Positions 1 to 64,000 of a stretch of 64,000 nt of DNA are shown here, piece by piece; the stretch's first letter is position 1; the number at the start of each line of letters is the position of its first letter. The stretch is taken from assembly GCA_045637165.1 (NCBI GenBank), contig JAZTYU010000009.1, positions 17,456 to 81,455 on the forward strand, given 5' to 3'. The notes beneath the pieces are model-generated. The model saw nothing but the letters and a program-made list of their open reading frames with translations. It did not search any database and was not told the DNA's origin. The translations under genes were made by a program, and so were the position numbers. The stretch is from Candidatus Enterousia sp. GTDB taxonomy: Bacteria; Pseudomonadota; Alphaproteobacteria; Rs-D84.

Positions 1-1977
1 ACGAAACAATGGTGCCCCACGTTCCATTGCTGTTTCACAAGGTTTGCTATCCGCCAGCCAGTTTTCCAACAAATCCCCTGCAATCAGGCCAACACCTGTT
101 CCAGCAACCAGTCCAATTCCCCCCGTAAACGGTGCCAACAACAAACCAATTCCCGTCGCAGACGCAACCTTGCCCGCAACCGCAGCACCACTTATCTGAA
201 TATCAGGCTCCGCCAAACTTCCCGTCAATTCAATCGAATTTACAACATTTCCCGTCAATGACAACTTTAACCCACGAACAGGCACAGTCGTCAAAGACAA
301 ATGCATCTCTTCTTTGCCTAAATCCAAACTACCTGCCAACCGCAAGTTTATTGCATTTGTTTCAACTGCAACACCATTTTGTGTTTCAATCAAACCGTCA
401 CGCAATTTCGCATTTACAGCAACACAGGATATTTTTATCTGATTATATTTCTTTTCTGAACTAAACAAATCCTGAATACCGTGCCGCAATGTTGTTAGAA
501 AATCAGTCCCATAAATATACGAAACCAATGACGAATGGGCATAGCCTGGTGCAACAGAATAAACCTGAACAGGCCCTGTTATTGTCTGCATAACCTCAGA
601 CAAGTTTTTACCATTTGCCTGAACATAGAATCCAAAATCCACTGGCAATTCTGAAATAAATTCAGACCGATGAATCTCCTTCAAAATTTCCCCTACATAA
701 ATATCCTTACCCTTTGCCCCAACATGCCCCCACAAACGTCCTGTCCCATCAACATCAGCCTCAATTCCAACAACAACATTTCCATCGGCAATCCCAGTTC
801 CAATATTAGCATGCAAATGATTATCCTTTACATTTACCCCCAGCACCAATTTTTCCAAATTCAAATCTTTGTAAACAATGAAATCATCAATGTTTACATT
901 CAAATTTATATTCCTGTTTAACATATACTCACCAAACAAAGGAATATTTTTGAACACATTCAATTTACGATTTATCTTTCCACGTTCCACGCCATATAAT
1001 CCCGGTATCAACTCCGCCAAATCAACACGTGCGGCCGACACATTGGCATTAAAAAACGCCCCCGGTTTTGACCAATCATAATCACCTGAAAAAACAAATT
1101 TTGTTCCATTGACAATAACCTTGGACCGACGCAACGTTATCTTTTTCCAGTCAAAACCACCCACCACTTCCAAATTCAGCGATGGCAACCACGACAGGTC
1201 AACACCAAAGAAACGCCCGACATTTTCAGGACTTACCAAATCCCCCTTTATCACAAAATCAATCGGTGCTTTACTTTTTCCTTCCAGTGCGACATTAGCA
1301 ATCAATGCCTGACCACCTGTTGACACCGCAACCCTTACCGGATAAACCTTACGTTGTGTATTATACTCACTAAAATTGATAATAAATGGCGAAACATTTT
1401 TATCAACCTTAATCCAACCTGAATATTCTCTACCTTCTGCCATTGGCATCAAACGAATATGGAATCCAGACAACGAATACTTTTTCCCAAAAACATCCGC
1501 CTTTAAATTCTTGATTTCAAACCCACCAAGTCCTACATCCTTAAACGGATATTTTTCTGGTTCTGTTGCATTTACAAGCTGCGTCTGTTCTTCTGTCACC
1601 CTTGAAATCCGCTGTATAGAGTATTTTCCATCTACATTTTTTTCAATATTTAACTTTGCATCATAAACCTTGACATTTTGAATCGTTGGTCGATTACGAA
1701 ACAACGAAAGCAGATTTAACCGCACATCAATTTTTTCTGCACTAAATGCGTCCTTATTTTTTGCCCAGCTTTGATTTGCAATTCTAACTTTGTTTAATTC
1801 AACATGTGGCCGCAAAGACAACTTCCACGACACAGCACCATCAATTTCAATTGGCATATCTGTTGCATCACGCAACAAAGTCAATAAATTCCCACGCAAC
1901 GTTTCCAAATTTACCTGACTTAATGCCACAACAACTGCCACGACCATCCCGATAAAACACAGGCCCAAAATTCTCAT
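1..1977 (-). CDS. AsmA-family outer-membrane assembly protein, with N-terminal TM/signal segment; C-terminus cut off by the window edge
   Basis: Reverse-complement reading from ATG at 1975-1977 gives MRILGLCFIGMVVAVVVALSQ... (hydrophobic N-terminus) and continues as far as I translated. Only short patchy plus-strand ORFs are listed for this 2 kb, which fits a long minus-strand gene. The protein has AsmA-like overall character. Confidence 0.55.
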   Translation of the reverse strand, partial: MRILGLCFIGMVVAVVVALSQVNLETLRGNLLTLLRDATDMPIEIDGAVSWKLSLRPHVELNKVRIANQSWAKNKDAFSAEKIDVRLNLLSLFRNRPTIQNVKVYDAKLNIEKNVDGKYSIQRISRVTEEQTQLVNATEPEKYPFKDVGLGGFEIKNLKADVFGKKYSLSGFHIRLMPMAEGREYSGWIKVDKNVSPFIINFSEYNTQRKVYPVRVAVSTGGQALIANVALEGKSKAPIDFVIKGDLVSPENVGRFFGVDLSWLPSLNLEVVGGFDWKKITLRRSKVIVNGTKFVFSGDYDWSKPGAFFNANVSAARVDLAELIPGLYGVERGKINRKLNVFKNIPLFGEYMLNRNINLNVNIDDFIVYKDLNLEKLVLGVNVKDNHLHANIGTGIADGNVVVGIEADVDGTGRLWGHVGAKGKDIYVGEILKEIHRSEFISELPVDFGFYVQANGKNLSEVMQTITGPVQVYSVAPGYAHSSLVSYIYGTDFLTTLRHGIQDLFSSEKKYNQIKISCVAVNAKLRDGLIETQNGVAVETNAINLRLAGSLDLGKEEMHLSLTTVPVRGLKLSLTGNVVNSIELTGSLAEPDIQISGAAVAGKVASATGIGLLLAPFTGGIGLVAGTGVGLIAGDLLENWLADSKPCETAMERGAPLFR

Positions 1978-2009
1978 GATTGGAAAAAAAATACTTCTTC
2001 TTAATTTTT

Positions 2010-2981
2010 TCATGGCAATTGAAATTCCAAAAACCGCATCACAGGCTGCATAAATCCTGGCACTTCTGCCCGCAAAGTCATCATACGCCCTGTTGCCGGG
2101 TGCTGAAATGTTAGCTTATACGCAAACAAAAACAAGTTATTTGTTTCCAACATCAATCCTAACGCCCCATCAAGATTCTGTCGTCCACCATACAACGCAT
2201 CACCAACAATCGGTGCCCCCAGCGAATATGCACTATGCAACCTTAACTGATGTGTTCGCCCTGTTTTTGGTGAAAAACGCACCCACGAAACACACCCTGC
2301 CACACACGACAACACCGAATATTCGGTTACCGCACGTTGTGGACGTGGCCCTGCACCATTATTCAAGCGACTTGGACTATCAAAGACCTGTCCCTTTAAC
2401 ACATAGTTATCGATCAATCCCTTTTTTGGATTAACCTCGCCCCTCAGCAATGCTAAATATTCTTTATGGGCTGTTTTATTTTGAAACTGATTTGACAAGT
2501 TCTGTGCGGCACGCTGATTTTTTGCCACAACCAACAAACCACTTGTTTCCTTGTCCAAACGATGAACTAATGCAATTTTGTCGTATGGAAACAAAGCCGC
2601 CGCCATTTTATCAATAGACTTGCGTATTCCTGTTCCACCCTGCACAGCCAAACCCGCAGGCTTGTTAAACACAACAATATCTTCATCGCTATGAACAATG
2701 CACTTACGCAACGCCTCTAAATCACTCAAAGAAAAAACAATACCGCTTTCTGTTTTTTTTGGTTTTTCCTGTGCATATCCTGCAAGCGTCGGTGGAATTC
2801 GCACCGCATCACCCGTTTTCAAAACTTCTGTTCCACGAACACGTTTTGAATTCACACGAATCTGCCCACCACGACAAAGTTTATAAAACTCACGCTGTGG
2901 CATTGCTGGAAAATGTCGCAAGAACCACCGCAACAGCCGTGTTCCATCTTCTACCTTGGAAACTTCGATAAAATCAGCCAT
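2010..2981 (-). CDS. rluD: RluA-family 23S rRNA pseudouridine synthase (RluC/RluD-like) with N-terminal S4 domain
   Basis: 323 aa with the HRLDKETSGLLVVAKN catalytic-Asp motif typical of the RluA family; N-terminal S4-like RNA-binding region (RVNSKRVRGTEVLKTGDAVRI). Confidence 0.8.
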   Translation of the reverse strand: MADFIEVSKVEDGTRLLRWFLRHFPAMPQREFYKLCRGGQIRVNSKRVRGTEVLKTGDAVRIPPTLAGYAQEKPKKTESGIVFSLSDLEALRKCIVHSDEDIVVFNKPAGLAVQGGTGIRKSIDKMAAALFPYDKIALVHRLDKETSGLLVVAKNQRAAQNLSNQFQNKTAHKEYLALLRGEVNPKKGLIDNYVLKGQVFDSPSRLNNGAGPRPQRAVTEYSVLSCVAGCVSWVRFSPKTGRTHQLRLHSAYSLGAPIVGDALYGGRQNLDGALGLMLETNNLFLFAYKLTFQHPATGRMMTLRAEVPGFMQPVMRFLEFQLP

Positions 2982-3445
2982 TATTCACCATACACAATCT
3001 GAACATAATTTGTTCCATTTTGGCCTTTGCAACTTCCTGTTGCACCACCTTCTTTACCACCAGAACTCTGATAACCAACCGAATCGGACCACGCCTTGGC
3101 GACCAGCGATTCGCATTCTGCCTGTCCCAACCCATTTATCGTCACAACAAACTGACGTGGATTAGATTGATTGACTGCCAGTTCATACAAACCACCATAT
3201 GGATTTTTATTACTCATACCAATTGCACCAAAAATCGTCTGACCGTTCATATTCGAAAAATCATCGTATTCGCCGTGAATATTGCGAACCATCGTCACCA
3301 TTTGGATAACTTCATCATTTACTTCGGTCAGTTTCTGTGTCCTCATTGCGGTTGAAATCATACCGATTGCACCAACGGTAATAATCCCCATAATTGCCAA
3401 CACCCCCAACATTTCAATCATCGAACGTCCAGATTCTTGATTCAT
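2981..3445 (-). CDS. Type IV pilin / pseudopilin-like protein (prepilin-type N-terminus)
   Basis: N-terminus MNQESG|RSMIEMLGVLAIMGIITVGAIG has Gly at -1, Glu at +5 and a hydrophobic helix, the class III signal of prepilins. There is a C-terminal Cys pair (QAECESL...GSCKGQ) like a T4a pilin D-region. It overlaps the rluD start by 1 nt. Confidence 0.6.
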   Translation of the reverse strand: MNQESGRSMIEMLGVLAIMGIITVGAIGMISTAMRTQKLTEVNDEVIQMVTMVRNIHGEYDDFSNMNGQTIFGAIGMSNKNPYGGLYELAVNQSNPRQFVVTINGLGQAECESLVAKAWSDSVGYQSSGGKEGGATGSCKGQNGTNYVQIVYGE

Positions 3446-3496
3446 TGAAAAACCTCTTATTTGCTATTCTATAAATATTATTTTATCATAAAGATT

Positions 3497-4924
3497 ATGA
3501 ATATTCAATTTTCAGATTTAATCGCAAATGCACCGCACGCCCCAGGCGTGTATTTGATGTATGACTGCGACGATAATCTGCTGTATGTTGGCAAGGCCAA
3601 GACTCTAAACAACCGTCTTCGTCAATACCAAGACATATCAAAACTTGAATTACACAAACAAGTTATGCGTTCATTGGTCTGCCGTGTTGACTGGGAAGTC
3701 GTCCCAACCGAATCCGATGCCCTAATTCGTGAACAAGAACTAATAAAAACCCAAAAGCCCAAATATAACATTATGCTAACTGATGGAAAAATGTATCCAA
3801 TGTTGGCATTGACATCTGGCGACTTTCCACGTCTGCTAAAATTCCGTGGCAAAATTTCACAACGCCGTGATGTATATGGCCCATATCCATCTGTTTCCGC
3901 ATTAAACGAAACCATAAAAACGATACAACGGGTTTGTCAGATTCGCACCTGCACAGACATCCAAATGCGAAATCGCACCCGTCCATGCCTGTTGCATCAA
4001 ATTGGTCGTTGCAGTGCACCATGTTGCATCCCCGACAAACAAAAATACGCAGAAAACGTGCGTATAGCACGAAAAATCTTAACTGGCGACAGCACACCAA
4101 TAATTGCAGATTTAACAGAACAAATGAAAACATTTTCTGAAAACATGGACTATGAATCTGCTGCGATTATTCGTGATAAAATTGCCGCACTTACACACAC
4201 ATCAAATCGTGGCATACGACAGAAACCAACGCATACATCAAATCTTGACTGGGACAAAAATGTTTCAGAACTTGAAAATTTATTAAACATAAAATTAAAT
4301 CTTGTTGGGGTATTTGATAACTCACACCTGTTTGGCAAACAATCTGTTGGTGCAATGATAACATTTGGCCACAACGGATTTGAAAAAGCAGGATATCGCC
4401 ACTTTAAATTGCAAGACAAATCACGTGCAGGAAACGACATTGCAATGATGTCAGAATTTATCAAGCGTGCCATTGAACGAGGTCCAAAACTTGACTTGAT
4501 TATCGTCGATGGCGGAATTGCACAATGGAACATTGCGAATCGAAACTCTGACGGCATTCCCGTCCTGGGTGTCACCAAGGGCCAGGTCCGAAATGGCGAC
4601 GAACATTTTATCCTGCCAGACGGCAACGTCCTGGACACCCTACCCAAAGACTCCCCATTATTTTTAATGCTACGCACTGTCCGTGACGAGGCTCACCGTT
4701 TTGTAATCACATACCATCGCAATGTCCGTGCCAAGCAACTAACCGCCTCTGTCTTGGACGAAATAGACGGCGTTGGACCAACCCGCAAACGTGCATTACT
4801 GCAACATTTTGGTTCTGTCCGTGCCATAATGGATGCCGACCTAAATGCCCTGCAACATGTCCCAGGTTTGGGAATAAGTGCCGCAAAAAAAATATATGCC
4901 CATTTCCACTCAGAAATGATATAA
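3497..4924 (+). CDS. uvrC: Excinuclease ABC subunit C (compact UvrC, ~476 aa)
   Basis: N-terminal GIY-YIG (GVYLMYDCDDNLLYVGKAKTLNNRLRQY); Cys-rich segment (CQIRTCTD...RPCLLHQIGRCSAPCC); UVR motif (ESAAIIRDKIAAL); C-terminal HhH (LQHFGSVRAIMDADLNALQHVPGLG). The ORF track starts at a TTG at 3461; the ATG at 3497 (MNIQFSD) is more likely. Confidence 0.85.
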   Translation: MNIQFSDLIANAPHAPGVYLMYDCDDNLLYVGKAKTLNNRLRQYQDISKLELHKQVMRSLVCRVDWEVVPTESDALIREQELIKTQKPKYNIMLTDGKMYPMLALTSGDFPRLLKFRGKISQRRDVYGPYPSVSALNETIKTIQRVCQIRTCTDIQMRNRTRPCLLHQIGRCSAPCCIPDKQKYAENVRIARKILTGDSTPIIADLTEQMKTFSENMDYESAAIIRDKIAALTHTSNRGIRQKPTHTSNLDWDKNVSELENLLNIKLNLVGVFDNSHLFGKQSVGAMITFGHNGFEKAGYRHFKLQDKSRAGNDIAMMSEFIKRAIERGPKLDLIIVDGGIAQWNIANRNSDGIPVLGVTKGQVRNGDEHFILPDGNVLDTLPKDSPLFLMLRTVRDEAHRFVITYHRNVRAKQLTASVLDEIDGVGPTRKRALLQHFGSVRAIMDADLNALQHVPGLGISAAKKIYAHFHSEMI

Positions 4925-4964
4925 TAACACCATTCATATATAATTATAAATAAAGGAGACATAT

Positions 4965-5564
4965 ATGAAATTTTTTGTAAACTTTTTATCTGCATTTCGT
5001 ATTGCTGCATCATTTGCAATAATACCAACCTTGATGTTCCAAATGTATTGGACAACATTTATTTTGTTTGTGCTGGCCGCATTATCAGATTGGTTTGACG
5101 GATTTTTGGCACGCAAATACAACGTCTGTTCCAAAATAGGCGGCGTCATGGACCACATTGGCGACAAACTGCTGGTCGTAAACACATTGATTATGTTGAC
5201 AGTTATGATGCCAGTATGGTTTGTTGTTGTTCCTGTAATTATAATGATTGCACGTGAACTTTACATCTCTGGCCTACGTGAATTCTTGGGCACCCAGAAA
5301 ATTGAAATGCCCGTTCCAAAGGCACGCTTTTCAATGGGTAAAATTAAAACCACACTTCAAATGATTTCGATTGCTGCATTTCTGTTGATATTTGTTATCG
5401 GCACAATGATAACCCCAAACAGCGACAGCAGCTTTATAATGTGGGCAATTACAATTTTACCATACGTTGGAATCTGGGGGTTGTGGTTATCATTGGTTGC
5501 GTCTGTTTGGTCTGCAACACAATACACCCAAACATTCATCGGTCACATAAAAAAATTAAAATAA
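4965..5564 (+). CDS. pgsA: CDP-diacylglycerol--glycerol-3-phosphate 3-phosphatidyltransferase
   Basis: CDP-alcohol phosphatidyltransferase motif DWFDGFLARKYNVCSKIGGVMDHIGDKLLV; multi-TM; SD AAGGAG upstream; uvrC-pgsA is a common gene pair. Confidence 0.85.
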   Translation: MKFFVNFLSAFRIAASFAIIPTLMFQMYWTTFILFVLAALSDWFDGFLARKYNVCSKIGGVMDHIGDKLLVVNTLIMLTVMMPVWFVVVPVIIMIARELYISGLREFLGTQKIEMPVPKARFSMGKIKTTLQMISIAAFLLIFVIGTMITPNSDSSFIMWAITILPYVGIWGLWLSLVASVWSATQYTQTFIGHIKKLK

Positions 5565-5583
5565 AAAATCGTGCTATACGCAT

Positions 5584-5612
5584 AAAAACCGGCACAATTG
5601 CCGGTTTTTATT
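5584..5612. terminator. Bidirectional intrinsic terminator between pgsA (+) and dnaJ (-)
   Basis: Hairpin ccggcacaattgccgg flanked by an A-run and a T-run (aaaaaccggcacaattgccggttttta). Confidence 0.7.
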
Positions 5613-5639
5613 TTTTTCACAATCAAATTATTTACTTAC

Positions 5640-6770
5640 CTAAAACCAACCTTTTTTCTCTGTCTTGGTTTCTGCAAATTCATTTAATAATTTCTTTTGC
5701 TTATCAGACAATTTTGTCGGTATTTTAATTGCCACTTCTATATACAAATCGCCAAAACTACCTGCCCTGCGAACAGATGGCATACCATGCCCACGAACAC
5801 GCAACTTTTCACCAACCTGCGTTCCGCTTGGCACCTTGACCGACAACTTTTTATCATCAATTGTTTGGACTTCGATTTCACCGCCCAAGGCCAATGTTGT
5901 AAACGGCACATCAACACGCATAATCAAATCATTTCCACGGCGTTCAAACCGCTTGTCTGGACGAATTCTGACATCTAAATAAAAATCCCCTGCTGGTCCA
6001 CCATTAGCACCTGCTTCACCTTGTCCTGCCAAACGCAACCGTGCACCATCTTCGATACCTGCTGGTATTTTTACCTCTAATGTTCTTTGTTTATGTTCTG
6101 TACCACTGCCATCACATTGACTGCATTTCTTTGAAATCTTGCGTCCCAACCCATTACATTCTGGACATGGTGCCTCCATTGCAAAGAATCCCTGACGTGT
6201 TTGAATAAAGCCACTGCCCCCACATCTTGAACACACCGGGGCCTGCTTTCCATCTGCAGTTCCATTTCCATGACATTTTTCACATTGAACATTGCTTGAA
6301 AAATTTACAGTATGTGTTTTTCCAAAATAAGCATCTTTTAAATCTATAACAACCTCGTCCAGCAAATCACGCCCACCACGCTGTGGTGCACCACGTTGTG
6401 GTCCACCGCCAAAGTCGCCAAAACCGAATCCTCTCATTGCCTCACGCAGGATATCTTCCATACCGGCACCACCACCCATATTAAAGTGGAACCCACCATT
6501 ACCAAACGGATTACCCCCACCAAATCCAGCACCTGCCCCATTACCATTTGCAAACGCCGCATCACCAAACCGGTCATATGCCGCACGTTTCTGTGGGTCT
6601 TTCAAGATATCAAAGGCATTATTGACTTCTTTGAATTTTTCTTCTGCGTCTTTGTTATCTGGATTTCTATCGGGATGATATTTCATCACCAATTTATGAT
6701 ACGCCTTTTTAATATCTGCATCTGACGCATCACGTGCCACCCCCAGCACTTCATAAGGATTTTTATTCAT
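5640..6770 (-). CDS. dnaJ: Chaperone DnaJ
   Basis: J domain (NPYEVLGV...[16 protein letters not shown]), Gly/Phe-rich linker, four CxxCxGxG zinc-finger repeats, C-terminal domains. No dnaK adjacent. Confidence 0.95.
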
Positions 6771-6910
6771 ATCTGGATTCCATCTATTTATTTAATTACG
6801 ATAACAAATATATAAGACCTACATAAAAAAATTCAACCCCAAAATGCGATTTAGGGCTAAATTCTTTGGGCTTGCACAAATTTCAAAAATGTTCTAATAA
6901 TAATAACATT

Positions 6911-8890
6911 ATGACAGAGAAAAAGACACAAACATACGACGCATCAGACATCCAGGTTCTCGAAGGGCTTGAACCCGTTCGCCTACGTCCTGGAATGTAT
7001 ATTGGTGGCACAGATGAAAAAGCATGGCATCACCTGCCGATTGAAATAATGGACAACTCGATTGACGAAGCGGTTGCTGGCTTTGCCAAGAAAATAACTG
7101 TGCATTTAATTGATTCCAAGACTATTGAGATTGCGGATGACGGCCGTGGCATTCCCGTGGACGAGCATCCAAAATATCCTGGCAAATCTGCCCTAGAAGT
7201 AATTTTGACCACACTGCATTCTGGCGGTAAATTTAACAACAATGTTTATAAAACCAGCGGTGGTCTGCATGGTGTTGGTTCTGCGGTTGTGAATGCTTTA
7301 TCATCTGAAATGATTGTTGACATTGCCCGTGATGGATATAACTGGCACCAGACATTTTCACGGGGCCAAACCACATCACCTATGACCCGTGGCGAAGCGA
7401 CAAAGAACCACGGAACAAAAATCCGCTTTACAATTGATGACGAAATCTTTGGCACATCTGCTGTGTTCAAACCGATAAAAATTTACCGTATGGCCCGTGC
7501 CAAGGCATTTTTATCACGTGGTGTAAAAATCGATTGGCGTTGCAATCCAGAATTACTAACAGACGATATGAATATCCCTGCTAACACCACATTTTATTAT
7601 CCAAATGGTGTTGCTGATTTCCTGGCAGAAAAGACAGATTCCAAGCCACGCATTTTACCACGCATATTCAGTGGCAGTGTTGACTTTCCTGACGACAGTG
7701 GCCGTGTAGAATGGGCATTGACATTTTTAACTGATGAAAATGGTGCGGCATCTGACGACGGATTTTTCTCGTCCTATTGTAATACGATTGCAACGATTGA
7801 TGGTGGAACACACGAAACAGGATTCAAATCTGCGATTACCAAAGGAATAAAAGCATACGGTGAAAAAGTAAACAATAAATCCGCTGCAACAATTATTGGC
7901 GATGACGTATTCGATTCGGTTGCTGCGATTGTTTCTGTCTTTTACAAGACACCACAGTTCTTGGGTCAAACCAAGGAAAAATTATCTAATCCAGAGGTTG
8001 CCCGTTTCACAGAAAATGCCCTACGTGATCCATGGGAAATGTTTTTGGCATCCGACCCAAAAACAGCAAATGCCCTGCTTGATTTTGTTATAAACCTGGC
8101 AAACGCCCGTATAAAGACAAAGCAAGTCAAAGATGTCGCACGCAAAACCCCGACCAAGCGTATTCGTATGCCTGCAAAATTGGCAGACTGTTCCAAGCAC
8201 GGCATTGCCGGCACAGAACTATTTATTGTTGAGGGGGAATCGGCAGGCGGAACTGCAAAACAAGCCCGTGACCGTGCAACCCAGGCAATTATGCCCCTGC
8301 GTGGCAAGGTGTTAAATGTAATTTCAAATTCTGACGAACGCTTTGGTGCGAACAAGGAATTAAATGACCTGGTCGATATTATTGGTGCTGGCACAGCCAA
8401 CAATTGGAACGATGATAAATTGCGTTATGAAAAGATTATAATTATGACCGATGCTGACGTTGACGGCAGCCATATTGCATCACTGTTGATGGCATTTTTC
8501 TATCAACACATGCCCCAGTTGATTTATGGTGGTCACCTGTATTTATCTTGTCCACCATTGTATAAATTGACATCTGGCACCGAATCGATTTACGTTGATT
8601 CTGACGAAGAACTTGAAACACTAAAATCAACAAAATATAAAAACAAACGTGTTGAAATATCTCGATTCAAAGGGCTTGGCGAAATGATGCCCAACCAACT
8701 AAAAGAAACAACAATGTCGCCTAAAACCCGTCGTTTAATCCGTGTTGACCTACCACCACGCACCGAAGAAGGCGCCGAAGACACAGAAAAAACAAAAACA
8801 ATTGTTTCTGAACTGATGGGCAAAAAACCTGAATTTAGATTTAAATTCATCACTGAACACGCCCAATTCGTCAAAGATTTGTTCGTATAA
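6911..8890 (+). CDS. parE: Type IIA topoisomerase ATPase subunit B; the ~660 aa size argues topoisomerase IV ParE rather than GyrB
   Basis: GHKL ATPase and TOPRIM motifs (LEGLEPVRLRPGMYIGGTD, GLHGVGSAVVNALS, EGESAGG, PLRGKVLNV, IMTDADVDGSHI). The ORF track starts at 6866; the ATG at 6911 (MTEKKTQ) is likelier. GyrB is usually ~800 aa. Confidence 0.65.
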   Translation: MTEKKTQTYDASDIQVLEGLEPVRLRPGMYIGGTDEKAWHHLPIEIMDNSIDEAVAGFAKKITVHLIDSKTIEIADDGRGIPVDEHPKYPGKSALEVILTTLHSGGKFNNNVYKTSGGLHGVGSAVVNALSSEMIVDIARDGYNWHQTFSRGQTTSPMTRGEATKNHGTKIRFTIDDEIFGTSAVFKPIKIYRMARAKAFLSRGVKIDWRCNPELLTDDMNIPANTTFYYPNGVADFLAEKTDSKPRILPRIFSGSVDFPDDSGRVEWALTFLTDENGAASDDGFFSSYCNTIATIDGGTHETGFKSAITKGIKAYGEKVNNKSAATIIGDDVFDSVAAIVSVFYKTPQFLGQTKEKLSNPEVARFTENALRDPWEMFLASDPKTANALLDFVINLANARIKTKQVKDVARKTPTKRIRMPAKLADCSKHGIAGTELFIVEGESAGGTAKQARDRATQAIMPLRGKVLNVISNSDERFGANKELNDLVDIIGAGTANNWNDDKLRYEKIIIMTDADVDGSHIASLLMAFFYQHMPQLIYGGHLYLSCPPLYKLTSGTESIYVDSDEELETLKSTKYKNKRVEISRFKGLGEMMPNQLKETTMSPKTRRLIRVDLPPRTEEGAEDTEKTKTIVSELMGKKPEFRFKFITEHAQFVKDLFV

Positions 8891-8913
8891 AAAGACATTT
8901 ATAAAAATACAAC

Positions 8914-8939
8914 AGCACCTATTTCAGGTGCTTTTCTTT
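8914..8939 (+). terminator. Intrinsic terminator after parE
   Basis: agcacct-atttc-aggtgct hairpin followed by tttcttt. Confidence 0.6.
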
Positions 8940-8949
8940 ACTCAAAAGA

Positions 8950-8978
8950 TTGACAAACAAAAGATACGTCCTATAATA
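8950..8978 (+). promoter_or_regulatory. Near-consensus sigma70 promoter for the 9013 gene
   Basis: TTGACA (8950-8955), 17-nt spacer, TATAAT (8973-8978), about 35 nt upstream of the ATG at 9013. Confidence 0.6.
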
Positions 8979-9012
8979 AAACTATAACATAAAAGATAAA
9001 TAAGGATAAAAT

Positions 9013-9546
9013 ATGAATATATTTGAATATTTTAAATCAAAAAAAACTAACCAACAACCTATCGAGGCTATTCCTGCCGAAGTTGCCCCTGTTGCAAAAA
9101 CTATTCCTGCAAACCACATCAGCAAAAAGAAAAAGAACACATACAAAATTATGTTTAATCCATTTACTGCCTATGAAATGTTTGCGTTATGCAAGAACAC
9201 CCCATTGGCAATTATTGAATTAAATGGCATCCACCAGGACACACAATCAGGTTGGGTTTCCGCCAAAGATTTTCCAAACCCATGTGCCACTGACATGGCT
9301 GCCCAGCAAGAACTAATAAAAAAAATAACTGGCGAAAAAATCGCAACAACAATCATTGAATATCTGGACAAAAGCACTGGCAAACCTGTTATTCAAATAT
9401 ACCCAGGAATGATACACATATTCGATGAATACGAACAAGATTACGAATCACACTTAAATCATAAATCACGCCGTGATTTAAAATATCAAATTGCCCTGCG
9501 TGAAAAATTATGGGCAGAATTTGCAAAAAGCCAAAACCAAAAATAA
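9013..9546 (+). CDS. Hypothetical protein (177 aa)
   Basis: Clean ORF with promoter upstream and a strong terminator downstream; no recognisable domain. Confidence 0.5.
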   Translation: MNIFEYFKSKKTNQQPIEAIPAEVAPVAKTIPANHISKKKKNTYKIMFNPFTAYEMFALCKNTPLAIIELNGIHQDTQSGWVSAKDFPNPCATDMAAQQELIKKITGEKIATTIIEYLDKSTGKPVIQIYPGMIHIFDEYEQDYESHLNHKSRRDLKYQIALREKLWAEFAKSQNQK

Positions 9547-9569
9547 AAAACACCTTCGGGTGTTTTTTT
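9547..9569 (+). terminator. Intrinsic terminator
   Basis: aaaacacc-ttcg-ggtgttttttt immediately after the stop codon. Confidence 0.8.
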
Positions 9570-9570
9570 A

Positions 9571-9862
9571 TGGTATTCCCCCCGAAAAAAATATAAAATA
9601 AAAAACGAAGACATAGGGATATGGCTTCGGGACCGTAAGAAAGTCCTTGTTTTACGTCAGTGTGCATACGCACATTGGTATCCGCACAATGCGGCGCATT
9701 TTGCGTCGTTTTTACAACAACCGACTTTTTACGTCGGGGCGCTGTGGGGCATACAACAGGGTTTAACCCGAAACCCCACAGGGTCATTTCGTAAAACATG
9801 ATTTTCTTAACGCCCCGACCGCTTGTTCCCCAGCGGTCTTTTCTTTTACACAGGGGGAATAA
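9571..9862 (+). ncRNA. GC-rich, highly structured ~290-nt region ending in a hairpin/T-run terminator; candidate sRNA or structured 5' leader of the downstream gene
   Basis: Several nested inverted repeats (gtgc-atac-gcac; ccgca-caa-tgcgg; ctgtgggg...ccccacag enclosing ggg-ttta-accc; gtcggggcg...cgccccgac) and a final gaccgc-ttgttcccca-gcggtc hairpin followed by ttttctttt at ~9822-9850. GC content contrasts with the AT-rich surroundings. It matches no RNase P, tmRNA or SRP motif that I can recall. Confidence 0.3.
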
Positions 9863-11113
9863 ATGAAAAAATTTTTTATCATACTAACACTTGCACTTAC
9901 AATTACACAATCACACGGGGCAAAATTAAAATATCCACACCTTAGTCAATACTGGGGCAATGGTGAAATGAATTACTGTGGCGATAATGATATTGCCAAC
10001 GCCTGCATCGGCGAAGCAACCAAACACAAATGCGCCCCCGGCAAAATTTACTCTGCCCGTTACCAATTTTACAATGGCAAATACACATACACTGATGAAT
10101 TTTCAAACCTGATGATGATGGCACGTGAATTTAATGAACACGGCGCACTATTTTGCCCAACACAACTTGACGGACAAAACGAAAACGACAGCAAAGGCTA
10201 TACCGCATACTATGAACCCAATGGCACAAATACCTGTGTATGGCTGTGCCAGGCGGGTTGGACTGGCCCAAACTGCAACGCACACACAACCGAATTTGAT
10301 GGCACTTGCAACCTAAACAAATTTTTGCGTTCAAACTACTCCGACATCAAATCTGTCCACGATTTTGATAAAAACAGCAAAGGAAATATAGAAGACCAAA
10401 TACCATTTTTTTATATAAACGATTATCAAACATGCTCATATATAAAATCCAACGGCAACACATCCAGCATAAAAGAGAACGAACACGATATGGGGTTATT
10501 TATTACCCGATGGCTGGACAGTGGCAACGGCGCATTTGCCCGTCAAATGATTGTCCTGTCAAAACGAACCGGCACAAATTCATCGGACATATATGTCTAT
10601 CCTGCATCAAAAAGCACCGAAATTCTGGTATGTATCAACGGCTACCAACCAAATTTAGCCGGCACCGATTGCGAACCAATAAATCACGAATCCTGCACAA
10701 TGACGGTCGCATCCCAAAATATGTGTGGCGGTTGGACATTATCGGGCTTTGATTCCGAACAACACGTCCTGACCGATTCTGATGGTTGCTATAAATACAC
10801 CTGCAAAAAAACGGGCTATGCCTTTGCAGGCATTGCCGACCATACCTGCACCGAATGCACAACCACAAACCGTGGCGGTATAGAACCAAACAACGGCACC
10901 TGTGTAAAATGCCCCAGTGGCACCATATTCAATAAAAAGGACACTGCAAATAACTTTTGCAGTCCCGCAATCGGTCTTTCTAAGTCAGATATGATGTATG
11001 GTCGTGGCAAGACAAAAAATAACGCCGGCAATATATCTGAACAATGTTGGACAATGACCGACCCCGACAAATACAAAGAATGTGTTCTGAATCAAAATAA
11101 CGGGTCGAAATAA
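9863..11113 (+). CDS. Secreted cysteine-rich protein with EGF-like module
   Basis: Signal peptide MKKFFIILTLALTITQSHGA; ~30 Cys; CVWLCQAGWTGPNC matches the EGF-like C-x-C-x2-G-W-x-G-x2-C pattern; further CxC/CxxC clusters (CTECTTTNRGGIEPNNGTCVKCPSGT). Confidence 0.6.
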   Translation: MKKFFIILTLALTITQSHGAKLKYPHLSQYWGNGEMNYCGDNDIANACIGEATKHKCAPGKIYSARYQFYNGKYTYTDEFSNLMMMAREFNEHGALFCPTQLDGQNENDSKGYTAYYEPNGTNTCVWLCQAGWTGPNCNAHTTEFDGTCNLNKFLRSNYSDIKSVHDFDKNSKGNIEDQIPFFYINDYQTCSYIKSNGNTSSIKENEHDMGLFITRWLDSGNGAFARQMIVLSKRTGTNSSDIYVYPASKSTEILVCINGYQPNLAGTDCEPINHESCTMTVASQNMCGGWTLSGFDSEQHVLTDSDGCYKYTCKKTGYAFAGIADHTCTECTTTNRGGIEPNNGTCVKCPSGTIFNKKDTANNFCSPAIGLSKSDMMYGRGKTKNNAGNISEQCWTMTDPDKYKECVLNQNNGSK

Positions 11114-11125
11114 ATTCGACCCTTT

Positions 11126-11770
11126 TTATATATTTTTTGCTTTATACGAACAAATATGCGCTGCTGCACAGTTTGCACAATCTGGCCGCAAGGCCTTGCA
11201 CACATAACGCCCATGCAAAACCATCACATGATTTACAATTGAATGATATTTTTTTGGAATAAATTCCAGCAACCTACGTTCAACCTTTTCTGGTGTATTA
11301 TCCGCATCACTAACCCACCCATAACGATGTGCATTTCGAAAAACGTGCGTATCCACACCAATATTCGGTGCCCCCCACAGAACATTACAAACAACATTTG
11401 CTGTCTTTTGCCCAATACCTGGCAACTGCATCAAATTATCTCGATTGTGATATTTTTCAGGGAACACATCTTCAACAGATTCTGCAACCAAACGCTCGGC
11501 CAAGGCAATGATATTCTTTGCCTTGTTATTAAAGAATGAAATAACCCTGATATGCTCTTTTAATCCGTCCAACCCCAACGCCAACATTTTTTTGGGCGTT
11601 GATGCCACACGAAACAATTCAGGCGTCACCTCATTCACCTTTTTATCGGTTGCCTGGGCAGACAGAATAACCGCCACGGCAAAATTAAATTCATTTGTAT
11701 GATACAGTTCCGACCGAATAGTCATATCAACGGTCGGAATAACTGCATCAAAATATTGTGCCGGTTTCAT
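11126..11770 (-). CDS. nth: Endonuclease III
   Basis: HhH-GPD motif (LPGIGQKTANVVCNVLWG) and C-terminal 4Fe-4S Cys cluster (CKALRPDCANCAAAHIC). Confidence 0.9.
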   Translation of the reverse strand: MKPAQYFDAVIPTVDMTIRSELYHTNEFNFAVAVILSAQATDKKVNEVTPELFRVASTPKKMLALGLDGLKEHIRVISFFNNKAKNIIALAERLVAESVEDVFPEKYHNRDNLMQLPGIGQKTANVVCNVLWGAPNIGVDTHVFRNAHRYGWVSDADNTPEKVERRLLEFIPKKYHSIVNHVMVLHGRYVCKALRPDCANCAAAHICSYKAKNI

Positions 11771-11783
11771 ATCTACCTATTTT

Positions 11784-14700
11784 TTATGCTTTTTTAACAG
11801 CAATACTGAACGAATATCCTTCGATATCGGTGTTGTATTCACCTTCACTGATATTCATTTCAACAACCAGCGCATCACGCATAATGCGACGCTTGTGCTG
11901 TTCGATTGCATTTGCCAATGCTGGTTCTGCCGTATATGTCAAAATAATTCTATCTGACACATCCAGCCCTGCTGCCTTGCGAGTATCCTGAATAAAACGC
12001 AATGCGTCATTAGCCAATCCTTCGGCGACCAACTCGGCACTGATTTCAGTATCTAGCACAACAACAGCAGTATTATCTGACAATGCCGCACCTGTAATCC
12101 CAGGCCGCACGGTCAAACGCATTTCAAATTCATCTGCGTTCAGCACATGCCCTGAGGCAAGCAACTTATCACCATCGATTTCATAATCGCCACGTTTTAC
12201 TGCTGGGATAATTTCTTTTAATGCCCCCCCCAAACGGGCACCAATTTTTGGTGTAATCAAATAGACAAAGCTATCTGCAACCGATTCTATATTTGCATCA
12301 AACTTAATCGATTTCACATTTAATTCGTCCTTGATAATATCTGCATACTTTTCCAGATTTACCCCTGCCACAGTCAACATATTTAACGGCAAACGATTAC
12401 GCAATCCATATTGTTCACGCAACTGTTTACCAACAGACACGATTGCCTGCACACGACGCATATCATCAACGATTTCGTTATCGACATCACCTGGCACAGG
12501 GAACTTGGTCAAATGCACGGATTCATCCCCTGTCAAGTTTGTAAAGATATATTCAGAAACGAACGGTGCGAACGGTGCCAAAACCCTGCATACGCCGGTC
12601 AACACGGTCCACAGCGTATCAAACGCATCTTGTTCTTCATCCCAGAATCTTGCACGACCACGTCTGATATACCAGTTATTTAATATATCCAAGAATCGCA
12701 CAAATTCCTTGATCGCGGCATCAGGCTTATATTCATCCAACGACTTTTTCACTGCTGCAACCAGAACATTTAATTCTGCCAAAATATATTTATCCAACGC
12801 ATTTTCTGGATTTACCATTTCACGTGCTGTGATATTTCCTGCATTTGCATACAATGTAAAGAAGTGATATGCATTCCACAGCGGCGTTTGAATAGTTTTT
12901 GTTGATTCGACAAAAACTTTACCCTCTTTATCAACAGGCACAGGTTCTGCCTTCATAAAATTAGACCCCAAGATATACAAACGCACTGCATCTGCACCAT
13001 ACTGTTCAATCTGTTCACTTGGGTCAACAAAGTTCCGCAAAGATTTCGAAAACTTCTTTTTATTTTCATCAACCACCATACCATTTGCAGACACAACCCT
13101 AAACGCAGGCTTATCAAACAAAGCCGTTGCCAAAACCATCAACGCATAGAACCAACCACGTGTTTGGTCTTGTCCTTCGATAATATAGTCTGCTGGGAAC
13201 GTTGCATTAAACCGGTCAACATTTTCAAATGGATAGTGCAACGACGCCCATGGCATAGACCCTGATTCCACCCAGCAATCTAAAACATCTGGAATACGCA
13301 CCCATCCATCCTTGGTCAGTTTATCCAACGTTGGGCGATGCAAATCATCAACCGGTACACCAAAGAATTCTTCTAGTTCTGCAATAGAACCAAAGATTTT
13401 ATATTCACCATCTTTTTCCCAGATTGGCAACGGCATACCCCAGAAACGATTTCTGGATATAGACCACGGACGAGCATTTTCAATCCACGAACGGAAACGT
13501 TCCCCTGCACTGGTCCAATTCACGGTTGCATTATTTGCCAACAATTTATCTTTGATTTTTGGCACATCGATATACCACGAATCGGTTGCACGCTGAATCA
13601 ATTTTTCTTTGGACCTATCCCCAAACGGATACGAGTGTTTATATTGTTCTTTTTTGACCAAGCGACCATTTGCCTTTAACCAATCCATAATTTTTGGTGT
13701 TGCAGCAAAGATATTTTCCCCTGCGAAATCGACAACTGTTTCATCAAAGTTCCCATATGTCCCAACATTTAACAGCACAGGGAATTTTGGGTCAATATTT
13801 TTTGCCGCCCAAAAGTCTTCTGCCCCATACGCAGGTGCGATATGAACAATACCTGTTCCATCTGAATCAGAAACATAATCTGCTGGGATTACCTGGAACA
13901 ACAAATCAGATTGCCCTGCATAATATGGGAACAACGGTCCATAGTGCAATCCAACCAAGTCAGCCCCTTTGACAGAACCAATCTGCGTTGCATTTGCAAA
14001 CTGTTTTTCATATGCCTTTAATCGACTTGCGGCGACGACATAGACCGCCCCATCACTGTCCTGCATACGCAGATATTCCATATTTGGATTTACCGCCAAC
14101 GCTGAATTTGCAGGCAACGTCCATGGCGTAGTCGTCCATGCAATTGCACGGTCGCCATTTTCCAGTTCGAACCAAACAGTCACCGCATCATCAACAATTT
14201 CACGATAATCACTGGACGCTTCTGAATTAGAAATCACCGTCCCATTTACCCAATCATATGGATTTACACTGTAATCTTTGTATAACAATCCCTTTTCATA
14301 CAAGGACTTTAACGTCCACAGCATAGATTCCATATAGTTCTTATTCATGGTCTTATAACCATATTCATCGCCTATATCGACCCAACGTCCCATACGCTGA
14401 ATAAAATGATTCCACTCATTCGTATACGTCATAACGTCCGACCGACACATATCACAGAATGCCGCAATTCCATCATTTGCAACAATATCCTTGGCGGCCC
14501 GCCCCTGTTTTTTTTCAACCGAATTTTCCGCAGGCAATCCATGGCAATCCCATCCCAATTCACGACGAACGAAACGTCCGTTCATTGTCTGGAAACGTGC
14601 GACCATATCCTTGACCACCGACACCCCCAAATGTCCCCAGTGTGGCAAACCATTTGCAAAAGGCGGCCCGTCATAGAAACTAAACGGATGTCCCTGTTTA

Positions 14701-14813
14701 GTCTGTTCCAACGACTTATGGAAAGTATTTTCATCTGCCCACTTTTTCAAGACACCTTGTTCCAAGGCTGTAAAATCTGGACGTGCATCAGTTTTTGTAT
14801 AAGCCATATTCAT
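11784..14813 (-). CDS. ileS: Isoleucyl-tRNA synthetase, eukaryote-like (type 2) form
   Basis: ~1000 aa class I aaRS: HIGH-region variant PFANGLPHWGHL, KMSKS variant KKFSKS, editing domain, and the long C-terminus typical of type 2 IleRS. SD AGGTGA precedes the ATGs; the ORF track begins at a GTG at 14816. Confidence 0.93.
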   Translation of the reverse strand: MNMAYTKTDARPDFTALEQGVLKKWADENTFHKSLEQTKQGHPFSFYDGPPFANGLPHWGHLGVSVVKDMVARFQTMNGRFVRRELGWDCHGLPAENSVEKKQGRAAKDIVANDGIAAFCDMCRSDVMTYTNEWNHFIQRMGRWVDIGDEYGYKTMNKNYMESMLWTLKSLYEKGLLYKDYSVNPYDWVNGTVISNSEASSDYREIVDDAVTVWFELENGDRAIAWTTTPWTLPANSALAVNPNMEYLRMQDSDGAVYVVAASRLKAYEKQFANATQIGSVKGADLVGLHYGPLFPYYAGQSDLLFQVIPADYVSDSDGTGIVHIAPAYGAEDFWAAKNIDPKFPVLLNVGTYGNFDETVVDFAGENIFAATPKIMDWLKANGRLVKKEQYKHSYPFGDRSKEKLIQRATDSWYIDVPKIKDKLLANNATVNWTSAGERFRSWIENARPWSISRNRFWGMPLPIWEKDGEYKIFGSIAELEEFFGVPVDDLHRPTLDKLTKDGWVRIPDVLDCWVESGSMPWASLHYPFENVDRFNATFPADYIIEGQDQTRGWFYALMVLATALFDKPAFRVVSANGMVVDENKKKFSKSLRNFVDPSEQIEQYGADAVRLYILGSNFMKAEPVPVDKEGKVFVESTKTIQTPLWNAYHFFTLYANAGNITAREMVNPENALDKYILAELNVLVAAVKKSLDEYKPDAAIKEFVRFLDILNNWYIRRGRARFWDEEQDAFDTLWTVLTGVCRVLAPFAPFVSEYIFTNLTGDESVHLTKFPVPGDVDNEIVDDMRRVQAIVSVGKQLREQYGLRNRLPLNMLTVAGVNLEKYADIIKDELNVKSIKFDANIESVADSFVYLITPKIGARLGGALKEIIPAVKRGDYEIDGDKLLASGHVLNADEFEMRLTVRPGITGAALSDNTAVVVLDTEISAELVAEGLANDALRFIQDTRKAAGLDVSDRIILTYTAEPALANAIEQHKRRIMRDALVVEMNISEGEYNTDIEGYSFSIAVKKA

Positions 14814-14825
14814 CACCTGTTTTTA

Positions 14826-14915
14826 AATTAAAAACGGGCGCCCACGCGCCCCAGCCACCGCCAAAGCGCAGTCGCCAGTTATTTAATAATAATTATTGTT
14901 GTCTGAATCATCACG
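14826..14915 (-). promoter_or_regulatory. Putative transcription attenuator of ileS: Ile-rich leader peptide plus intrinsic terminator
   Basis: On the minus strand, ATG at 14911 encodes MIQTTIIIIK (ATG ATT CAG ACA ACA ATA ATT ATT ATT AAA TAA; stop at 14879-14881). About 27 nt downstream is the hairpin GGGCGCGTGGGCGCCC (14836-14851) followed by GUUUUUAAUUU. Then come the SD AGGTGA and the ileS start. Confidence 0.6.
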
Positions 14916-15050
14916 CACCAGGATAAAACAAAAACCTCAAAAAATCAAGTAATTGTATAAATTTCCCTACCCATAAAAAGCCGGCAAAAGCAAAATTTCA
15001 AATAAAAAAACCCCGGACTGGGATTTTTTTATTTGGTTTTCCTCATCATT

Positions 15051-16589
15051 TTATTGGATACCGACGCGGAACTCATCGCCCCAGTTAGAAATCACCTGAC
15101 CTCCAACAGTGCATTGAATATCTTCGAAACCATCTTCGATTTGGTTCTTTTTTACAATATTACTGGTTATCAAGCCCCCAGCAGTTCCCAAAACAACCCC
15201 TGCCACAGAATCTGATACCAAACGTGAAGTATTAAAATTACCTTTTTCGTCTTTCCAGACACTGACCTTGAATCCAGAACGAATCGAATCCAACACATCT
15301 GCCGCACTGGTTATACGTTTTTGAATCGCCGACACTTCAGCCTCCGCTTCCAATTTTTCACGCTTCGCACGTGCATCATCAGATTCAACACAGGCAGTCC
15401 CTGCATCATTTAATACCTTGTCATCATCTTTGCAACGACATTCTTTTTCTATCATATCCCACACAGCACCAACAACTTTCTCGCAATTTTCAATCGCAGG
15501 ATTCAAAACACATTTCTTACCCCGATAAATATTACGTGGATTATCGCATTTACATTGACCTGTTTCCCAATATGCTCCTGTTCCAGACGCAGCCTCGCAT
15601 TCACGTCGTGCAGTGGCTTCATCTGTCAAATCACATTTGTTTCCATTGCGTTTGTAATTATCATCTAAGCAAACACAAACACCACCATCTTCACGTAAAT
15701 TTTTAGCATTATCACATTTGCACAAACTACCTTTCCACTCCCCACCAGAATCACGACATCTTTTTGCTTTTTGTTGATTTTGCTGTTCTTGCTGTTTCCG
15801 TCTATTATCATCCTCTTCTTTCTTTTTTCTTTCCTTGAATTCTTTGGTTTCAACACAGCCCTGGGTCGCTGATTTAAATTCGTAATCATTATTGATACAT
15901 TCACAAGCGGTTCTGTCTGCTTTTAATTTCAAATTTTTTCCTGCATCACAAGAACAAGTATTATTCGACCAAACGCCACCAGACGTTTCACAAACATTTT
16001 GCCGATTGTCCACTATACAATCTGTTTTAGCTGTATTTGGAATATACCCTTCATTACACGCATAATAAACACAGGCATCATTCCCTGCCAATGTAATATC
16101 GTTATCACCAGCTGTCTCGGTATGGGTTGTTTTTGAACCGGCCAACAGATATCTTGTGCGTCCATTTTCTGTTGCTGCTTGTTTTAGAGGAGAATTGTTA
16201 CAAACAACTGTTGGATTATATGACCGCCACTCGTCCCAAGCCCCAGTAATATCTACACATTGAAACAAATGAATAATTTCATTATCATGCACATCACGTT
16301 GCCCAATAATACGCCCATAACCACACTCTTGCCCATTATTAAATGCCCCATTATCACTATCACAAGAATAACATTGGTCGCTACCTGGGTGCGAACGAAT
16401 GTATTCTTGGTTTTCACCAACAGCCAAATCATTATCTGGACACGCCGCTAAAATACATTTTTGCAAAGAGCTTCCCGCCGAATAAGTTAATGGTTGCATC
16501 CCATACCCATATGTCGGACTTGCAAAACTTGCCCCACCTGCAAGCATAAAGATTCCACAAAAAACTGACAGCATCAGAATTTTTTTCAT
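15051..16589 (-). CDS. Secreted cysteine-rich repeat protein (512 aa) with a charged coiled-coil segment
   Basis: Signal peptide MKKILMLSVFCGIFMLAGGASFA; repeated ~30-aa Cys modules (CSCDAGKNLKLKADRTACEC; CKCDNAKNLREDGGVCVC; CKCDNPRNIYRGKKC; CRCKDDDKVLNDAGTAC); central KE/Q-rich stretch; sigma70-like promoter upstream. Similar in style to the 9863 gene. Confidence 0.6.
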   Translation of the reverse strand: MKKILMLSVFCGIFMLAGGASFASPTYGYGMQPLTYSAGSSLQKCILAACPDNDLAVGENQEYIRSHPGSDQCYSCDSDNGAFNNGQECGYGRIIGQRDVHDNEIIHLFQCVDITGAWDEWRSYNPTVVCNNSPLKQAATENGRTRYLLAGSKTTHTETAGDNDITLAGNDACVYYACNEGYIPNTAKTDCIVDNRQNVCETSGGVWSNNTCSCDAGKNLKLKADRTACECINNDYEFKSATQGCVETKEFKERKKKEEDDNRRKQQEQQNQQKAKRCRDSGGEWKGSLCKCDNAKNLREDGGVCVCLDDNYKRNGNKCDLTDEATARRECEAASGTGAYWETGQCKCDNPRNIYRGKKCVLNPAIENCEKVVGAVWDMIEKECRCKDDDKVLNDAGTACVESDDARAKREKLEAEAEVSAIQKRITSAADVLDSIRSGFKVSVWKDEKGNFNTSRLVSDSVAGVVLGTAGGLITSNIVKKNQIEDGFEDIQCTVGGQVISNWGDEFRVGIQ

Positions 16590-16661
16590 ATCCTTTCCCC
16601 TTTGAATCTAGATATCATTATTGCTTTTATTTTACCATAATTACTCCATCAATCCAAATAT

Positions 16662-16688
16662 AAAAACGCCCAAACGGGCGGTTTTTAT
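16662..16688 (-). terminator. Intrinsic terminator after dnaA
   Basis: cgccc-aaac-gggcg hairpin with a T-run on the minus strand (aaaaacgcccaaacgggcggttttta). Confidence 0.6.
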
Positions 16689-17962
16689 TTACATTCATTT
16701 ACAAACTGTTGTATCTGCGCTGCCAAAACCAAATCATTTGCTTTTTGCTTTTCAATCTGTTTGATTGCATACAAAACTGTTGCATGATCACGACCACCAA
16801 CAAAATTACCAATTTCTGACAAAGACAACTGTGTCGCTTCTTTTAATACAACCATCATAATCTGACGTGCCAAGACCAATGAACGACTGCGACCGGTGCC
16901 ACAAACTGCATCATATGAAACTGCCAATTTTTCACACATATCTTTGACCATTGCTGTTGGTGTTTTTGCAGTCTGCAATGTATCTGCCAACAAACGCTGT
17001 GCAATTTCCATATCAACATTTGCACCCATCAATTCAACATATGCTTTGATTTTTGTTGCAACACCTGCGATTTGATGCCCATCATTTGCAATACGTTTTA
17101 CCAAAACATCTGCAACATCTGATTTTACACCTGCACGTTTCAACATAACTGACTTCACATATGTATTTGGTGCAATGACATCTGCAACCAAACCTGATGC
17201 CAACAACCCCTGGGCATGACGATCAAAACCTGTCAAATTGCTTGGTGCTGCATTTGCAGTGATAACAATATTTTTGCCAGCGTTGCGTAAATCAACAACC
17301 AACTGCAAGAATTCTTCTGTTGATGCTTTCTTGCCACTTAATGCCTGAACATCATCCAAGATAAATGTTTCGCAATTACGGCAGAAATCTTTGAATGCGA
17401 AAACATTGTGTTCTTTCAGACTGCGTGTGAATTCAGAAACAAACTGTGCACCACTCATCTTTACAACTTTTGAATTTGATGCACCACAAATGCATTCTGC
17501 CAACAAAGATTTACCACAACCTGCCGCACCATAGATAAACAATGGTGAAAACGCAACCACACCTGCTGCAACTTTCTTGCATGCAGAAACAACAAACATA
17601 TTTTCATCTGATGTAACAAAAGCATCAAAAGCAACGTTTGTAGCAACTGGTGTTGCGACTGGTGCGAATGCCTGTGCCTTGTTGTCATTTGCAACTGATG
17701 TTGCGGCAACCTTGGCATTACGAACAACAACTTTTACACCCAAACCAAAAGATGCAGCAACATCTGATAAAACACCTGCATGAACACTGTTGATAAAATC
17801 CGCTGAAAACTGATTTTGTGCACCTAATACCAAAACACCATCTACAACATCAAAAGACAAAGGTGCAATCCAAGAAGTAAATGTAGCAGAATCGACTTTT
17901 GCAGCAATGGCCCCTTTGATTGTTTCCAGGTTTGTCATTTTAATTTTTACTGCTGTCTGCAT
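16685..17962 (-). CDS. dnaA: Chromosomal replication initiator DnaA
   Basis: AAA+ Walker A (GAAGCGKSLL), sensor motifs, C-terminal DNA-binding domain IV (GGRDHATVLYAIKQIEK). The ORF track starts at a TTG at 18028; the ATG at 17962 (MQTAVKIKM) is likelier. Confidence 0.9.
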   Translation of the reverse strand: MQTAVKIKMTNLETIKGAIAAKVDSATFTSWIAPLSFDVVDGVLVLGAQNQFSADFINSVHAGVLSDVAASFGLGVKVVVRNAKVAATSVANDNKAQAFAPVATPVATNVAFDAFVTSDENMFVVSACKKVAAGVVAFSPLFIYGAAGCGKSLLAECICGASNSKVVKMSGAQFVSEFTRSLKEHNVFAFKDFCRNCETFILDDVQALSGKKASTEEFLQLVVDLRNAGKNIVITANAAPSNLTGFDRHAQGLLASGLVADVIAPNTYVKSVMLKRAGVKSDVADVLVKRIANDGHQIAGVATKIKAYVELMGANVDMEIAQRLLADTLQTAKTPTAMVKDMCEKLAVSYDAVCGTGRSRSLVLARQIMMVVLKEATQLSLSEIGNFVGGRDHATVLYAIKQIEKQKANDLVLAAQIQQFVNECK

Positions 17963-18156
17963 TCTGTTTCTCCTTTCCTTCCCTAAAAGAGAGCCGTCTG
18001 AACCAGGTTGTAAAAGCCACCTGCACAAAACACCATTTTCTGCCTTCCTGTTCAGAATTATGATATTTTTATTGTCCTACTTTTAACTCTCTCGCCGTTA
18101 AAATTTTTGAACTTCATTTTATTTCTGGCCTTTGAACCTAAATAAAAATCCATCCA

Positions 18157-18248
18157 TTTTCTCAGAACATTATCTTGAAATCTCTCTCAAAACCGTGCCC
18201 TGTTTTCTCAGAACGTTATCTTGAAATCTCTCTCAAAACCCCGCCCCG
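18157..18248. repeat. Two tandem 46-bp direct repeats in the AT-rich dnaA upstream region (candidate oriC/regulatory iterons)
   Basis: ttttctcagaacattatcttgaaatctctctcaaaaccgtgccctg (18157-18202), then ttttctcagaacgttatcttgaaatctctctcaaaaccccgccccg (18203-18248). They sit in a 385-bp intergenic region that also has long AT-rich runs and a tatatacaacgtatatac palindrome. Confidence 0.5.
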
Positions 18249-18413
18249 TTTTTTTGCTTGTTTTTCGTTTTGGATACGTCAAATAAGTTAAATGATATTT
18301 TCCAGTTTACAACCAAACTTTAACCAAATTTTTCACTTTTATTTTTTGACAACGATTCGTTTTTTTACCTGTTTTCTGCCCTTTGTATATACAACGTATA
18401 TACATAAAAAGAA

Positions 18414-19436
18414 TCAGTTTCGAACATAGCCGCCGTCAACTTTTCGCACTAAACCCTGCAATTCCAAGACAACTAATTCACTTTTAATTTCCGAAACAGA
18501 TTTTTTGACAACACCTGTCAATACAGATTCTGACACAGGAACAGTTCCTATTGCGTCAATTAGATTAAATTCCGCATCAGATTTTTTTGATATTTTTTTC
18601 TCATTTGAATTTTTTTCATCCATCGCAAAGAAATCATCTGGCCCCATACACAGTTTTGCATCACCATTCCGAATCAGTGTGTTTGGCCCCAACGCCCGGG
18701 AATCTGCGGGATGCGATGGGATTGCCCACACATCACGCCCATATTCAATTGCGAATCGTGCCGTTGTCATTGAACCCGATTTCAGGTCCGCCTCGCCCAG
18801 AATCAGGCGATTTGCCAATCCTGCAACGATTCGGTTTCGCTGAACAAAATTAGTTGCAACCGGCACATACCCAACAGGCATTTCGCTGACAATGGCCCCC
18901 CGCTCTAATATTTCATAATACAAACGTTCGTTTTCCAGTGGCCAAATATAATCTACCCCACCAGCCAGAACCGCAATCGTTTGGGAGTCCCCACTCGCAC
19001 GCAATGCCCCACGATGTGCAGCCGTATCTGTTCCAATTGCCATACCAGATATAACTGCCACATTATTTTCTGCAAATCGTTGTGCAATATCGGCGACCAA
19101 TTCCATACCTGCGGCTGTTGCGTGCCTTGTTCCAACAATAGCGACCGCATTTTTCTTCAAGACATCTAAATTTCCACGCACCGAAATAACAGGCGAATGA
19201 TTTTTTACTGCCTTCAAAACCACGGGATAACGTTCATCTTCATCATCTATATAATATATATGTTGTTTTTGTGCGGCCTCTATCTCGCTCAGGACCGAAT
19301 CGCAAAATGCCACATCTGAATTTAATGATTGTGCAGCCGCCACCACAGAACCGAATCGTTCAACCAACGCCCGATACTTTACAGGTCCAATACCTGGCGT
19401 TCTCAAAATCAATAACTTATTATATATATCTGACAT
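18414..19436 (-). CDS. dprA: DNA processing protein DprA (Smf)
   Basis: N-terminal SAM-like (LRTPGIGPVKYRALVERFGS) and Rossmann core (AIVGTRHATAAGMELVADIAQ...VISGMAIGTDTAAHRGAL). Confidence 0.85.
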   Translation of the reverse strand: MSDIYNKLLILRTPGIGPVKYRALVERFGSVVAAAQSLNSDVAFCDSVLSEIEAAQKQHIYYIDDEDERYPVVLKAVKNHSPVISVRGNLDVLKKNAVAIVGTRHATAAGMELVADIAQRFAENNVAVISGMAIGTDTAAHRGALRASGDSQTIAVLAGGVDYIWPLENERLYYEILERGAIVSEMPVGYVPVATNFVQRNRIVAGLANRLILGEADLKSGSMTTARFAIEYGRDVWAIPSHPADSRALGPNTLIRNGDAKLCMGPDDFFAMDEKNSNEKKISKKSDAEFNLIDAIGTVPVSESVLTGVVKKSVSEIKSELVVLELQGLVRKVDGGYVRN

Positions 19437-19531
19437 AAATGGACTATACGATAATTTTGAAATTTAATTCAAGTGCATTTAATCACACCGATTCGTTCTT
19501 AAAAAAAATCCGCTTGTGCGGATTTCTTTTA

Positions 19532-20416
19532 TTATTCTGACAGGATTACGAAATACGGCTCCCACTTTTCACAGGCATCTGGCTTTTCTGACTCAGCCTC
19601 AACCCAAACTGCATCACCACAATCTTGTTTCAAAGACTTTAATCTATCCATAAACCGTCTGTATTCTGTTTCGTTGTCTTTTTGCAGAACTGCCAACTGC
19701 GAACGCAACAAGCCGACCTGATCATTACGTTCCAAATCTTTTTGTCCTTCTACATCACCACCAATCAACCCGTTTCCAAACAATTCCATTGCACCGACAC
19801 CAACGGCCGCCCCACCAACTGCACCACCAACCGTTGCCCATGTTCGTGCAGATTTCTTGGCATCTAAGATGCGTTCCTTTAACGTCCCTTTATTTGCCCA
19901 TTCACCACACGTGATAATTCTGCCCATTTCATAATATTTTGGCAAAACATCCGCCACACTAATTCTTGAATCATTTGATTTTAACTCGACCTTTACAAAA
20001 CAAGTATTATTATCAGGTTCTTCGATATCTTCAATCATTGTTGAATAACTGCCCAGATTGCTATAACGAGATGCCCAAACAAAAGTATTCCCAACACCAA
20101 TATTATTCTGCAGGCAAGCACGCTTTTCTTTTTCACGCATATCTTTTTCTGCTGGCTTCATCTCTTCTGGTTTTACCGCCAGACTTGCATCAACATCTTC
20201 CACCTTGACACTTGGCTTATTTACCGTCACAGATTCTGGCACCAATACCGCCCCTGCTGAAATCTGGGCCTTGGATGCAACCGCACGTGGTGCCGCCATC
20301 ATCTGATTTGACATCGATGCCCGTCCACGCCCCGTCGCCGGTGTCAATGTCGGCACAGACGCCACTGCAGGTCCAATCCCCAAGATTAAAATAAACACGG
20401 AAAAAAATCTGCTCAT
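19532..20416 (-). CDS. Secreted hypothetical protein with glycine-zipper and coiled-coil C-terminus
   Basis: Signal peptide MSRFFSVFILILGIGPAVASVP; GGAVGGAAVGVGAMELFGNGLIGG segment; no known domain. Confidence 0.5.
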   Translation of the reverse strand: MSRFFSVFILILGIGPAVASVPTLTPATGRGRASMSNQMMAAPRAVASKAQISAGAVLVPESVTVNKPSVKVEDVDASLAVKPEEMKPAEKDMREKEKRACLQNNIGVGNTFVWASRYSNLGSYSTMIEDIEEPDNNTCFVKVELKSNDSRISVADVLPKYYEMGRIITCGEWANKGTLKERILDAKKSARTWATVGGAVGGAAVGVGAMELFGNGLIGGDVEGQKDLERNDQVGLLRSQLAVLQKDNETEYRRFMDRLKSLKQDCGDAVWVEAESEKPDACEKWEPYFVILSE

Positions 20417-20490
20417 CGCTCACTTCCCTCTTGATATCTTTCAAGTAATTATACCACAAAAAGCATAAAAAATAAAGTGCAAATCAAAAA

Positions 20491-20512
20491 CAAAAGGGGC
20501 AAAAAACGCCCC
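20491..20512 (-). terminator. Intrinsic terminator after plsY
   Basis: ggggc-aaaaaac-gcccc hairpin followed by TTTTG on the minus strand. Confidence 0.55.
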
Positions 20513-20521
20513 TTTTACGAA

Positions 20522-21109
20522 TTATTTTTTCCATTTCCACTCTATTTTTGACTCTTTACCTGTCAACAAACGCTTGATATTTTCCCGATGTCGCCACATA
20601 CACAGCAAACCAATTGCCACAAAAGCCCAGCCAACCATCGGACTGATTAAGAATCCCAACACAGGAATATAGCAAAATACAATCAACGCCCCAAACGAAG
20701 AAATCCCACTAGTTAACGCCACAATCAACCACAACGCCCCACACGTTGCAAACGCCACTGGACTAACCGCCAACAATACACCAAACAGCGAAGAAATCCC
20801 CTTACCCCCTTTAAACTTTAACCAAATCGGATAACAATGCCCAACGATTGCTGCAAATCCACACCACGCACCAAACGCATCACCTGCGATATATTTTCCC
20901 AAGAAAACTGCGGCAATTGCCTTGGCCATATCCAGAATCCAGACCAAGCCTGCCATACGCAATCCACCGACACGCATAACATTTGTTGCCCCGATATTGC
21001 CACTGCCAACCTTACGTAAATCGCCCTTGCCTGCGATTTTTGTCAGAATTAACCCCATTGGCACACTGCCAAACAAATAAGATATAATTATTCCAATTAA
21101 GTAAACCAT
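20522..21109 (-). CDS. plsY: Glycerol-3-phosphate acyltransferase PlsY
   Basis: PlsY signature GSGNIGATNVMRVGG, 5-TM profile, 195 aa. Confidence 0.9.
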   Translation of the reverse strand: MVYLIGIIISYLFGSVPMGLILTKIAGKGDLRKVGSGNIGATNVMRVGGLRMAGLVWILDMAKAIAAVFLGKYIAGDAFGAWCGFAAIVGHCYPIWLKFKGGKGISSLFGVLLAVSPVAFATCGALWLIVALTSGISSFGALIVFCYIPVLGFLISPMVGWAFVAIGLLCMWRHRENIKRLLTGKESKIEWKWKK

Positions 21110-21182
21110 GTTATTTTTCCTTGATTTTATGTTTGTTTTTTATAAAATAGCAAAATCAAAACAAAAATAAAAGGAAAATAAC

Positions 21183-21443
21183 GTGGCAAATCACAAGTCA
21201 TCTGAAAAAAGAATTTTGGTAACTGCCAAGAAGAATGCAATAAACACATCACGTCGCAGTGCTGTTAAAACAGCGACGAAAAAGGCATTGGTCGCCATTG
21301 AATCTGGGGACAAGGTTGCTGCAACAACTGCGGCCCGCAATGCAGAAAGCAAAATTATGAAATCTGCTGGCAAAATCATGCCAAAGAAACGTGCAGCACG
21401 CAAGATTTCACGCTTGGCTAAAAAAGTTGCTAAAATGGCATAA
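21183..21443 (+). CDS. rpsT: 30S ribosomal protein S20
   Basis: 86 aa basic protein MANHKSSEKRILVTAKKNAINTSRRSAVKT..., typical S20. Confidence 0.9.
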   Translation: MANHKSSEKRILVTAKKNAINTSRRSAVKTATKKALVAIESGDKVAATTAARNAESKIMKSAGKIMPKKRAARKISRLAKKVAKMA

Positions 21444-21464
21444 TTGCTATTTCAGAAAAAAATA

Positions 21465-21491
21465 AAAAATCCCCTGCTTGGGGATTTTTTT
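21465..21491. terminator. Bidirectional intrinsic terminator (rpsT / Gly-rich gene)
   Basis: aaaaaatcccc-tgctt-ggggattttttt. Confidence 0.7.
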
Positions 21492-21515
21492 CATAAAAAA
21501 GTAAATTAAATATTT

Positions 21516-22511
21516 TTATAACCCCAAACGATAAATTTTGACATAACTGGTTGAACTTGAGCCAATCCCACCACTGCCACCTGCACCGCCGTTTGCGTTT
21601 ACGCCAACCCCAAACAATCCCCCCATTGACGCACCGCCGCCACCGCCACCACCGTATGAATAAAATGTCTGCCCACCACACGAATATGCAACATTTGCAC
21701 CACCCGTTCCACCACTTGACGAACTAGTTCCGAACAACCCACCGATTGACGAGCCACCACCATTACCACCAGCATTATCCGTCGCATCTGCCCCTGCTGA
21801 ACCATTATACAAGAACCCAGACGACTCTTCACCGCCTTTGCCAGCCAATGAACCACCACCCCCTGCACCACAAACAAACCCATTAGCATCCCAGGCGTCT
21901 GCACCAACCGACCCCATTCCCGATTGTGCACCTGTTATACCACCACCGCCTCCTGCGGCACAATCCTGGGCTGTGCCATCAGACTTAGTCGCAACTGCAC
22001 CCATTCCACCTGTTCCACCCTGGGAAATAATATATTTACCATCAACGGCAAAAAAACTTGGCACACCAGATGCACCGCCACCGCCGCCAGAATACAAACC
22101 ACCCGACGAATTCACGCCACCTGCCTTACCATCACTGCCACGTAAAAGATAAACATCAGTTGTCTGATATAAATTAAAACTCAAATACTCTTCTGTAGTT
22201 ACAGAGCCTTCATCTCCATTATTACCACCAGCACCACCTTTACCACCCATAACCACAACCGAATAACACCCCGGACTTAAACTTACCTTTTCACACGAGT
22301 CAAATTTTGTTGCCTCATAAACCAATGTTGATTTTCCGATTGTCCACGAAGCATCACCTTCACCAACGACTAAACTGTCAGCACAGGCCCCCAAATGAGC
22401 TTCTGCATAGTAAAGATTTCCAGAAGAATCCATGAACTTAAGTGCCGGTTGCGTTGTCTGAACCGTCTGCAAAACAATTTGAATATCAGCAATATTTATT
22501 GCAGGCATCAC
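21516..22511 (-). CDS. Glycine-rich protein (331 aa); probable C-terminal part of a split tail-fibre-like gene
   Basis: Long GGxGG/GGAGG repeats with no signal peptide of its own. Its ATG (22509-22511) is in the same frame as, and 3 codons after, the TAA of the upstream 22518..22919 ORF. Confidence 0.45.
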   Translation of the reverse strand: MMPAINIADIQIVLQTVQTTQPALKFMDSSGNLYYAEAHLGACADSLVVGEGDASWTIGKSTLVYEATKFDSCEKVSLSPGCYSVVVMGGKGGAGGNNGDEGSVTTEEYLSFNLYQTTDVYLLRGSDGKAGGVNSSGGLYSGGGGGASGVPSFFAVDGKYIISQGGTGGMGAVATKSDGTAQDCAAGGGGGITGAQSGMGSVGADAWDANGFVCGAGGGGSLAGKGGEESSGFLYNGSAGADATDNAGGNGGGSSIGGLFGTSSSSGGTGGANVAYSCGGQTFYSYGGGGGGGASMGGLFGVGVNANGGAGGSGGIGSSSTSYVKIYRLGL

Positions 22512-22517
22512 ACAACC

Positions 22518-22919
22518 TTAGTTAAACCAGACGTAAACCTGTCCTTCTGGTGGCGTGCCAGTCGGTGCAACAGTTGGAATCGTTCCAAAACGCACATCAT
22601 CACCAGCTGCAACTGTATTAGCAGTTGTTCCAACAGGCAACCGACCATACGAAACTGTCCCAGAAGACAAATTATTTGCATTTGTCTGGTCAACATTCTT
22701 TACATTTTCTAAACCAACCTGTGCAGCCGTAACAGCATGCGGATTTGACTTATTTGTCGTATGACTATTAAATTCAGTTTTATCAACTTTATTACTTGCT
22801 ACCGCCGCAACAATTGCATCAACATACCCCTTGGATGTTAAATTTGCACGACAAACAGCTGGGAAAAACAATCCCCCAGACAAAAACATACAAATTAAAA
22901 CAATACGTTTTAACACCAC
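22518..22919 (-). CDS. Secreted protein with a phage-tail-fibre-like motif (133 aa); probable N-terminal part of a split gene
   Basis: Signal peptide MVLKRIVLICMFLSGGLFFPAVC. HAVTAAQVGLENVKNVDQTNANNLSSGT resembles the (T/A)AAQVGLGNV motif common in phage tail-fibre proteins. A sigma70-like promoter lies upstream. Confidence 0.5.
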   Translation of the reverse strand: MVLKRIVLICMFLSGGLFFPAVCRANLTSKGYVDAIVAAVASNKVDKTEFNSHTTNKSNPHAVTAAQVGLENVKNVDQTNANNLSSGTVSYGRLPVGTTANTVAAGDDVRFGTIPTVAPTGTPPEGQVYVWFN

Positions 22920-22984
22920 AAAATCCCATTTAATGAAAATGCCACCAAAATAACCACCAGCACTTCATTCAATCCTACGACACC

Positions 22985-23014
22985 ATTATAAGAAAAAAAC
23001 CGAATCTGTCGCAA
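22985..23014 (-). promoter_or_regulatory. Sigma70-like promoter for the 22919 gene
   Basis: Minus strand reads TTGCGA, 18-nt spacer, TATAAT. Confidence 0.45.
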
Positions 23015-23149
23015 CAAAAAAATCAGTTTTCTACTCAGTACAAAAAAACACATATAAACAACAAGTTAGCACACAATAAACAAAACATACTAATGTGGTA
23101 AACTTTATATAAAACATGACAATTTATAAAGACACGAGTTTTCAACACA

Positions 23150-23350
23150 AAAAATTAAATAAAATGATTTAGATGCGGACAGTGTCGTCCCCGCAGTGCC
23201 CAGAAGCGACACAAGGAAACGACACCGTTCACAGATGAATTATCAACAAATAAGTGAAATTAAATAGAATGATTTAGATATGCGAAAATCCGTTGGTGTA
23301 GTGTATTGAACATACATGAGCCAACGGATTTACGCATAGATGAATTATTA
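23150..23350. repeat. Tandem pair of ~105-bp elements with conserved termini and divergent GC-rich hairpin cores
   Basis: Unit 1: aaattaaataaaatgatttagatgcgg + variable hairpin (gtgtcgt...acgacac) + cacagatgaattat. Unit 2: gaaattaaatagaatgatttagatatgcg + variable hairpin (ccgttgg...ccaacgg) + catagatgaattat. The pair ends at the secretin stop codon. Confidence 0.5.
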
Positions 23351-23358
23351 TATTTAAT

Positions 23359-24987
23359 TTAGTTCAGTGGTGCACCCCAGTGCTGTTGTATCCCACGCTC
23401 TACATCCATTGGGCTAACCAAAACCTGTGGTGTCAAGATAACCACCAAGACCTCACGAGTTGCCGATGTTTCACGAGAACCAGACAACGCCATAAAGTCA
23501 GGGTCCCCCAAACCATAACGTGTATCTTCATTGGTCTGCTTTTCAAACCCTGAAACAACTAACATCTGGCCAGATTCCATAATCACTTCCTGCATAAAGC
23601 TACGTTCTTCGACTTCTGGCAATTGCAAGGTCACCTCACCAATTGTCTGGGTTGACATACGCAACAATTCACGAACAGACATACGGAACAACAACAAGAT
23701 TCGACCATTTTCTAATACATTTGGCAAAAGCTGCATTGTAAATCCTGTTTCCAAATCATCTTGGTCAACAGTGCTAGATTCGACTGTTGTAAAGTTTCTA
23801 GATTCGAAACGTTTGATATAACCAGTTGTTCTAGTATTGCTGACTGGTGCAACACGATTTGAACGTGTTGTGACACCAACATTTGTGACCAAAGAAACCT
23901 TACCCTGCTTTGCCAACGCCTGAATCAAAGCATTACTACCAGCCGCCCCTGACAAGGAACCATTCATAATCTGGTCGTTAGTATATGCCCCTTCAACGGT
24001 TGAAGAACCTTCCTGATGTGTTGCACCAGTCAATGCAGAAACTGTATTTGACAGAACTGCAATATTCATCGAACTAGCCTCAGTCGATGCCAAATTATTT
24101 TTTGGATTTGCAACAATATTCAACCCAGAAGCAGAATTTATTGCTGCTGCCAAGTTCAAACCAAATGCAGAATCATTTGAAATCGTAACCTGTAATACCT
24201 TTACATCGATTGTAATCAACTGACTTAGACGTTTGTTTTGACGTTCGATATATTCACCAACACGTGCTAAAATAGATGGTGATGCCGTCACTGTGATTGT
24301 TCCCAAACTGCGCGAAACTGTAAAGTCTGCATTTGAAGCCTTACCAATAATTGAAGAAATCGCACTTTCAACTTCATCCCACTCTTTCAACGTAGATTCC
24401 AAAGACACTTCATTAGAATTATCTGTCGAAACAGATGTCTGATATGCAACTTCTGTTCCTAATGCGTATAATGTAAATGTTTTCGTTTCTGTTTCATAGA
24501 ACACAATAGAATTTTTATCGTAATACCATAACAAATCCAAGTCTGTCGCGACCTGGCTCAACAAGCCTGACAATTTACCAGTATAAGCAATATTTACCTG
24601 TTTCTTTAATTTTTCTGCTGAAACCTGACCATCGATTTTTACCGGAATCCCCGTAATTGAATAAATATCATTTGCCAAAACCTGCAACGACACTGGTTCA
24701 TCTAACAAGATTGTCACACCTGTATCTGTTTCAAACTTTGACGGCAAATTATTGCGATGTTCCAATACCATTGATTTACTGCCCAACCAAACACCCTCGG
24801 ACATAGAAACAGTATCACCAGTAGCCACCTTTGCCCTTGGATTTTTCGCCATTTCAAATGCATCGTATGCATTGATAAAATCCTGGTCCACAGATGCCGC
24901 AACCTTGGCAGACTCTTTTCTGGCACACCCCGTAATTGTTGCAAGAACTAAACTGCCCAAAATCAAAAGTTTAAATGGAATTTTCAT
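23359..24987 (-). CDS. Lipoprotein secretin of the PilN/TcpC/BfpB (type IVb pilus) family
   Basis: Lipobox LATITGC; 542 aa; C-terminal secretin domain (GQMLVVSGFEKQTNEDTRYGLGDPDFMALSGSRETSATREVLVVILTPQVL). Confidence 0.65.
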   Translation of the reverse strand: MKIPFKLLILGSLVLATITGCARKESAKVAASVDQDFINAYDAFEMAKNPRAKVATGDTVSMSEGVWLGSKSMVLEHRNNLPSKFETDTGVTILLDEPVSLQVLANDIYSITGIPVKIDGQVSAEKLKKQVNIAYTGKLSGLLSQVATDLDLLWYYDKNSIVFYETETKTFTLYALGTEVAYQTSVSTDNSNEVSLESTLKEWDEVESAISSIIGKASNADFTVSRSLGTITVTASPSILARVGEYIERQNKRLSQLITIDVKVLQVTISNDSAFGLNLAAAINSASGLNIVANPKNNLASTEASSMNIAVLSNTVSALTGATHQEGSSTVEGAYTNDQIMNGSLSGAAGSNALIQALAKQGKVSLVTNVGVTTRSNRVAPVSNTRTTGYIKRFESRNFTTVESSTVDQDDLETGFTMQLLPNVLENGRILLLFRMSVRELLRMSTQTIGEVTLQLPEVEERSFMQEVIMESGQMLVVSGFEKQTNEDTRYGLGDPDFMALSGSRETSATREVLVVILTPQVLVSPMDVERGIQQHWGAPLN

Positions 24988-25022
24988 AATTATTTTCTCC
25001 TACGACATCTTGTTCCAGATAA

Positions 25023-25970
25023 TTATTCTTCTGTGGTTGAAATCACCAACACTCTATTACCCTTATAGAATTTTGCGTATGGCACAGGCGTTGCACGTCC
25101 AAAATTACGAACCAACGCAGACGCAACATCAACAAAACGCCCCTTAAATACCGCACTTGCCTCTATTGGATATTCACGTGATGTTGTCCAAACCAAATCC
25201 CAACCTTCTTTATCACACCACGACTGCAAGACTTCACGCAATGTCTGACCATTTGCAACAACCCATGAACGAACTTGGTCCGTCATGACTGCTGGTGCCT
25301 CTGCATCTGCGGATGTATCAACAGCAATTTCTGTTTCTTCTTCGATAACAACTGTGCCATCACCCGACGTGTTTGAAATACGCATACCGTCAGCCGTCAC
25401 CCCCTCTACCTTCATACCATTACGAACCGCAAAGGCCTCATATCCATCTGCATACTTTCCACAGGTTTTACGACTGCTGCGCGAAACCGCCAAAACATTA
25501 CCACCATCATCTTCCAAGACTTCACGATGCAACAATGGCATTTCCGAAGAACCATCACATTCATCAGCAAACCCAACAGGGATTTGATTTCCATGCAGCA
25601 TATTTGCCCCACCAGACCAACCAGCAAATTCACCACGTGCCCCCAGATTAAAATTATTTTCAACAACCAAATCCGCCCCAACTTTGGACACAATACGAAT
25701 ATTATCCTGCTGTTTTGTTTTGGAACACAACGCCCCCTCGCATACAACCTCTACGTCTGCATCAGACCCTGCCAATGGCCACGCTGGCACTTCACGTGCG
25801 ACCTGAACATTTTCCTCTACATCAACCTGGGTTGTATCAACCTGTCCATCAACAATTCTATCCTGTTCATAAAACACCTGGGACGTAACAACCTGGGGCA
25901 ACGAACCTGCTGCAAAGCAATATCCAGCAGCAGTTGCAAACATTGCGACAATCAAAATTTTGCGGAACAT
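25023..25970 (-). CDS. TcpQ/PilL-domain periplasmic protein (partner of TcpC/PilN-type secretins)
   Basis: Signal peptide. C-terminal ~90 aa (GQTLREVLQSWCDKEGWDLVWTTSREYPIEASAVFKGRFVDVASALV) resembles the TcpQ C-terminal domain. It sits 35 nt upstream of the secretin gene. Confidence 0.5.
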   Translation of the reverse strand: MFRKILIVAMFATAAGYCFAAGSLPQVVTSQVFYEQDRIVDGQVDTTQVDVEENVQVAREVPAWPLAGSDADVEVVCEGALCSKTKQQDNIRIVSKVGADLVVENNFNLGARGEFAGWSGGANMLHGNQIPVGFADECDGSSEMPLLHREVLEDDGGNVLAVSRSSRKTCGKYADGYEAFAVRNGMKVEGVTADGMRISNTSGDGTVVIEEETEIAVDTSADAEAPAVMTDQVRSWVVANGQTLREVLQSWCDKEGWDLVWTTSREYPIEASAVFKGRFVDVASALVRNFGRATPVPYAKFYKGNRVLVISTTEE

Positions 25971-26165
25971 AACCGTCTTCCTTTCCTAATATATATCCTT
26001 ATTTAATAAATATTATAACAATTTGACCGAATCTGTGCAAGACCTAAAACACACATAAAACAATCAAAAAATTTCCGATTACATAAATCCGCACGAATCG
26101 CAAAATTTATGTTATACTAGGCACAATCAAGACAGACAGACAAACACACACCAGGGAGTAATTTT

Positions 26166-26708
26166 ATGGAAAATGCCATTATTTTTGGGGGCTTGCTACT
26201 AATCACATTGATTTCAGGCACAATTCTTTTCTACATCTATCGTATCAGCACCCAAATTGGCAACATTACCAAGACCCTGGACCATCAATACGCCCTGATT
26301 GTAAAAATCCAATCTGTATTAAAAACCAAATCTGCGACCAATGCCGTTGCTGAAAATGCCGAAATGATATACCAAGACTTGTTGCAAAATTTAATTCCAA
26401 TAATGGCATCAATTGACATTATGCCACGCAACACCCCTGAACATCCACTGTGGCGTGCGTTGGGTGGAATTATGGATGAATATGCAAAAAATCCATTTGC
26501 CCTGGAAAAATTACGCCGTGCAATCAAACTTGATTCCGAAGTTGCCCGCAACATCGACAACTATATCCGCCGTGCAGATAATTTCTTGCACCATTTGACA
26601 ACGACCGAACCAGATGGTTTACTGTCAAATACATTTACAGACGGCTTGCTGGGACAATCAATGACATTTTTTGCCCAAGCAAAACAACTTGCCGCCCAAA
26701 GCAGTTAA
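26166..26708 (+). CDS. Hypothetical membrane-anchored protein (180 aa)
   Basis: N-terminal TM helix (IIFGGLLLITLISGTILFYI); extended -10 promoter (TGTTATACT) upstream. Confidence 0.45.
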   Translation: MENAIIFGGLLLITLISGTILFYIYRISTQIGNITKTLDHQYALIVKIQSVLKTKSATNAVAENAEMIYQDLLQNLIPIMASIDIMPRNTPEHPLWRALGGIMDEYAKNPFALEKLRRAIKLDSEVARNIDNYIRRADNFLHHLTTTEPDGLLSNTFTDGLLGQSMTFFAQAKQLAAQSS

Positions 26709-26717
26709 ACCAAAGCA

Positions 26718-28046
26718 ATGACAAAACTATGTGAAAATCTTATTCGCCAAATATCCGCCACCCGAAAAGAACCTGCGTGGTTGCTACAATGGCGATTAGA
26801 TGCATTTCACACCTGGGAAAAATTATCTGAACCGCATTGGGGCGACATTGATTACCAACCTATAAACTATGACGAATTAAATTATTACAACGAGCCAGCC
26901 CCCATTGACAACTCTGACCTAGAATCTGTTTATGACAAAATGGGCCTGCCCGAAAGCGAAAAGAAAGCCCTGCTAGGTATGGCGACAGACACCGTAATCG
27001 ACAGTCGTTCTGTTCACACATCTTATACTGCCGAACTTGAAAAACTGGGAATAATATTCCTGCCATTTTCTGATGCTGTTCAACAACACCCAGACCTGGT
27101 AAAAAAATATCTAGGCAGTGTTGTTCCTGCATCCGACAACTTTTTCGCCGCATTAAACGCTGCTGTATTTTCTGATGGAACATTTGTCTATATTCCACCA
27201 AACACAAAATGTCCAATTGACCTAGCCAGTTATTTCAGAATTGAAACTGCAAAAATCGGTCAATTTGAACGCACACTTATCATCGCAGACCAAGGCTCTG
27301 AACTTAGTTATATGGAAGGTTGCAGTGCCCCACGTCGCCCCAACCACCAATTACACAGTGGGGTTGTAGAAATAGTTGCTTTGGATAACGCAACTGTAAA
27401 ATACTCGACCGTCCAAAATTGGTTTGCAGGCGATTTTGACGGCACAAAAAATACTGGTGGCATATTAAACTTTGTAACCAAGCGTGGAAAATGCCACGAC
27501 AATGCAAAATTACTTTGGACCCAGATAGAAGTCGGCAGTGCCCTAACCTGGAAATATCCATCTACGATTTTACTTGGAAACAATGCGTATAGCGACTTTT
27601 ATTCACTGTCAATCACACACGGTGCCCAAATGGCAGATACTGGCACAAAAATGATTCACATTGGTGATAATTCAACATCAAATATTGTTTCATATGGCGT
27701 TGCCACAGACATATCATCACAAACGTTTCGCAGTCTGGTATCATTTTCCGGCAACAACTGCACTAACGCATCAAAATGTGACAGCCGCCTGCTAACCAGC
27801 ACCGCAACTGCAAACACCCTGCCCCGAATAATTCACAACGGCAACAACAACACCCAATCGCACGAGGCTACAACTGGCACAATCGACGCTACAACACTGG
27901 CATACCTAAATGCCGCCGGAATCGAAACTGACACTGCAATCGCACTAATTATCGGTGCTGCTGCGACCCCAATCCTATCACGTCTGCCGATGGAATTTTT
28001 GGTCGAATCAAAACAACTAATTCAAATGGCATTATCAAAGGACTAA
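26718..28046 (+). CDS. sufB: Fe-S cluster assembly protein SufB (SufB/SufD family)
   Basis: SufB/D beta-helix core with C-terminal LPMEFLVESKQLIQMAL (SufB-like end); followed by sufC. Confidence 0.7.
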   Translation: MTKLCENLIRQISATRKEPAWLLQWRLDAFHTWEKLSEPHWGDIDYQPINYDELNYYNEPAPIDNSDLESVYDKMGLPESEKKALLGMATDTVIDSRSVHTSYTAELEKLGIIFLPFSDAVQQHPDLVKKYLGSVVPASDNFFAALNAAVFSDGTFVYIPPNTKCPIDLASYFRIETAKIGQFERTLIIADQGSELSYMEGCSAPRRPNHQLHSGVVEIVALDNATVKYSTVQNWFAGDFDGTKNTGGILNFVTKRGKCHDNAKLLWTQIEVGSALTWKYPSTILLGNNAYSDFYSLSITHGAQMADTGTKMIHIGDNSTSNIVSYGVATDISSQTFRSLVSFSGNNCTNASKCDSRLLTSTATANTLPRIIHNGNNNTQSHEATTGTIDATTLAYLNAAGIETDTAIALIIGAAATPILSRLPMEFLVESKQLIQMALSKD

Positions 28047-28050
28047 ACGA

Positions 28051-28728
28051 ATGCTAAAAATCGAAAACCTGAACGTCAACCTGGACGACACAAAATTACT
28101 ATCAGACATAAACTTAAACATTGCCACTGGTGAACGTCACCTACTTTGCGGTCATAACGGCTCTGGCAAATCAACCTTGGCACAAACAATTGCTGGCAAC
28201 CCAGAATACACAATTACATCAGGCAAAATCATATTTGACGGCCACGATATAACACACGAAAACATTACAACACGTGCATTACTGGGGCTGTTTATCGGGT
28301 CTCAAAACGTTCCTGAAATCCCAGGTCTGACAGTAATAAGTTTTCTAAAACATTCACTTGTCGCACACACACATTTCCGCACAGGCCACGATTTATCTAT
28401 GGGTGAATTTCTGCAAAACCTAGAAACCGCATGCAGCGAATTAGACATTCCAAAACAATGGCTAAACCGCAGCATAAACGTTGGATTTTCGGGCGGCGAG
28501 CGCAAACGTTTGATGTTATTACAACTGCTTTTAACACAACCAAAGTTGGCAATTCTTGATGAACCAGATTCTGGTACCGATGCAAAAACCCAACAACTGA
28601 TTGCTGACACAATCCACACAATGCCAAACACAACATTTTTATTTATATCACACCAAACCAAGTTTACAGAACTGGTCGCACCAACAAACACGACAACTTT
28701 ATCAAACGGAAAAATTGTGATAGAATAA
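28051..28728 (+). CDS. sufC: Fe-S cluster assembly ATPase SufC
   Basis: ABC ATPase: Walker A GHNGSGKST, signature FSGGERKR, Walker B LAILDEPDSG; 4 nt after sufB. Confidence 0.85.
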   Translation: MLKIENLNVNLDDTKLLSDINLNIATGERHLLCGHNGSGKSTLAQTIAGNPEYTITSGKIIFDGHDITHENITTRALLGLFIGSQNVPEIPGLTVISFLKHSLVAHTHFRTGHDLSMGEFLQNLETACSELDIPKQWLNRSINVGFSGGERKRLMLLQLLLTQPKLAILDEPDSGTDAKTQQLIADTIHTMPNTTFLFISHQTKFTELVAPTNTTTLSNGKIVIE

Positions 28729-28749
28729 AGAATAAAAAAGGAAGCAAAA

Positions 28750-29670
28750 ATGAAATCAAACACCACACAACGTTTATCAACCTGGACATTTTGGTCACCA
28801 CTAAAATTCGCCCTAATTTCATTTGGTGTAATGATTGCCTCCGCTTTTATTTTCAGCCTGATATTTAACCCCACACAAATCAGTCGCACATCAGTGCTAA
28901 CAATAACAACGCTCTCCTTGATATTTGGGGCATTCGTTCAAATTCGCACACTACCAAACACAAATCTGAACCAATCATCTTTTATCACAATACATAATTC
29001 TCAAACCCTGATTTTAACTTCTGCCTTCCTACTTTCATCATTCATAGTCGTCAAATACGCCCAGCAAATTTTGTTTAATCTGCTGATGCTTGAAACACGA
29101 ATTTCATCTGATTTTCTACTTGTCTTGATTACAGGCCTGATATTCTATTTATTTCTAATTGGTCTGTTCATTGCAAACACATATGCCAAATTCCGCAAAA
29201 TCCGTGCATTTAATATCCCAACCTGGAAGATAATACTTTGTATTCCTTTTGGTTTTTCTGCCCTGTGGACGCCTGGTTATATACTGAACACACCAACACA
29301 AAACGCCCCAACAATTACACCGAAATCATCAGTTTATAAAAAAGTCCACGATTGGCTTCTTGCACGTCCAACAAATACAATCGCATCATACATATTCATC
29401 ACACTTGTTTCTGGATTTTTCTTTGGATTTGGCACAACACTTCTAACCTTTTCTATCGCACTAATCTTTGGTCTGTGGGTTATTCAAAGTGGCAAAAAAA
29501 AGTTCATAAAAAACATTGATAAAAAATATTCAACTGCCGCAATGATATTTAATCTGACAATATTGATAAGCACAATTTTATACATCACACTTGTCCCCGC
29601 AACCTCGCAAAATGTTCAGATAACAATATCAGACACTTACGAACAATCAGAACCAACAAATGCACAATAA
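28750..29670 (+). CDS. Hypothetical polytopic membrane protein (306 aa)
   Basis: Multiple hydrophobic helices and no conserved motif; sits where sufD would be expected. Confidence 0.45.
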   Translation: MKSNTTQRLSTWTFWSPLKFALISFGVMIASAFIFSLIFNPTQISRTSVLTITTLSLIFGAFVQIRTLPNTNLNQSSFITIHNSQTLILTSAFLLSSFIVVKYAQQILFNLLMLETRISSDFLLVLITGLIFYLFLIGLFIANTYAKFRKIRAFNIPTWKIILCIPFGFSALWTPGYILNTPTQNAPTITPKSSVYKKVHDWLLARPTNTIASYIFITLVSGFFFGFGTTLLTFSIALIFGLWVIQSGKKKFIKNIDKKYSTAAMIFNLTILISTILYITLVPATSQNVQITISDTYEQSEPTNAQ

Positions 29671-29716
29671 AAAAGCGTCTATACGCACAGTTTCAAAACA
29701 CACAAAGGATTTAACC

Positions 29717-30763
29717 ATGCACGGAATTATAATTTTCATAGCAATCATTTTTTTATTATGGATTGCCCGTTCTATATTGATACCATTACTAATCGCCAGT
29801 TTTTTGTGGTATCTGACCAACGCAACATCCGACTATTATCGTCGTGTTCTGCCATACCGCACCCCAACAGACAAACACACAAAAATATATTCGGTTTTCT
29901 TTGATTGGATTTCATATATCGCAACATTTATTACAATCTTTATTGTTGGTTATCTGTTTGCAACCCAGATTCGCCCCATGTTCAGCGAATTATTTAATGC
30001 CCTGCCTGCAATCCAAGAACGCCTAACAACGCTTGGCACATACCTGACCCAATCCCTAGGCATCAAATTTGATGCAAATCTAATCCCAAACATCACCAAA
30101 ATTGCAACAAACATCGGTTCTTCTATTGCAAGTATTGCCGCATCGATGGGTATGGTCATTGTTTATATGATATTTATGTTTGTAGAACAAAGCACATTTA
30201 ACAAAAAATTCTCGGCAATGTTCCCAGGCCGTCGTCAGTATAAAAAAATGCGATACATCCTGGACAGCATTGACACAAACATGAAGAAATATTTATTTGT
30301 AAAAACAGCTATATCCGCAATCACTGGCGTTACATCATTTATATGGCTTCAAATGATTGGTGTTGAATTTGCTGGCGTTTGGGCATTTATTGTTTTCATC
30401 ACCAGTTATATTCCAACGATTGGTGCAATTGTCGCTTGCTCGCTGCCAATACTATATTCATTGGTTTCTGCACCATCATTACAGCAACCCATTTTGACCG
30501 CCATTGGACTTATTACAATGCAAATATTATTCGGCAATATCATAGAACCCAAATTGACAGGTAAAACATTAAACCTATCAACATTGGCAATTTTAATAAA
30601 CCTGGTCGTTTGGGGTCTGATTTGGGGAATTCCTGGAATGTTTTTCAGTGTTCCAATTCTGGTTGCGATATATATCATCTGTGCCCAGTTTGACACAACA
30701 CGTTGGATTGCAGTTCTGTTATCTGCCGACGGCAATATCCCCGACAAAAACGAAGAACAATAA
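29717..30763 (+). CDS. AI-2E family transporter (PerM/YdiK-like)
   Basis: 8-TM protein ending ...IWGIPGMFFSVPILVAIYIICAQ, typical of AI-2E family. ORF track starts at 29660; the ATG at 29717 (MHGIIIF) is likelier. Confidence 0.65.
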   Translation: MHGIIIFIAIIFLLWIARSILIPLLIASFLWYLTNATSDYYRRVLPYRTPTDKHTKIYSVFFDWISYIATFITIFIVGYLFATQIRPMFSELFNALPAIQERLTTLGTYLTQSLGIKFDANLIPNITKIATNIGSSIASIAASMGMVIVYMIFMFVEQSTFNKKFSAMFPGRRQYKKMRYILDSIDTNMKKYLFVKTAISAITGVTSFIWLQMIGVEFAGVWAFIVFITSYIPTIGAIVACSLPILYSLVSAPSLQQPILTAIGLITMQILFGNIIEPKLTGKTLNLSTLAILINLVVWGLIWGIPGMFFSVPILVAIYIICAQFDTTRWIAVLLSADGNIPDKNEEQ

Positions 30764-30789
30764 CCCAACAAAAAAACACGCTATACACC

Positions 30790-30820
30790 CAAAAACCGGG
30801 CTTTTTACTTAAGCCCGGTT
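30790..30820 (-). terminator. Intrinsic terminator after ruvX
   Basis: 9-bp stem accgggctt/aagcccggt followed by TTTTTGGG on the minus strand; it could also stop plus-strand transcripts. Confidence 0.6.
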
Positions 30821-31255
30821 TATCATTGCAATTGCATTTTCCAATATCACACGTGCGGATTCTGAATCTAATTTTTTCTTTATATCGCTAACCCTAACAC
30901 GTCCCATTTCTTCCTGGGCCGCTTGGGAAGTTAAATTTTCTTCGATAAAGATAATTGGTTGTGAAATAACTTTTTCTAATTCTGCCACAAAGCCCCTTAC
31001 CAACTGCGATGTTTCAGATTCTGTCCCATCAGACCGAACTGGCAGTCCAACAACAACAGCATTGACATTTTCTTGATAAATTACTGCCCCTACCAATCGT
31101 GCTGCATCTGCCCCTTTTGGCACAACAATCGCATCACGAACAAAGACAAATTCCCTGTCCAAACTACTGACTGCGACCCCTATTCGTCGCAATCCCCAAT
31201 CAATCCCCAAAATACGTCCCGACGGCGGAAAAGCCTTGAAATCTGGCAAAATCAT
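30809..31255 (-). CDS. ruvX: Putative pre-16S rRNA nuclease / Holliday-junction resolvase-like YqgF (RuvX)
   Basis: RILGIDWGLRRIGVAVSS...VVGLPVRSDGTESETSQLVRGFVAEL is the RuvX/YqgF RNase H-like fold. Start is ambiguous (ATG at 31255 or at 31300). Confidence 0.75.
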   Translation of the reverse strand: MILPDFKAFPPSGRILGIDWGLRRIGVAVSSLDREFVFVRDAIVVPKGADAARLVGAVIYQENVNAVVVGLPVRSDGTESETSQLVRGFVAELEKVISQPIIFIEENLTSQAAQEEMGRVRVSDIKKKLDSESARVILENAIAMINRA

Positions 31256-31293
31256 TGTATAATTCCTTTTACTTTGTAAATATAGGATTGAAA

Positions 31294-31590
31294 ATGGCAT
31301 TTAGCAAGCAACAATTACAAAAATTCGCCGATTTGATAAAGATTGAAATCTCGGCCGAAAAACTGGAACAAATGAACATTGATTCTGTTGTTGAATGGCT
31401 GGACAAATTACAACAGATTGACACAACTGGCGTTCAACCAATGTTAAACCCAGCAGAACATAAATTACCCCAACGTAATGATATTGTTACCGACGGCAAC
31501 ATCCGTGATTTGGTCTTGGCCAACACACCTGATAATGCTGGCACATCACGTGGTTATTTTGCAGTGCCCAAGGTTATGGATGGTGAATAA
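31294..31590 (+). CDS. gatC: Glu-tRNA(Gln)/Asp-tRNA(Asn) amidotransferase subunit C
   Basis: ~98 aa: MAFSKQQLQKFADLIKIEISAEKLEQM...GVQPMLNPAE...RNDIV is a GatC pattern. Confidence 0.8.
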   Translation: MAFSKQQLQKFADLIKIEISAEKLEQMNIDSVVEWLDKLQQIDTTGVQPMLNPAEHKLPQRNDIVTDGNIRDLVLANTPDNAGTSRGYFAVPKVMDGE

Positions 31591-31591
31591 A

Positions 31592-32023
31592 ATGTCAAAC
31601 TCAGAAAAAAACATTCCTGTAGATTTTGTTCAATATGAACAGTATGAACACTTCCCGAATCACATTGCGTCATTGGGTTGCATCACACGCAGCGAACTTG
31701 ACGCTTTGATGGAAAAATTATCTACACGAAACGTTGCCCCCAACGCCTGTATAAAGACACTAAATTTGGAATACAACGAACACACAGGATTTGGCCGTGT
31801 TTTTGGTAGCAATGAACGTCGTCGTTCACTGTCCATTGACGGATTGTTTTATTTTGACCAATACCCACAATGCGGCAAAAAAAATTGCAACCTGGGCGAG
31901 GCAGACAAAATAAAACGCTGTGCCCGCAACTTAAAGAACGGCAAATGCTGTGACGAATTTATCCGCAACACATTGGGTGCAATCTTATACCCACACCACT
32001 ACGCAATGGAAAAACAAAAATAA
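31592..32023 (+). CDS. Hypothetical Cys-rich protein (143 aa) inserted between gatC and gatA
   Basis: ATG 1 nt after the gatC stop; 7 Cys including QCGKKNC and KRCARNLKNGKCC; no recognisable domain. Confidence 0.5.
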   Translation: MSNSEKNIPVDFVQYEQYEHFPNHIASLGCITRSELDALMEKLSTRNVAPNACIKTLNLEYNEHTGFGRVFGSNERRRSLSIDGLFYFDQYPQCGKKNCNLGEADKIKRCARNLKNGKCCDEFIRNTLGAILYPHHYAMEKQK

Positions 32024-32036
32024 TACAGGCACAACA

Positions 32037-32621
32037 ATGAAACCCAATAAAAAACATTTAAGAAACTTTGACAACCTATCAAACCAGATAATAGTCGCTT
32101 CTGTAAATTACGATTTTCAGGCTGACAAACTTGCACAAAGACACAATATAAACTTTAATGCAGAAGACTTACTAGACCGCCCAGAATATTATGAATATCT
32201 GGAAGATTTGGGACAGTTTTTGGCAGAATACGAAATAAAACAATCTATCTTGAACGCCAAACGCGTTGCCGAATTACTAATCGGATACAACATTGCACAT
32301 CGTGGTAAAAAACTGCACCCATCTGCAATAACCAAGAAATTAAACAAACTGCCCGAAGCATACGCCGAAACAATTTATCACGCAATAAATGACGACCATT
32401 TTAATTCCCCTGTATTAACGGCCCAACCATATTTACATTCTATATTGCAAAAAAAATACGGGGTCTTATTATTGGATGAAAAATACTTTGAATACCTGTA
32501 TGCGCTATTGAACAATCCACGTATACAACCGTCACAAAAACAACGCGAAAAAATTTTCGCAAACTTAAAATTGTTTCACAGCGCAACCGTCAAATCCTAT
32601 TTGAACAACAAACAAAAATAA
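32037..32621 (+). CDS. Hypothetical protein (194 aa) inserted between gatC and gatA
   Basis: ATG 13 nt after the previous stop; acidic/aromatic-rich (YEYLEDLGQFLAEYEIKQ); ends 12 nt before gatA. Confidence 0.5.
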   Translation: MKPNKKHLRNFDNLSNQIIVASVNYDFQADKLAQRHNINFNAEDLLDRPEYYEYLEDLGQFLAEYEIKQSILNAKRVAELLIGYNIAHRGKKLHPSAITKKLNKLPEAYAETIYHAINDDHFNSPVLTAQPYLHSILQKKYGVLLLDEKYFEYLYALLNNPRIQPSQKQREKIFANLKLFHSATVKSYLNNKQK

Positions 32622-32633
32622 AAGAAGAAAAAG

Positions 32634-34100
32634 ATGATTAACCTGACACTATGCGAAGCATTACAGAAACTAAACAACGGTGAGATTTCCGCTGTCGAAT
32701 TGACACGCTGCTATCTGGACCGAATTGAAAAATATGGTGCTGATTTGAATTGTTATATCACAACAACACCTGAACGTGCGATGGCCGATGCGGCTGCATC
32801 TGATGCACGTCGTGCTGCTGGCGACGCAAAATTCTTGGACGGTGCACCAATCGCAATGAAGGATTTATTTGCAACACGTTCCATTCGCACAACTGCGGCA
32901 TCACGTATGCTGGAAAAATTTGTCCCAGAATACGAATCAACCGTATCACAAAACTTGATTGATGCCGGCACAGTCCTGCTGGGCAAGGCAAACCTTGACG
33001 AATTTGCAATGGGCACTTTCAGCAAGACCAGCTATTTTGGTGCACCAATCAACCCATGGCAGCTGGACAAGCAATTGACCGCTGGCGGTTCTTCTGGTGG
33101 TTCTACATCTGCTGTGGCTGGCGGTCTTGCAATTGCTGCAACTGGCACAGACACAGGTGGTTCAATTCGTTTCCCTGCTGCAATCACTGGTATGGTTGGA
33201 ATGAAACCTACATACGGCCTATGTTCACGTTGGGGCTGCGTTGCATTTGCGTCCAGCCTGGACACCCCAGGTCCAATCACACGCACAGTTGATGATGCTG
33301 CATTATTATTATCTGCAATGGCCAGCCACGATGTCAAAGATTCAACCAGTGCAACAAATGGTTTTGATTGCAAAACACCACTAGAACCAATCTTGGGCGA
33401 TGGCAAGAAATTACGCATTGGCATTATCCGTGAATTTAATGACGTTAAAATTTCTGACGACATGAAGAATCTGTTTGAAAAACGAATCGCAGATTTAAAA
33501 TCACTTGGTGCAGAAATTATTGAAATATCGATTCCAAATATTCTGGACGCATTAGCGGCATACTACATCATCGCCCCGGCCGAGGCATCGTCAAACCTGG
33601 CCCGTTATGACGGTATGCGTTATGGCCTGCGTGTCGAAGGCTCTGACATCTATGACACCTTCAAGAAATCACGTGCCGCAGGCTTTGGCGACGAAGTTCA
33701 ACGCCGTATGATTATCGGCACCGCTGTTTTATCCAGCGAATCCTATGACGTTTACTTTATGCAGGCTGCACGTGTTCGTCGCAAAATCGCAGACAGCTTT
33801 AATGCGGCATTTGAACAGTGCGATTTGATCGTATGCCCTTCCAGTGCTGGCACAGCAATGCCACTAAGTTCTGACCTGTCACCATTGGAATACTATGCAT
33901 TGGATTTATTTACAGTTGCAATGAATCTGGCTGGCGTTCCTGCATGCAGTGTTCCATGTGGTCTGGCAACAAACGGTCTGCCTTTGGGCGTCCAGGTTGT
34001 TGGCCGTCGTTTTGACGACAAACGTGTTTTACAGTTGGCAAAACACATTGAAACAGCCGCTGGCATTGACAACCGCCCAACAACAATTATGGGAAAATAA
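32634..34100 (+). CDS. gatA: Glu-tRNA(Gln) amidotransferase subunit A
   Basis: Amidase-signature enzyme (GGSSGGSTSAVAGG, catalytic KDLF...S-cisS-K context), 488 aa. Confidence 0.92.
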   Translation: MINLTLCEALQKLNNGEISAVELTRCYLDRIEKYGADLNCYITTTPERAMADAAASDARRAAGDAKFLDGAPIAMKDLFATRSIRTTAASRMLEKFVPEYESTVSQNLIDAGTVLLGKANLDEFAMGTFSKTSYFGAPINPWQLDKQLTAGGSSGGSTSAVAGGLAIAATGTDTGGSIRFPAAITGMVGMKPTYGLCSRWGCVAFASSLDTPGPITRTVDDAALLLSAMASHDVKDSTSATNGFDCKTPLEPILGDGKKLRIGIIREFNDVKISDDMKNLFEKRIADLKSLGAEIIEISIPNILDALAAYYIIAPAEASSNLARYDGMRYGLRVEGSDIYDTFKKSRAAGFGDEVQRRMIIGTAVLSSESYDVYFMQAARVRRKIADSFNAAFEQCDLIVCPSSAGTAMPLSSDLSPLEYYALDLFTVAMNLAGVPACSVPCGLATNGLPLGVQVVGRRFDDKRVLQLAKHIETAAGIDNRPTTIMGK

Positions 34101-34166
34101 AAATGAAATTACCGTCCACTTCTTTTGACAATAAAAAAACGACCACAAAGGTCGCTATAAAAGAAG

Positions 34167-34242
34167 TGGTGGCTAGGGACGGAATCGAACCGCCGACACA
34201 GGGATTTTCAGTCCCTTGCTCTACCAACTGAGCTACCTAGCC
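34167..34242 (-). tRNA. tRNA-Phe (anticodon GAA), CCA encoded
   Basis: Reverse complement GGCTAGGTAGCTCAGTTGGTAGAGCAAGGGACTGAAAATCCCTGTGTCGGCGGTTCGATTCCGTCCCTAGCCACCA is a 76-nt cloverleaf with anticodon loop CTGAAAA. It lies antisense between gatA and gatB. Confidence 0.9.
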
Positions 34243-34298
34243 GACTGCGGGACAAATAATAAGATACTAAAAATAAAAAAGCAAGGGAAAAAGATAAA

Positions 34299-35819
34299 AT
34301 GTTTACAATAAAAGGCAAAACAGGCGATTGGGAATTAGTAATTGGTCTGGAAACACACATCGAAGTGCTGTCCGAATCGAAATTATTCAGTGGTGCATCT
34401 GCGGATTACAACCCCACAGTTTCCCCCAACACCCAGGTTTCAATGGTTGACGTTGCGATGCCTGGTATGTTGCCAGTTCTGAACAAATATTGCGTTGACC
34501 AGGCCATAAAAATGGGGCTGGGACTGAACGCTGAAATTTCACGCCACAGTCGTTTTGCCCGTAAACAATATTTTTACCCTGACCTGCCCCAAGGTTATCA
34601 GATTTCACAACCTGCTGACGAACCACCTGTTGTTGGTCGTGGCTGGGTTGAAATTATGGGTGATGACGGCAACCCAAAGAAAATTTTAATTGAACGTGCC
34701 CACCTGGAACAAGACGCCGGAAAATTGAAACACGACGTTCACCCAACAAAATCCTTTGCAGACTATAACCGCACTGGGGTTGCCTTGCTAGAAATCGTTA
34801 CTTTCTTGGACACAAAAAATCCAGAAAACAATTCTTATATAAGTTCCCCTGACGAAGCAGAACGCTATCTGCGTGAAATTCGTGAAATTGCACGTGCCCT
34901 GGGCGTATCTAAGGCCAACATGGAAGAAGGCTCTATGCGTGCGGACGTAAATGTTTCTGTTCGTCCAGTAGGTTCAAACGAATTCCGCACCCGCACAGAA
35001 ACAAAAAATATGGTTTCATTTAAGTTCATCAAAACAGCCATTGAATACGAAGCACGTCGCCAAATAGCGGCTTATGAAAACGGTGACACAGTTTCCCAGG
35101 ACACCATGCGTTTCCACCAGGACGACGGCACAACATCTGTAATGCGCAGCAAAGAAGACGCACTAGATTACCGTTATTTCCCAGACCCAGACCTGTTGCC
35201 TGTGGAAATCACCGACGAACAAATCGAACGCATACGTTCAACAATGCCAGAATTACCATCTGCGACCCGTGCCCGCTATACGGCAGATTTCGGGCTGTCT
35301 GAATATGATGCAGCAAGACTTACCGAAACAGTTGACATTTCACACTGGTATGACGCCGCTGTCCATGGAAAAAAACAAAACGCAAAATCGATTGCCAACT
35401 GGATGATAAGCGAACTGTTTGCCCACCCTGAAAATTGGGACGTAAAAAATCAGAAATCAGGTATTATTGATGAAATGCGTATAATCACCCCATCTGATTT
35501 ATCAGAATTGGTTGATATGATTAGCGAAAACACAATCAACGGCAAACAGGCCAAAGAAATCTTTATCAAAATGTTGGACGGCGAAAATGGCACACCACGT
35601 GAAATTGCCGACAAATTTGGAATGAAACAAATGACCGACACCGGTGCAATTGAAACGATTGTTGACGAAGTCATTGCTGCAAATCCATCCCAGGTTGAAC
35701 AATACAAATCTGGCAAGGTTGGTCTGCTTGGTTTCTTTGTTGGTAATGTTATGAAGAAAACAGGCGGCACCGCAAATCCAGCTGTTGTGAACGAAATCTT
35801 ACGTAAAAAATTAGCATAA
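34299..35819 (+). CDS. gatB: Glu-tRNA(Gln)/Asp-tRNA(Asn) amidotransferase subunit B
   Basis: 506 aa. N-terminal WELVIGLETHIEVL resembles the GatB N-terminus; C-terminal YqeY-like helical domain. Confidence 0.92.
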   Translation: MFTIKGKTGDWELVIGLETHIEVLSESKLFSGASADYNPTVSPNTQVSMVDVAMPGMLPVLNKYCVDQAIKMGLGLNAEISRHSRFARKQYFYPDLPQGYQISQPADEPPVVGRGWVEIMGDDGNPKKILIERAHLEQDAGKLKHDVHPTKSFADYNRTGVALLEIVTFLDTKNPENNSYISSPDEAERYLREIREIARALGVSKANMEEGSMRADVNVSVRPVGSNEFRTRTETKNMVSFKFIKTAIEYEARRQIAAYENGDTVSQDTMRFHQDDGTTSVMRSKEDALDYRYFPDPDLLPVEITDEQIERIRSTMPELPSATRARYTADFGLSEYDAARLTETVDISHWYDAAVHGKKQNAKSIANWMISELFAHPENWDVKNQKSGIIDEMRIITPSDLSELVDMISENTINGKQAKEIFIKMLDGENGTPREIADKFGMKQMTDTGAIETIVDEVIAANPSQVEQYKSGKVGLLGFFVGNVMKKTGGTANPAVVNEILRKKLA

Positions 35820-35838
35820 TAACAAAAAAGGAAAAATT

Positions 35839-36087
35839 ATGACCAAGGTTATCAAAATCATTGAAAACAACTGCATCACAGGCGTTCAATACGGACTGGT
35901 TGATGTCCAAGACACACCATTACCAAACACAGCCAAAGCGACAGAAAACAAAAAAAACATAACCGCCAATGCACAACCTGCACCACACCATGCACCTATT
36001 ATTAAACAGCCAGGCCGTGCATGGCAAACTAAAATGTCTGCGGCAAAAAAACGCATACAAGACGCAACCAGAACAAAACAGAAATAA
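35839..36087 (+). CDS. Hypothetical small basic protein (82 aa)
   Basis: ORF with SD AAGGAAAA upstream and Lys-rich tail (AAKKRIQDATRTKQK); no homology recognised. Confidence 0.3.
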   Translation: MTKVIKIIENNCITGVQYGLVDVQDTPLPNTAKATENKKNITANAQPAPHHAPIIKQPGRAWQTKMSAAKKRIQDATRTKQK

Positions 36088-36091
36088 ATTC

Positions 36092-36265
36092 ATGCCATAC
36101 GACAATATTATTTCAGCCCTACAAAAACTGGCTGCTCACGAATCACAAAGCAAAATTCTTGCAAAATCGGAAAAATATCAACGGCAATATGCCTTGCGGG
36201 CTTTTAACACTAAACAAAAGCAAATAAATAAAAAAATTATCAACACACGAACCAAGAACAAATAA
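36092..36265 (+). CDS. Hypothetical small Lys-rich protein (57 aa)
   Basis: ATG 5 nt after the previous stop: MPYDNIISALQKLAAHESQSKILAKSEKYQRQYALRAFNTKQKQINKKIINTRTKNK; ends 7 nt before miaB. Confidence 0.3.
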   Translation: MPYDNIISALQKLAAHESQSKILAKSEKYQRQYALRAFNTKQKQINKKIINTRTKNK

Positions 36266-36272
36266 GAAACAA

Positions 36273-37571
36273 ATGAAAAAATTCTTTATCCAAACTTTTG
36301 GCTGTCAAATGAACGTCTATGACGGATGGCGTATCGCCGCAATGCTGACGCATCATGGTCTGACCCAAACCGACAACATTCCCGACGCAGATATAATTAT
36401 ATTAAACACATGCGCTGTTCGTGCCAAGGCAACGGATAAAGTTTTTTCGGCCCTGGGCCGTATCAGACGTGCGAAAAAGCCCACTGCCCTGTTCGGCATT
36501 GTTGGCTGTGTTGCACGTGAAGCGGGCAGTGATGCATTTCGTCGCATTCCTGATTTGAATTTTGTCCTTGGCCCACAAAGTTATCATAAATTGCCACAAA
36601 TTCTGGAAAATCCGGACGCACGTCTGTTAAATATCGATTTGGGAGGTTTGGAAAAATTTGATTCCCTGCCCCAGATGGAACGCAGTCCACGTGTTGCCTA
36701 TATTCCAATCCAAGAAGGTTGTAATCACTGTTGCACATATTGCATTGTTCCATACACACGTGGTCGTGAAATATCCCGTTCATTCGAATCGGTTATTGCC
36801 GAAACATTACACGCATCTAAAACGGGTGCGATTGAAATTTGTTTCCTGGGTCAGAACGTAAATGGATATAAATACACCGACCAAAACGGCAAAACATATC
36901 GCCTGTCTGATTTGATTCGTGAAACAGCAAAAATGCCAGAAATCCAGCGTATACGTTTCACTTCCAGTTATCCAACAGAAATGACAGACGACCTGATTGA
37001 AATGTTCAAAACAGAACCAAAATTATTACCATTTTTGAACATGCCAATCCAAAGTGGTTCACAAAACGTTCTATCACGAATGAACCGTCCATACAGTCTA
37101 GAATTATACTGCGACATTATAAACAAATTAAAATTGGCCCGTCCTGACATTCAAATCTCATCCGACTTTATTGTTGGTTTTCCTGGTGAAACTGATGACG
37201 ATTTTGAACAGACAATGAAGATTGCTGAGCAAATAAAATACATCAATTCATATTCCTTTAAATATTCACCACGTCCACACACAGCAGCGGCACTAATGCC
37301 GGACCAAATCCCAGAACCAATCAAGGCGGCACGCCTGGCACGCCTGGACACATATCTAAACGAAGTTCAACGTGAATTTAACGAAAGTTGCATTGACAAA
37401 ACACTGCGATGCTTACTAGAAGGACCTGACAAAACAGGTAAACATTTGGTATATCGCACACCTTTTATGCAACAGTGCATTGTTCCATATGTTGATAACG
37501 CCCCAGAACTTGCCAACATTACAATTACATCTGCGAACAAGGCATCATTGCGTGGTAAATTTTCGGATTAA
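36273..37571 (+). CDS. miaB: tRNA-2-methylthio-N6-dimethylallyladenosine synthase MiaB (radical SAM methylthiotransferase)
   Basis: MTTase N-terminus (FGCQMNVYDG), radical SAM CNHCCTYC (CxxxCxxC), C-terminal TRAM domain; 432 aa. Confidence 0.85.
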   Translation: MKKFFIQTFGCQMNVYDGWRIAAMLTHHGLTQTDNIPDADIIILNTCAVRAKATDKVFSALGRIRRAKKPTALFGIVGCVAREAGSDAFRRIPDLNFVLGPQSYHKLPQILENPDARLLNIDLGGLEKFDSLPQMERSPRVAYIPIQEGCNHCCTYCIVPYTRGREISRSFESVIAETLHASKTGAIEICFLGQNVNGYKYTDQNGKTYRLSDLIRETAKMPEIQRIRFTSSYPTEMTDDLIEMFKTEPKLLPFLNMPIQSGSQNVLSRMNRPYSLELYCDIINKLKLARPDIQISSDFIVGFPGETDDDFEQTMKIAEQIKYINSYSFKYSPRPHTAAALMPDQIPEPIKAARLARLDTYLNEVQREFNESCIDKTLRCLLEGPDKTGKHLVYRTPFMQQCIVPYVDNAPELANITITSANKASLRGKFSD

Positions 37572-37572
37572 A

Positions 37573-39114
37573 TTAAAATCCGATATTTACCCCCGTTGAT
37601 AATTGCCAGGCCCTTACGTTCCCTGTCTGTAATGCACCTATGCTTATTTGACCACCTGCCATATCAAATTCAGACCACACAGACATATACCCCAAAACGC
37701 TATATTGATTTTCTGTCCCAAATTTGGTCAAAACACCGTAATCATATCGCACCCCCAGTAATTCAAAACCATATCCAAACTCAGCCCCCACACATCCAGT
37801 CCATTGAAAATCTGTCTCATCTGCAACCTTGTCTAAATTTGCTGCAATACCAACCTGCGGTCTAATAAAAAGTGAATCGCTAAAATTAAAATTCCACCCA
37901 TAATCAAATGTTGCAACACCCGACAAGACATCTGGATTTGAAATAAATTTATTATCATACAAGACCTCGCTTATATCGGTTTTAATTTTTATTCCTTGAA
38001 AATTTACACTGATAAAATTTTCTTCTGACAACTGATATTCTGCCGCCACCCCAAGACCATAAAACAAGCCTCTAAACGAATCGATTTCTGATGAATATTT
38101 TAATTCACCAGTGCAAACACGTCCGTCTATCTTTAACATACTATCAAAATTATAACCTACCCCAAGTTCCATCCCATACCCAGCAAAGTCATCTGCAAAT
38201 AAACCCAAGGCCCCGGCATAAAATTTATCTGGCACTGAATGATTTGGCACAAACCCCATATTTAACATTCGCCCAACTGATGCCAACACCCCTGGATTAA
38301 AACGCACAGAACGCTGCATTATATTTTCCAGGGCCGACCTATCCTGTGCCAAATCCAGTGCTGCAAGCAAAGCATCATCTGCTTTATTTATCCTCAACTG
38401 ATTTAGCAGTTTTCCACGTTTATCATTTCCCAGCACACGAACATAGTCCGTCTCACGTTCACGACGCACTTTTAAAACACCATCTTGAACAAATCCCACA
38501 TCAACGAACATTGAATCTAATGTTTTATCAACCAAACTAACCGTTCCACTACCCAAAACATTTTCAAAAATACTACCTCCATAAAACTCTGTAAAATCGT
38601 CTGCATACAGCCTAACACTTCCATCCAATTCCAGTTGAACATCAGCACCTACATTTACCCCTGTAATATCCAACAAACTGTTTTGTAAAACAATCCGCTT
38701 TGCCCCAGAAAAATTTTCAACGACATCCGCCAAACGAATACCATCTGCCCCACTTACCAAAACACTATATTCCGAATCGATATCCAGACTTGAAATATCC
38801 CCCTGCTCTGCGACAACTGCAATCACCTGTGCATTATTTCCTAACTGAACATTTGCAACAAAATCGCCACTATTTTTCACATATAAACTACACCCATCAC
38901 ACACGACAATATCGCTGTGAAACATACCACGATTTTCAACCCGCACTGAATTTTGAATAATCACCGAATCTGGCACAAAATAAATATTTTCCTGAACAAC
39001 AAAATCTGTATCCCAATTTATATTTCCACCATAAACATCAGACGCAACAGTTGCCCCCACTGCAATATCAGCGATAAAAAAGCACACAACCAAAGACAGC
39101 CAAAACAATCTCAT
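37573..39114 (-). CDS. Autotransporter-like outer-membrane protein (passenger plus C-terminal beta-barrel)
   Basis: Signal peptide MRLFWLSLVVCFFIADIAVGA; C-terminal ~250 aa of alternating amphipathic strands rich in G/Y/F, ending ...WQLSTGVNIGF (terminal aromatic). Confidence 0.6.
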   Translation of the reverse strand: MRLFWLSLVVCFFIADIAVGATVASDVYGGNINWDTDFVVQENIYFVPDSVIIQNSVRVENRGMFHSDIVVCDGCSLYVKNSGDFVANVQLGNNAQVIAVVAEQGDISSLDIDSEYSVLVSGADGIRLADVVENFSGAKRIVLQNSLLDITGVNVGADVQLELDGSVRLYADDFTEFYGGSIFENVLGSGTVSLVDKTLDSMFVDVGFVQDGVLKVRRERETDYVRVLGNDKRGKLLNQLRINKADDALLAALDLAQDRSALENIMQRSVRFNPGVLASVGRMLNMGFVPNHSVPDKFYAGALGLFADDFAGYGMELGVGYNFDSMLKIDGRVCTGELKYSSEIDSFRGLFYGLGVAAEYQLSEENFISVNFQGIKIKTDISEVLYDNKFISNPDVLSGVATFDYGWNFNFSDSLFIRPQVGIAANLDKVADETDFQWTGCVGAEFGYGFELLGVRYDYGVLTKFGTENQYSVLGYMSVWSEFDMAGGQISIGALQTGNVRAWQLSTGVNIGF

Positions 39115-39169
39115 TACTTTTTCTCTGGCCGAATACTAACACACCAGAAAACATTCATAAAGCACTAAA

Positions 39170-39202
39170 CAAAAAACACCCCAAAAATCGGGGTGTTTTT
39201 GT
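39170..39202 (-). terminator. Intrinsic terminator after the 39226 lipoprotein gene
   Basis: acacccc-aaaaatc-ggggtgt hairpin with TTTTTTG on the minus strand. Confidence 0.6.
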
Positions 39203-39225
39203 TTGCATACGATAAATCCAGATAA

Positions 39226-39786
39226 TTACTTTTCCAATTTACCCCAACCTGCTTTATATCCACCATCACGTTCCAGATAGATATTTGCACCATTTAATTG
39301 GGCTGCACTCATTCCCTGAATCATATAAGTCTGATTCAAGCGACCACTTTGCCCCGTCTGCAACATAGGCAAATTCATATCAAAGCGTTTTGCTTCATTA
39401 CAACACTTGGCGTCATTATAGCAGGATGCACATTGATACAATTTTACATTATATTGCACACCTGGACGCATATCCTTCAAATCAACCATCATTTTCAAAC
39501 CATTATCTGTATCTTTGAACTTGATATGTCCCATTTTTGATTCACCGCCACGACTGCTGTGGGTGTACATTTTTGCATAGACACTATTTACATCAGCATT
39601 TTCGTATGTCTGATAAACGACAATTGTATCAGTTGCCTCAACAACTTCTACGGGTTGTGCATGTTGAACTTTTTTATGATGATGTGTCATTTTTTTATTT
39701 GGACATTCCATCATACATCCTGACAACAACACCGCAACCCCAAAGATTGATGCAAACATAAACATTTTTTTTGTAAAGTTTTTCAT
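39226..39786 (-). CDS. Lipoprotein with weak Cu/Zn-superoxide-dismutase-like fold, apparently lacking metal-ligand histidines
   Basis: Lipobox LLSGC; His-rich segment HHHKKVQH; MGHIKFKDTDNGLKMMVDLKDMRPGVQYNVKLYQ aligns loosely with the SodC beta-barrel (GSVTITETDKGLEF...PGEHGFHIH), but the HxH ligands are replaced. Confidence 0.35.
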   Translation of the reverse strand: MKNFTKKMFMFASIFGVAVLLSGCMMECPNKKMTHHHKKVQHAQPVEVVEATDTIVVYQTYENADVNSVYAKMYTHSSRGGESKMGHIKFKDTDNGLKMMVDLKDMRPGVQYNVKLYQCASCYNDAKCCNEAKRFDMNLPMLQTGQSGRLNQTYMIQGMSAAQLNGANIYLERDGGYKAGWGKLEK

Positions 39787-39986
39787 AATTTTCTCCTTTT
39801 TGTTCCTTTATATGGACGCAATACATTTTACTATATTTTTCTATTGATTACCCCAGGTTTGAATACCTAAATTTCCCCAGATTCATTGCGTATAGCCATT
39901 TTTATTGAAACCAATCCTATACAAATAAAAAACTGAATTTGATATTTTATAAAATGCTTAACCGCTACAAACAAAAAGGAACAAAA

Positions 39987-40343
39987 ATGTATGAATTGAT
40001 GCAACATTTAATCGCATTTAAATATGCATGCAAAATAAACCATTGGTCAACAGACGACTATTCTGCCCACCTATTATTTGACCGTCTTCACGAAGACATC
40101 GACACCTGGGTCGATTCGATTGCAGAAACATATTTTATGGCGAACAACAATAAAAAAGTTTTCAAACCCGATATCCTAAATCCAAAATTTATAAATCAAA
40201 ACCTGGTCAAGGCCTGTGAAACAATTATTTCCCACCTTGAAGAATTACAAAACGATAATGAAAATAACGAAGGCGAAAAATCACTACTTGGCGACATTGA
40301 ATCCGGCTTTTTAAATAAACTTGCCCTGGCAAAACTAACCTAA
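39987..40343 (+). CDS. Short Dps/ferritin-like protein (118 aa)
   Basis: LIAFKYACKINHWSTDDYSAHLLFDRLHEDIDTWVDSIAE resembles the Dps N-terminal helices (HW..G..F..lH..fee.......D.iAE). The ORF track starts at 39939; the ATG at 39987 has a better context. Confidence 0.4.
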   Translation: MYELMQHLIAFKYACKINHWSTDDYSAHLLFDRLHEDIDTWVDSIAETYFMANNNKKVFKPDILNPKFINQNLVKACETIISHLEELQNDNENNEGEKSLLGDIESGFLNKLALAKLT

Positions 40344-40360
40344 AGCCCTAAAACTAACCA

Positions 40361-40393
40361 CCCCACACACAAAAGTGTGGGGATTTTTTTTTT
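40361..40393 (+). terminator. Intrinsic terminator
   Basis: ccccacac-acaaaa-gtgtgggg followed by a 10-T run. Confidence 0.8.
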
Positions 40394-40394
40394 G

Positions 40395-40420
40395 CAAAAA
40401 AACGCCCCAAACGGGGCGTT
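40395..40420 (-). terminator. Intrinsic terminator after the OMP gene
   Basis: cgcccc-aaac-ggggcg hairpin with a T-run on the minus strand. Confidence 0.7.
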
Positions 40421-40433
40421 CAGGTGATTTACA

Positions 40434-41045
40434 TCAGAACATAAATCTGATACCAACATCACCACCAAAGTTATGCAATCCAGACTGGATATCAACATAT
40501 GTATAACGTGCAGCCAAATCAACTGCAAAGCGTTCCATATCGAACGTCACACCCATTGTTCCCATCCCAGAAAAGCGTGTTTTGCTTTCGCTGTGATGTG
40601 GCACCAAATCACCGTGACGTTTAACATCTGTGAACGCAACACCCGCCCCCAGACCTACGAATGGGCGAACAATTTTATAGTCGCCAAATTCCCAGTAATT
40701 ATTCCACAACAACGTCTGCATTTTGGCTTCGACATCGATACCACCTGCGGCACCGAACTTTTCTTGATCAGATGTTTTACCAAAATACGTCCATTCAATT
40801 TCAGAACGCACAGTATCACACACTTCCAAACCTAATGCGGCCCGTCCCTGGAAAATATAATCTGTAATAGATTCTTTATTACCATCATATTTATAATTCA
40901 GGTTTGTATAGCTCATACCGCCACGCAGTCCGATATATGGGTCCATACCCCACATTTGCCAACTGCTACCCTGGTCTGGGTGATTTATTGCGAACGCCGG
41001 GCACGCAATCAGCACCGCCAGTGTTGAAATAGCTAACTTTTTCAT
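40434..41045 (-). CDS. Small outer-membrane beta-barrel protein (OmpA-like/OmpW-like 8-strand family)
   Basis: Signal peptide MKKLAISTLAVLIACPAFA; alternating aromatic beta-strands; C-terminal ...DVGIRFMF. Confidence 0.6.
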   Translation of the reverse strand: MKKLAISTLAVLIACPAFAINHPDQGSSWQMWGMDPYIGLRGGMSYTNLNYKYDGNKESITDYIFQGRAALGLEVCDTVRSEIEWTYFGKTSDQEKFGAAGGIDVEAKMQTLLWNNYWEFGDYKIVRPFVGLGAGVAFTDVKRHGDLVPHHSESKTRFSGMGTMGVTFDMERFAVDLAARYTYVDIQSGLHNFGGDVGIRFMF

Positions 41046-41173
41046 TTTCTCTCCTTTTTGTATTTTTTTGTTATGTCAAAGTTTCATGTCAACACCCATA
41101 TTCTATCAAGGCAATATAAATATTTACATAGGTATGAATCCCTGGCAGCAATTCGCTTATTATTTATAAAAAA

Positions 41174-41201
41174 TAAAAAACCGGCCACACTACGACCGGT
41201 A
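41174..41201 (-). terminator. Probable terminator after tRNA-Lys
   Basis: accgg...ccggt hairpin followed by a T-rich run on the minus strand. Confidence 0.4.
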
Positions 41202-41206
41202 ATTTC

Positions 41207-41282
41207 TGGTGGACGCGCAGGGACTCGAACCCTGGACCCACTGATTAAGAGTCAGTTGCTCTACCAACTGAGCTACGCATCC
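41207..41282 (-). tRNA. tRNA-Lys (anticodon CTT), CCA encoded
   Basis: Reverse complement GGATGCGTAGCTCAGTTGGTAGAGCAACTGACTCTTAATCAGTGGGTCCAGGGTTCGAGTCCCTGCGCGTCCACCA is 76 nt with anticodon loop CTCTTAA. Confidence 0.9.
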
Positions 41283-41418
41283 AGAACTATATTTTTCAAT
41301 CAGCGCGATAATTATATCCTTTTTTCCAGAAAATGCAAGCCTTTATAATCTTATTTACATTTCCCATAAAATGCTTATAAAATACATACTTTTACACAAT
41401 GGGAAAAGGAAAAAGCAT

Positions 41419-42384
41419 ATGGTAAACAATTCAGCAATATTAGAAAAAATTGGTTTCACAACCATCCCACACGACATATCCAATATTGACGCATCGCCAG
41501 ACAAAATCAGAAATTGGTTAAATTCGATTGATTTTGATTCAGCCTTGCAATTTTACAATCTAAATGAGCACACAGAATTTCAAAAATTATTCCATGAATA
41601 TACAGCACAATTTAATTCTAATTCCAACTTACAAGCCGGTGCATACATTCTAAGCAATTATTTATTTGCACCAAACAAATACAACTGGACACATGATTTA
41701 AAACGAAAAACGATTGACCCCCTACCCGCATTAATACTGCTGTCAGGCTATAAAACACACCAAGATAACATGGAATCCAGAAAATTTGATGACTATCAAG
41801 AAAACAAACACCGATACAGAATAAATGAAACATGCACACGCGGTCTGGACGTATATAAAATACAAGGTTCTGAAATATCACAACTAATCTGGGGCAGTTT
41901 TTTTATCAATGCACACATTATCGAATTTGGACGTCTGCAATATGAATTGATAAAATACGATTACCAGATTCCAAACTTTACCCCAAAACACGAATATTGC
42001 ATAAACATTCATGTACCACGTGGTCAGAAATTATCAAACGATTCGGTTTCAAAATCACTGGCAAATGCCCACAAAAAGATCCCTACATATTTCCCAGAAG
42101 CCCCCAAACACCCCGACATGTTTATTGACAGTTGGCTGATGGATAAAAATCTAAAACCTTATCTGCCCACAGAATCAAACATCCGTTTATTTCGCGAGCG
42201 TTTTGAAACACTGCAACACCTGCCCGAATCCAGTCTATCAAAATTTTTATTTAACACATCATCATCCGACATATCCAAATACCCTTCTGACACATACCTA
42301 CGTCAACGCATAAAAACAGCATTATTAAACGGCGAAAAATTTCATGATGGAATCGCCTTGCTAAAACAACCACATACGCGATAA
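41419..42384 (+). CDS. Hypothetical protein (~321 aa)
   Basis: Long ORF with no recognised domain. Start is ambiguous (ORF track 41371; MVNNSAILEK at 41419). It ends at the aaaaccgcctatacggcggtttt terminator. Confidence 0.45.
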   Translation: MVNNSAILEKIGFTTIPHDISNIDASPDKIRNWLNSIDFDSALQFYNLNEHTEFQKLFHEYTAQFNSNSNLQAGAYILSNYLFAPNKYNWTHDLKRKTIDPLPALILLSGYKTHQDNMESRKFDDYQENKHRYRINETCTRGLDVYKIQGSEISQLIWGSFFINAHIIEFGRLQYELIKYDYQIPNFTPKHEYCINIHVPRGQKLSNDSVSKSLANAHKKIPTYFPEAPKHPDMFIDSWLMDKNLKPYLPTESNIRLFRERFETLQHLPESSLSKFLFNTSSSDISKYPSDTYLRQRIKTALLNGEKFHDGIALLKQPHTR

Positions 42385-42385
42385 T

Positions 42386-42412
42386 AAAAAACCGCCTATA
42401 CGGCGGTTTTAC
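42386..42412 (+). terminator. Intrinsic terminator (ccgcc-tatac-ggcgg), identical to the one at 63246
   Basis: aaaaaaccgcctatacggcggtttt. Confidence 0.75.
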
Positions 42413-43623
42413 TATATTTTTTCACATTTAACCATCATACACTTTGGTCGCAACTCTACGCTTTTTATATCTTTTACCGTCTGGGTCCCTGCCAACCACA
42501 TTACTCGCTTTAAATCTTGCTTTAACCAGTCAAAGACCGCCACAACACCACGCCAACCACCTAATGCCAAACCATATATCAATGGACGTCCGATTGCGAC
42601 AACATCTGCACCGCTTGCAATTGCTTTGAAAACATCTTGACCACGCCGAACCCCACTGTCAAATATAATCGGCACACGCTTATCCACTTGCTTTGCAATT
42701 TCTGGCAAAACTTCAAACGCCCCTGGTGCCCCATCAAGTTGTCGTCCACCATGATTAGAAACCCATATTGCATCTGCACCACTAATGATTGCAATTTCTG
42801 CATCTTCGGGATGTTGAATTCCTTTGACAATCACAGGCAACCGGGTCATCGATTTCACCCGCATAACATCATATGGGGTCAGTTCATTTTGTGCCGCCGC
42901 AAAGACCTTGCTTATCCCACGCCCTTTTGTCTTGATTGATGTTTTTGCAACATTTGGCAATTCCAATGGGAATTTAAAGTCATTTCTAACATCTGCGATT
43001 CGGTATCCTCCAACTGGTGCATCAACGGTCAAGATTATTGCACTATACCCCAAATCTTCTGCCTGGCGTATTATTTTACGATTAAAGTCATCATCTTTAC
43101 TCAAATATAATTGAAACCACTGCGGTGCACCCTTACCTGCTTTGGCAATTTCCGCCAACGTAGAACTTGCATAATTACTAACACTCATTATAGTTCCTGC
43201 GACTGCTGCCCCACGTGCTGTTCCTGCCTCTGCGGAAACATGTGCCAACCCATGTGCCGCCGCTGGTGCCACAATCACAGGCAACGCAATATCAATCCCC
43301 AAAATAGATGTCCGTGTGCTGGGGTCATTTACACCTGTCAAAACACGTGGATAAATATCCACCATATCAAACGCCGTTTCATTTCTATGCATTGTGCCTT
43401 CTGTTTCTGCCCCACCCTGAATATATCCAAATCCACCTTCTGGGATAACCTGTGCGGCCATCTCTTCCAAATCAAGAATATCGACAATTTTTATATCTTC
43501 ATCCAGCGTTGACGCCTGATATTCATCAATCGAATTAGTTACACCACTATGCAATCTTGAAACCAGCCAAACAACCAACAACACGACCAAAATCACAGAC
43601 AATATAAAAATCAGCTTTTTCAT
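42412..43623 (-). CDS. Membrane-anchored FMN-dependent alpha-hydroxy-acid dehydrogenase/oxidase (L-lactate dehydrogenase LldD / glycolate oxidase family)
   Basis: N-terminal TM (MKKLIFILSVILVVLLVVWLV); FMN-dependent dehydrogenase signature SNHGGRQLDGAP; TIM-barrel motifs (IVKGI, DSGVRRGQDV). ORF track extends to 43692. Confidence 0.75.
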   Translation of the reverse strand: MKKLIFILSVILVVLLVVWLVSRLHSGVTNSIDEYQASTLDEDIKIVDILDLEEMAAQVIPEGGFGYIQGGAETEGTMHRNETAFDMVDIYPRVLTGVNDPSTRTSILGIDIALPVIVAPAAAHGLAHVSAEAGTARGAAVAGTIMSVSNYASSTLAEIAKAGKGAPQWFQLYLSKDDDFNRKIIRQAEDLGYSAIILTVDAPVGGYRIADVRNDFKFPLELPNVAKTSIKTKGRGISKVFAAAQNELTPYDVMRVKSMTRLPVIVKGIQHPEDAEIAIISGADAIWVSNHGGRQLDGAPGAFEVLPEIAKQVDKRVPIIFDSGVRRGQDVFKAIASGADVVAIGRPLIYGLALGGWRGVVAVFDWLKQDLKRVMWLAGTQTVKDIKSVELRPKCMMVKCEKI

Positions 43624-43721
43624 TTTCTTTCTCCCTTTGTTATGACAAATTCTAACAAAACAGATTAAAAAAACTGATTTGACAGTATTCACAAAAACAA
43701 AGCCGCAATAAATGCGGCATT

Positions 43722-45188
43722 TTATTTTTTCAAGTATTCTGTTGGATTATACGCCTTGGTTCCCTTGCGAATTTCAAAGTGTAATTGCGGACTATCCACC
43801 TTGCCTGTTTTTCCAACAACACCAATTTTCTGACCAACACTAACCTTGGTTCCACGACGCACAGTCATTGCATCCATATGGGCATAGACCGTCATCCAAC
43901 CTGCATCGTGCTGAATAATAATTAAATTTCCCATACCCTTTACTTCATTTCCTGCATATGCCACCACGCCGTTTTCCGACGCCTTGACCACAGTTCCTGA
44001 TTTTGCACTAATATTTATCCCGTCATTAAACAGACCATTTGATTTTGCCCCATACCCAGACAAGATTTTTCCACGCACAGGCCACGAAAACTTCGACGAC
44101 GTGCGCGCTGTAATCTTTGGCAATTTCTTTGTAGGGTCCGAAGAAATCTTTTTCTCGGTCGTTGTTTTTACAGCCTTGGTTTCCTTGGCAACTTCAACCG
44201 TCTTTACAGGCTCAGTCTTTTCAACTTTCACGACCTTTACGCCAGAATTCTGGGCTTTTTCAGAAACATTTTGTATTGTTTTATTTTGTTCGGTCTTTGA
44301 CGTGCCGCTGATTTTTTCTGAAACTTCTATCTTTGCCACTGGTGCCTGGGCCAGGTTTGGAACACGAATTTTTTGCCCGACACTTAAACTAAATGGCACA
44401 CTTAAATTATTCATTACCGCCAAATCATTTACCGGCACCGAATATTTTCTGGACAATGAATATAATGTATCCCCAGGTTGAACAACAACATCAATCAAGC
44501 CAACACGTGTGGCAGTCTGAACCCCTGAAACAGGCTTTGCAATCTTCAAGACATCTTCATCAGATTCCATAACCTTGACCTGCCCTGCGACCTGCAAATT
44601 CTGTCCAACCTTTAATACGTATGGCACCTGTAAATTATTTAGTGCTGCAATATCTTCTACCGATGTCCTGTGTTGTTGTGCCAGTTTATACAACGTATCA
44701 CCTGGCTGAACAATAATTTCAGTCGTCTTTACTTCTGTCTGTGGTCCACCATACATTGGCACTAACAAGTAATCAGTTGATGGTGCTGCCTGAACAACAT
44801 GTTCATCTGTTGCAACTTCATCATCATCTTCTTTATCGACAAAACTAAAATCTTTACCTGCCCCATCAACTTCATCTGCTGCAATAATTTCATTATCCTG
44901 GGGCGGAACGATATAATCATCAACAGACGCATAAACAACATAGTCATCAGACGTATCCGTTCCATATAATTCTGGGGATGCATACACGCCATAGTCCGTC
45001 ACCGCAGAATTATAAATTTCTGGATAAACATTTGGGTCCGCCAACAATGCTGGATATCTATCGGAAATAAATTCGCCCACAGAATCAGGCAACGACATAA
45101 TTTTTGGTCTCAAATCACACGCTGTCAGCGTGCAAAGAATACCACCTAAAATCAAACTGATTTTTTTCACGCTATAATTATAGCACAA
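43722..45188 (-). CDS. nlpD: LysM-domain lipoprotein with C-terminal M23 peptidase domain (NlpD-like)
   Basis: Lipobox LTAC; two LysM repeats (VQPGDTLYKLAQQH..., VQPGDTLYSLSRKY...); M23 domain (GINISAKSGTVVKASENGVVAYAGNEVKGMGNLIIIQHDAGWMTVYAHMD). Confidence 0.75.
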   Translation of the reverse strand: MCYNYSVKKISLILGGILCTLTACDLRPKIMSLPDSVGEFISDRYPALLADPNVYPEIYNSAVTDYGVYASPELYGTDTSDDYVVYASVDDYIVPPQDNEIIAADEVDGAGKDFSFVDKEDDDEVATDEHVVQAAPSTDYLLVPMYGGPQTEVKTTEIIVQPGDTLYKLAQQHRTSVEDIAALNNLQVPYVLKVGQNLQVAGQVKVMESDEDVLKIAKPVSGVQTATRVGLIDVVVQPGDTLYSLSRKYSVPVNDLAVMNNLSVPFSLSVGQKIRVPNLAQAPVAKIEVSEKISGTSKTEQNKTIQNVSEKAQNSGVKVVKVEKTEPVKTVEVAKETKAVKTTTEKKISSDPTKKLPKITARTSSKFSWPVRGKILSGYGAKSNGLFNDGINISAKSGTVVKASENGVVAYAGNEVKGMGNLIIIQHDAGWMTVYAHMDAMTVRRGTKVSVGQKIGVVGKTGKVDSPQLHFEIRKGTKAYNPTEYLKK

Positions 45189-45193
45189 AAAGC

Positions 45194-45898
45194 CTACTTT
45201 CGCATAAACAAAATGCTAACCTCAAACAGCAACCACATTGGCACCGCCAGCACAACCTGGGACACTATATCAGGTGGTGTTAAAATTGCTGCCACAATCA
45301 CAATAAATATAATTGCATAGCGTCGCATTTTCAGAACCTGCGTGCGTTGCAAAATCCCAACCCTATTTAACAAAACCATTACCAACGGCAACTGAAACGC
45401 CACACCAAAAACCTTTAACAACCCGATTGCAAAAGTTAAATAATCCCGTGCAGCCGGCAACAAAACACTTGGCACAGATGCTGTCTGGTTTAATTCTACA
45501 AAGAACTTAAATACAATCGGGAACAAGAAATAAAAGGCAAACGCCGCCCCTGCACAAAATAAAATTGGCGACATCACTAACACAGGCCAAATAAACCTTC
45601 TTTCATTTTCCTTTAATCCTGGTGCAACAAACGCCCACAGATGCCACAGCCCCACCGGCAAAATAACAACCAACGCAAACATTGCCGCCAACGAAAACTG
45701 AATCATCAAACCATCTGACAGCCCAACATATAACAATGCCCCATCAGGCCAAACATTTAATAAAGGCTGTGTTAAAAAACTTTGAATAACGGGGGCTATC
45801 CATAACCCTGCCCCAAACGCCAAAACAAAAATCAACGCACACCACAAAATTCTGCGACGCAGTTCAGAAAAATGCTGCAACAAAGTCATTTTTTTCAT
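45194..45898 (-). CDS. tatC: Sec-independent protein translocase TatC
   Basis: 6-TM protein with LTLLQHFSELRRRILW N-terminus typical of TatC. Confidence 0.85.
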   Translation of the reverse strand: MKKMTLLQHFSELRRRILWCALIFVLAFGAGLWIAPVIQSFLTQPLLNVWPDGALLYVGLSDGLMIQFSLAAMFALVVILPVGLWHLWAFVAPGLKENERRFIWPVLVMSPILFCAGAAFAFYFLFPIVFKFFVELNQTASVPSVLLPAARDYLTFAIGLLKVFGVAFQLPLVMVLLNRVGILQRTQVLKMRRYAIIFIVIVAAILTPPDIVSQVVLAVPMWLLFEVSILFMRK

Positions 45899-46185
45899 TT
45901 TTGCTTTGCCTTTTTCTTTACTGTTTTTTTAGGTTTTGGCAATACCGATGAAAAACTGTCAATTACATCATCAGCAGTATTTTTCAGCAAATCATCAATA
46001 GGTTTTTCCAGTTCAATTTGTTGTTTAATATTTTCGGATGCATCTGTAATTTTCCAAACCATCTGACGCACAAATTTGACACATCGTGCCAAAAAACGTG
46101 CAACATCAGGCCACAACCGTGCAGGTACAACCAACACGGCCACCAATAAAATCACAAAAAATTCAGCCCAACTAATACCAAACAT
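45895..46185 (-). CDS. tatB: Sec-independent translocase TatB (TatA/B family)
   Basis: MFGISWAEFFVILLVAVLVVPARLWP resembles the TatB N-terminus (MFDIGFSELLLV...GPQRLP); overlaps the tatC start. Confidence 0.6.
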   Translation of the reverse strand: MFGISWAEFFVILLVAVLVVPARLWPDVARFLARCVKFVRQMVWKITDASENIKQQIELEKPIDDLLKNTADDVIDSFSSVLPKPKKTVKKKAKQK

Positions 46186-46193
46186 TGCATTAT

Positions 46194-46808
46194 TTAATCA
46201 TAGTAATCATCACCACCACTGGTGCTAACTATTTTATGTCTTTGAATCTGGAAAAAGTTTTTACCAAAACTTGTTTTTTCTTTCAGATTCCTAAACACCA
46301 CATCAGTTGTCGTCCCCGTTGCATCGACCACAGTCCACGAATTCAATTTCACAGGACTTTTATCAAATACCACAACCATATATCCCAAACCTTCCTGCCC
46401 TTTCAGATTCATCTTTAACGCAAAAGAATTTTTCCAATCAGTAGTTTCAACAACATTTATATCGGCATTTGTCAGATTGATATTTTTTCTGATTAAAATA
46501 CCTGCTGGCGTGCTGGTAATCGGCACAGTTGTAATCTGGTCTAACGACTTATCAAAGAAATACAAATCCTGTCCATCTGCAATCAACTGAACCGGCATAT
46601 TGTCATAATCTAGCCGCACACGTCCCGGCCGCAACATTGCAAAATCCCCAGCCTGTTGATTACCATTGGCGGTCTGAACAAACTTACCTTCCAGCCCCGT
46701 CACAGCATTTAAGTAATTTTCCGCCTTGCTTACTAATTTTGAATCAACGGCGGCACCTGCCCCCGACACAATCAACATCGCAAATAATGCAAACAAAACT
46801 CTTCTCAT
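46194..46808 (-). CDS. lolA: Outer-membrane lipoprotein carrier protein LolA-like
   Basis: Signal peptide MRRVLFALFAMLIVSGAGAA; ~180 aa beta-rich periplasmic protein with F.Q and LW.YD-like segments. Confidence 0.55.
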   Translation of the reverse strand: MRRVLFALFAMLIVSGAGAAVDSKLVSKAENYLNAVTGLEGKFVQTANGNQQAGDFAMLRPGRVRLDYDNMPVQLIADGQDLYFFDKSLDQITTVPITSTPAGILIRKNINLTNADINVVETTDWKNSFALKMNLKGQEGLGYMVVVFDKSPVKLNSWTVVDATGTTTDVVFRNLKEKTSFGKNFFQIQRHKIVSTSGGDDYYD

Positions 46809-47761
46809 TTATCCCCCCTAAATAATTCCAAGACCCGTTGACGAACATTTTCCATTGAATCCCGCACAACCGCCCCAGCAGCACGTTCATGACCACCACC
46901 ACCCAACGCCACCGCAATTTGGTCGATTGGTTTATTTCGACTGCGAATCGATATACCAATCTGTTCAGGCTTTTGTTCCTTTAACAAGACAACATAATCC
47001 ACGCCTTGGATTTGTCCTAACAAACTCAAAATCATTTCACCACGTCCGTCCAGATATTTATAATCCTTTTTACACACAGTCGCCAACGCCAAACGCCCAT
47101 GATAGAAAAATTCTGCATTTGCGGTTGTTCTTGCCTCCAACTGAACAGACTTACGTGGTTTATTTGCCATCAGTTCAATCAACGCACGAATATTTACCCC
47201 ACTATCAACCAAATCCGCAGCAATTCTCAACGCATCACCATTACGGCAAAACTTAAAATTACCTGTATCAGTCAAAATCCCCAACATCAATAAATCCGCC
47301 GTAAAGGAATCCATATACAATCCCTCAATCCGCATCATCTTATAAACAATCACTGCGGTTGCAGCAGCATTTTCATCATTTATACACAACTGCCCAATAT
47401 TGTTATCATTTTTATGATGGTCAATTTCAACGACAAACCTTGCCTTGTCAACAATCGGCTGCCCCCCACCAACATGAACAGGATTGCCATAGTCCATAAC
47501 AATTGCCAAATCAAACGGCTGTGACATATCAACACGTTCAAAGTATTTTATTCTGGGACGCAACGGCACATTATCCAGCACATCAGGGATATTCCCATCA
47601 TACAAACACACAGGACGAATACCGAAATTTTTTTCAATCAGATTTGCCAACGCCAACACACTGCACAACGAATCACCATCAGGATTTTTATGCCCCATAA
47701 TTGCAATTGTTTTTGCATTTCTTACACGTTCAAAAAATTCTTGTATCTTTTGTTCCATCAC
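46805..47761 (-). CDS. nrnA: DHH-family phosphoesterase NrnA (oligoribonuclease/pAp phosphatase)
   Basis: DHH motifs (MGHKNPDGDSLCS, DHH) and DHHA1 (GGGHERAAGA). Confidence 0.65.
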   Translation of the reverse strand: MMEQKIQEFFERVRNAKTIAIMGHKNPDGDSLCSVLALANLIEKNFGIRPVCLYDGNIPDVLDNVPLRPRIKYFERVDMSQPFDLAIVMDYGNPVHVGGGQPIVDKARFVVEIDHHKNDNNIGQLCINDENAAATAVIVYKMMRIEGLYMDSFTADLLMLGILTDTGNFKFCRNGDALRIAADLVDSGVNIRALIELMANKPRKSVQLEARTTANAEFFYHGRLALATVCKKDYKYLDGRGEMILSLLGQIQGVDYVVLLKEQKPEQIGISIRSRNKPIDQIAVALGGGGHERAAGAVVRDSMENVRQRVLELFRGDK

Positions 47762-47775
47762 TATCTTCTATTTTC

Positions 47776-49506
47776 CTAGACTGCAATATCTTCCAAAAAG
47801 AATTGTGCACTAACACTACCCTTGTATTCATTGCATTTCAATCTACCCAACATCATTATTTTAGTGTTTGTGTTTTCATCGTCCAGTAAAAAATCCCCGA
47901 CTGGTGTTCCAACCAAATTAAACCCAACAAAAGGCAATTTTGTTCCTGCACTTGTTTTAACCATACCACGCAAATGATTACCATTACCCATTGTGCTTGC
48001 CCGCATCAAAGACGCCCCCCGCAACACTAACACTGGTTCTGGATTCCCCTGTCCAAACGGCTCCATCGCAGACAACAAATTAAACAGTCGCATATTTGCC
48101 GCCCCTGCATCCAACTCTGCATCAACCAAGACCTGTGGTGCTGGCACCTGACCATTTAACTGTTCAACAACCGCATTTTCCAAGAATTTGCAAAATTCTT
48201 CTTCTTTTTCCACAGGCAACGAAAACCCTGCAGCGGCTGCATGTCCACCACCTTCGCTAACAATACCCTTGGCCAATGCATCATGAATAATTTTACCCAA
48301 ATCAACCCCCGGTATTGAACGCCCAGACCCATTTACAACACCATCTACCCTGGTTGCTACGCACGATGGCAGATTATATTTATCCTTTAATCGCCCTGCA
48401 ATAATCCCCATAACACCACCGTGCCACTTATCACCACAAATAAACAAACTGCACTTTCCCGTTGCACAACATTTTTCAGCCATTTCCGTTGCTGTCAACA
48501 TAATTGCATTTTGAATACCGATTCGTTCTTTGTTCATATCATGCAACTTCTCGGCCAATACATCAGCAATCAACGCATTATCAGTCAACAACAAATCCAA
48601 CGCTGGTGCCGCAGAATCCAAACGCCCCGCTGCATTTAACCGTGGTCCTAATGCAAAACCTGCCGCATATACTGACGAATGTTGAATATTTGCTTTTTCC
48701 ATCAACTTGGTCAACCCCAAGTTTTGTTTCTTTCCCAGAATTTTCAACCCCGTTGCAACAAATGCCCTATTTAATTCAATCAATGGCATCGTATCACAAA
48801 TCGTCCCCAACGCCACCAGGTCTGTATAATTTATCAGTTCTGATTTGTCGACCCCAAACCCATTGGCATTCAGTTCCCTATTGACCGCCACAACAGTTAA
48901 AAAAGCAACCCCAACACCTGCCAAATATGATAACCCTGAATCATCATCACTACGTTTTGGATTTACCACTGCATCTGCATCTGGCAAAACAGAATCAGGC
49001 GAATGATGGTCTGTCACCACCACTTTAAGTCCTAATTTTTTTGCACACAAAACTTCTTCGACACCACTGATACCACAATCAACAGTAATCAATAACTTTG
49101 CACCTGTTTGTGCAATTTCTTCAACAGCGACATTATTTAGCCCATACCCTTCACCTTCACGGGTTGGCAAGTGCCACATAACATCAACACCCAACGCCCG
49201 CAAATACTTTACGAACACCGCAGTTGACGTAATACCATCAACGTCATAGTCCCCATAAATAGCAATTTTTTCTTTATTTATAACAGATTCTGCAATAATT
49301 TTTGCAGCCTTATCCATATCCTTTAATACAGACGGGTCAGGCATATACCCCTTGATACAAGGGTTTAAAAATTTTTGAATATCGCTATCTGTTTCGATTC
49401 CACGCCGGATTAAAATTTTTTTTAATAAATCGTCCCCAGCCCCCAGCACATCACCATCTGCCACCCAGGCTTTACCCAGCTTGGATTTCTCTACTATCTT
49501 ATTCAA
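47776..49506 (-). CDS. recJ: Single-stranded-DNA-specific exonuclease RecJ
   Basis: DHH phosphoesterase motifs (IYGDYDVDGITS, VTDHH) and DHHA1 (GGGHAAAAG); 576 aa. Confidence 0.85.
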   Translation of the reverse strand: MNKIVEKSKLGKAWVADGDVLGAGDDLLKKILIRRGIETDSDIQKFLNPCIKGYMPDPSVLKDMDKAAKIIAESVINKEKIAIYGDYDVDGITSTAVFVKYLRALGVDVMWHLPTREGEGYGLNNVAVEEIAQTGAKLLITVDCGISGVEEVLCAKKLGLKVVVTDHHSPDSVLPDADAVVNPKRSDDDSGLSYLAGVGVAFLTVVAVNRELNANGFGVDKSELINYTDLVALGTICDTMPLIELNRAFVATGLKILGKKQNLGLTKLMEKANIQHSSVYAAGFALGPRLNAAGRLDSAAPALDLLLTDNALIADVLAEKLHDMNKERIGIQNAIMLTATEMAEKCCATGKCSLFICGDKWHGGVMGIIAGRLKDKYNLPSCVATRVDGVVNGSGRSIPGVDLGKIIHDALAKGIVSEGGGHAAAAGFSLPVEKEEEFCKFLENAVVEQLNGQVPAPQVLVDAELDAGAANMRLFNLLSAMEPFGQGNPEPVLVLRGASLMRASTMGNGNHLRGMVKTSAGTKLPFVGFNLVGTPVGDFLLDDENTNTKIMMLGRLKCNEYKGSVSAQFFLEDIAV

Positions 49507-49549
49507 CTTCTGCTCTTTTTTTTATTATCAGCAGCATTATAATCAAAAA

Positions 49550-51181
49550 TTATTCAAATAGCAACGGCAGGATACTATCAAGAATTTTTCCCGTTGTTGG
49601 CACGGCATTCCACGCTGCTGTCCGCCACCCCCAAGATTCTTTTGTTCCCTGCGGTTCGTCCAACACGACCAAAATAGTATATTGTGGTGCATTCACCGGA
49701 AAGATTCCAACAAAGGCCGTAATATTTTTCTTTCTATCAATTTTTCCATTGATAATTTTTTCAGCAGTTGCTGTTTTTCCACCGATTTGAATACCTGCAA
49801 CCCTGGCCTGTTTACCACTGGTTTCCTCGGCAACTCGCAACATAATTGGTCGCAACTTTGCAGAAATTTCATCCGCTAACACACGTTCGCCACGCACGAC
49901 CCCAACACTTCTTTTTTGCAACGTTGGATAGATATAAATACCACCATTTGTAACTGCATTTACGGCCAACATCAAATGCATCGGCGTCACAGCATACCCA
50001 TGTCCAAAAGACACGGTTGCCCGTTCGACCTGGCCCCATTTACGTTGTGGAATAGAATTTTCTGTGCGTCCAAATTCCAAACTCAACGCCTTGTCCATAT
50101 TCAAGCGTTCAAAAAATTCTTTTTGTGTTCCATCTGGCAAATCCAACGCAATTTGGGCACTTCCCGCATTACAAGAATGAACCATAATTTCTTCAACTGT
50201 CAGATGTGGGCGTGGCGGTTTGAAACTGCGTACATCACTAATTCTAGCTGCGACCCGTCCAAATTTGTCCAAAATTTTGAACGGTTCTTTGACATAATAT
50301 TCCTTGTCGATACCATTTTCCAACGCCATTGCGGTATTAAATATTTTGAATATAGACCCCATTTCATAAACACTACGCATTGGCTTGAACAAGCGATTTC
50401 CAACCGGGTCTGCTGACAGATTTTCCGGATCATAGTCCGGCAAAGACACCATTGCAATCATCTCGCCTGTTCGGGCATTCATCAGCATCCCCATCGCAGC
50501 CTTGGTCTGATATTTTTGCATTGCAAATGACAATTGGTCATAGAACACAGCCTGAATTCTTGAATCCAAACTCAACCGCAACGGGTCTTTATTTTCCTTT
50601 AAATAGTCATTATAAACTCTCTCGGCCCCTTCCAGTCCATTACCATCAGCACCGACGAACCCGACCACATGTGAAAACAGTCTTCGTTTTGGATATTTTC
50701 TGGTTTGAATACGTTCAATTTCCAAACCTTCCAATCGTGCTTTTTTAATAATTTCACGTTGGCTATCGCTGGCATACTTTTTCAATCTAACGAATCGTCT
50801 GTCTGAATTTACCAGCTCTATTGCTTCGGCCAAAGAATACTCATACGGCAACGCCTGATGAATTGTTTGTGCGACCGCATCTCTATCCTTTTCACGCACG
50901 GCCCTATTACGCAAGATGATATGCCCTGACTCAACATTTTTTGCCAAGATATCGCCATTTCTATCCACAATATCAGCACGTTGAACAGCCCACTCTCCGT
51001 CCGAGCCTGCCAATCTTGTTCTATCCGTTCCCTGGATACCCAACTGCAATGTCCGTCCAATAAATCCCGCAAACATCACCAAGAAAGCCAAGTGCATAAT
51101 CCACAATCTGCTGCGTGCAGTTGCATCACTTTTTGCACCTGAAACCCCATGCCTAAAAATATCCTTACCGACTTCGAACAT
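49550..51181 (-). CDS. ftsI: Class B penicillin-binding protein, peptidoglycan D,D-transpeptidase FtsI
   Basis: N-terminal TM; dimerisation domain; transpeptidase motifs SIFK (SxxK), SCN (SxN), KTAT (KTG-like); directly downstream of ftsL. Confidence 0.75.
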   Translation of the reverse strand: MFEVGKDIFRHGVSGAKSDATARSRLWIMHLAFLVMFAGFIGRTLQLGIQGTDRTRLAGSDGEWAVQRADIVDRNGDILAKNVESGHIILRNRAVREKDRDAVAQTIHQALPYEYSLAEAIELVNSDRRFVRLKKYASDSQREIIKKARLEGLEIERIQTRKYPKRRLFSHVVGFVGADGNGLEGAERVYNDYLKENKDPLRLSLDSRIQAVFYDQLSFAMQKYQTKAAMGMLMNARTGEMIAMVSLPDYDPENLSADPVGNRLFKPMRSVYEMGSIFKIFNTAMALENGIDKEYYVKEPFKILDKFGRVAARISDVRSFKPPRPHLTVEEIMVHSCNAGSAQIALDLPDGTQKEFFERLNMDKALSLEFGRTENSIPQRKWGQVERATVSFGHGYAVTPMHLMLAVNAVTNGGIYIYPTLQKRSVGVVRGERVLADEISAKLRPIMLRVAEETSGKQARVAGIQIGGKTATAEKIINGKIDRKKNITAFVGIFPVNAPQYTILVVLDEPQGTKESWGWRTAAWNAVPTTGKILDSILPLLFE

Positions 51182-51474
51182 TAGATTTCATCCCTTAGTG
51201 GCAAATCATTTATTGTAACAAATTTATTAAATCCGATTGCTTCTGATTTTGGTTCAACATTTACAACCAAATTACGTAAAATTTCTGGTCTAACATACGA
51301 TGCAAAATTAGCCTCTGCAACTGCGATTTTTTGTTGTGTCTGGACGATTTCCCGCCTTGTTCGATTCATTTGACGATTTTGTGTTCTAAATGCGACCTGT
51401 AAAATCACCGTCATCAACAGCACAACCCCCATTGACCAAATACCAATCTGAAACATTTTCTCATCATCACGCAT
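51181..51474 (-). CDS. ftsL: Cell division protein FtsL
   Basis: 97 aa bitopic protein (TM then coiled coil) immediately upstream of ftsI. Confidence 0.6.
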   Translation of the reverse strand: MRDDEKMFQIGIWSMGVVLLMTVILQVAFRTQNRQMNRTRREIVQTQQKIAVAEANFASYVRPEILRNLVVNVEPKSEAIGFNKFVTINDLPLRDEI

Positions 51475-51510
51475 TGCCCCACCCCCGTCAGACTACTTGT
51501 CCGCATTTTA

Positions 51511-51882
51511 TCATAAATTTTTCAAAAAACGAATCATAGAATTCACACCATTTAACCTGCCCACCCCCAGATTCAAATCCAGCGACATAAATTCAGAATC
51601 CAAGTCCATATTTTTTATCTGTTCTGGTGTTTTTCCATCAACCATTGCGATAATAATTGCAACAATTCCCCGCACTAACCCCGAATCGGCTGTTGCATAA
51701 AAATTATTTTCTTTGCGACAAATCTGAACAAACGATGCACACCCTTTGATTTCAGAGCACACCGCCCCATCAGGAATTGCAACCAACCCACGCCCCAGTT
51801 CCATAACAAACTCTAATTTTTCTATTGGGCTTTGCAGCAGTGATAATGCATTTTTTATTTCATCATATGTCATAACTACCAC
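51511..51882 (-). CDS. sufE: Sulfur acceptor SufE
   Basis: Conserved active-site Cys context SEIKGCASFVQI; 123 aa. Confidence 0.7.
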   Translation of the reverse strand: MVVMTYDEIKNALSLLQSPIEKLEFVMELGRGLVAIPDGAVCSEIKGCASFVQICRKENNFYATADSGLVRGIVAIIIAMVDGKTPEQIKNMDLDSEFMSLDLNLGVGRLNGVNSMIRFLKNL

Positions 51883-52190
51883 CCCTGATTTGTCAAATCC
51901 AGTTCCAGTCGTGCCTCGTCAGACATACGACTTAAATCCCACGGTGGGTCCCAAACCAAATCAACCCGCACAGGCGTTGTCCCTGTAATATTCTGAACGA
52001 CACTACGCACCTGTTCTAACAATTCTTCCATCATTGGACAGGTTGGACTGGTAAACGTCATCTGCAACACAACAATATCATCTGATATATCAATATTATA
52101 AATCAAACCCATATCCCAAATATTTACTGGGATTTCTGGGTCATATATTGTTTTTAGTCCTGCTATAATATCGTCTTTTGTCCACGTCAT
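51876..52190 (-). CDS. sufT: Fe-S assembly factor SufT (DUF59 / MIP18 family)
   Basis: IYDPEIPVNIWDMGLIY...TSPTCP is the DUF59 signature. Confidence 0.7.
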   Translation of the reverse strand: MTWTKDDIIAGLKTIYDPEIPVNIWDMGLIYNIDISDDIVVLQMTFTSPTCPMMEELLEQVRSVVQNITGTTPVRVDLVWDPPWDLSRMSDEARLELDLTNQGW

Positions 52191-53275
52191 TTCACAATAT
52201 CTTTTATTATATCAACAACTGCTTTTACTTCTTCGATTGTATTGTATGCACCAACAGAAATCCGAATCGTCCCAGGCACACCTAACGCCTTGTGAATCCA
52301 TGCGGCACACATTTGCCCAACCCGAACACAAACATTTCTTGCCCCCAGCATCGCCCCAACGTCCAAGCAATGCATACCATCAACTACAAAAGACAACACC
52401 GCTGCCCCATCAGGGGACAGAACACGCACCTTGTCTAATTTTAATAATTCATCACGCATATATTTTATCAGTGATAAATCAGGTCGATTTTTTTCAATTT
52501 CATCAACAGCAACTGCCAAACCTGCAATTTGTGTCAACGGCAAAGTCCCTGCCTCGAACCGCTCTGGAACATTTGCCAATTTCCAATCAAACCCCTCAAC
52601 AGTTTGAACCATACCACCGCCAAACTTATCAGGACTAAACGCCCCAGGATTTTTTATATACAAAATCCCGACCCCTGTATCAGCACCAATTTTATGTCCT
52701 GAAAAGACGATAAAATCAGCCCCCCATTTTTCTGCATCTATTTTTTCATGAACAACATATTGTGCCGCATCAACCACAACGATGACGCTTGGATTTTTTT
52801 CACGTGCCGTGCGTATAATTTCTTGAACTTTTTGTGGAACGCCCAACACATTAGACATCGCCGTCAAAACCAAAACATCTGCCCCTGGAATTTTTTCAAT
52901 ATCAAAATTATATTGTGCATCCAACGGACACACACGAACATTTACACCCCGTGCCACCCACGGCAAACAGGCACTGTGATGATCCAAATCCGACATCGCA
53001 ACCATTGTCGATTTATCAGGACCAAGCATTGCAACAACCCTGTTCATACCGTCTGTTGTCCCTGACGTAAAGACAATATTTTCTGGCCCTGCACCAATAA
53101 AATCTGCAACCCGACGACGAACATTATCAATCATATTATCCACAGCCACTGCCCTGGCACAAACCCCCCGTCCAGCATTAGCATAATTATTCTGCAAAAA
53201 ATCAACCTGTGCATTGATAACGGCACTTGATTTCAGATAACTTGCAGCAGCATCTAAGTATATGATTTTATTCAT
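52187..53275 (-). CDS. sufS: Cysteine desulfurase (class V aminotransferase, SufS-like, short form)
   Basis: PLP lysine SGHKIG; active-site Cys context VRVGQMCAAW; operon with sufT and sufE. Confidence 0.7.
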   Translation of the reverse strand: MNKIIYLDAAASYLKSSAVINAQVDFLQNNYANAGRGVCARAVAVDNMIDNVRRRVADFIGAGPENIVFTSGTTDGMNRVVAMLGPDKSTMVAMSDLDHHSACLPWVARGVNVRVCPLDAQYNFDIEKIPGADVLVLTAMSNVLGVPQKVQEIIRTAREKNPSVIVVVDAAQYVVHEKIDAEKWGADFIVFSGHKIGADTGVGILYIKNPGAFSPDKFGGGMVQTVEGFDWKLANVPERFEAGTLPLTQIAGLAVAVDEIEKNRPDLSLIKYMRDELLKLDKVRVLSPDGAAVLSFVVDGMHCLDVGAMLGARNVCVRVGQMCAAWIHKALGVPGTIRISVGAYNTIEEVKAVVDIIKDIVK

Positions 53276-53349
53276 TTATGATTTCTCTTGCATTTTATGG
53301 TGATTATAATACACTCTTGCCGAATATCAATAACAGAAAGGAGAAAAAT

Positions 53350-53667
53350 ATGGCACTAGAACATGCAACTGACGCAACATTTGACAGTATGATTGGCACT
53401 GGCATAACATTGGTTGATTTCTGGGCTGTTTGGTGTGGTCCATGCCGTATGTTTGGTCCAATTTTTGAATCAACATCTGAAAAAACCAACGATGCAAAAT
53501 TTGTAAAATTTGAAATTGACGAATCGAATCGTCGCACACCTGCGAAATACGGAATCCGCAGCATACCATCTGTTTTGGCATTTAAAAATGGCGAACTGGT
53601 CGAAGCACGCACAGGTGTTATGGACGAAGAAACATTACTATCCTGGATTCAAGAACTAAAAGGTTAA
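53350..53667 (+). CDS. trxA: Thioredoxin
   Basis: WCGPC active site; 105 aa from the ATG at 53350 (ORF track starts earlier at 53278). Confidence 0.9.
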   Translation: MALEHATDATFDSMIGTGITLVDFWAVWCGPCRMFGPIFESTSEKTNDAKFVKFEIDESNRRTPAKYGIRSIPSVLAFKNGELVEARTGVMDEETLLSWIQELKG

Positions 53668-53671
53668 AACA

Positions 53672-54130
53672 ATGTCATCACAAGATTACAAGACGCTTGA
53701 ACTACCTGCCAACTACAAACCTAAAAAGAGCGAGCCATACATGTGCCCGATGCAGTTGGCGTATTTCTATCGCATTTTAATGGCCCAGAAAGAAGAAATT
53801 CAAAACAGCAAAGAATCTGTTTTAAATGCTGTTCGATTGGCTGAAAAAACCGATTCGCTGGGTGTTGGCGATGAATCTGACAACGCCACATTTAACCAAG
53901 ACATCACAATGGATTTGCGTATGTATGACCGCAACAATAAATTGATGCAAAAAATTGATATTGCATTAACACGCATTGAAAACAGCACAAATCCAGACCT
54001 GGACACATCCAAAAAATATGGTTACAGCGTTGTTTCTGGTGATGAAATCGGCATTCAACGAATGCTGGCACGACCATTGGCAACAATGACCGTTGACGAG
54101 CAAGAAGAATACGAAGCCCGCAAGAACTAA
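53672..54130 (+). CDS. dksA: DksA/TraR-family transcription factor lacking the Cys4 zinc finger
   Basis: Coiled-coil region with acidic tip residues (GDESDNATFNQD) and a C-terminal DksA-like segment with no Cys. Confidence 0.55.
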   Translation: MSSQDYKTLELPANYKPKKSEPYMCPMQLAYFYRILMAQKEEIQNSKESVLNAVRLAEKTDSLGVGDESDNATFNQDITMDLRMYDRNNKLMQKIDIALTRIENSTNPDLDTSKKYGYSVVSGDEIGIQRMLARPLATMTVDEQEEYEARKN

Positions 54131-54137
54131 ACAAAAT

Positions 54138-54166
54138 TCCCCCAAACGGGGCAATTTTTTATTTTT
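54138..54166. terminator. Bidirectional intrinsic terminator (dksA / tatA)
   Basis: ccccc-aaac-ggggc followed by a T-run; an A-run precedes it on the other strand. Confidence 0.7.
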
Positions 54167-54353
54167 TCTTTGATTGCACTTTTTTCTTCACAGGTGCTTT
54201 CTTTTCTGTTTTTTTGGAATCAGACTTTATTTCTTTCTTAAAGATATTCAATCCATCTGCCAAATTTTTCATCATTCCTGGTATTTTGTTATGTCCAAAC
54301 AAAATTATAACCAAGACAACAATTAAAAGAATTTCCATCCAACCTAATCTCAT
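54159..54353 (-). CDS. tatA: Sec-independent translocase TatA/E
   Basis: MRLGWMEILLIVVLVIILFGHNKIPGMMKNLADGLNIFKKE matches the TatA N-terminal TM plus amphipathic helix; Lys-rich tail. Confidence 0.7.
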   Translation of the reverse strand: MRLGWMEILLIVVLVIILFGHNKIPGMMKNLADGLNIFKKEIKSDSKKTEKKAPVKKKVQSKKK

Positions 54354-54367
54354 CGTTCGTCCTTTTC

Positions 54368-55195
54368 TTATTTTGCTACATAACAATCCAACCCATCAGA
54401 TTTTGCATTGCGACAAAATCCATTTGCATCATTAGATGTCTTGAACGCTACACGCAATCTATACGTCGTTTTTCCATCTTTTAACTGTGCTGCCAAGATA
54501 ACAAACTGATGTCCATCAAACAAACTTTTGTGTGCATTTTGAATCTGACGCTGTGCATTTTCTGCCAATGCACGTGTGCTGTATGAACCAAACTGAACAT
54601 ACCAGGCCCCTGCAACTGGTTTTGCCACTGGCTTTGCAGCTGTTGTTTTCACTGCTGGTTTTGCAACCGACTTTGCAGCCGGCTTTGATGCAGACACAGT
54701 CGGCTTTGCCGCCACAGGTTTTGGTTTTTCTACAACCTTTGGTGCAGGTTCCGCAACAGCTTTTTCTGGACTAAATACCACTTCTTTTCTTTCTTCAATT
54801 ACACGCACAGGCACACCTGCTGTCTGCTGTGGTTGTGGCTGTGCCACTGGTTGTGGTTGCGGTTGTGGTTTTGGATGCACAACCTGTTGCGGTTGTGGCA
54901 CAACATTTACCGGCTGCACAGGTGGCATAACATTCATATCAACTGGCACTGGTTGCCCTGCCCCACTATCCACCATCACAGGCACATCTAAATCAACATC
55001 AATTGACGAAGACGTTTCATCACCAATTGCCTGAATGATGATATACGTTGCCAAAACAATAACCACCAACCCAATTGTCAACAACAACCACGGTTTTTTT
55101 GGACGTGGGTTTACAAACGGCGTTGCATCAGGCAACGTATCCATTGCCCCATTATCGTCTAAATCTAATAAATCCAAGTTATTATCATCATTCAT
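54368..55195 (-). CDS. SPOR-domain protein (DedD/FtsN-like septal peptidoglycan binding)
   Basis: N-terminal TM; Pro/Gln-rich linker; C-terminal SPOR domain (WYVQFGSYSTRALAENAQRQIQ...YRLRVAFKTSNDANGFCRNA). Confidence 0.7.
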   Translation of the reverse strand: MNDDNNLDLLDLDDNGAMDTLPDATPFVNPRPKKPWLLLTIGLVVIVLATYIIIQAIGDETSSSIDVDLDVPVMVDSGAGQPVPVDMNVMPPVQPVNVVPQPQQVVHPKPQPQPQPVAQPQPQQTAGVPVRVIEERKEVVFSPEKAVAEPAPKVVEKPKPVAAKPTVSASKPAAKSVAKPAVKTTAAKPVAKPVAGAWYVQFGSYSTRALAENAQRQIQNAHKSLFDGHQFVILAAQLKDGKTTYRLRVAFKTSNDANGFCRNAKSDGLDCYVAK

Positions 55196-55273
55196 GATAA
55201 AATCCCCCCATATTTCATTATGGACATTATATCATAAAAAAAGCCAAAGACAAAACGCTTTGGCTTACTTTTT

Positions 55274-55417
55274 TTAGTTTGGCATTTGCCCAAAATTTGG
55301 TGGCACAATCAACTTATGATTTTGTTCGACAATTGGTTCGACTTCGCACTTTTTTGCACAGCCCCCACAAATCACAGACAAAATCCCCAACACACACACA
55401 ACCAAGATTTTTTTCAT
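55274..55417 (-). CDS. Small secreted/lipo-peptide (47 aa), hypothetical
   Basis: MKKILVVCVLGILSVICGGCAKKCEVEPIVEQNHKLIVPPNFGQMPN with SD GGGGGAAAAG upstream. It is below the 60-aa cutoff, so it is not in the ORF track. Confidence 0.3.
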   Translation of the reverse strand: MKKILVVCVLGILSVICGGCAKKCEVEPIVEQNHKLIVPPNFGQMPN

Positions 55418-55435
55418 CTTTTCCCCCTTTTTTTT

Positions 55436-55458
55436 CAAAAGGGGTGGTTTCCCACCCC
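55436..55458 (-). terminator. Terminator after thrS
   Basis: ggggtgg-tttc-ccacccc hairpin followed by UUUUG on the minus strand. Confidence 0.5.
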
Positions 55459-55463
55459 TAAAA

Positions 55464-57197
55464 TTACAATGGCATTTTCACAGCATTTTTCATCATTTCA
55501 ATGAATTCTGCCATTGGCATAACTTCCTGTTTTTCAACGCCCAAGCGACGCAGAGTAACATTTTTATCAGCCATTTCTTTTTCACCAACAATTGCGATAA
55601 TTGGTGTTTTTGCCAACGACAATTCACGGATTTTATAGTTTACTTTTTCATCACGCAAATCTGCACGTGCATTTACACCAGCACCACGCAATTGTGCAAC
55701 AATTTCATTTGCATACTGTGCATATTTTTCTGAAATTGGTGCAACAACGACTGGTTCTGGACTCAGCCACAATGGCAAATTACCACCTGTTGATTCCAAC
55801 AGCACACCCATAAATCTTTCAATAGACCCCAACATTGCACGATGCAACATAATTGGGCGATGTTTTTCACCATCTTCACCAACGTATGACAAATCGAATC
55901 GTTCTGGCAGATTCATATCCAACTGCACAGTTCCACACTGCCATACACGCCCCATAGAATCTTTCAGATAATTATCAATCTTTGGTCCATAGAACGCTGC
56001 ATCACCTTCGGCGATTTCGTATTCAATACCATTTGCGTCCAGTGCGTGCTTTAATGCCCCTTCGGCCTTGTCCCAAATTTCATCAGATGCAATACGAAAT
56101 TCAGATTCTTTACGTGTTGCCAACTTCATTGTGATATTTTCGAAACCGAACTTTCCATAAATATCCTTGATGAACCGCAAAATTTTAACAACTTCCTCTT
56201 CTAATTGTTCTTCTGTGCAGAAAATATGAGCATCGTCCTGCGTAAATTCACGAACACGCATCAATCCCGACAAACCACCTGCTGCCTCATAGCGATGAAC
56301 TTTACCAAATTCCGCCATATACAATGGCAAATCTTTGTATGAACGAAGTCCGTGTCCAAATACCAACATACCACCTGGACAAGACATTGGTTTAATACAG
56401 AACACTTTCCCGTCCTGTGTTTTACCAGAATAATTATGTTCGCCATATTTTGCCCAGTGCCCACTGCGTTCCCACAAACATCTGTCCATAACAGCAGGCG
56501 TTGAAATTTCCTGATACCCCGCCAATTCTTGACGATGACGGACATATTCAATCAATTTGCGATACATTTTGTATCCCTTGTCATGCCAGAACACAGACCC
56601 TGGTGCATATTCTGGTTCAAAATGGAACAAGTCCATATCTTTCCCCAGTTTGCGGTTATCACGTGCTGCGGCCTCTTCCTGCATTTTCAAGAAATTATCC
56701 AATTCTTCTTTTGTTGCAAATGCATCAACATAAATACGCTGCAACATTTTATTTTTTGCATCACCTTTCCAATAGGCCCCTGCAACACTACGGATTTTGA
56801 ACGCATCACGTGGCAAATCCTTAGAACTTTCAACGTGTGGTCCACGGCACAAGTCAACAAAATCACGGAAAGTATAAATTGACAAGGCCTCGCCTGCGGC
56901 ATCATATTCATTTAACCATTCCATTTTATATGGTTGATTTGCAAAAATTTCTTTAGCTTCATCTAACGAAACATTTTTCTGTTCAAAACGCCCATTAGAC
57001 TTGATTAAATCACGCATTTCCTTTTCGATTTGTGCAAAATCTTCTTCGGAAAAGCGATATTCTGTATCAAAGTCATAATAGAACCCATTTTCAATTGCTG
57101 GCCCCCCTGCGAATTTAACATCTGGGTGTAATTTTTTAACTGCGGCTGCCATAACATGTGCCAGCGAATGACGAATCAATTCAATATCATACGACAT
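55464..57197 (-). CDS. thrS: Threonyl-tRNA synthetase lacking the N-terminal TGS (N1) domain
   Basis: Begins with the editing (N2) domain HSLAH motif, class II catalytic core and C-terminal anticodon-binding domain. 577 aa versus ~640 usual. Confidence 0.9.
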   Translation of the reverse strand: MSYDIELIRHSLAHVMAAAVKKLHPDVKFAGGPAIENGFYYDFDTEYRFSEEDFAQIEKEMRDLIKSNGRFEQKNVSLDEAKEIFANQPYKMEWLNEYDAAGEALSIYTFRDFVDLCRGPHVESSKDLPRDAFKIRSVAGAYWKGDAKNKMLQRIYVDAFATKEELDNFLKMQEEAAARDNRKLGKDMDLFHFEPEYAPGSVFWHDKGYKMYRKLIEYVRHRQELAGYQEISTPAVMDRCLWERSGHWAKYGEHNYSGKTQDGKVFCIKPMSCPGGMLVFGHGLRSYKDLPLYMAEFGKVHRYEAAGGLSGLMRVREFTQDDAHIFCTEEQLEEEVVKILRFIKDIYGKFGFENITMKLATRKESEFRIASDEIWDKAEGALKHALDANGIEYEIAEGDAAFYGPKIDNYLKDSMGRVWQCGTVQLDMNLPERFDLSYVGEDGEKHRPIMLHRAMLGSIERFMGVLLESTGGNLPLWLSPEPVVVAPISEKYAQYANEIVAQLRGAGVNARADLRDEKVNYKIRELSLAKTPIIAIVGEKEMADKNVTLRRLGVEKQEVMPMAEFIEMMKNAVKMPL

Positions 57198-57240
57198 AAT
57201 AAAATCCTTATGCTTTTTTGTTTTTTGTTTTTATTTGATT

Positions 57241-57337
57241 AAATTTTTATTAAGAAATGCGTTTGAACGCAACACAGAAATTACACCCCCAACGGGGTTG
57301 TAGTAGTTGTTGTAAAGAAATTTTTAAACAAATCCAT
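57241..57337 (-). promoter_or_regulatory. Putative transcription attenuator of thrS: Thr-rich leader peptide plus terminator
   Basis: Minus-strand ATG at 57337 encodes MDLFKNFFTTTTTTPLGV (six consecutive Thr codons ACA ACA ACT ACT ACA ACC; stop 57281-57283). The stop overlaps hairpin ccccgttgggg. A second hairpin gcgttcaaacgc followed by AUUUCUU comes ~45 nt before the thrS ATG. Confidence 0.55.
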
Positions 57338-57400
57338 ATCCAATATACTATTCCCATTCCAAATAAAAATCAAGACCTAATTCCCCCCACGTATGGGATT

Positions 57401-58138
57401 TTATAAATCCAAAATACACCCAAACAGCACCGCAAAAAAGAAACACACACTGCCCCCAATTACGAACAAGTGCCAGACCGCATGCGAAAACTTCATACGT
57501 CGCCACAGATAGAATATCACCCCAATTGTATATGCCAATCCCCCGGCCAGAATAAACCACAATCCACGTTCCGGAATACTGCGAATCATTGCAGGCAATA
57601 TGAACAACAACGTCCACCCCATCGCAACATACAACGCCACCATCCATTTTGGCTGTTGACGTGGATTTTTAATTTTCATATACGCCCCAAACAATACAAT
57701 CCCCCATAAAATTGCAAAGACCGTCCAACCAACAAGCCCCCGCAAATTCACCAACAAAAATGGCGTATATGTCCCTGCAATCAATGCATAAATTGCAACA
57801 CTGTCCCAAACTTCAAAAAAGCATTCATGTTTTTTTCCGATTGTTGCATGACACATTGTCGAACCAAAATACAGGGTTATCATTGTCACACCAAATATAG
57901 CACATGAAACGATTGCCCACACATCACCCTTTATTCCTGCAAAAACAACCAACAAGGTCAACGCTGCAACGGCAAGTCCAATACCAATCCCATGCGTTAG
58001 AATATTTACAACTTCTTCTACATGCGTTGACGGTTTTTCCCAACGGAAAAGTCCTGTTGCACGCAAAACCTTTAACAGGTGTGAACCATGTTCATCTTTC
58101 TTTACAGCCTTGATTCTAGTCCGTTTAGACTCTGTCAT
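57401..58138 (-). CDS. Hemolysin III family (PAQR/YqfA) 7-TM protein
   Basis: EVVNILTHGIG and HLFVIGGS motifs with a 7-TM profile typical of the Hly-III family. Confidence 0.75.
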   Translation of the reverse strand: MTESKRTRIKAVKKDEHGSHLLKVLRATGLFRWEKPSTHVEEVVNILTHGIGIGLAVAALTLLVVFAGIKGDVWAIVSCAIFGVTMITLYFGSTMCHATIGKKHECFFEVWDSVAIYALIAGTYTPFLLVNLRGLVGWTVFAILWGIVLFGAYMKIKNPRQQPKWMVALYVAMGWTLLFILPAMIRSIPERGLWFILAGGLAYTIGVIFYLWRRMKFSHAVWHLFVIGGSVCFFFAVLFGCILDL

Positions 58139-59712
58139 TTTAATACCCCTTCGATTCGTTTTTGAACTCTATCACCGCCCATTACACTCATAATAGAATA
58201 CAAGTCAGGTGTATTTGTGCGTCCCGATAATGCCACACGCAAATTCATTGCCACATCACCATTTTTTACGCCCAAGCTTTCGGCAACAGCCACAATTTTT
58301 CCCCACCAAGTATCCTTGTCATCCGATTCGTCATACGATTCCAAAAACGCCTTTAATACATCCTGATTAAATTCATATTCGGTATTTGGAACAAACAAAT
58401 CATCCCAGAAAAACGCAACATTTTCCAGCGTTTGCGACCAAGTGATAAAATCTTTACGCACACGCTTTGGATTATCACGTTCAATACCCAACACACCGGT
58501 CAGATATGCCACATCCGCCACCTGCACCCGATTCGTTTCATTTCCATATTCATTTGCCCAGCCCACAACACGATTGACCAATTCTGGCACTGGCAAAGCC
58601 CCAATAAATTCCTTGGCCCACCATTCCAATTTTTTCATATCAAACAACGCACCAGACATAGGAATTTTTTTCGCACGCATTTCATAATCCCAGAACGATT
58701 TAACCTGCCCCTTCATTTTGGCCTCTTCGTATCCCGATGCTGCAATATTCCCCAGGTATTCAATTACCGCCTCAACCGGCCAGCCTGCCTCTAAAAAGAA
58801 CGCAACATTTGCCTCTGGGTCTTTACGTTTGGACAGTTTACGCTGTTTACCTGTTTCCTCGTCAATCTTATCAATAGTTGACGTATGAATATACAACGGT
58901 GCATTCCAGCCCATCATACGGAATAACTGCACATGCAATGGCAACGAAGGCAACCACTCTTCCCCACGAATAACGTGTGTTGTCCGCATAAAGTGGTCAT
59001 CACACAAATGTGCAAAATGATATGTTGGCAAACCGTCATTTGATTTAATCAGAACAATGTCTTCGTTATTTTCTGGGAATCCGATTGAGCCACGAACTGC
59101 ATCTTTGCAAAATATACGCTGTTCTGGATTTCCACTTGAATACAAACGAATCGATGGCACCAAACCGTTATCCAAATGTGTAATAATTTCTTCTTCGGTT
59201 AAATTTCTATCCCGTGCAAATTCACCATAGATACCCGTTGGAAATCCTGCCGCCTTTTGATTTTCACGAATTTGTTCCATATCGCCCGCACTTAAAAAAC
59301 AAGGATACGCCAATCCATTTTCTAACAAATGTGCCACAACACTATGGTAAATATCTTTTCTTTGTGATTGATAATAAGGTCCATACCCTTCAACATTGTT
59401 GTATTTCAATCCGAATCGGTCCATTGATTCTTCGATGATTTTAACAGCATCCGCAACCTCACGTTTTGTATCTGTATCTTCAATACGCAACATAAAAACA
59501 CCATCCGATTGCTGTGCCAACTTACAGTCTATCAACGCACCATACAGACCACCAATATGCATATACCCTGTTGGACTTGGGGCAAATCTTGTCACAAACG
59601 CCCCATCTGGCAGGTTGCGGGCCGGAAATTTTTCTTCCAACTGTTCAATTGTATATTTTGGTGCCGCACCTAAAACACGTGCGATTAAATCTTTTGACAA
59701 ACCGTTTCTCAT
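58135..59712 (-). CDS. gltX: Glutamyl-tRNA synthetase
   Basis: Class I motifs: RFAPSPTGYMHIGG (HIGH region) and KLSKRK (KMSKS); 525 aa. Confidence 0.9.
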   Translation of the reverse strand: MRNGLSKDLIARVLGAAPKYTIEQLEEKFPARNLPDGAFVTRFAPSPTGYMHIGGLYGALIDCKLAQQSDGVFMLRIEDTDTKREVADAVKIIEESMDRFGLKYNNVEGYGPYYQSQRKDIYHSVVAHLLENGLAYPCFLSAGDMEQIRENQKAAGFPTGIYGEFARDRNLTEEEIITHLDNGLVPSIRLYSSGNPEQRIFCKDAVRGSIGFPENNEDIVLIKSNDGLPTYHFAHLCDDHFMRTTHVIRGEEWLPSLPLHVQLFRMMGWNAPLYIHTSTIDKIDEETGKQRKLSKRKDPEANVAFFLEAGWPVEAVIEYLGNIAASGYEEAKMKGQVKSFWDYEMRAKKIPMSGALFDMKKLEWWAKEFIGALPVPELVNRVVGWANEYGNETNRVQVADVAYLTGVLGIERDNPKRVRKDFITWSQTLENVAFFWDDLFVPNTEYEFNQDVLKAFLESYDESDDKDTWWGKIVAVAESLGVKNGDVAMNLRVALSGRTNTPDLYSIMSVMGGDRVQKRIEGVLK

Positions 59713-59758
59713 CTATATATTCCTTGTGTTTTAACTAACTCAATTCTATACTAAAAAC

Positions 59759-60379
59759 ATGGAATCGCAAGAACTAAGAACATTTGGTCGCCGTCACGGC
59801 AAGAAATTATCGGCACGTCAACAAACCTTGATTGACGAACTACTACCATGCTTGACCCCCAAAACTGGCGACATTTTGGAAATCGGCTTTGGTGCTGGCG
59901 AACACATCCGCACACTGGCAACCACCAACCCCGACAAGATTATCATTGGTGCAGAACCATTTATGAATGGCGTAGCGTCTTTGCTATCTGCGATAACCGA
60001 TGAAAAAACGAATCAGGTTATGGACGAATATAAAAACATCAGAATCTGGGCTGATGATGTCCGTGATTTCTTGCGTGAAACCGATTCGAAATTTTCCCAG
60101 ATTTGGGTATTGCACCCTGACCCCTGGCCAAAAAGCCGACATGAAAAACGTCGCCTGTTATCTGCGGCTTTTCTGACCACCTTATCAAAATACTTGTCTG
60201 ATGACGGCGAAATAATTATTGGCACAGACCACTGGGGCTATTTTGATTGGATTTTGGAACAAATTGCAAACACGGACCTAACCGCAACAATTGCAGACCT
60301 TGACATAATCCAAACACGCTATCAAACAAAAAACAAGGCCGGCACCACTGCACCAAAATATTTAATCCTCAGCCACTAG
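59759..60379 (+). CDS. trmB: tRNA (guanine46-N7)-methyltransferase TrmB
   Basis: SAM-binding LEIGFGAGEH motif; 206 aa; TrmB-like layout. Confidence 0.8.
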   Translation: MESQELRTFGRRHGKKLSARQQTLIDELLPCLTPKTGDILEIGFGAGEHIRTLATTNPDKIIIGAEPFMNGVASLLSAITDEKTNQVMDEYKNIRIWADDVRDFLRETDSKFSQIWVLHPDPWPKSRHEKRRLLSAAFLTTLSKYLSDDGEIIIGTDHWGYFDWILEQIANTDLTATIADLDIIQTRYQTKNKAGTTAPKYLILSH

Positions 60380-61047
60380 GCATTTACAAAGAAACGTATC
60401 CTGTCGATTAAATCTGGTCGCATTTTTTGCACCAAACGCAGCGTTGATTCCATACAGTACAAATTACCACCAAACACAAATTGCAAATCGAAATTATTAT
60501 CCTGTTCCCATAAATCTAGCATTGCGAAAATCCTGCCGACAAAGTCATTTTTTTGTGCATCTTTTGCCCCCAGCACCAGAATCAAAGACGACGCATTTAT
60601 TTTTCGCAGTTGTTGATATAAATCCGACCAATCCAGCGGTGCAACATCATACAGATTTATTCCGATTGCCAAATCCTTGTCAAAGAACAAATCATCACGA
60701 ACAACATACGTCTGTTCGACCAGGTCCGCCAATAATTTATACGGCAAGAACACCTGTGCCCCACTTGCCCCCCGTTTCAAGACATTATTGATTTGAACAG
60801 TCAATTCAGAAATATTTTTTTCTGTAATTTTTTTATCCTGCATAAAAAATCTGGCCATTATTTTAACAGCTCTATCTTCCAGCCACGGCCAAATTACCCC
60901 GACCTGCTCTGGCACCAAGGACACCACAGGAACATTATTTGCACTAACCTGGTCAGCCACCAACGCCAACTCTGCATTTTCCATATCAGTCCTGCACCAC
61001 AATGCTACAAATTCAGAAAAATCATTTATATATTTTTTATCAATCAT
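60376..61047 (-). CDS. Hypothetical protein (223 aa), possibly a TIM-barrel aldolase-like fold
   Basis: Alternating beta/alpha hydrophobic pattern; weak resemblance to the DeoC/LacD family only. Confidence 0.35.
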   Translation of the reverse strand: MIDKKYINDFSEFVALWCRTDMENAELALVADQVSANNVPVVSLVPEQVGVIWPWLEDRAVKIMARFFMQDKKITEKNISELTVQINNVLKRGASGAQVFLPYKLLADLVEQTYVVRDDLFFDKDLAIGINLYDVAPLDWSDLYQQLRKINASSLILVLGAKDAQKNDFVGRIFAMLDLWEQDNNFDLQFVFGGNLYCMESTLRLVQKMRPDLIDRIRFFVNA

Positions 61048-61091
61048 AATGCTTTTTACTTTATCACAAATATGCTACAATTGAAAACATA

Positions 61092-62057
61092 ATGAGAAAT
61101 AAACTGGACGATATTTTGCTATCACTTTTATGGCTAAGTATTTCAATACTTGGTGCATCATTTTGGTTTAACATCAAATTCGGCTTTAACATATTTTCAT
61201 CTGTCCACTGGCAACATTTGGCCTATATGCAGGCCTCGCAACAACCGGTAAAACCAGACTTTTATATTTCAATTGTCCTAACCGTTATCGTAATGATTTT
61301 TGGGCTGTATTTACTGTTGTTGCCACGTTACAAAAAAAAACATATAAAAACAACTCTGCCAACAACCGCAAAACCTATTACACAGCCCCCCCTTACACCA
61401 GTGCCTGCAACTGTTGCACCACAAAACCCAACAACACCTGCAACACTTGCACCGCAACCTGTTATTCATCAAACACCAACTATTACACCTGCTCCTACGG
61501 CGATTGCACCACAAACCTCTGAAATTGGTCTATCACGGCCACCACGCTTGAACATCAGCATTACACCATCATTGCCCAGTGCATCACAAACACAACGTTT
61601 TACAGCACCTGCGGCAACGACGCCCCCCCCAACACAACAAACATCGCAACAAAACTGGCAGGAACTTCCAGAAATATTTAAAAACGCAGGCTATACAACA
61701 AAAGAAAATGCCCGAATCGGCAATCTTCAAACAAACCTGATTGCCATTGGCACAAATGAAACCTTATGGATTGGTGCAGTTGGCGTTCCAACCACCGCCC
61801 TTCAAAGTGCAATTGATACAATACAAGAAATATTTAACGATACACTGGACGACGTCATCATTACAATACATGGCTTTGTAATTTCTGCCCCTGATGCAGC
61901 AGCACCTGGTGCTGCGAACATATTGACATTTGCAACACCATCTGAATTACGCACATATATGGAATCACATAAAAATCCAGCAATCACAGACAACGAAAGT
62001 TTTGATGCGTTTTCTACATATATATCAACAGTAATTGATTACATTTCGAAAATTTAA
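61092..62057 (+). CDS. Membrane-anchored Pro/Thr-rich protein with C-terminal globular domain
   Basis: Two N-terminal TM helices; ~120-aa PT-rich low-complexity linker (PATVAPQNPTTPATLAPQP...); C-terminal ~150 aa structured domain. Confidence 0.5.
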   Translation: MRNKLDDILLSLLWLSISILGASFWFNIKFGFNIFSSVHWQHLAYMQASQQPVKPDFYISIVLTVIVMIFGLYLLLLPRYKKKHIKTTLPTTAKPITQPPLTPVPATVAPQNPTTPATLAPQPVIHQTPTITPAPTAIAPQTSEIGLSRPPRLNISITPSLPSASQTQRFTAPAATTPPPTQQTSQQNWQELPEIFKNAGYTTKENARIGNLQTNLIAIGTNETLWIGAVGVPTTALQSAIDTIQEIFNDTLDDVIITIHGFVISAPDAAAPGAANILTFATPSELRTYMESHKNPAITDNESFDAFSTYISTVIDYISKI

Positions 62058-62070
62058 CACAGGACAAAAG

Positions 62071-62571
62071 ATGCAATTAACCCAAGGCTCCGCAGAAAAG
62101 ATATTATCAGATATGGGCATGTCAGATATGCCCTTAATGGAGATACATCCAACCCCATCAAACATTCCTGCGGATTGGTTTAACCAGTATAAAAAACTTA
62201 TCCACGAATTCATAACAACTCTAACCGATTCGGTTGAAACCTTAGCGTTTATGAACCTTAGCCAAGATGAATTTATGGGTCTAATTATGGGCCAAAGTAT
62301 TCCCCAGAACATATCTTTTCGCTTTCGAATTCCATTGGCATTTGGGGGCAAACTTGAACTAGATAATTTATTTATGTGCTGGACATTCCCACACAGCAAC
62401 AATCTTGACCGCTTTATCATTAGCCAAACAGGTGCCCAAACGATATGGTTGCCCAACCCTGCGAAAAAGATATACCTGCCTGCACACACTGCTGGCGGTG
62501 GCGATGGAGGCAACGCAACCGAAGACCGTCTTGCACAAATGAGTGCCCAACTTGCCAGTGGACGCGAATAA
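62071..62571 (+). CDS. Hypothetical protein (166 aa)
   Basis: ATG 14 nt after the previous stop (ORF track starts at 62035); no recognised domain. Confidence 0.45.
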   Translation: MQLTQGSAEKILSDMGMSDMPLMEIHPTPSNIPADWFNQYKKLIHEFITTLTDSVETLAFMNLSQDEFMGLIMGQSIPQNISFRFRIPLAFGGKLELDNLFMCWTFPHSNNLDRFIISQTGAQTIWLPNPAKKIYLPAHTAGGGDGGNATEDRLAQMSAQLASGRE

Positions 62572-62586
62572 CCAAGGGGGACAAAA

Positions 62587-63021
62587 ATGACATGTTCTGA
62601 ATTTTTATCCTTTATCCAGTCCCGTGGTGCAACCCTAACACCACCTGCCCCAATGAATCAGATTTCATTGATGAACACATCATTGCAACAGCATCGTCGT
62701 GCAATGCTGCCCGCTTTTATGGTCGAACTTTATACACATACCGGTGGATTAAACCTGGGCAACGGTTATATTTTTGGACCATCTGAAATCCCCCAAGGCC
62801 TACATTTCCCGGCACCAACAATTCTTGAATTTAACCAAGATTTAATTAACACCCCACAAACAATGGGTAAAACAATATTTGGTCGCAATGATTTATTCTG
62901 GTTTGGATTTGACGCATTTGGTGTTTGCTATATGTTCGACAACTTGACATTATCCCCATTGCGTCGCTATGATGACCCGTATAAAGCATTATCAGATTGT
63001 TTAATCGCAGGAAAAATGTAA
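62587..63021 (+). CDS. Hypothetical protein with possible SUKH (SMI1/KNR4) immunity-protein fold
   Basis: 144 aa. LPAFMVELYTHTGGLNLGNGYIFGPSEI and IFGRNDLFWFGFDAFGVCYMFD resemble the N- and C-terminal motifs of SMI1/KNR4-type domains. Confidence 0.35.
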   Translation: MTCSEFLSFIQSRGATLTPPAPMNQISLMNTSLQQHRRAMLPAFMVELYTHTGGLNLGNGYIFGPSEIPQGLHFPAPTILEFNQDLINTPQTMGKTIFGRNDLFWFGFDAFGVCYMFDNLTLSPLRRYDDPYKALSDCLIAGKM

Positions 63022-63028
63022 ATAAAAA

Positions 63029-63247
63029 ATGAAAAAATTATCTGTCTCACTTGCTGGCCACCAAACCAGTATCACACTTGAACCTGAATTTATTGATGCA
63101 TTAAACGCCCTTGCCGTTCGCAGTGGTAAACCTGTTGCTACAATTATAAATGAAATTGATGAAACACGTCCTGCAAACACCAACCTGTCATCAGCGGTTC
63201 GGGTATGGGTTTTAAACCAAATGATATTACGAATTTCACAAAATTAA
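63029..63247 (+). CDS. Ribbon-helix-helix domain protein (RHH_4-like)
   Basis: 72 aa: TSITLEPEFIDALNALAVRSGKPVATIINEIDETRPANTNLSSAVRVWVL matches the aryl-sulfotransferase-associated RHH_4 pattern (SxxLE...LA...G.S...LI..ID..R...NLSSAiRV). Confidence 0.6.
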   Translation: MKKLSVSLAGHQTSITLEPEFIDALNALAVRSGKPVATIINEIDETRPANTNLSSAVRVWVLNQMILRISQN

Positions 63248-63270
63248 AAACCGCCTATACGGCGGTTTTC
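63246..63270 (+). terminator. Intrinsic terminator (ccgcc-tatac-ggcgg), identical to the one at 42388
   Basis: aaaaaccgcctatacggcggttttc. Confidence 0.75.
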
Positions 63271-64000
63271 TTAATCTTTTTCAACTTTCTGACAACACAC
63301 AATCCCCAATATCGCAATCAATAAAATAAGTATCATCGTCTTATTCAAACCAATCATACGATATAGTGTTTTATGTTCACCCCACACATATCCGTCCAAG
63401 ACATCAACTGCCCCAACTGGCAACGATGATATAACAACACCATCTGCCCCAACGAATGCACTTATTCCAGAATAGTTCGCCCGAACAATTGGCAATCCCG
63501 ATTCGATTGCATAACGACGCACCATATCCAGGTGTTGATATATTCCAGGGGTCATTCCAAACCAATTATCATTAGTTATATTTATAATTGCCAGAACTTC
63601 ATCATCCCCACTGTTCAACAAGGAATCAGAAAATATAACCTCATAGCAAATTGCTGGTGCGAAATGAAAATTTGCAACCGACAAAATCTCTGGCCCATTA
63701 CCTCTTGCCAAATTTACAGGACTTGGCAATATACCAAGTGGTCGATATTCACCAAATGGCACCAAATGCGACTTACTGTAAATCCTTTGAATTTCACCAT
63801 TTTGTGCTATGACTAACATCGAATTAAATAATTTTCCTGCATCAAAACTGGTCGCACCGATAATAACAGGCCGCTGCAAAACACGTGCTAACTCAATATT
63901 ATCATCCGACATCACAACAAAAGGATACGTTGTTTCTGGGAACACAATAACATCAGGATTACCCGGCACCATTGCCAATCTAACCAGATTCTGCAAATTA
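63271..64000 (-). CDS. lnt: Apolipoprotein N-acyltransferase Lnt, C-terminal CN-hydrolase domain; 5' part lies beyond the window
   Basis: Nitrilase-fold catalytic motifs (VIVFPETT; ICYEVIFSD with catalytic Cys) and C-terminal TM (MILILLIAILGIV). The listed ORF's Met is internal and the gene continues past 64000. Confidence 0.7.
   Translation of the reverse strand, partial: NLQNLVRLAMVPGNPDVIVFPETTYPFVVMSDDNIELARVLQRPVIIGATSFDAGKLFNSMLVIAQNGEIQRIYSKSHLVPFGEYRPLGILPSPVNLARGNGPEILSVANFHFAPAICYEVIFSDSLLNSGDDEVLAIINITNDNWFGMTPGIYQHLDMVRRYAIESGLPIVRANYSGISAFVGADGVVISSLPVGAVDVLDGYVWGEHKTLYRMIGLNKTMILILLIAILGIVCCQKVEKD

Follow-up and report, generated by a model that had tools for sequence, protein, structure and literature searches.

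Two genes encoding cysteine-rich proteins lie on either side of nth-ileS in the genome of a gut alphaproteobacterium, and the question is whether their products carry eukaryote-like extracellular modules, as proposed in an initial annotation of this locus, or proteins of another kind. The window (the whole stretch of DNA analysed, 64,000 nucleotides) came from a close relative of Candidatus Enterousia, order Rs-D84, whose lineage has genomes of 0.75-1.0 Mb, in keeping with the compact genome initially presumed, lacks respiration and probably depends on a partner. Its own genome would measure about 0.8-1 Mb, and genes for OMP, LpxI and secretin mark it as a diderm. The open reading frames were those annotated (416 aa for A and 512 aa for B), flanking nth (11126-11770, minus strand) and ileS (11784-14816, minus strand). 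Cysteine content clearly set both proteins apart (22 residues, 5.3%, in A and 32 residues, 6.2%, in B) from the long ORFs of the window (median 0.96%, sd 1.21, n = 50). Both would be exported via Sec signal peptides, which were assigned by inspection (KK, hydrophobic core, AxA-type site), in agreement with the initial annotation, and were conserved in homologues. A and B are mutually unrelated, with the exception of a 28-residue hairpin motif (hhalign E = 1.7e-4, probability 49%), and their genomic status differs strongly, B being core and A accessory. We consider, with a probability of about 0.55, that A and B are two separate kinds of disulfide-rich envelope protein, both lineage-specific and exported via Sec, B acting as a display protein and A lying behind a regulatory leader.

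Gene B and its surroundings presented the following features:
16667-16680, minus strand: dnaA terminator hairpin, upstream of B
16629-16637, minus strand: candidate extended -10 of B, TGGTAAAAT, read from the sequence and missed by the consensus scan
16591-16600, minus strand: Shine-Dalgarno of B, GGGGAAAGGA
15051-16589, minus strand: gene B, core in order Rs-D84, coding for a 512-aa predicted exported protein (32 Cys)
16518-16589, minus strand: putative signal peptide, residues 1-24, ...AGGASFA/SP (inspection; AxA sites in homologues)
16020-16457, minus strand: variable N-terminal Cys-rich beta domain, residues 45-190 (pLDDT mostly 80-93)
15384-16019, minus strand: four CxC modules, residues 191-247, 278-321, 331-362 and 369-402 (model and module alignment)
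15273-15380, minus strand: long helix or coiled-coil stalk, residues 404-439 (AlphaFold model)
15054-15257, minus strand: nearly invariant C-terminal 68-aa module, residues 445-512 (column entropy, dN)
14999-15035, minus strand: terminator hairpin after B, 16 pairs

Family B comprised more than 500 homologues, all hypothetical proteins from MAGs of gut Alphaproteobacteria, with 290 loci among GTDB species representatives; the order dprA-dnaA-B-(orf177)-parE was found in most of 80 loci, and B paralogues, either tandem or dispersed, had a common C-terminus. The sigma70-like promoters initially ascribed to both genes did not emerge from a scan that returned 22 promoter-like sites (26.8 ± 5.1 expected), none of them directly upstream of A or B; TGGTAAAAT, located after the dnaA terminator, is a plausible extended -10 for B. 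At least four CxC modules had been described in B, and indeed four could be aligned (C-x3-GG-x-W...CxC-D-x2-KNL...C) and six CxC motifs were found (at 212, 229, 290, 305, 346, and 384). The KE/Q-rich segment also described was modelled as a 32-residue helix (residues 249-280, pLDDT > 90) that, along with shorter helices, spaced the modules, whose number differed among paralogues. The N-terminal domain, which ended in a C-x2-GY-x-PN-x3-TDC hairpin, was the fastest-evolving part of B (dN/dS 0.43 in the comparison with the nearest genome, L007), followed by the CxC region (0.23), in contrast with 0.016-0.13 for the neighbouring genes. An ectodomain evolving several times faster than its neighbours fits an exposed interaction surface.

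The C-terminal module displayed a dN of 0 and a column entropy of 0.26-0.89 bits vs. about 2.2 elsewhere in the protein. It contained W445, FNTSRL, a glycine zipper (G464-x3-G468-x3-G472) within SVAGVVLGTAGGLITSNIV, K480-K481 and a tail that ends in FRVGIQ and has the invariant C493 as its only Cys. Among the 19-mers of B, that of the signal peptide was the most hydrophobic (Hessa -0.33), and the C-terminal hydrophobic segment (Kyte-Doolittle 1.52) reached a Hessa value of +4.4, as compared with -0.1 to +0.9 for control helices; its insertion into a membrane is marginal by this measure, and AlphaFold gave no model for the segment (pLDDT of the module < 50).

We propose that B would be a core 'head-stalk-anchor' display protein. 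After cleavage of the signal peptide, the head would consist of the variable Cys-rich beta domain plus four DUF5874-type CxC modules, with 30 Cys and around 15 disulfides, borne by a pair of long helices. The 68-residue C-terminal module, made up of the hydrophobic segment with the glycine zipper, KK and a tail of 32 residues having one lone Cys, would anchor it in a membrane. The extreme conservation of this module suggests docking with, or oligomerisation in, a conserved envelope partner, whereas the quick variation of the head is expected for a surface touching other cells, host material or phages. B may be an adhesin or receptor-like contact protein, and both A and B may be exposed at the surface.

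In a diderm, a C-terminal alpha-helical anchor would normally keep the head periplasmic. It is possible, although unlikely, that B is an inner-membrane-anchored periplasmic protein (type I, with a cytoplasmic tail) having a structural or sensing role instead of a surface adhesin, for example by spanning the periplasm as a rigid spacer or tether, or by acting as a signalling receptor that binds a partner in the cytoplasm through its conserved tail. The location of a hydrophobic 19-mer between D460 (outside) and K480-K481 fits the positive-inside rule; however, the hydrophobicity of the segment is low for insertion by the translocon, and it was not modelled as a helix even with an alignment of 68 sequences. 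The 30 Cys before the segment and the invariant one after it look as if the tail occupied a different, reducing compartment, weak IpaB_EvcA matches covered the coil and the hydrophobic segment in 9 of the 68 members, and a similar Gly-rich segment occurred in a conserved neighbour, protein X (19532-20416), but invariance over 68 residues is rare for simple anchors. The gene is core and syntenic beside dnaA, not in an accessory region, whereas the fast head and the varying number of modules are more typical of exposed proteins.

Gene A, which under the preferred explanation would belong to a set of accessory genes for secreted Cys-rich proteins, each gained or lost as a unit of one gene, displayed a different organisation:
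9545-9568, unstranded: terminator-like palindromic hairpin AAAAAACACCTTCGGGTGTTTTTT following the stop codon of orf177; left end of the stretch missing from L007
9853-9858, plus strand: Shine-Dalgarno of A, GGGGGA (direct sequence reading)
9863-11113, plus strand: gene A, 416-aa predicted exported protein with 22 Cys, accessory gene
9863-9919, plus strand: putative signal peptide, residues 1-19, MKKFFIILTLALTITQSHG/A (inspection; family alignment; pLDDT < 50)
10040-10612, plus strand: N-terminal beta-rich domain, residues ~60-250, with long antiparallel strands (AlphaFold)
10235-10276, plus strand: motif C125-VWL-C129-QA-GW-T-G-PN-C138, resembling the C-terminal half of EGF except for C-x3-C
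10622-11092, plus strand: short Cys-rich hairpins stacked in the C-terminal part, residues 254-410 (AlphaFold, hhalign)
10631-10672, plus strand: hairpin C257-x2-GY-x-PN-x3-TDC270, also in B (hhalign)
11102-11122, both strands: bidirectional terminator hairpin common to A and nth; its homologue is the sole L007 hairpin between orf177 and nth

The AlphaFold model of A (pLDDT 83.5, pTM 0.70) had no structural relative in Foldseek searches (best E = 0.11 in PDB and 0.02 for a viral entry of BFVD; TM around 0.1). Family A amounted to about 374 clusters at 50% identity and has no Pfam model; the C125-C138 motif was kept in 12-13 of 16 members. Gene A was absent from the nearest genome as a clean 1,564-bp (~1.56-kb) indel that included the RNA described below, the alignment ending at 9547; neither integron features nor direct repeats were present at the indel junctions. 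A-family genes had other neighbours in each genome.

Upstream of A, the following elements were located:
9594-9599, plus strand: -10 box TAAAAT of the leader/A transcription unit (positional conservation)
9601-9844, plus strand: leader RNA of ~245 nt (fold z-score -8.6; covariation)
9610-15/9620-25, 9630-33/9643-46, 9657-62/9671-76 and 9692-97/9703-08, plus strand: leader helices P1, P2, P3 and P4, respectively
9733-9827, plus strand: leader 3' domain, near-threshold relative of sRNA-Xcc1 (RF02221; 33.7 bits, E = 3e-4)
9735-41/9811-17, 9742-50/9773-81 and 9782-87/9798-9803, plus strand: outer stem, P6 and P7, respectively
9817-9848, plus strand: hairpin GACCGC...GCGGTC with a T-run, resembling an intrinsic terminator and lying between leader and ribosome-binding site of A

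TAAAAT, 265 nt upstream, was the only positionally conserved -10 box for A; a TATAAT-like hexamer appeared in 18 of 23 non-redundant leader copies, in 15 of them 14-16 nt before the first hairpin loop. The structure of the leader (nhmmer score 161 bits) is supported by covariation: RNAalifold on the leader copies gave 53 pairs, with compensatory changes in 33; in the covariation controls pairing was 92.6%, in contrast with 80.7% for shuffled and about 43% for slid alignments, none of 500 shuffles reaching the observed values. The terminator hairpin (helix 9) was kept in all 22 copies. At least 14 of the 26 non-redundant copies were followed, within about 55 nt, by the gene of a signal-peptide protein; these proteins had 8-23 Cys and belonged to at least nine families, two of the proteins exceeding the Pfam threshold for Ephrin_rec_like. 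Around 11 of the 26 copies preceded non-secreted or doubtful ORFs, and one A-family gene (in L089) had no leader. This structured RNA had not been described before, and in the lineage it stands ahead of a wide range of genes for secreted Cys-rich proteins.

Transcription of A would start from the -10 box ca. 265 nt upstream, cross the ~245-nt structured RNA and have to get past an intrinsic terminator located 15-25 nt ahead of the ribosome-binding site. From this arrangement, the most likely role of the RNA is that of a cis-acting attenuator or riboswitch-like element by which this secretome would become conditional, and A may be controlled by terminator read-through. An antiterminator or alternative pairing was conserved as a potential only and is a candidate.

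sRNA-Xcc1 has been published as a trans-acting sRNA, occurring in integron cassettes and in an APSE phage. The RNA upstream of A could likewise be a stand-alone trans-acting sRNA, or a structured component of some mobile cassette that simply travels with accessory genes, and not a regulator of A, which we regard as doubtful. A -10 box and a terminator of its own speak for this, but the Shine-Dalgarno comes right after the terminator, with no space for a second promoter. Its 3' domain is related to sRNA-Xcc1 (related leader copies scored 50.2, 45.5, and 42.2 bits, the RF02221 gathering score being 53), but the published copies of the latter, too, are located ahead of a gene (symE or ORF6N) and in its orientation. 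RNA and A form one indel unit, as expected for a cassette, whereas the junctions lacked its marks, and phage, viral and plasmid records yielded no leader copy. The genes that follow the RNA form a heterogeneous set, although orientation and distance to the start codon were kept (ORF start within about 55 nt) and signal-peptide Cys-rich proteins were strongly enriched among them.

Even Cys numbers occurred in 16 of 16 family A members and in the ectodomain of 56 of 68 family B members, the tail of which always had exactly one Cys; this argues for disulfides, which A and B probably form. Binding of metal by these residues (Zn or Fe-S knuckles) appears improbable. It would suit an anaerobe in which no respiratory chain drives DsbB, and CxC and CxxC pairs look like zinc knuckles, but the strong even-Cys bias of the exported parts is a classical mark of secretomes that form disulfides, no co-conservation of His or other metal ligands was seen, and the Cys-rich modules were confidently modelled as beta-hairpin stacks. 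No DsbA, DsbB or VKOR genes were seen in the DNA examined, which covered about 7% of the genome.

With regard to EGF, the spacing in A had been annotated as C-x-C, whereas CVWLCQAGWTGPNC reads C-x3-C-x2-G-W-x-G-x2-C, and PROSITE patterns EGF_1 and EGF_2 matched neither A nor B. No EGF or other Pfam model reached its threshold in either protein. EGF-family models scored 10-14 bits in A and relatives (cut-off 26.6) and did not attain the cut-off in family B (best E = 2.9e-4). Short stretches gave cEGF or EGF_Teneurin matches below threshold: cEGF in 10 of 68 B relatives and 5 of 16 A relatives (13-14 bits over the C-terminal hairpins in the latter, cut-off 26.6), and EGF_Teneurin in one A relative with the motif CQDGWTGDRC (E = 0.073, 13.6 bits, cut-off 24.3). 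The structural comparison of the A and B models gave no significant match; the top list of B was formed by EGF, furin-like or TNFR-type repeat proteins (Pfs25, fibrillin cbEGF, LRP2, EGF of factors Xa and IXa, furin-like repeats of insulin receptor and R-spondin), all non-significant (best E = 0.15, probability ≤ 0.16, TM ≤ 0.1). The Cys spacing of B modules (11-1-12/14-1-11/13) is unlike EGF, and profiles of both families found nothing at E ≤ 10 among all PDB sequences. A and B as true EGF-domain proteins were thus rejected, their resemblance to EGF or furin-like hairpin modules being only sub-threshold. The view of eukaryote-like extracellular modules held as far as export, Cys richness and this resemblance are concerned, and failed in that no EGF-family model was reached. 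Lacking an EGF model or a significant Foldseek or PDB match, and with named homologues of both families solely in uncultured gut Alphaproteobacteria, the proteins give no evidence of eukaryotic origin. That they carry genuine eukaryote-derived EGF-like domains and act as host-mimicking interaction effectors is highly improbable, in spite of the sub-threshold matches and the Ephrin_rec_like proteins behind other leader copies.

Among known systems, EGF-like and cEGF domains (PS00022, PS01186; PF12662 and relatives) are likewise small extracellular modules of disulfide-stapled beta-hairpins, and their C-x2-G-[YW]-x...C hairpin is also present in A and B; the A motif, however, lacks C4-x-C5, module length and Cys spacing are other, and the A and B families have no detectable homology to EGF sequences in PDB. 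The C-terminal CxxC...G-x-C-x2-CP-x-G hairpins of A are similar by eye to Ephrin_rec_like/TNFR-type repeats (PF07699), although this half gave no match at E ≤ 5. DUF5874 (PF19202), a family of unknown function that no publication mentions, matched the CxC repeats of B relatives (25 of 68 at E ≤ 1, a few above the 27.1-bit cut-off) but not B itself at E ≤ 1; its model is one 74-residue repeat, leaving the N-terminal domain, stalk and C-terminal module of B outside.

In head-stalk-anchor adhesins of Gram-negative bacteria, for instance trimeric autotransporters, a variable head is followed by a coiled-coil stalk and by a short, highly conserved C-terminal anchor for which monomer models are poor, and the same arrangement was seen in B. 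B differs in having no C-terminal aromatic residue, no YadA-anchor or other autotransporter Pfam model matched it, and a head of 30 Cys such as that of B would be unusual among type V passengers.

The 3' domain of the leader shares with sRNA-Xcc1 an outer stem enclosing an AUACAA/GAAA internal-loop hairpin and a second hairpin, the copies scoring 33.7-50.2 bits, below the gathering score. The leader adds a covarying 5' domain of ~130-150 nt (P1-P4) and a canonical terminator, and it is chromosomal in Rs-D84 and tied to secreted Cys-rich genes instead of symE or integrons. In comparison with terminating riboswitches and attenuators, its antiterminator is a candidate only and no Rfam riboswitch family matched, whereas the order of elements (promoter, structured RNA, intrinsic terminator, ribosome-binding site and ORF) is equal and the RNA is likewise common to several functionally related genes.

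The two cysteine-rich genes of the window, A and B, lay exactly at the positions first assigned to them. Genes for a parE/gyrB-type topoisomerase subunit and for a 177-aa protein (orf177) precede A, and the order of the region is as follows:

9863-11113, + strand: A, exported cysteine-rich protein of 416 aa
11126-11770, - strand: nth (HhH-GPD), between A and B
11784-14816, - strand: ileS, between A and B
15051-16589, - strand: B, exported cysteine-rich protein of 512 aa
16685-18028, - strand: dnaA, located beyond B, as is dprA

GC skew was strongly negative throughout the window (positions 1-64000; -0.05 to -0.38 per 2 kb) with no change of sign at dnaA, so that the origin is apparently not beside this gene, or the skew has another cause. 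Cysteine accounted for 5.3% of the residues in A (22 residues) and 6.2% in B (32 residues); both values lie more than 3 sd above the median of 0.96% (sd 1.21) obtained for the window's 50 long, mutually non-overlapping ORFs, which makes both proteins outliers. The third-highest content (3.2%) was displayed by a 186-aa protein with a lipoprotein-like N-terminus (LLSGC; 39226-39786, - strand). The signal peptides proposed in the initial annotation were supported by inspection, the N-termini of A, B and their homologues being Sec-like (basic n-region, hydrophobic core and small-x-small site). The number of cysteines in the exported part was even in all 16 aligned members of family A and in 56 of the 68 members of family B; even counts are a classical signature of disulfide bonding. 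A regular-expression screen for exported DsbA-like proteins of thioredoxin fold, covering the available DNA (around 7% of the genome), gave no candidate. In contrast to the signal peptides, the sigma70-like promoter attributed to each gene was not recovered, since the sites obtained in a consensus scan were not above chance and none was placed directly upstream of A or B. Neither protein had a paralogue within the window.

An EGF-like C-x-C spacing had been read in A. The motif actually present is C-x3-C-x2-GW-x-G-x2-C (also C-x3-C-x2-GW-x4-C), and neither of the PROSITE signatures EGF_1 and EGF_2 (C-x-C-x(5)-G-x(2)-C or C-x-C-x(2)-[GP]-[FYW]-x(4,8)-C) matched A or B in a regular-expression search. 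Pfam models of EGF type (EGF, cEGF, hEGF, EGF_CA, Laminin_EGF and EGF_Teneurin) gave no match to either protein at E <= 1, and nothing meaningful was obtained for A and B from Pfam, NCBIfam and PADLOC; matches to BpuSI_N and Cas2 (E = 0.02-0.04) were put down to chance. Among the homologues, cEGF was matched below threshold by 5 of 16 members of family A (best E = 0.035; 11.9-14.4 bits vs. a cut-off of 26.6) and by 10 of 68 members of family B (best E = 2.9e-4), and EGF_Teneurin by one family A member (E = 0.07; 13.6 bits vs. a cut-off of 24.3) at the position of the motif initially highlighted. Nine of the 68 family B members presented sub-threshold matches to IpaB_EvcA. The cEGF matches sit on an 18-residue hairpin, C-x2-GY-x-PN-x3-TDC, which is the only part common to A and B (hhalign E = 1.7e-4, probability 49%). 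No match at E <= 10 was obtained when the profiles of both families were compared with all PDB sequences; a capsid protein (E = 0.26), the sole match in PDB profile searches with the families or the B C-terminus, was dismissed.

AlphaFold models reached a pLDDT of 83.5 and a pTM of 0.70 for A, and a pLDDT above 85 over most of residues 45-440 for B. Foldseek found no match for A in PDB or viral structures. For B the values were not significant (E = 0.15-5, TM <= 0.1), the top of the list being occupied almost entirely by EGF, furin-like or TNFR-type repeat proteins, all of them non-significant. The EGF-like fold consists of two hairpins with 1-3, 2-4 and 5-6 disulfides. In our reading, A and B share with EGF and furin-like repeats a general structural class, that of small disulfide-stapled beta-hairpin modules, but are not members of these families; nothing points to a eukaryotic origin. 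Of the initial proposal, the description of exported cysteine-repeat proteins of a symbiont stood, whereas the key detail of the motif and the assignment to EGF, which failed the tests of membership, did not.

The repeated CxC modules described in B were confirmed as six CxC motifs in four mutually alignable modules of the form C-x3-(G)G-x-W-x3-5-CxC-(D)-x2-(K)N(L)-x5-8-C, modules one and two being lengthened by a second CxC...C unit, and the KE/Q-rich segment, likewise reported before, was modelled as a 32-residue helix. Family B comprised more than 500 homologues, with 290 loci among GTDB species representatives. The domain DUF5874 (PF19202, cut-off 27.1 bits) was not matched by B at E <= 1; it was matched by 25 of the 68 aligned members at E <= 1, two of which passed the cut-off (P0034, 31.7 bits; P0068, 33.2 bits), and B is homologous to DUF5874-containing proteins with E down to 1e-90, thus being a divergent member. 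Literature searches on DUF5874, and on Rs-D84 in combination with cysteine-rich proteins, found nothing. Most of 80 loci examined kept the order dprA-dnaA-B-(orf177 homologue)-parE, even for members sharing just the C-terminus with B, and some genomes carried B paralogues in tandem, convergent or dispersed arrangements; the window has ileS, nth and A interposed between B and orf177. The product of orf177 (9013-9546, + strand) has no signal peptide and no Pfam match, and a conserved counterpart (32-57% identity) separates the B gene from parE in the majority of Rs-D84 loci.

Within family B, the N-terminal domain and the number of CxC modules were variable, whereas the last 68 residues were near-invariant (column entropy 0.26-0.89 bits vs. 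around 2.2 elsewhere). Compared with L007, the genome nearest to the window, dN/dS was 0.43 in the N-terminal domain and 0.23 in the modules, vs. 0.016-0.13 in neighbouring housekeeping genes, and dN was 0 in the C-terminal module. Synonymous divergence from the same genome was 0-0.03 in the signal peptide, stalk and C-terminus of B and in orf177, and 0.14-0.33 in the middle of B and in neighbouring genes; this uneven dS suggests a mosaic recombination replacing the head of B. The C-terminal module includes a 19-residue hydrophobic stretch with a glycine zipper, G464-x3-G468-x3-G472 (conserved in 60, 68 and 67 of the 68 members, respectively), followed by KK and by a 32-residue tail carrying the sole cysteine outside the ectodomain. 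No Pfam Gly-zipper family matched the C-terminus of B, and a homologue search with its last 79 residues returned contig-end fragments only. The hydrophobicity of the stretch was marginal (Hessa sum +4.4 kcal/mol vs. -0.1 to +0.9 for PlsY helices) and the whole module was left unmodelled by AlphaFold despite a deep alignment, which indicated that it is probably not a simple transmembrane helix; more likely, it acquires its structure on oligomerisation or by contact with a conserved partner. B is, we conclude, an envelope display protein of head-stalk-anchor type, with a putative anchor to the inner or outer membrane.

Known types of anchor were considered for B. A trimeric autotransporter was rejected, as no YadA-type profile (PF03895) was found in the full protein or in the isolated C-terminus, the C-terminal sequence, ...FRVGIQ, lacks a final aromatic residue, and cysteines abound in the passenger. 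A lipoprotein lipobox was discarded as well (Phe occupies position -1, and homologues do not conserve the site), and the 32 conserved residues after the hydrophobic segment ruled out a PEP-CTERM or GlyGly-CTERM sorting signal. Protein X, a 294-aa product encoded nearby (19532-20416, - strand), has no Pfam match; it combines a signal peptide and several cysteines with a hydrophobic, Gly-rich stretch, TWATVGGAVGGAAVGVGAM (Hessa +5.0). Other Rs-D84 loci conserve it with plsY on one side and dprA on the other, and it is a possible partner or analogue of the glycine-zipper module of B.

A is an accessory gene. Between orf177 and nth, L007 has around 13 bp plus one bidirectional terminator, and the window carries an extra 1,564 bp (9548-11111) just upstream of the hairpin homologous to that of L007, without direct repeats at the junctions of this stretch. 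Homologues of A had different housekeeping neighbours in every genome examined, and one MAG had two copies. An exhaustive profile search yielded 374 clusters at 50% identity (221 at E <= 1e-30), a family far larger than the first search implied, the named members of which were all hypothetical proteins from the same bacterial group; LuxR-fragment names in one protein cluster were clustering artefacts. A second small indel among housekeeping genes was seen against L007, where around 500 bp between ileS and nth (10818-11318) are missing from the window (11771-11783).

The region upstream of A contains a structured RNA, referred to here as the leader RNA, whose elements are listed below:

9594-9599, + strand: -10 box of the leader, at a fixed distance to the first hairpin
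9601-9844, + strand: leader RNA, around 245 nt
9817-9848, + strand: terminator, a GC-rich hairpin followed by a T-run
9863, + strand: ATG of A

The 300 nt upstream of A folded with a z-score of -8.6 with respect to shuffled controls, and this region was 75% identical to that of an A homologue, whereas the proteins were just 58% identical. The same RNA precedes a different small cysteine-rich secreted protein in two other related loci (L016 and L010), and further copies were obtained by a pattern search of metagenomes (24 copies) and with a profile HMM (two more). An alignment of 22 non-redundant copies displayed 53 consensus base pairs, 33 of them with compensatory changes. Paired cells amounted to 92.6%, vs. 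80.7% in shuffled and about 43% in slid alignments, and the covariation score was 0.386 (0.171 shuffled, about 0.09 slid), values reached in none of 500 shuffles; segments on which the pattern search relied, being invariant by construction, were excluded as evidence. The -10 box kept a constant spacing to the first hairpin in 18 of 23 copies, and the terminator hairpin with its T-run was located 15-50 nt ahead of the downstream Shine-Dalgarno and start codon. The 5' domain (around 130-150 nt, four covarying hairpins) had no Rfam match, and a search of the window at Rfam gathering thresholds gave two tRNAs only. The 3' domain matched sRNA-Xcc1 (RF02221) at 33.7 bits (E = 3e-4) in the window and at 50.2 bits in the best related copy, both below the gathering score of 53. 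The likeness comprises an outer stem enclosing two hairpins, corresponding to helices 5-8 of the alignment, with compensatory changes at 2, 7 and 3 pairs in helices 5, 6 and 7, respectively. The leader is a previously undescribed RNA related to sRNA-Xcc1.

The leader was present as a single copy in the window, being absent upstream of B, and no copy was found in phage, viral and plasmid collections. Downstream of at least 14 of the 26 non-redundant copies there were signal-peptide proteins with 8-23 cysteines, belonging to at least nine families; the other copies preceded one secreted low-cysteine protein, five non-secreted proteins and six doubtful or truncated ORFs. Two of the leader-associated cysteine-rich proteins passed the threshold of Ephrin_rec_like (PF07699, cut-off 23.1 bits; 26.5 and 24.5 bits), which was not matched by residues 254-416 of A at E <= 5. 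A C-terminal signature, CxC-x2-GYY ... CxxCP ... T-[DQ]-CY[IL]-x-[SA]G ... G-x-[FY] ... CxY, occurred in leader-associated, otherwise unrelated proteins of L016, L091, L096, L100, L104 and L106. In L016, a leader copy together with a gene for a 173-aa cysteine-rich secreted protein (306-1099) lies just upstream of rpsT, on the side occupied in the window by genes for a 331-aa Gly-rich and a 133-aa protein beside a secretin (23359-24987) and a TcpQ-like gene (25023-25970; the group spans 21516-25970, - strand); the site therefore resembles a hot spot of accessory genes for envelope proteins.

Homologues of A and B came solely from uncultured gut Alphaproteobacteria or 'Rickettsiales' MAGs. The closest genome, L007, is itself a Candidatus Enterousia sp. 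MAG (B 88% identical, flanks with 93-96% DNA identity), and the placement of the organism agrees with the compact symbiont genome initially guessed. The order Rs-D84, still uncultured, to which Enterousia is assigned, occurs widely in the guts of humans, ruminants, birds and termites; its genomes measure 0.75-1.0 Mb, lack the TCA cycle and respiration and encode few transporters, and its members are inferred to be obligate symbionts or parasites of other cells (PMC12306168). B, as a core, fast-evolving envelope display protein with a new invariant C-terminal, possibly anchoring, module, and an accessory pool of secreted cysteine-rich proteins, A included, united by one structured RNA leader, are together with that leader concrete candidates for the contact machinery and its regulation. 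Family A, with around 374 clusters, a confident fold and no relative in PDB, and the C-terminal module of B are candidate new Pfam families. The main interest is thus partly beyond the original EGF claim, in the B module and in the leader RNA, which is experimentally tractable and sheds new light on the orphan integron-cassette RNA sRNA-Xcc1.

Ahead of the ORF of A, a promoter is followed by the conserved structured RNA, then by the intrinsic terminator and the ribosome-binding site, an arrangement characteristic of a transcription attenuator or riboswitch, which is the most likely role of the leader. In this role, it would make the accessory set of secreted cysteine-rich proteins conditional on some signal. 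Base pairing of the upstream segment 9721-9726 (CCGAC) with the 5' strand of the outer stem is possible in 92.5% of sequence-pair cells, the strand being invariant and covariation thus uninformative at this point; such pairing would form a structure competing with the outer stem, a candidate antiterminator. The literature describes sRNA-Xcc1 as a stand-alone or cassette-borne sRNA, and the leader might be an element of that type; nevertheless, published copies of sRNA-Xcc1, too, are situated directly 5' of a gene that has the same orientation, and we regard this alternative as the less likely one. With the attenuator reading extended further, the RNA would be a new riboswitch-like class sensing a partner, host or envelope signal and gating the whole fast-exchanged, disulfide-rich contact secretome of the Rs-D84 Alphaproteobacteria as obligate dependents of a partner, the much shorter sRNA-Xcc1 of integron cassettes would be its minimal cis form instead of a trans sRNA, and the C-terminal module of B would be a new order-specific domain for envelope anchoring or sorting; to this tentative proposal as a whole we give a probability of roughly 0.3. 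As compared to known systems, sRNA-Xcc1 is characterised by a location on integron cassettes, transposons or plasmids, whereas the leader RNA is chromosomal and lies among housekeeping genes. Among the hallmarks of terminator-type riboswitches and leaders, mutually exclusive terminator and antiterminator pairing and a specific ligand or effector are putative for the leader; those present here are a conserved covarying RNA, 5' to and co-oriented with an ORF, and a terminator before the ribosome-binding site.

Follow-up and report, generated by a model that had tools for sequence, protein, structure and literature searches.

A conserved isoleucine-codon leader and predicted transcription attenuator upstream of ileS in Candidatus Enterousia and related uncultured Alphaproteobacteria

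Introduction

Leader-peptide attenuation of an aminoacyl-tRNA synthetase (aaRS) gene is established for pheST in gamma-proteobacteria, and attenuators of trpS and leuS have been predicted in Streptomyces (PMC1262725). The same source places T-box riboswitches on ileS in Firmicutes and describes translational T-boxes in Actinobacteria (PMC1262725). In Caulobacter crescentus, an 'ileS leader CDS' (CCNA_03934) and a trpS leader CDS were annotated by ribosome profiling; CCNA_03934 was used as a control, and the text and supplements searched contain no leader sequence, structure or regulatory test for it (PMC4117421). Attenuation by trpL of S. meliloti is ribosome-dependent and involves a leaderless RNA: the transcript begins with the AUG of the leader ORF, which is translated from there (PMC10117765).

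Here we describe an Ile-codon leader ORF and a predicted terminator that precede ileS on the minus strand of a 64,000-nt stretch of Candidatus Enterousia sp. DNA (hereafter the window, meaning the whole stretch analyzed). A first-pass annotation of this DNA had read the arrangement as ribosome-mediated attenuation of a synthetase gene. The locus is less novel than that reading implied, since aaRS attenuators are documented (PMC1262725) and the Caulobacter 'ileS leader CDS' is annotated (PMC4117421). We report the conservation of the leader and of its predicted RNA helices across related genomes, the predicted effect of ribosome position on folding, and the comparison of the locus with known systems.

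Results

Organization of the ileS locus

The ileS gene was identified by profile search, with a score of 755.6 bits for TIGR00392 against a cutoff of 621.4, and the Pfam result agreed. The encoded enzyme is a type 2 (eukaryote-like, MupA/MupB-related) IleRS, with scores of 591 bits for MupA and 579 bits for MupB, each under its own cutoff. The GTG at 14816 given as the ileS start in the ORF list was rejected; it sits within the Shine-Dalgarno (SD) sequence, and the alignment of orthologs begins at the ATG at 14807.

Along the minus strand, the intergenic region holds the terminator of the preceding gene, a promoter-like motif, the leader ORF, a G+C-rich block, a hairpin, a U-tract and the SD sequence, followed by ileS (Table 1). 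The MIQTTIIIIK ORF, GC hairpin, U-run and ileS SD and start described in the first-pass annotation were all present on the minus strand where it had placed them. Its location of the ORF upstream of ileS was correct; the approximate distance of 75 nt is replaced by exact values of 71 nt from the leader stop and 104 nt from the leader start to the ileS ATG. The terminator and the ileS ATG are just 28 nt apart, and the whole element extends over ~85 nt from the predicted start site to the U-tract.

A 512-aa ORF (15051-16589, minus strand) without a Pfam or NCBIfam match lies between dnaA (16685-18028) and the ileS leader, a placement that suggests that the window is probably near the replication origin. 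Another ORF without a Pfam or NCBIfam match, encoding 416 aa, was found at 9863-11113 on the plus strand.

Table 1. Coordinates of the features of the ileS locus and of the other synthetase genes in the window
Feature	Coordinates	Strand	Details	Basis
Terminator of preceding gene	15035-14999	-		terminator scan
Promoter-like motif	14948-14920	-	TTGATT (14948-43), 17-nt spacer, TATCCT (14925-20)	sequence
Leader ORF	14911-14879	-	MIQTTIIIIK, 10 codons plus stop; ATG 14911-09, ATT, CAG, ACA, ACA, Ile run, AAA 14884-82, TAA 14881-79	sequence
Four Ile codons (codons 6-9), presumed sensing codons	14896-14885	-	AUA AUU AUU AUU; ATA 14896-94, ATT 14893-91, ATT 14890-88, ATT 14887-85	sequence
P0 5' strand	14882..14888	-	UAUUAAA; third base of Ile3, Ile4 codon, Lys codon	pairing statistics
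P1 (anti-antiterminator, region 1:2)	14878-14851	-	directly 3' of the stop codon; ΔG ~-16 kcal/mol	
Antiterminator	14869-14846	-	10 bp; GCGCUUUGGC (14869-60) with GCUGGGGCGC (14855-46), loop GGUG	
Predicted terminator hairpin	14851-14836	-	GGGCGC-GUGG-GCGCCC; 6 G-C pairs, 4-nt loop	terminator scan
Predicted termination tract	14835-14825	-	G, UUUUU (14834-30), AAUUU	sequence
ileS	11784..14818	-	SD AGGUGA 14818-13, ATG 14807, stop 11784; 1007 aa	
thrS	55464-57197	-		TIGR00418
thrS leader ORF	57279-57335	-	MDLFKNFFTTTTTTPLGV plus stop; six consecutive Thr codons	
gltX	58135-59712	-	third synthetase gene in the window	

Conservation of the leader ORF

The leader was compared across 80 ileS loci, one genome per species, with 72-98% IleRS identity. 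All were from uncultured gut or rumen Alphaproteobacteria, many of them named Candidatus Enterousia; a protein homologue search with IleRS for distant orthologs returned only relatives of at least 83% identity. This analysis revealed the same leader ORF in 79 of the 80 orthologous loci, as the attenuation proposal had anticipated for related genomes. Among the 77 distinct sequences, the ORF was 10 codons long in 76, with Ile at codons 6-9. The codon that follows the Ile run was AAA in 63 sequences and AGA in 10, and the stop codon was UAA in 75. Residues 2-5 drifted freely and were found in 38 versions. Fixation of the Ile codons beside freely drifting neighbours indicates selection on the Ile codons and their position, not on the peptide. 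The motif of at least four Ile codons, one further codon and a stop occurred 80 times on both strands of 746 kb of related DNA, and 79 of these occurrences were at the ileS leader site. The leader observation is real and far beyond chance. A window-wide scan for ORFs with same-residue runs and terminators identified the ileS leader as the sole credible case.

Codon usage within the Ile run was also constrained. The first Ile codon was AUA in 75 of 76 sequences, although in 14 genes of the window AUA accounts for just 14% of all Ile codons. Both Ile2 and Ile3 were AUU, and Ile4 was AUU in 61 sequences and AUA in 15. No RNA pairing partner that would account for the invariant AUA (14894-14896, minus strand) was found. 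The AUA at Ile1 may render the leader sensitive to the minor, lysidine-modified tRNA-Ile2. The first-pass annotation had counted four Ile and two Thr codons; the Ile run was conserved and the Thr codons were not. The Thr codons were rejected as a second signal because these positions varied across the loci (T, A, K, N, S, Q).

A single ileS locus out of the 80, L060:2869-3003 (JAIDLK010000012.1), lacked the leader. Here a tRNA-Thr(CGU) gene is followed by a plain terminator (ACGACGGCTTCGTCGT plus TTTTTT) and then, 21 nt on, by ileS. No promoter was visible between this terminator and ileS, and expression of ileS at this locus would rely on terminator read-through.

Promoter motif and predicted leaderless start

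Of the 60 loci with no tRNA gene upstream, 50 carried a motif of the form TTGnnn-N17-TAnnnT that ends 7-10 nt 5' of the leader ATG. The version in the window, TTGATT-N17-TATCCT, had been missed by a strict consensus promoter scan. That scan detected no promoter in the 28 nt between the terminator and the ileS ATG, an interval too short to hold one. The promoter evidence thus lies upstream of the leader and not between the hairpin and ileS, as attenuation would call for. A motif that ends 7-10 nt before the ATG places the predicted transcription start at ~0-3 nt before the leader AUG, which leaves no room for an SD sequence. The leader ORF is therefore predicted to be essentially leaderless, and its translation is presumed from this predicted start; the conservation of the ORF at the codon level lends indirect support to translation and to a response to charged tRNA.

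In 20 of the 80 loci (L024, L028, L040, L054, L078 and 15 more), a tRNA-Thr(CGU) gene replaces the promoter. This gene, ~100-200 nt upstream of ileS, ends mostly 10-20 nt before the leader ATG. At these loci the tRNA, the leader and ileS would share one transcript, and the leader and ileS would depend on 3' processing of the tRNA.

Mutually exclusive helices in the leader RNA

Folding of the leader RNA revealed two competing helices, P1 and the antiterminator, upstream of and overlapping the predicted terminator. In P1, CUGGC and ACUGC (14878-68) pair with GCGGU and GCUGG (14861-51). This helix was found in 77 of 77 sequences, with energies of -8.2 to -16.7 kcal/mol (median -12.5). Its 5' arm is the variable strand, with 51 distinct versions, and for 50 of these 51 the pairing with the conserved 3' strand was stronger than for shuffled forms of the same arm.

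The antiterminator has strands in common with both P1 and the terminator and excludes both. Its energy is ~-14.3 kcal/mol in the window, with a median of -13.2 across the 77 sequences, and 95.3% of cells in the alignment of relatives could pair. A swap from G-C to A-U was found in three sequences and was mirrored in the terminator 3' arm (GCAC / GGGGUGC / GCACCC). RNAalifold, run unprompted, returned a consensus structure that was exactly the antiterminator. Of the two complementarities put forward in the first-pass annotation as a possible anti-terminator, gcgc/gcgc is real and forms the core of this helix, whereas ccacc/ggtgg is absent from the RNA, ccacc being on the other strand.

The terminator hairpin has an energy of -12.6 kcal/mol (median -11.6 across the 77 sequences). 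In these sequences 96.5% of cells could pair, and a swap from C-G to U-A was found in five. The five T columns of the U-tract were invariant in alignment A1. Mutually exclusive terminator and antiterminator folds, which the attenuation proposal had predicted, were thus present and conserved on folding of the 77 sequences.

The distal part of the U-tract (14832-27) doubles as the 3' strand of a further helix, P0. Its 5' strand pairs with UUUAAU(A) at 14832-26, giving 6 bp in the window, and the helix completes a three-way junction whose other arms are P1 and the terminator. In the P0 helix 93.1% of cells could pair, compared with 50-62% when the partners were slid, and the P0 score was reached by 0 of 500 shuffles. 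A swap from U-A to A-U was found in 13 sequences, and a G-U pair occurs where the Lys codon AAA becomes the Arg codon AGA; P0 shows compensatory changes from clade to clade. It plausibly acts like the A-tract of a strong terminator or shields the terminated RNA at its 3' end.

The antiterminator and terminator blocks were conserved beyond the needs of pairing, with 22 invariant columns. The near-invariance of the key blocks leaves little covariation to draw on, and the conservation of block sequence can be accounted for by the need of each block to pair with two partners. In the MFE fold of the window the leader also paired with the ileS ribosome-binding site; this contact was rejected, as its duplex energies were no better than those of shuffles (mean z 0.01) and own-locus and cross-locus pairings were equal.

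No T-box or relevant Rfam family was detected at 14500-15300 with E values up to 10, or in the whole window at gathering thresholds. Two weak matches were obtained, one to Leu_leader at 15004-15063, outside the element (14.7 bits, E = 4; gathering score 50), and one to the rimP leader (17.3 bits, E = 5.2). Both lie on the terminator of the neighbouring gene, at ~14973-15063.

Ribosome position and the proposed attenuation mechanism

At the sequence level, the locus combines an Ile-run ORF, a GC hairpin with a U-tract, an antiterminator that shares a strand with the terminator, and an upstream promoter motif. In the mechanism that we propose, transcription would begin at the leader AUG or a few bases away from it, and a ribosome would translate the 10-codon leader as RNA polymerase transcribes the downstream RNA. 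With no ribosome at the leader end, because it has been released or never translated, P1 would fold first; the terminator would then form, and transcription would end in the U-tract, before ileS. When charged tRNA-Ile is scarce, the ribosome would be delayed within the Ile run. Once the last Ile codon or codons occupy the A site, its leading edge would cover the base of P1 and the P0-forming tail of the leader, and the near-isoenergetic 10-bp antiterminator would form once its 3' strand emerges. The antiterminator would sequester the 5' arm of the terminator, and polymerase would read into ileS.

The spacing on which such a mechanism would depend is tightly conserved. The distance from the first base of Ile4 to the base of P1 is 9-12 nt in 76 of 77 sequences, and that from the first base of the stop codon to the antiterminator 5' strand is 11-13 nt, also in 76 of 77. 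No Ile codon falls within P1; the entire run is upstream of it. At a reach of 12 nt, Ile4 and Ile3 alone touch P1; at 9 nt, Ile4 alone touches it, and barely. Stalls at Ile1 or Ile2 leave P1 intact. Coverage of hairpin 1:2 by a stalled ribosome therefore turns on the reach that is assumed, being predicted for Ile3 and Ile4 at 12 nt and marginal at 9 nt. A ribosome at the stop codon masks the whole P1 5' arm and leaves most of the antiterminator strand free.

Masked folding was used to predict the structure of the RNA just before the terminator 3' arm is made, at 77 loci. The masking offset was 12 nt, the value used in ribosome profiling for how far the footprint edge lies from the A-site codon, counted from its first base. 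The antiterminator was predicted at 51 of 77 loci with no ribosome or with Ile1 or Ile2 in the A site, where it represents the equilibrium fold only. This number was 65 of 77 with Ile3 and 76 of 77 with Ile4 in the A site. With the stop codon in the A site it was 60 of 77, and 31 at a 15-nt reach. When the offset was set to 9 nt, the antiterminator was predicted at 51 of 77 loci for Ile1 to Ile3, equal to the value with no ribosome, at 65 for Ile4, and at 76 for both the Lys and the stop codon.

These predictions bear on both states of the proposed switch. A truncated antiterminator is predicted at 60 of 77 loci with a ribosome at the stop codon, and termination in the replete state is for this reason not robustly predicted. 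At the 51 loci noted above, the equilibrium fold is the antiterminator even when the terminator 3' arm has yet to be made, which means that the model leans on P1 folding first, kinetically; without a ribosome, P1 is able to fold before the antiterminator 3' strand exists. A ribosome on the Ile codons could only just reach P1, and we therefore only infer the direction of the response, which in the model would be more ileS when Ile-tRNA is scarce. Leader translation and actual termination are likewise predicted features of the model. Should RNA helices survive as close as ~9 nt to the A-site codon, a logic in which completed translation gives read-through becomes possible.

Other synthetase genes in the window

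A leader ORF was also found upstream of thrS. Its last Thr codons, together with the Pro codon, form one strand of a hairpin whose other strand consists of the Gly, Val and stop codons; this hairpin is followed by a weak terminator-like hairpin (GCGUUCAAACGC plus AUUUCUU). The weakness of this terminator explains why the thrS leader was missed by the window-wide scan for residue runs with terminators. The leader, of the form T5-7-P-[L/A]-G-V followed by a stop, was present at 32 of 33 metagenomic loci with at least 75% ThrRS identity and at one locus with 54% identity, and at none of 38 metagenomic loci with ~50% identity. The ORF at 6866-8890 was rejected as a thrS candidate; it encodes a topoisomerase IV or gyrase B-type subunit.

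No leader ORF or terminator was found upstream of gltX, which indicates that leader-peptide control is not universal for the aaRS genes of this genome. The broader suggestion of leader peptides on aaRS genes in this lineage was thus supported for thrS and unsupported for gltX. Predicted leader-peptide control of at least two synthetase genes, ileS and thrS, appears from these sequence comparisons to be a trait of the clade.

Discussion

We put the probability that the element is a ribosome-mediated transcription attenuator controlling ileS at about 0.75. The sequence-level tests favoured the attenuation architecture proposed for ileS by the first-pass annotation, with termination and the direction of the response as its predicted parts.

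The response could in principle run the other way. A ribosome at the Lys or stop codon would then unwind P1, so that completed translation of the leader would turn ileS on, and an early stall on the Ile codons or no translation would leave it off; ileS would be tied to overall translational capacity, with no negative feedback. If P1 persists to ~8-9 nt from the A-site codon, Ile-stalled ribosomes would hardly touch it and ribosomes at the Lys or stop codon would remove it, in keeping with the masked-folding counts at the 9-nt offset, and the antiterminator 5' strand, at its conserved distance from the stop codon, lies at the edge of a terminating ribosome. This arrangement would, however, yield less IleRS when Ile-tRNA is scarce, a positive feedback on an essential enzyme, and to our knowledge every characterized aaRS control (T-box, pheST attenuation, thrS autoregulation) runs opposite to such feedback. 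The Ile codons could also sit anywhere in the ORF, yet they keep to codons 6-9, at 9-12 nt from P1, and at the 12-15 nt reach derived from footprints a ribosome at the stop codon starts to mask the antiterminator. We consider this reversed response unlikely and favour the classical direction, because the alternative amounts to positive feedback on an essential enzyme and would not need an Ile run fixed beside P1.

Still less probable is that the terminated RNA, the decapeptide or both are the main product and act in trans like rnTrpL and peTrpL of S. meliloti, with control of ileS secondary, or constitutive through a leaky terminator. P0 joins the 5'-proximal leader tail to the U-tract and would give a closed, potentially stable ~85-nt RNA, the locus that lacks the leader (L060) keeps a plain terminator before ileS, and there is an alphaproteobacterial precedent for a leaderless attenuator RNA with trans functions (PMC10117765). 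A constitutive terminator would nonetheless have no role for the conserved antiterminator, the element was found upstream of ileS only, and the data suggested no target; residues 2-5 vary freely, with 38 variants, and a specific peptide function is unlikely for this reason. We regard as highly improbable an incidental ORF beside hairpins that serve as a binding site, either for a protein (IleRS autoregulation) or, T-box-like, for uncharged tRNA. Synthetase autoregulation is exemplified by E. coli thrS, and the 22 invariant columns, with conservation beyond pairing needs, would suit a bound RNA, but the overlapping pairing constraints already account for this conservation. Moreover, the Rfam searches of the region (E up to 10) and of the window (gathering thresholds) gave no T-box or other match, the structured part, at ~50 nt, is too short to accommodate a Stem I/specifier architecture, and the ORF shows codon-level selection, with its Ile codons and length fixed and neighbouring codons free. 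Taken together, these considerations favour ribosome-mediated attenuation with the classical response.

A more extensive reading can be built on attenuation. A synthetase regulon of at least ileS and thrS would be controlled by leader-peptide attenuators, the ileS version being ultra-compact and leaderless, with the invariant AUA reporting specifically on the lysidine-dependent minor tRNA-Ile2 and the P0-closed ~85-nt RNA persisting as a trans-acting sRNA like Sinorhizobium rnTrpL. In this combined form we rate it as doubtful.

The ileS element, as we read it, adds a well-conserved member to a textbook class of control device and does not define a new class. No concept of the field is changed by it, and a specialist would not be surprised. 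It adds well-supported cases to the short list of leader-peptide-controlled synthetase genes, and it offers a testable mechanism by which an uncultured, host-associated alphaproteobacterial clade would match IleRS and ThrRS to tRNA charging without T-boxes. The ~85-nt attenuator, with its tight spacing and P0, could also suit studies of the ribosome proximity needed to remodel nascent RNA. The element is not in Rfam, and its distinctive features are that it is very short, predicted to be leaderless, tightly spaced and equipped with P0.

A counterpart in gene and lineage is CCNA_03934 of Caulobacter, where a translated small ORF likewise lies upstream of ileS in another alphaproteobacterium; the Caulobacter ileS has ~969 codons by its listed coordinates, compared with 1007 aa for the type 2 enzyme here (PMC4117421). 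The trpL system of S. meliloti is also an alphaproteobacterial attenuator, and the ileS leader is predicted to be leaderless in the same way. It controls the biosynthetic trpE(G) through Trp codons, whereas the ileS element precedes a synthetase gene and carries Ile codons, and the S. meliloti RNA and peptide have proven trans functions. T-boxes regulate the same gene, and the signal proposed here is likewise the charging of tRNA-Ile; they sense uncharged tRNA directly by RNA-tRNA contact and have no ORF, in contrast to the ileS element, which has an ORF and in which no T-box was detected. The Rfam amino-acid leader families (Leu_leader, Thr_leader, His_leader and Trp_leader) also differ, as the element matched none of them at its gathering score.

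Among attenuators of synthetase genes, E. coli pheM-pheST and the Streptomyces trpS and leuS attenuators act on a different amino acid, gene and lineage and have no sequence relationship with the ileS element. The three-hairpin logic and the run of regulatory codons are shared with the enterobacterial ilv, leu, thr, his and trp leaders, which serve biosynthetic operons, are 14-32 codons long and have SD sequences. In E. coli trpL the regulatory codons lie inside region 1; the geometry of the ileS leader is marginal by comparison, with its Ile codons outside P1. Compared with pheM-pheST, the ileS leader is shorter, with 10 codons, and apparently leaderless, its regulatory codons lie entirely 5' of hairpin 1:2 and not inside it, and the element has an extra helix, P0, that connects the leader tail to the U-tract.

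Follow-up and report, generated by a model that had tools for sequence, protein, structure and literature searches.

An undescribed family of palindromic repeats seated on gene stop codons in Candidatus Enterousia probably works like a bidirectional intrinsic terminator

Results

The window, by which we mean the whole 64-kb stretch of Candidatus Enterousia DNA analysed here, carries a secretin gene on its minus strand (23359-24987; PF00263, E = 1.7e-13), as an earlier note on this DNA had proposed. A gene with a TcpQ domain (Pfam) precedes it, and an exact-protein lookup of the window secretin returned no record. Downstream of the secretin gene lies a head-to-tail pair of 105-base modules at 23152-23256 (unit 1, gene-distal) and 23257-23361 (unit 2, gene-proximal), and downstream of these repeats is a minus-strand open reading frame of 133 aa without a Pfam match (22518-22919). 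Three other minus-strand frames in the window also lack a Pfam match, namely 15051-16589 (512 aa, Cys-rich), 19532-20416 (294 aa) and 21516-22511 (331 aa, Gly-rich). In other genomes the repeat often sits at the stop codon of genes for relatives of Cys-rich proteins ending in ..CFPP(L/I)(K/R).

The earlier note had described two consecutive units of about 105 bp that share a 5' and a 3' block around differing cores, each core an inverted repeat, and both observations hold. In a repeat search the copies of the 5' block (23152-23174 and 23257-23279) were 96% identical over 23 nt and those of the 3' block (23230-23243 and 23335-23348) 93% identical over 14 nt, with a spacing of exactly 105 nt for either pair. 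An inverted-repeat search returned arms of 40 nt that are 85% complementary in unit 2 and arms of 25 nt that are 72% complementary in unit 1. What had been missed is that the shared end blocks are the two arms of one stem: they pair with each other, so that each unit forms one long imperfect palindrome. Also missed were a conserved apical module, the anchoring on a stop codon, and the fact that the best-folding strand is antisense to the secretin gene.

Read along the plus strand, unit 2 is complete. Its outer arm AAATTAAATA (23257-23266) is followed by the G of a G·A mismatch (23267), the inner arm AATGATTTA (23268-23276), the left-hand GA (23277-23278), the left arm of the variable stem (23279-23296) and the apical module TGTAGTGTATTGAACATACATGAG (23297-23320). 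The right arm of the variable stem (23321-23338), the right-hand GA (23339-23340), the inner 3' arm TGAATTATT (23341-23349) and the outer 3' arm TATTTAATTT (23351-23360) make up the returning side, and the TAA stop of the secretin gene (23359-23361) overlaps the last two bases of that outer arm. Unit 1, on the same strand, was delimited from sequence, repeats and the covariance model described below. It comprises the outer 5' arm AAATTAAATA (23152-23161), the inner arm AATGATTTA (23163-23171), the GA forming the left side of a tandem G·A loop (23172-23173), the left arm of the variable stem (23174-23192), the apical module GCAGTGCCCAGAAGCGACACAAGG (23193-23216), the right arm of the variable stem (23217-23233), the right-hand GA (23234-23235) and the inner 3' arm TGAATTAT (23236-23243). 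The outer 3' arm is missing from unit 1, and the terminal linker CAACAAATAAGTG (23244-23256) stands in its place. At the other end, the first three bases of its outer 5' arm (23152-23154) overlap a run of six U in the secretin-sense transcript (23149..23154, minus strand), where transcription coming out of the secretin gene may terminate.

The window units fold with z-scores of -5 to -13 against dinucleotide shuffles. Unit 2 reaches -47.7 kcal/mol on the plus strand and -32.9 on the minus strand, the plus-strand fold being stronger because several of its pairs are G·U on that strand only. A covariance model trained on 79 relatives and the two window units (81 sequences) matched unit 2 with 105.7 bits (E = 1.3e-24) and unit 1 with 66.3 bits (E = 2.8e-14) on the plus strand and 20.9 bits on the minus strand, scores that are partly circular because both units sat in the training set. 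A full-sensitivity search of the 64-kb window with this model found no copies beyond units 1 and 2. A weak match on the minus strand at 20468-20549 (20.5 bits, E = 0.03) is no family member; it is the ordinary A-tract, hairpin and T-tract terminator after the gene at 20522-21109 (GTAAAAGGGGCGTTTTTTGCCCCTTTTGT TTTT), which indicates that the model in part scores the generic shape of a bidirectional terminator.

Upstream of the 133-aa gene, a consensus scan marked a promoter-like TTGCGA-18-TATAAT on the minus strand (22985..23014). This bare consensus match, one of four promoter-like sites in the region against 4.1 expected from shuffles, would imply a transcription-unit boundary at the repeat pair. 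The order secretin gene, element, 133-aa gene is conserved at locus L117. At L010 (7586-7680) a Shine-Dalgarno-like GAGGGAGG comes about 25 nt after the secretin gene and leads into the orf133 homologue, with neither repeat nor terminator; the boundary seen in the window is thus not universal.

We searched species-representative genomes for the two end blocks lying 40-70 nt apart, which retrieved at least 117 stretches. With an HMM built from the alignment, the family amounts to at least 132 units in at least 87 arrays from at least 48 genomes, the window included. The window units are members of an undescribed dispersed repeat family, not a private duplication. About 80 of the matches listed span 78-82 nt and come from Ca. 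Enterousia and gut Alphaproteobacteria MAGs of ruminants, human and horse; no family member among the matches listed came from outside Candidatus Enterousia and related MAGs. We excluded 24 matches with a span of 89 nt in Streptococcus and other Bacillota (L005, L025-L027, L052, L053, L062, L084, L089, L105, L116 and others) as chance hits in the coding sequence of one conserved gene (..YIDYDLD...KKMNYP..), and likewise left out scattered single chance matches in other phyla. Viral contigs gave no match to the apical-motif pattern. Rfam reported two tRNAs only in the window at gathering score, and a permissive search added hairpin noise only, with E above 0.2. A small repeat family, one of the options the earlier note had raised, is therefore the right description, and the further copies which that note had suggested looking for lie in related genomes and not in the rest of the window.

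Candidatus Enterousia is an uncultured gut lineage with a coding density of about 90%. Repeats are nowhere mentioned in the Enterousia papers that we found. Published Enterousia MAGs belong to the order Rs-D84 and measure 0.75-1.0 Mb (PMC12306168).

Taking the plus strand of the window as the top strand, a complete unit consists, in order, of an A-run, a 10-bp outer stem (AAATWAAWTA with TAWTTWATTT), a G·A mismatch, a 9-bp inner stem, a 2x2 loop, a middle stem, an apical module and a T-run. The inner stem usually pairs AATGATTTA with TGAATTATT and includes two G·U pairs. The 2x2 loop sets AGAT opposite AGAT, a tandem G·A, and is present in 92 of 94 units. The middle stem, of 17-19 bp, is hypervariable, whereas the apical module is conserved and consists of a 3x2 loop with GUA opposite GA, a 5-bp stem of GUGUA with UACAU, and a closing loop of 7-9 nt.

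Among the 81 sequences, 94.1% of the cells in the proposed structure are paired, compared with 80.4% after column shuffling and about 40% with slid partners; cells with double changes number 494 against 167 in shuffles. RNAalifold finds compensatory changes at 19 pairs. A covariance-style structure prediction, which the earlier note had recommended, thus yields one shared fold in which all stems covary. The outer stem does so as AAATAAATTA/TAATTTATTT, AAATTAAATA/TATTTAATTT, AAATCAATTA/TAATTGATTT and AAACGAATTA/TAATTCGTTT, and the inner stem, in units not forced by the search pattern, as AATGGTATA/TATGCCATT, AATGGTTTA/TAGACCATT and AAAGACACA/TGTGTTATT. At least eight unrelated, self-complementary "alleles" of the middle stem exist, and they recur across species. 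That ATGATTTAGAT and AGATGAATTAT do not vary among the first 79 copies is a product of the search pattern. Where units were recovered independently of it, the AGAT/AGAT loop, the apical stem and the U·G/C·A loop pair stay fixed. This last pair, in the GUA/GA loop, is U·G in 64 units and C·A in 17 (81 of 94 together) and Watson-Crick in 8, a pattern that is an isosteric wobble substitution.

The two strands of the element are not equivalent. On the top strand the inner stem contains 175 G·T pairs against 3 A·C and the apical stem 94 against 3, while the middle stem is without strand bias (59 against 74). The top strand is the more stable one in 94 of 97 units, with a mean of -47.9 kcal/mol compared with -35.9 for the bottom strand, and this best-folding strand is antisense to the abutting gene.

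The family is anchored on stop codons. Of 77 arrays whose neighbour could be scored, 73 have their top-strand 3' end no more than about 10 nt from the stop codon of an opposite-strand gene, at offsets of -12 to +5 or -7 to +10 depending on which of two measures is used. The stop often lies inside the outer arm (..AAA TAA ATT..), and TAA is used at 76 of 80 abutting stops. At the opposite end the placement is loose: the array faces the end of a convergent gene 42 times and the start of a gene 21 times, and the gap ranges from -15 to several hundred nt. Convergent genes flank 38 arrays and co-directional genes 19, and no array of the 87 interrupts a gene. Apparent in-gene insertions at four arrays were rejected, the spanning open frames being spurious and overlapping real genes in other frames.

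The abutting genes form a limited set of housekeeping orthologues, with EF-P at 11 arrays and others encoding FtsK, YebC, FabF, SecB, GroEL, DnaA, TrxB, a Clp-type ATPase, and outer-membrane and surface proteins, names that we inferred from C-terminal sequences and that are backed by Pfam only for DnaA and the secretin of the window. Besides the window, arrays abut the secretin gene at L034, L103, L114 and L117, Ca. Enterousia MAGs whose secretin orthologues are 89-93% identical; with the gene order that it shares with L117, the window thus stems from a close relative of these MAGs. GC skew of the top strand is negative in 84 of 87 arrays. Because the abutting gene and the G-rich strand are on the same side in those 84 arrays, orientation to the gene and orientation to replication are inseparable. 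Within the window itself GC skew is negative in every 2-kb bin (-0.05 to -0.38) and cumulative skew falls steadily; with no inflection at dnaA (16.7-18.0 kb), the replication origin is apparently not beside dnaA here.

Homologous gene ends without the element offer a comparison. We collected 29 of these from the fetched loci and the window, including a few paralogue-like matches, and most of them have a short GC hairpin and a T run close after the stop. The window dnaA gene (16685-18028, minus strand) ends in TAA AAACCGCCCGTTTGGGCGTTTTTAT with a terminator at 16662-16687 (CGCCC GTTT GGGCG TTTTT), which the element replaces at L010 and L072. The ftsK gene at L086 has a terminator and no element (TAA AAATCCCCGCAAGTGCGGGGATTTTTAT), and secB at L058 shows the same arrangement, with a canonical terminator after the stop. 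Since terminators occupy most orthologous sites that are free of the element, the two are positionally interchangeable. A canonical terminator follows 19 of the 61 window genes, starting within 15 nt of the stop in 10 of the 19; terminators hug stops generally, so adjacency to the stop codon is the usual placement of a terminator in these compact genomes. No such terminator follows the window secretin gene, where the repeat pair stands instead.

U-rich tails (UAAUUUAUUUU) arise in both directions from the A-tract and T-tract arms, an arrangement known from bidirectional terminators; the tails follow the inner stem and are themselves part of the outer stem. AU-rich lower stems separate the U-rich tract from the GC-rich stem, and a simple terminator scan does not call the window units. 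Intrinsic terminators with long stems do function (PMC10325885).

Among the matches listed there are 53 single elements, 27 doubles, 4 triples, 2 quadruples and 1 quintuple. Orientation is uniform within an array, and the complete unit stands at the top-strand 3' end. Earlier units are of two kinds. In one, just the outer 3' arm is missing and the unit ends in a short linker, CAACAAATAAGTG in the window and CAGCAAATATA or CCGATAAAT elsewhere. The other is cut after the apical module and 5-9 nt of the right arm and then continues into a conserved C-rich linker (...CCCAACCCCTTGCnnnnnn or ...CACACAGCACATCAGATGCGT); C-rich linkers of truncated units also read CCCCTTGC... and ...CATCAGATGCGT. Chimeric units with non-matching arms occur at L010, L085 and L073.

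Stem alleles are shared within genomes. At one orthologous site the allele varies among species, and among the matches listed, alleles at least 90% identical make up 16.7% of same-genome, different-gene pairs, 5% of same-gene, different-genome pairs and 2.4% of the background. A metagenome scan with the unit-2 allele as the pattern located this allele after fabF at L119. At L118 we found a trimer of two unit-1-type modules and then one of unit-2 type. Its linker, CAACAAATAAGTG, is that of the window, but it abuts an unrelated gene whose product ends in ..CFPPLR, which argues for copying or conversion of blocks between gene ends that are not orthologous. Target-site duplications were not found: flank matches of 2, 3, 4 and 5 bp at 47 single elements numbered 2, 0, 0 and 0, against shuffle means of 4.0, 0.6, 0.1 and 0.05. 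A Pfam scan of 48 window ORFs detected no transposase, integrase, tyrosine recombinase or cas gene.

Some neighbouring features deserve mention in their own right. A second GC-rich palindromic repeat, CGTCATACC(C/G)GCG..GGGTATCCATTGCCCCGCAGGGAC, accompanies arrays at L034 (about 5950-6010) and L039 (about 1230-1290) and in the flanks of L035 and L072. Locus L072 also contains GTCATTCCCGCGCAGGCGGGAATCC, which resembles the neisserial dRS3/REP-type motif ATTCCC-N8-GGGAAT. At L119 a tRNA-gene-like sequence, recognised by eye, spans about 15-90; its 3' flank ACCATAAAATTAAAATCGGCCTTGTGCCGGTTTTTGTTTTAT recurs about 195 nt downstream, and a 335-aa ORF at 2181-3188 looks integrase-like by eye. The stretch 1-3200 of that locus suggests an integrated element near fabF.

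Discussion

The function best supported by these data, which we hold with somewhat better than even confidence, is bidirectional intrinsic termination combined with formation of a 3'-end hairpin, by a module that is copied among terminator sites. A complete unit would act as an A-tract, long hairpin and T-tract module sitting on the stop codon of a gene, most likely as a factor-independent terminator in both directions and as a 3'-end hairpin. Transcription exiting the secretin gene would copy the minus-strand version, which would fold and run into U-rich tracts. Opposing transcription would copy the plus-strand version, whose predicted fold is better by about 12 kcal/mol and whose U tract would come exactly at the secretin stop; this version would shield the secretin gene from antisense read-in. 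We propose the top-strand form as a strong barrier that may halt opposing transcription exactly at the stop codon of the gene. Units, and even whole multi-unit blocks, would be copied or converted between terminator positions within a genome. Termination had been among the functions considered in the earlier note, and it gains support from the position on stop codons and from the interchange with canonical terminators at orthologous sites.

Several observations do not follow from termination. The AGAT/AGAT loop, the wobble in the GUA/GA loop and the GUGUA/UACAU stem are features that plain termination could do without. A terminator model gives no role to truncated units and their conserved C-rich linkers, and the folding bias towards the top strand counts against a plain terminator, as does L010, where the secretin gene and the gene downstream are separated by neither element nor terminator.

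Among the other explanations, a private tandem duplication that has drifted and has no wider meaning might be suggested by two adjacent units of identical length. Local duplication with drift, to which the earlier note had been prepared to yield, is not borne out: each window unit is nearer to units in other genomes than to its neighbour, the closest among the matches listed being L023, L043 and L118 for unit 1 and L086, L098, L118 and L119 for unit 2 and its stem allele. A family of at least 132 units refutes this account, to which we assign a negligible probability. Equally negligible is the idea that the minus strand encodes 25-aa peptides ending in LNH(S/F)I. Both window units do hold an open frame of 25 codons with an ATG or GTG start, as the earlier note had seen, but a coding role does not survive comparison across the family, which refutes it: in 68 of 91 members that frame has no start codon, start positions vary, lengths range from 7 to 34 codons, the common arm variant AAATAAATTA has no stop at that position, and no Shine-Dalgarno sequence precedes the starts. 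Less easily dismissed, though improbable in our judgement, are independent plus-strand sRNA genes antisense to the secretin gene, each with its own promoter, formed by a CTTGC -35-like box 17-18 nt before AATGAT, and ending at the U tract of the outer arm; the G·A and wobble motifs would then be protein-binding features. The better fold of the plus-strand RNA would suit such genes, and its conserved G·U pairs and purine-rich internal loops are characteristic of structured RNA. Further points in favour are a C-rich tract with CTTGC, which 37 of 131 units carry at a constant 31-33 nt ahead of AGAT, and a promoter-like TCAACA-16-TAGAAT ahead of unit 2. The geometry TTGCnn-N17/18-AATGAT fits a sigma-70 promoter but conflicts with the paired 5' arms: the start site it predicts falls inside the inner arm, leaving a transcript without the covarying 5' arms. 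Moreover, most units, window unit 1 included, have no CTTGC box, promoter-like sites are as numerous as shuffles predict, and no Rfam family matches.

A selfish mobile element recognised by its structure, that is, a single-stranded DNA hairpin like those of REP/RAYT, IS200/IS605 ends or integron attC, copied by a putative HUH or tyrosine recombinase, is a possibility that we take seriously but consider unlikely. Such an element would survive at gene ends by standing in for the terminator it displaced, and its conserved loops would be the features an enzyme recognises, the stems needing only to pair. It would account for conserved loops and mismatches beside hypervariable, compensated stems, for strand-specific folding, for the lack of target-site duplications, for an orientation fixed to strand composition (negative top-strand GC skew in 84 of 87 arrays) and for presence or absence at orthologous sites. 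Alleles common within a genome, an identical dimer at non-orthologous sites and the chimeric units with mismatched arms (L010, L085, L073) also fit. Against it, the 64-kb window holds no transposase or integrase and the units no attC core sites; IS200 and IS608 TnpA probes found nothing below E = 0.7 in about 0.55 Mb of flanking loci (8-kb blocks), a weak negative; the genomes are reduced to under 1 Mb (PMC12306168); and complementarity of the arms could equally be maintained by template switching inside a palindrome. Many species carry the element at the same sets of orthologous genes, as would be expected if it were retained for its function. To an equally limited extent we entertain the family as the cis element of an unrecognised protein-nucleic-acid system, in which a strand-specific RNA or single-stranded DNA hairpin is read by a dedicated partner. 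The non-Watson-Crick motifs, the antisense-strand folding bias and the arrays of truncated units hint at such a protein, and block-wise exchange, together with those motifs and that bias, leaves some room for one, though we would rather bet against it. The partner could be a recombinase copying units from one gene end to another, in a system akin to attC or REP, or a factor that binds or processes RNA and so defines mRNA 3' ends; it would read the tandem G·A loop, the isosteric U·G/C·A wobble and the apical module, and truncated-unit arrays would be intermediates or regulatory parts.

Reduced genomes such as those of Enterousia are expected to have shed repeats, yet a conserved, structured, multi-copy element overlaps the stop codons of efp, ftsK, groEL, fabF, secB, dnaA and other genes. 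If it terminates transcription, as we favour, transcript-end signals in Enterousia would be a homologous, exchanging family and not independently evolved hairpins. In Enterousia MAGs the family may readily mark gene ends and the boundaries of operons. It may also serve as a case of covariation with conserved non-canonical motifs that point to a binding partner, and as a system for studying how terminators are replaced and homogenised in shrinking genomes. Should a recombinase or processing factor be involved, it would represent a new structure-recognising system comparable to attC/IntI or REP/RAYT.

Among known repeats, REP/BIME/REPIN and SMAG sequences are similar in being short, dispersed, extragenic imperfect palindromes, single or arrayed with conserved linkers, at gene 3' ends, with possible RNA hairpins or terminators and no target duplication; the apical module of the Enterousia element even contains a GTAG...CTAC pair as REPs do. 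REPs, however, are about 35 nt long and conserved in sequence within a genome, whereas the Enterousia unit of about 105 nt combines hypervariable stems with conserved loops and has GTAG at its apex instead of its foot. Copy number looks low beside that of REPs, with at most five fetched loci per genome among the matches listed, and the IS200 and IS608 probes gave no TnpA-like match of the kind expected of REP/RAYT, a weak negative that covers the fetched loci only. Integron attC sites share the pattern of fixed loops and varying stems, conservation of structure over sequence, conserved mismatches, strand-specific folding antisense to the preceding ORF, a start at or overlapping the ORF stop codon, and arrays of uniform orientation. 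They differ in their R''/R' core sites (RYYYAAC / GTTRRRY): Enterousia units end in AAATWAAWTA ... TAWTTWATTT, no GTTRRRY occurs in 23150-23365, and neither intI nor any other integrase is found among the 48 window ORFs. The preceding genes are syntenic housekeeping genes and not cassettes, and units may adjoin without an ORF between them. The earlier note was right to set attC aside for want of core sites, and right about CRISPR too, the variable segments being self-complementary and recurrent across genomes, unlike spacers, with no cas domains among the 48 ORFs. A cut-and-paste MITE was rejected as well; the outer and inner arms would provide terminal inverted repeats, but target-site duplication is absent.

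Pneumococcal BOX and neisserial Correia/NIME elements are likewise modular, with terminal modules that pair around variable internal ones, and are intergenic, affecting or presumed to affect transcripts. They have no sequence similarity to the Enterousia element, their copies are conserved over the full length and not anchored on stops, and Correia elements make TA duplications. Rickettsia palindromic elements (RPE), likewise palindromic repeats, are about 100-150 bp long and also occur in alphaproteobacteria with reduced genomes, but they insert in frame into coding and RNA genes, whereas 0 of 87 Enterousia arrays lie inside a gene, and sequence similarity is again lacking. Canonical bidirectional terminators share the site right after the stop, the A-tract/T-tract symmetry and the interchangeability at orthologous positions. 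The Enterousia hairpin is longer, about 85-90 nt against 15-30, places AU-rich lower stems between the GC stem and the U tract, conserves its loops across species, and belongs to a homologous multi-copy family. As a genomic object, the Enterousia element thus resembles the REP/BIME/REPIN, BOX and Correia palindromes, and it differs from all of them in that its loops are conserved and its stems vary; in the way it works, to judge from its sequence and position, it is probably like a bidirectional intrinsic terminator.
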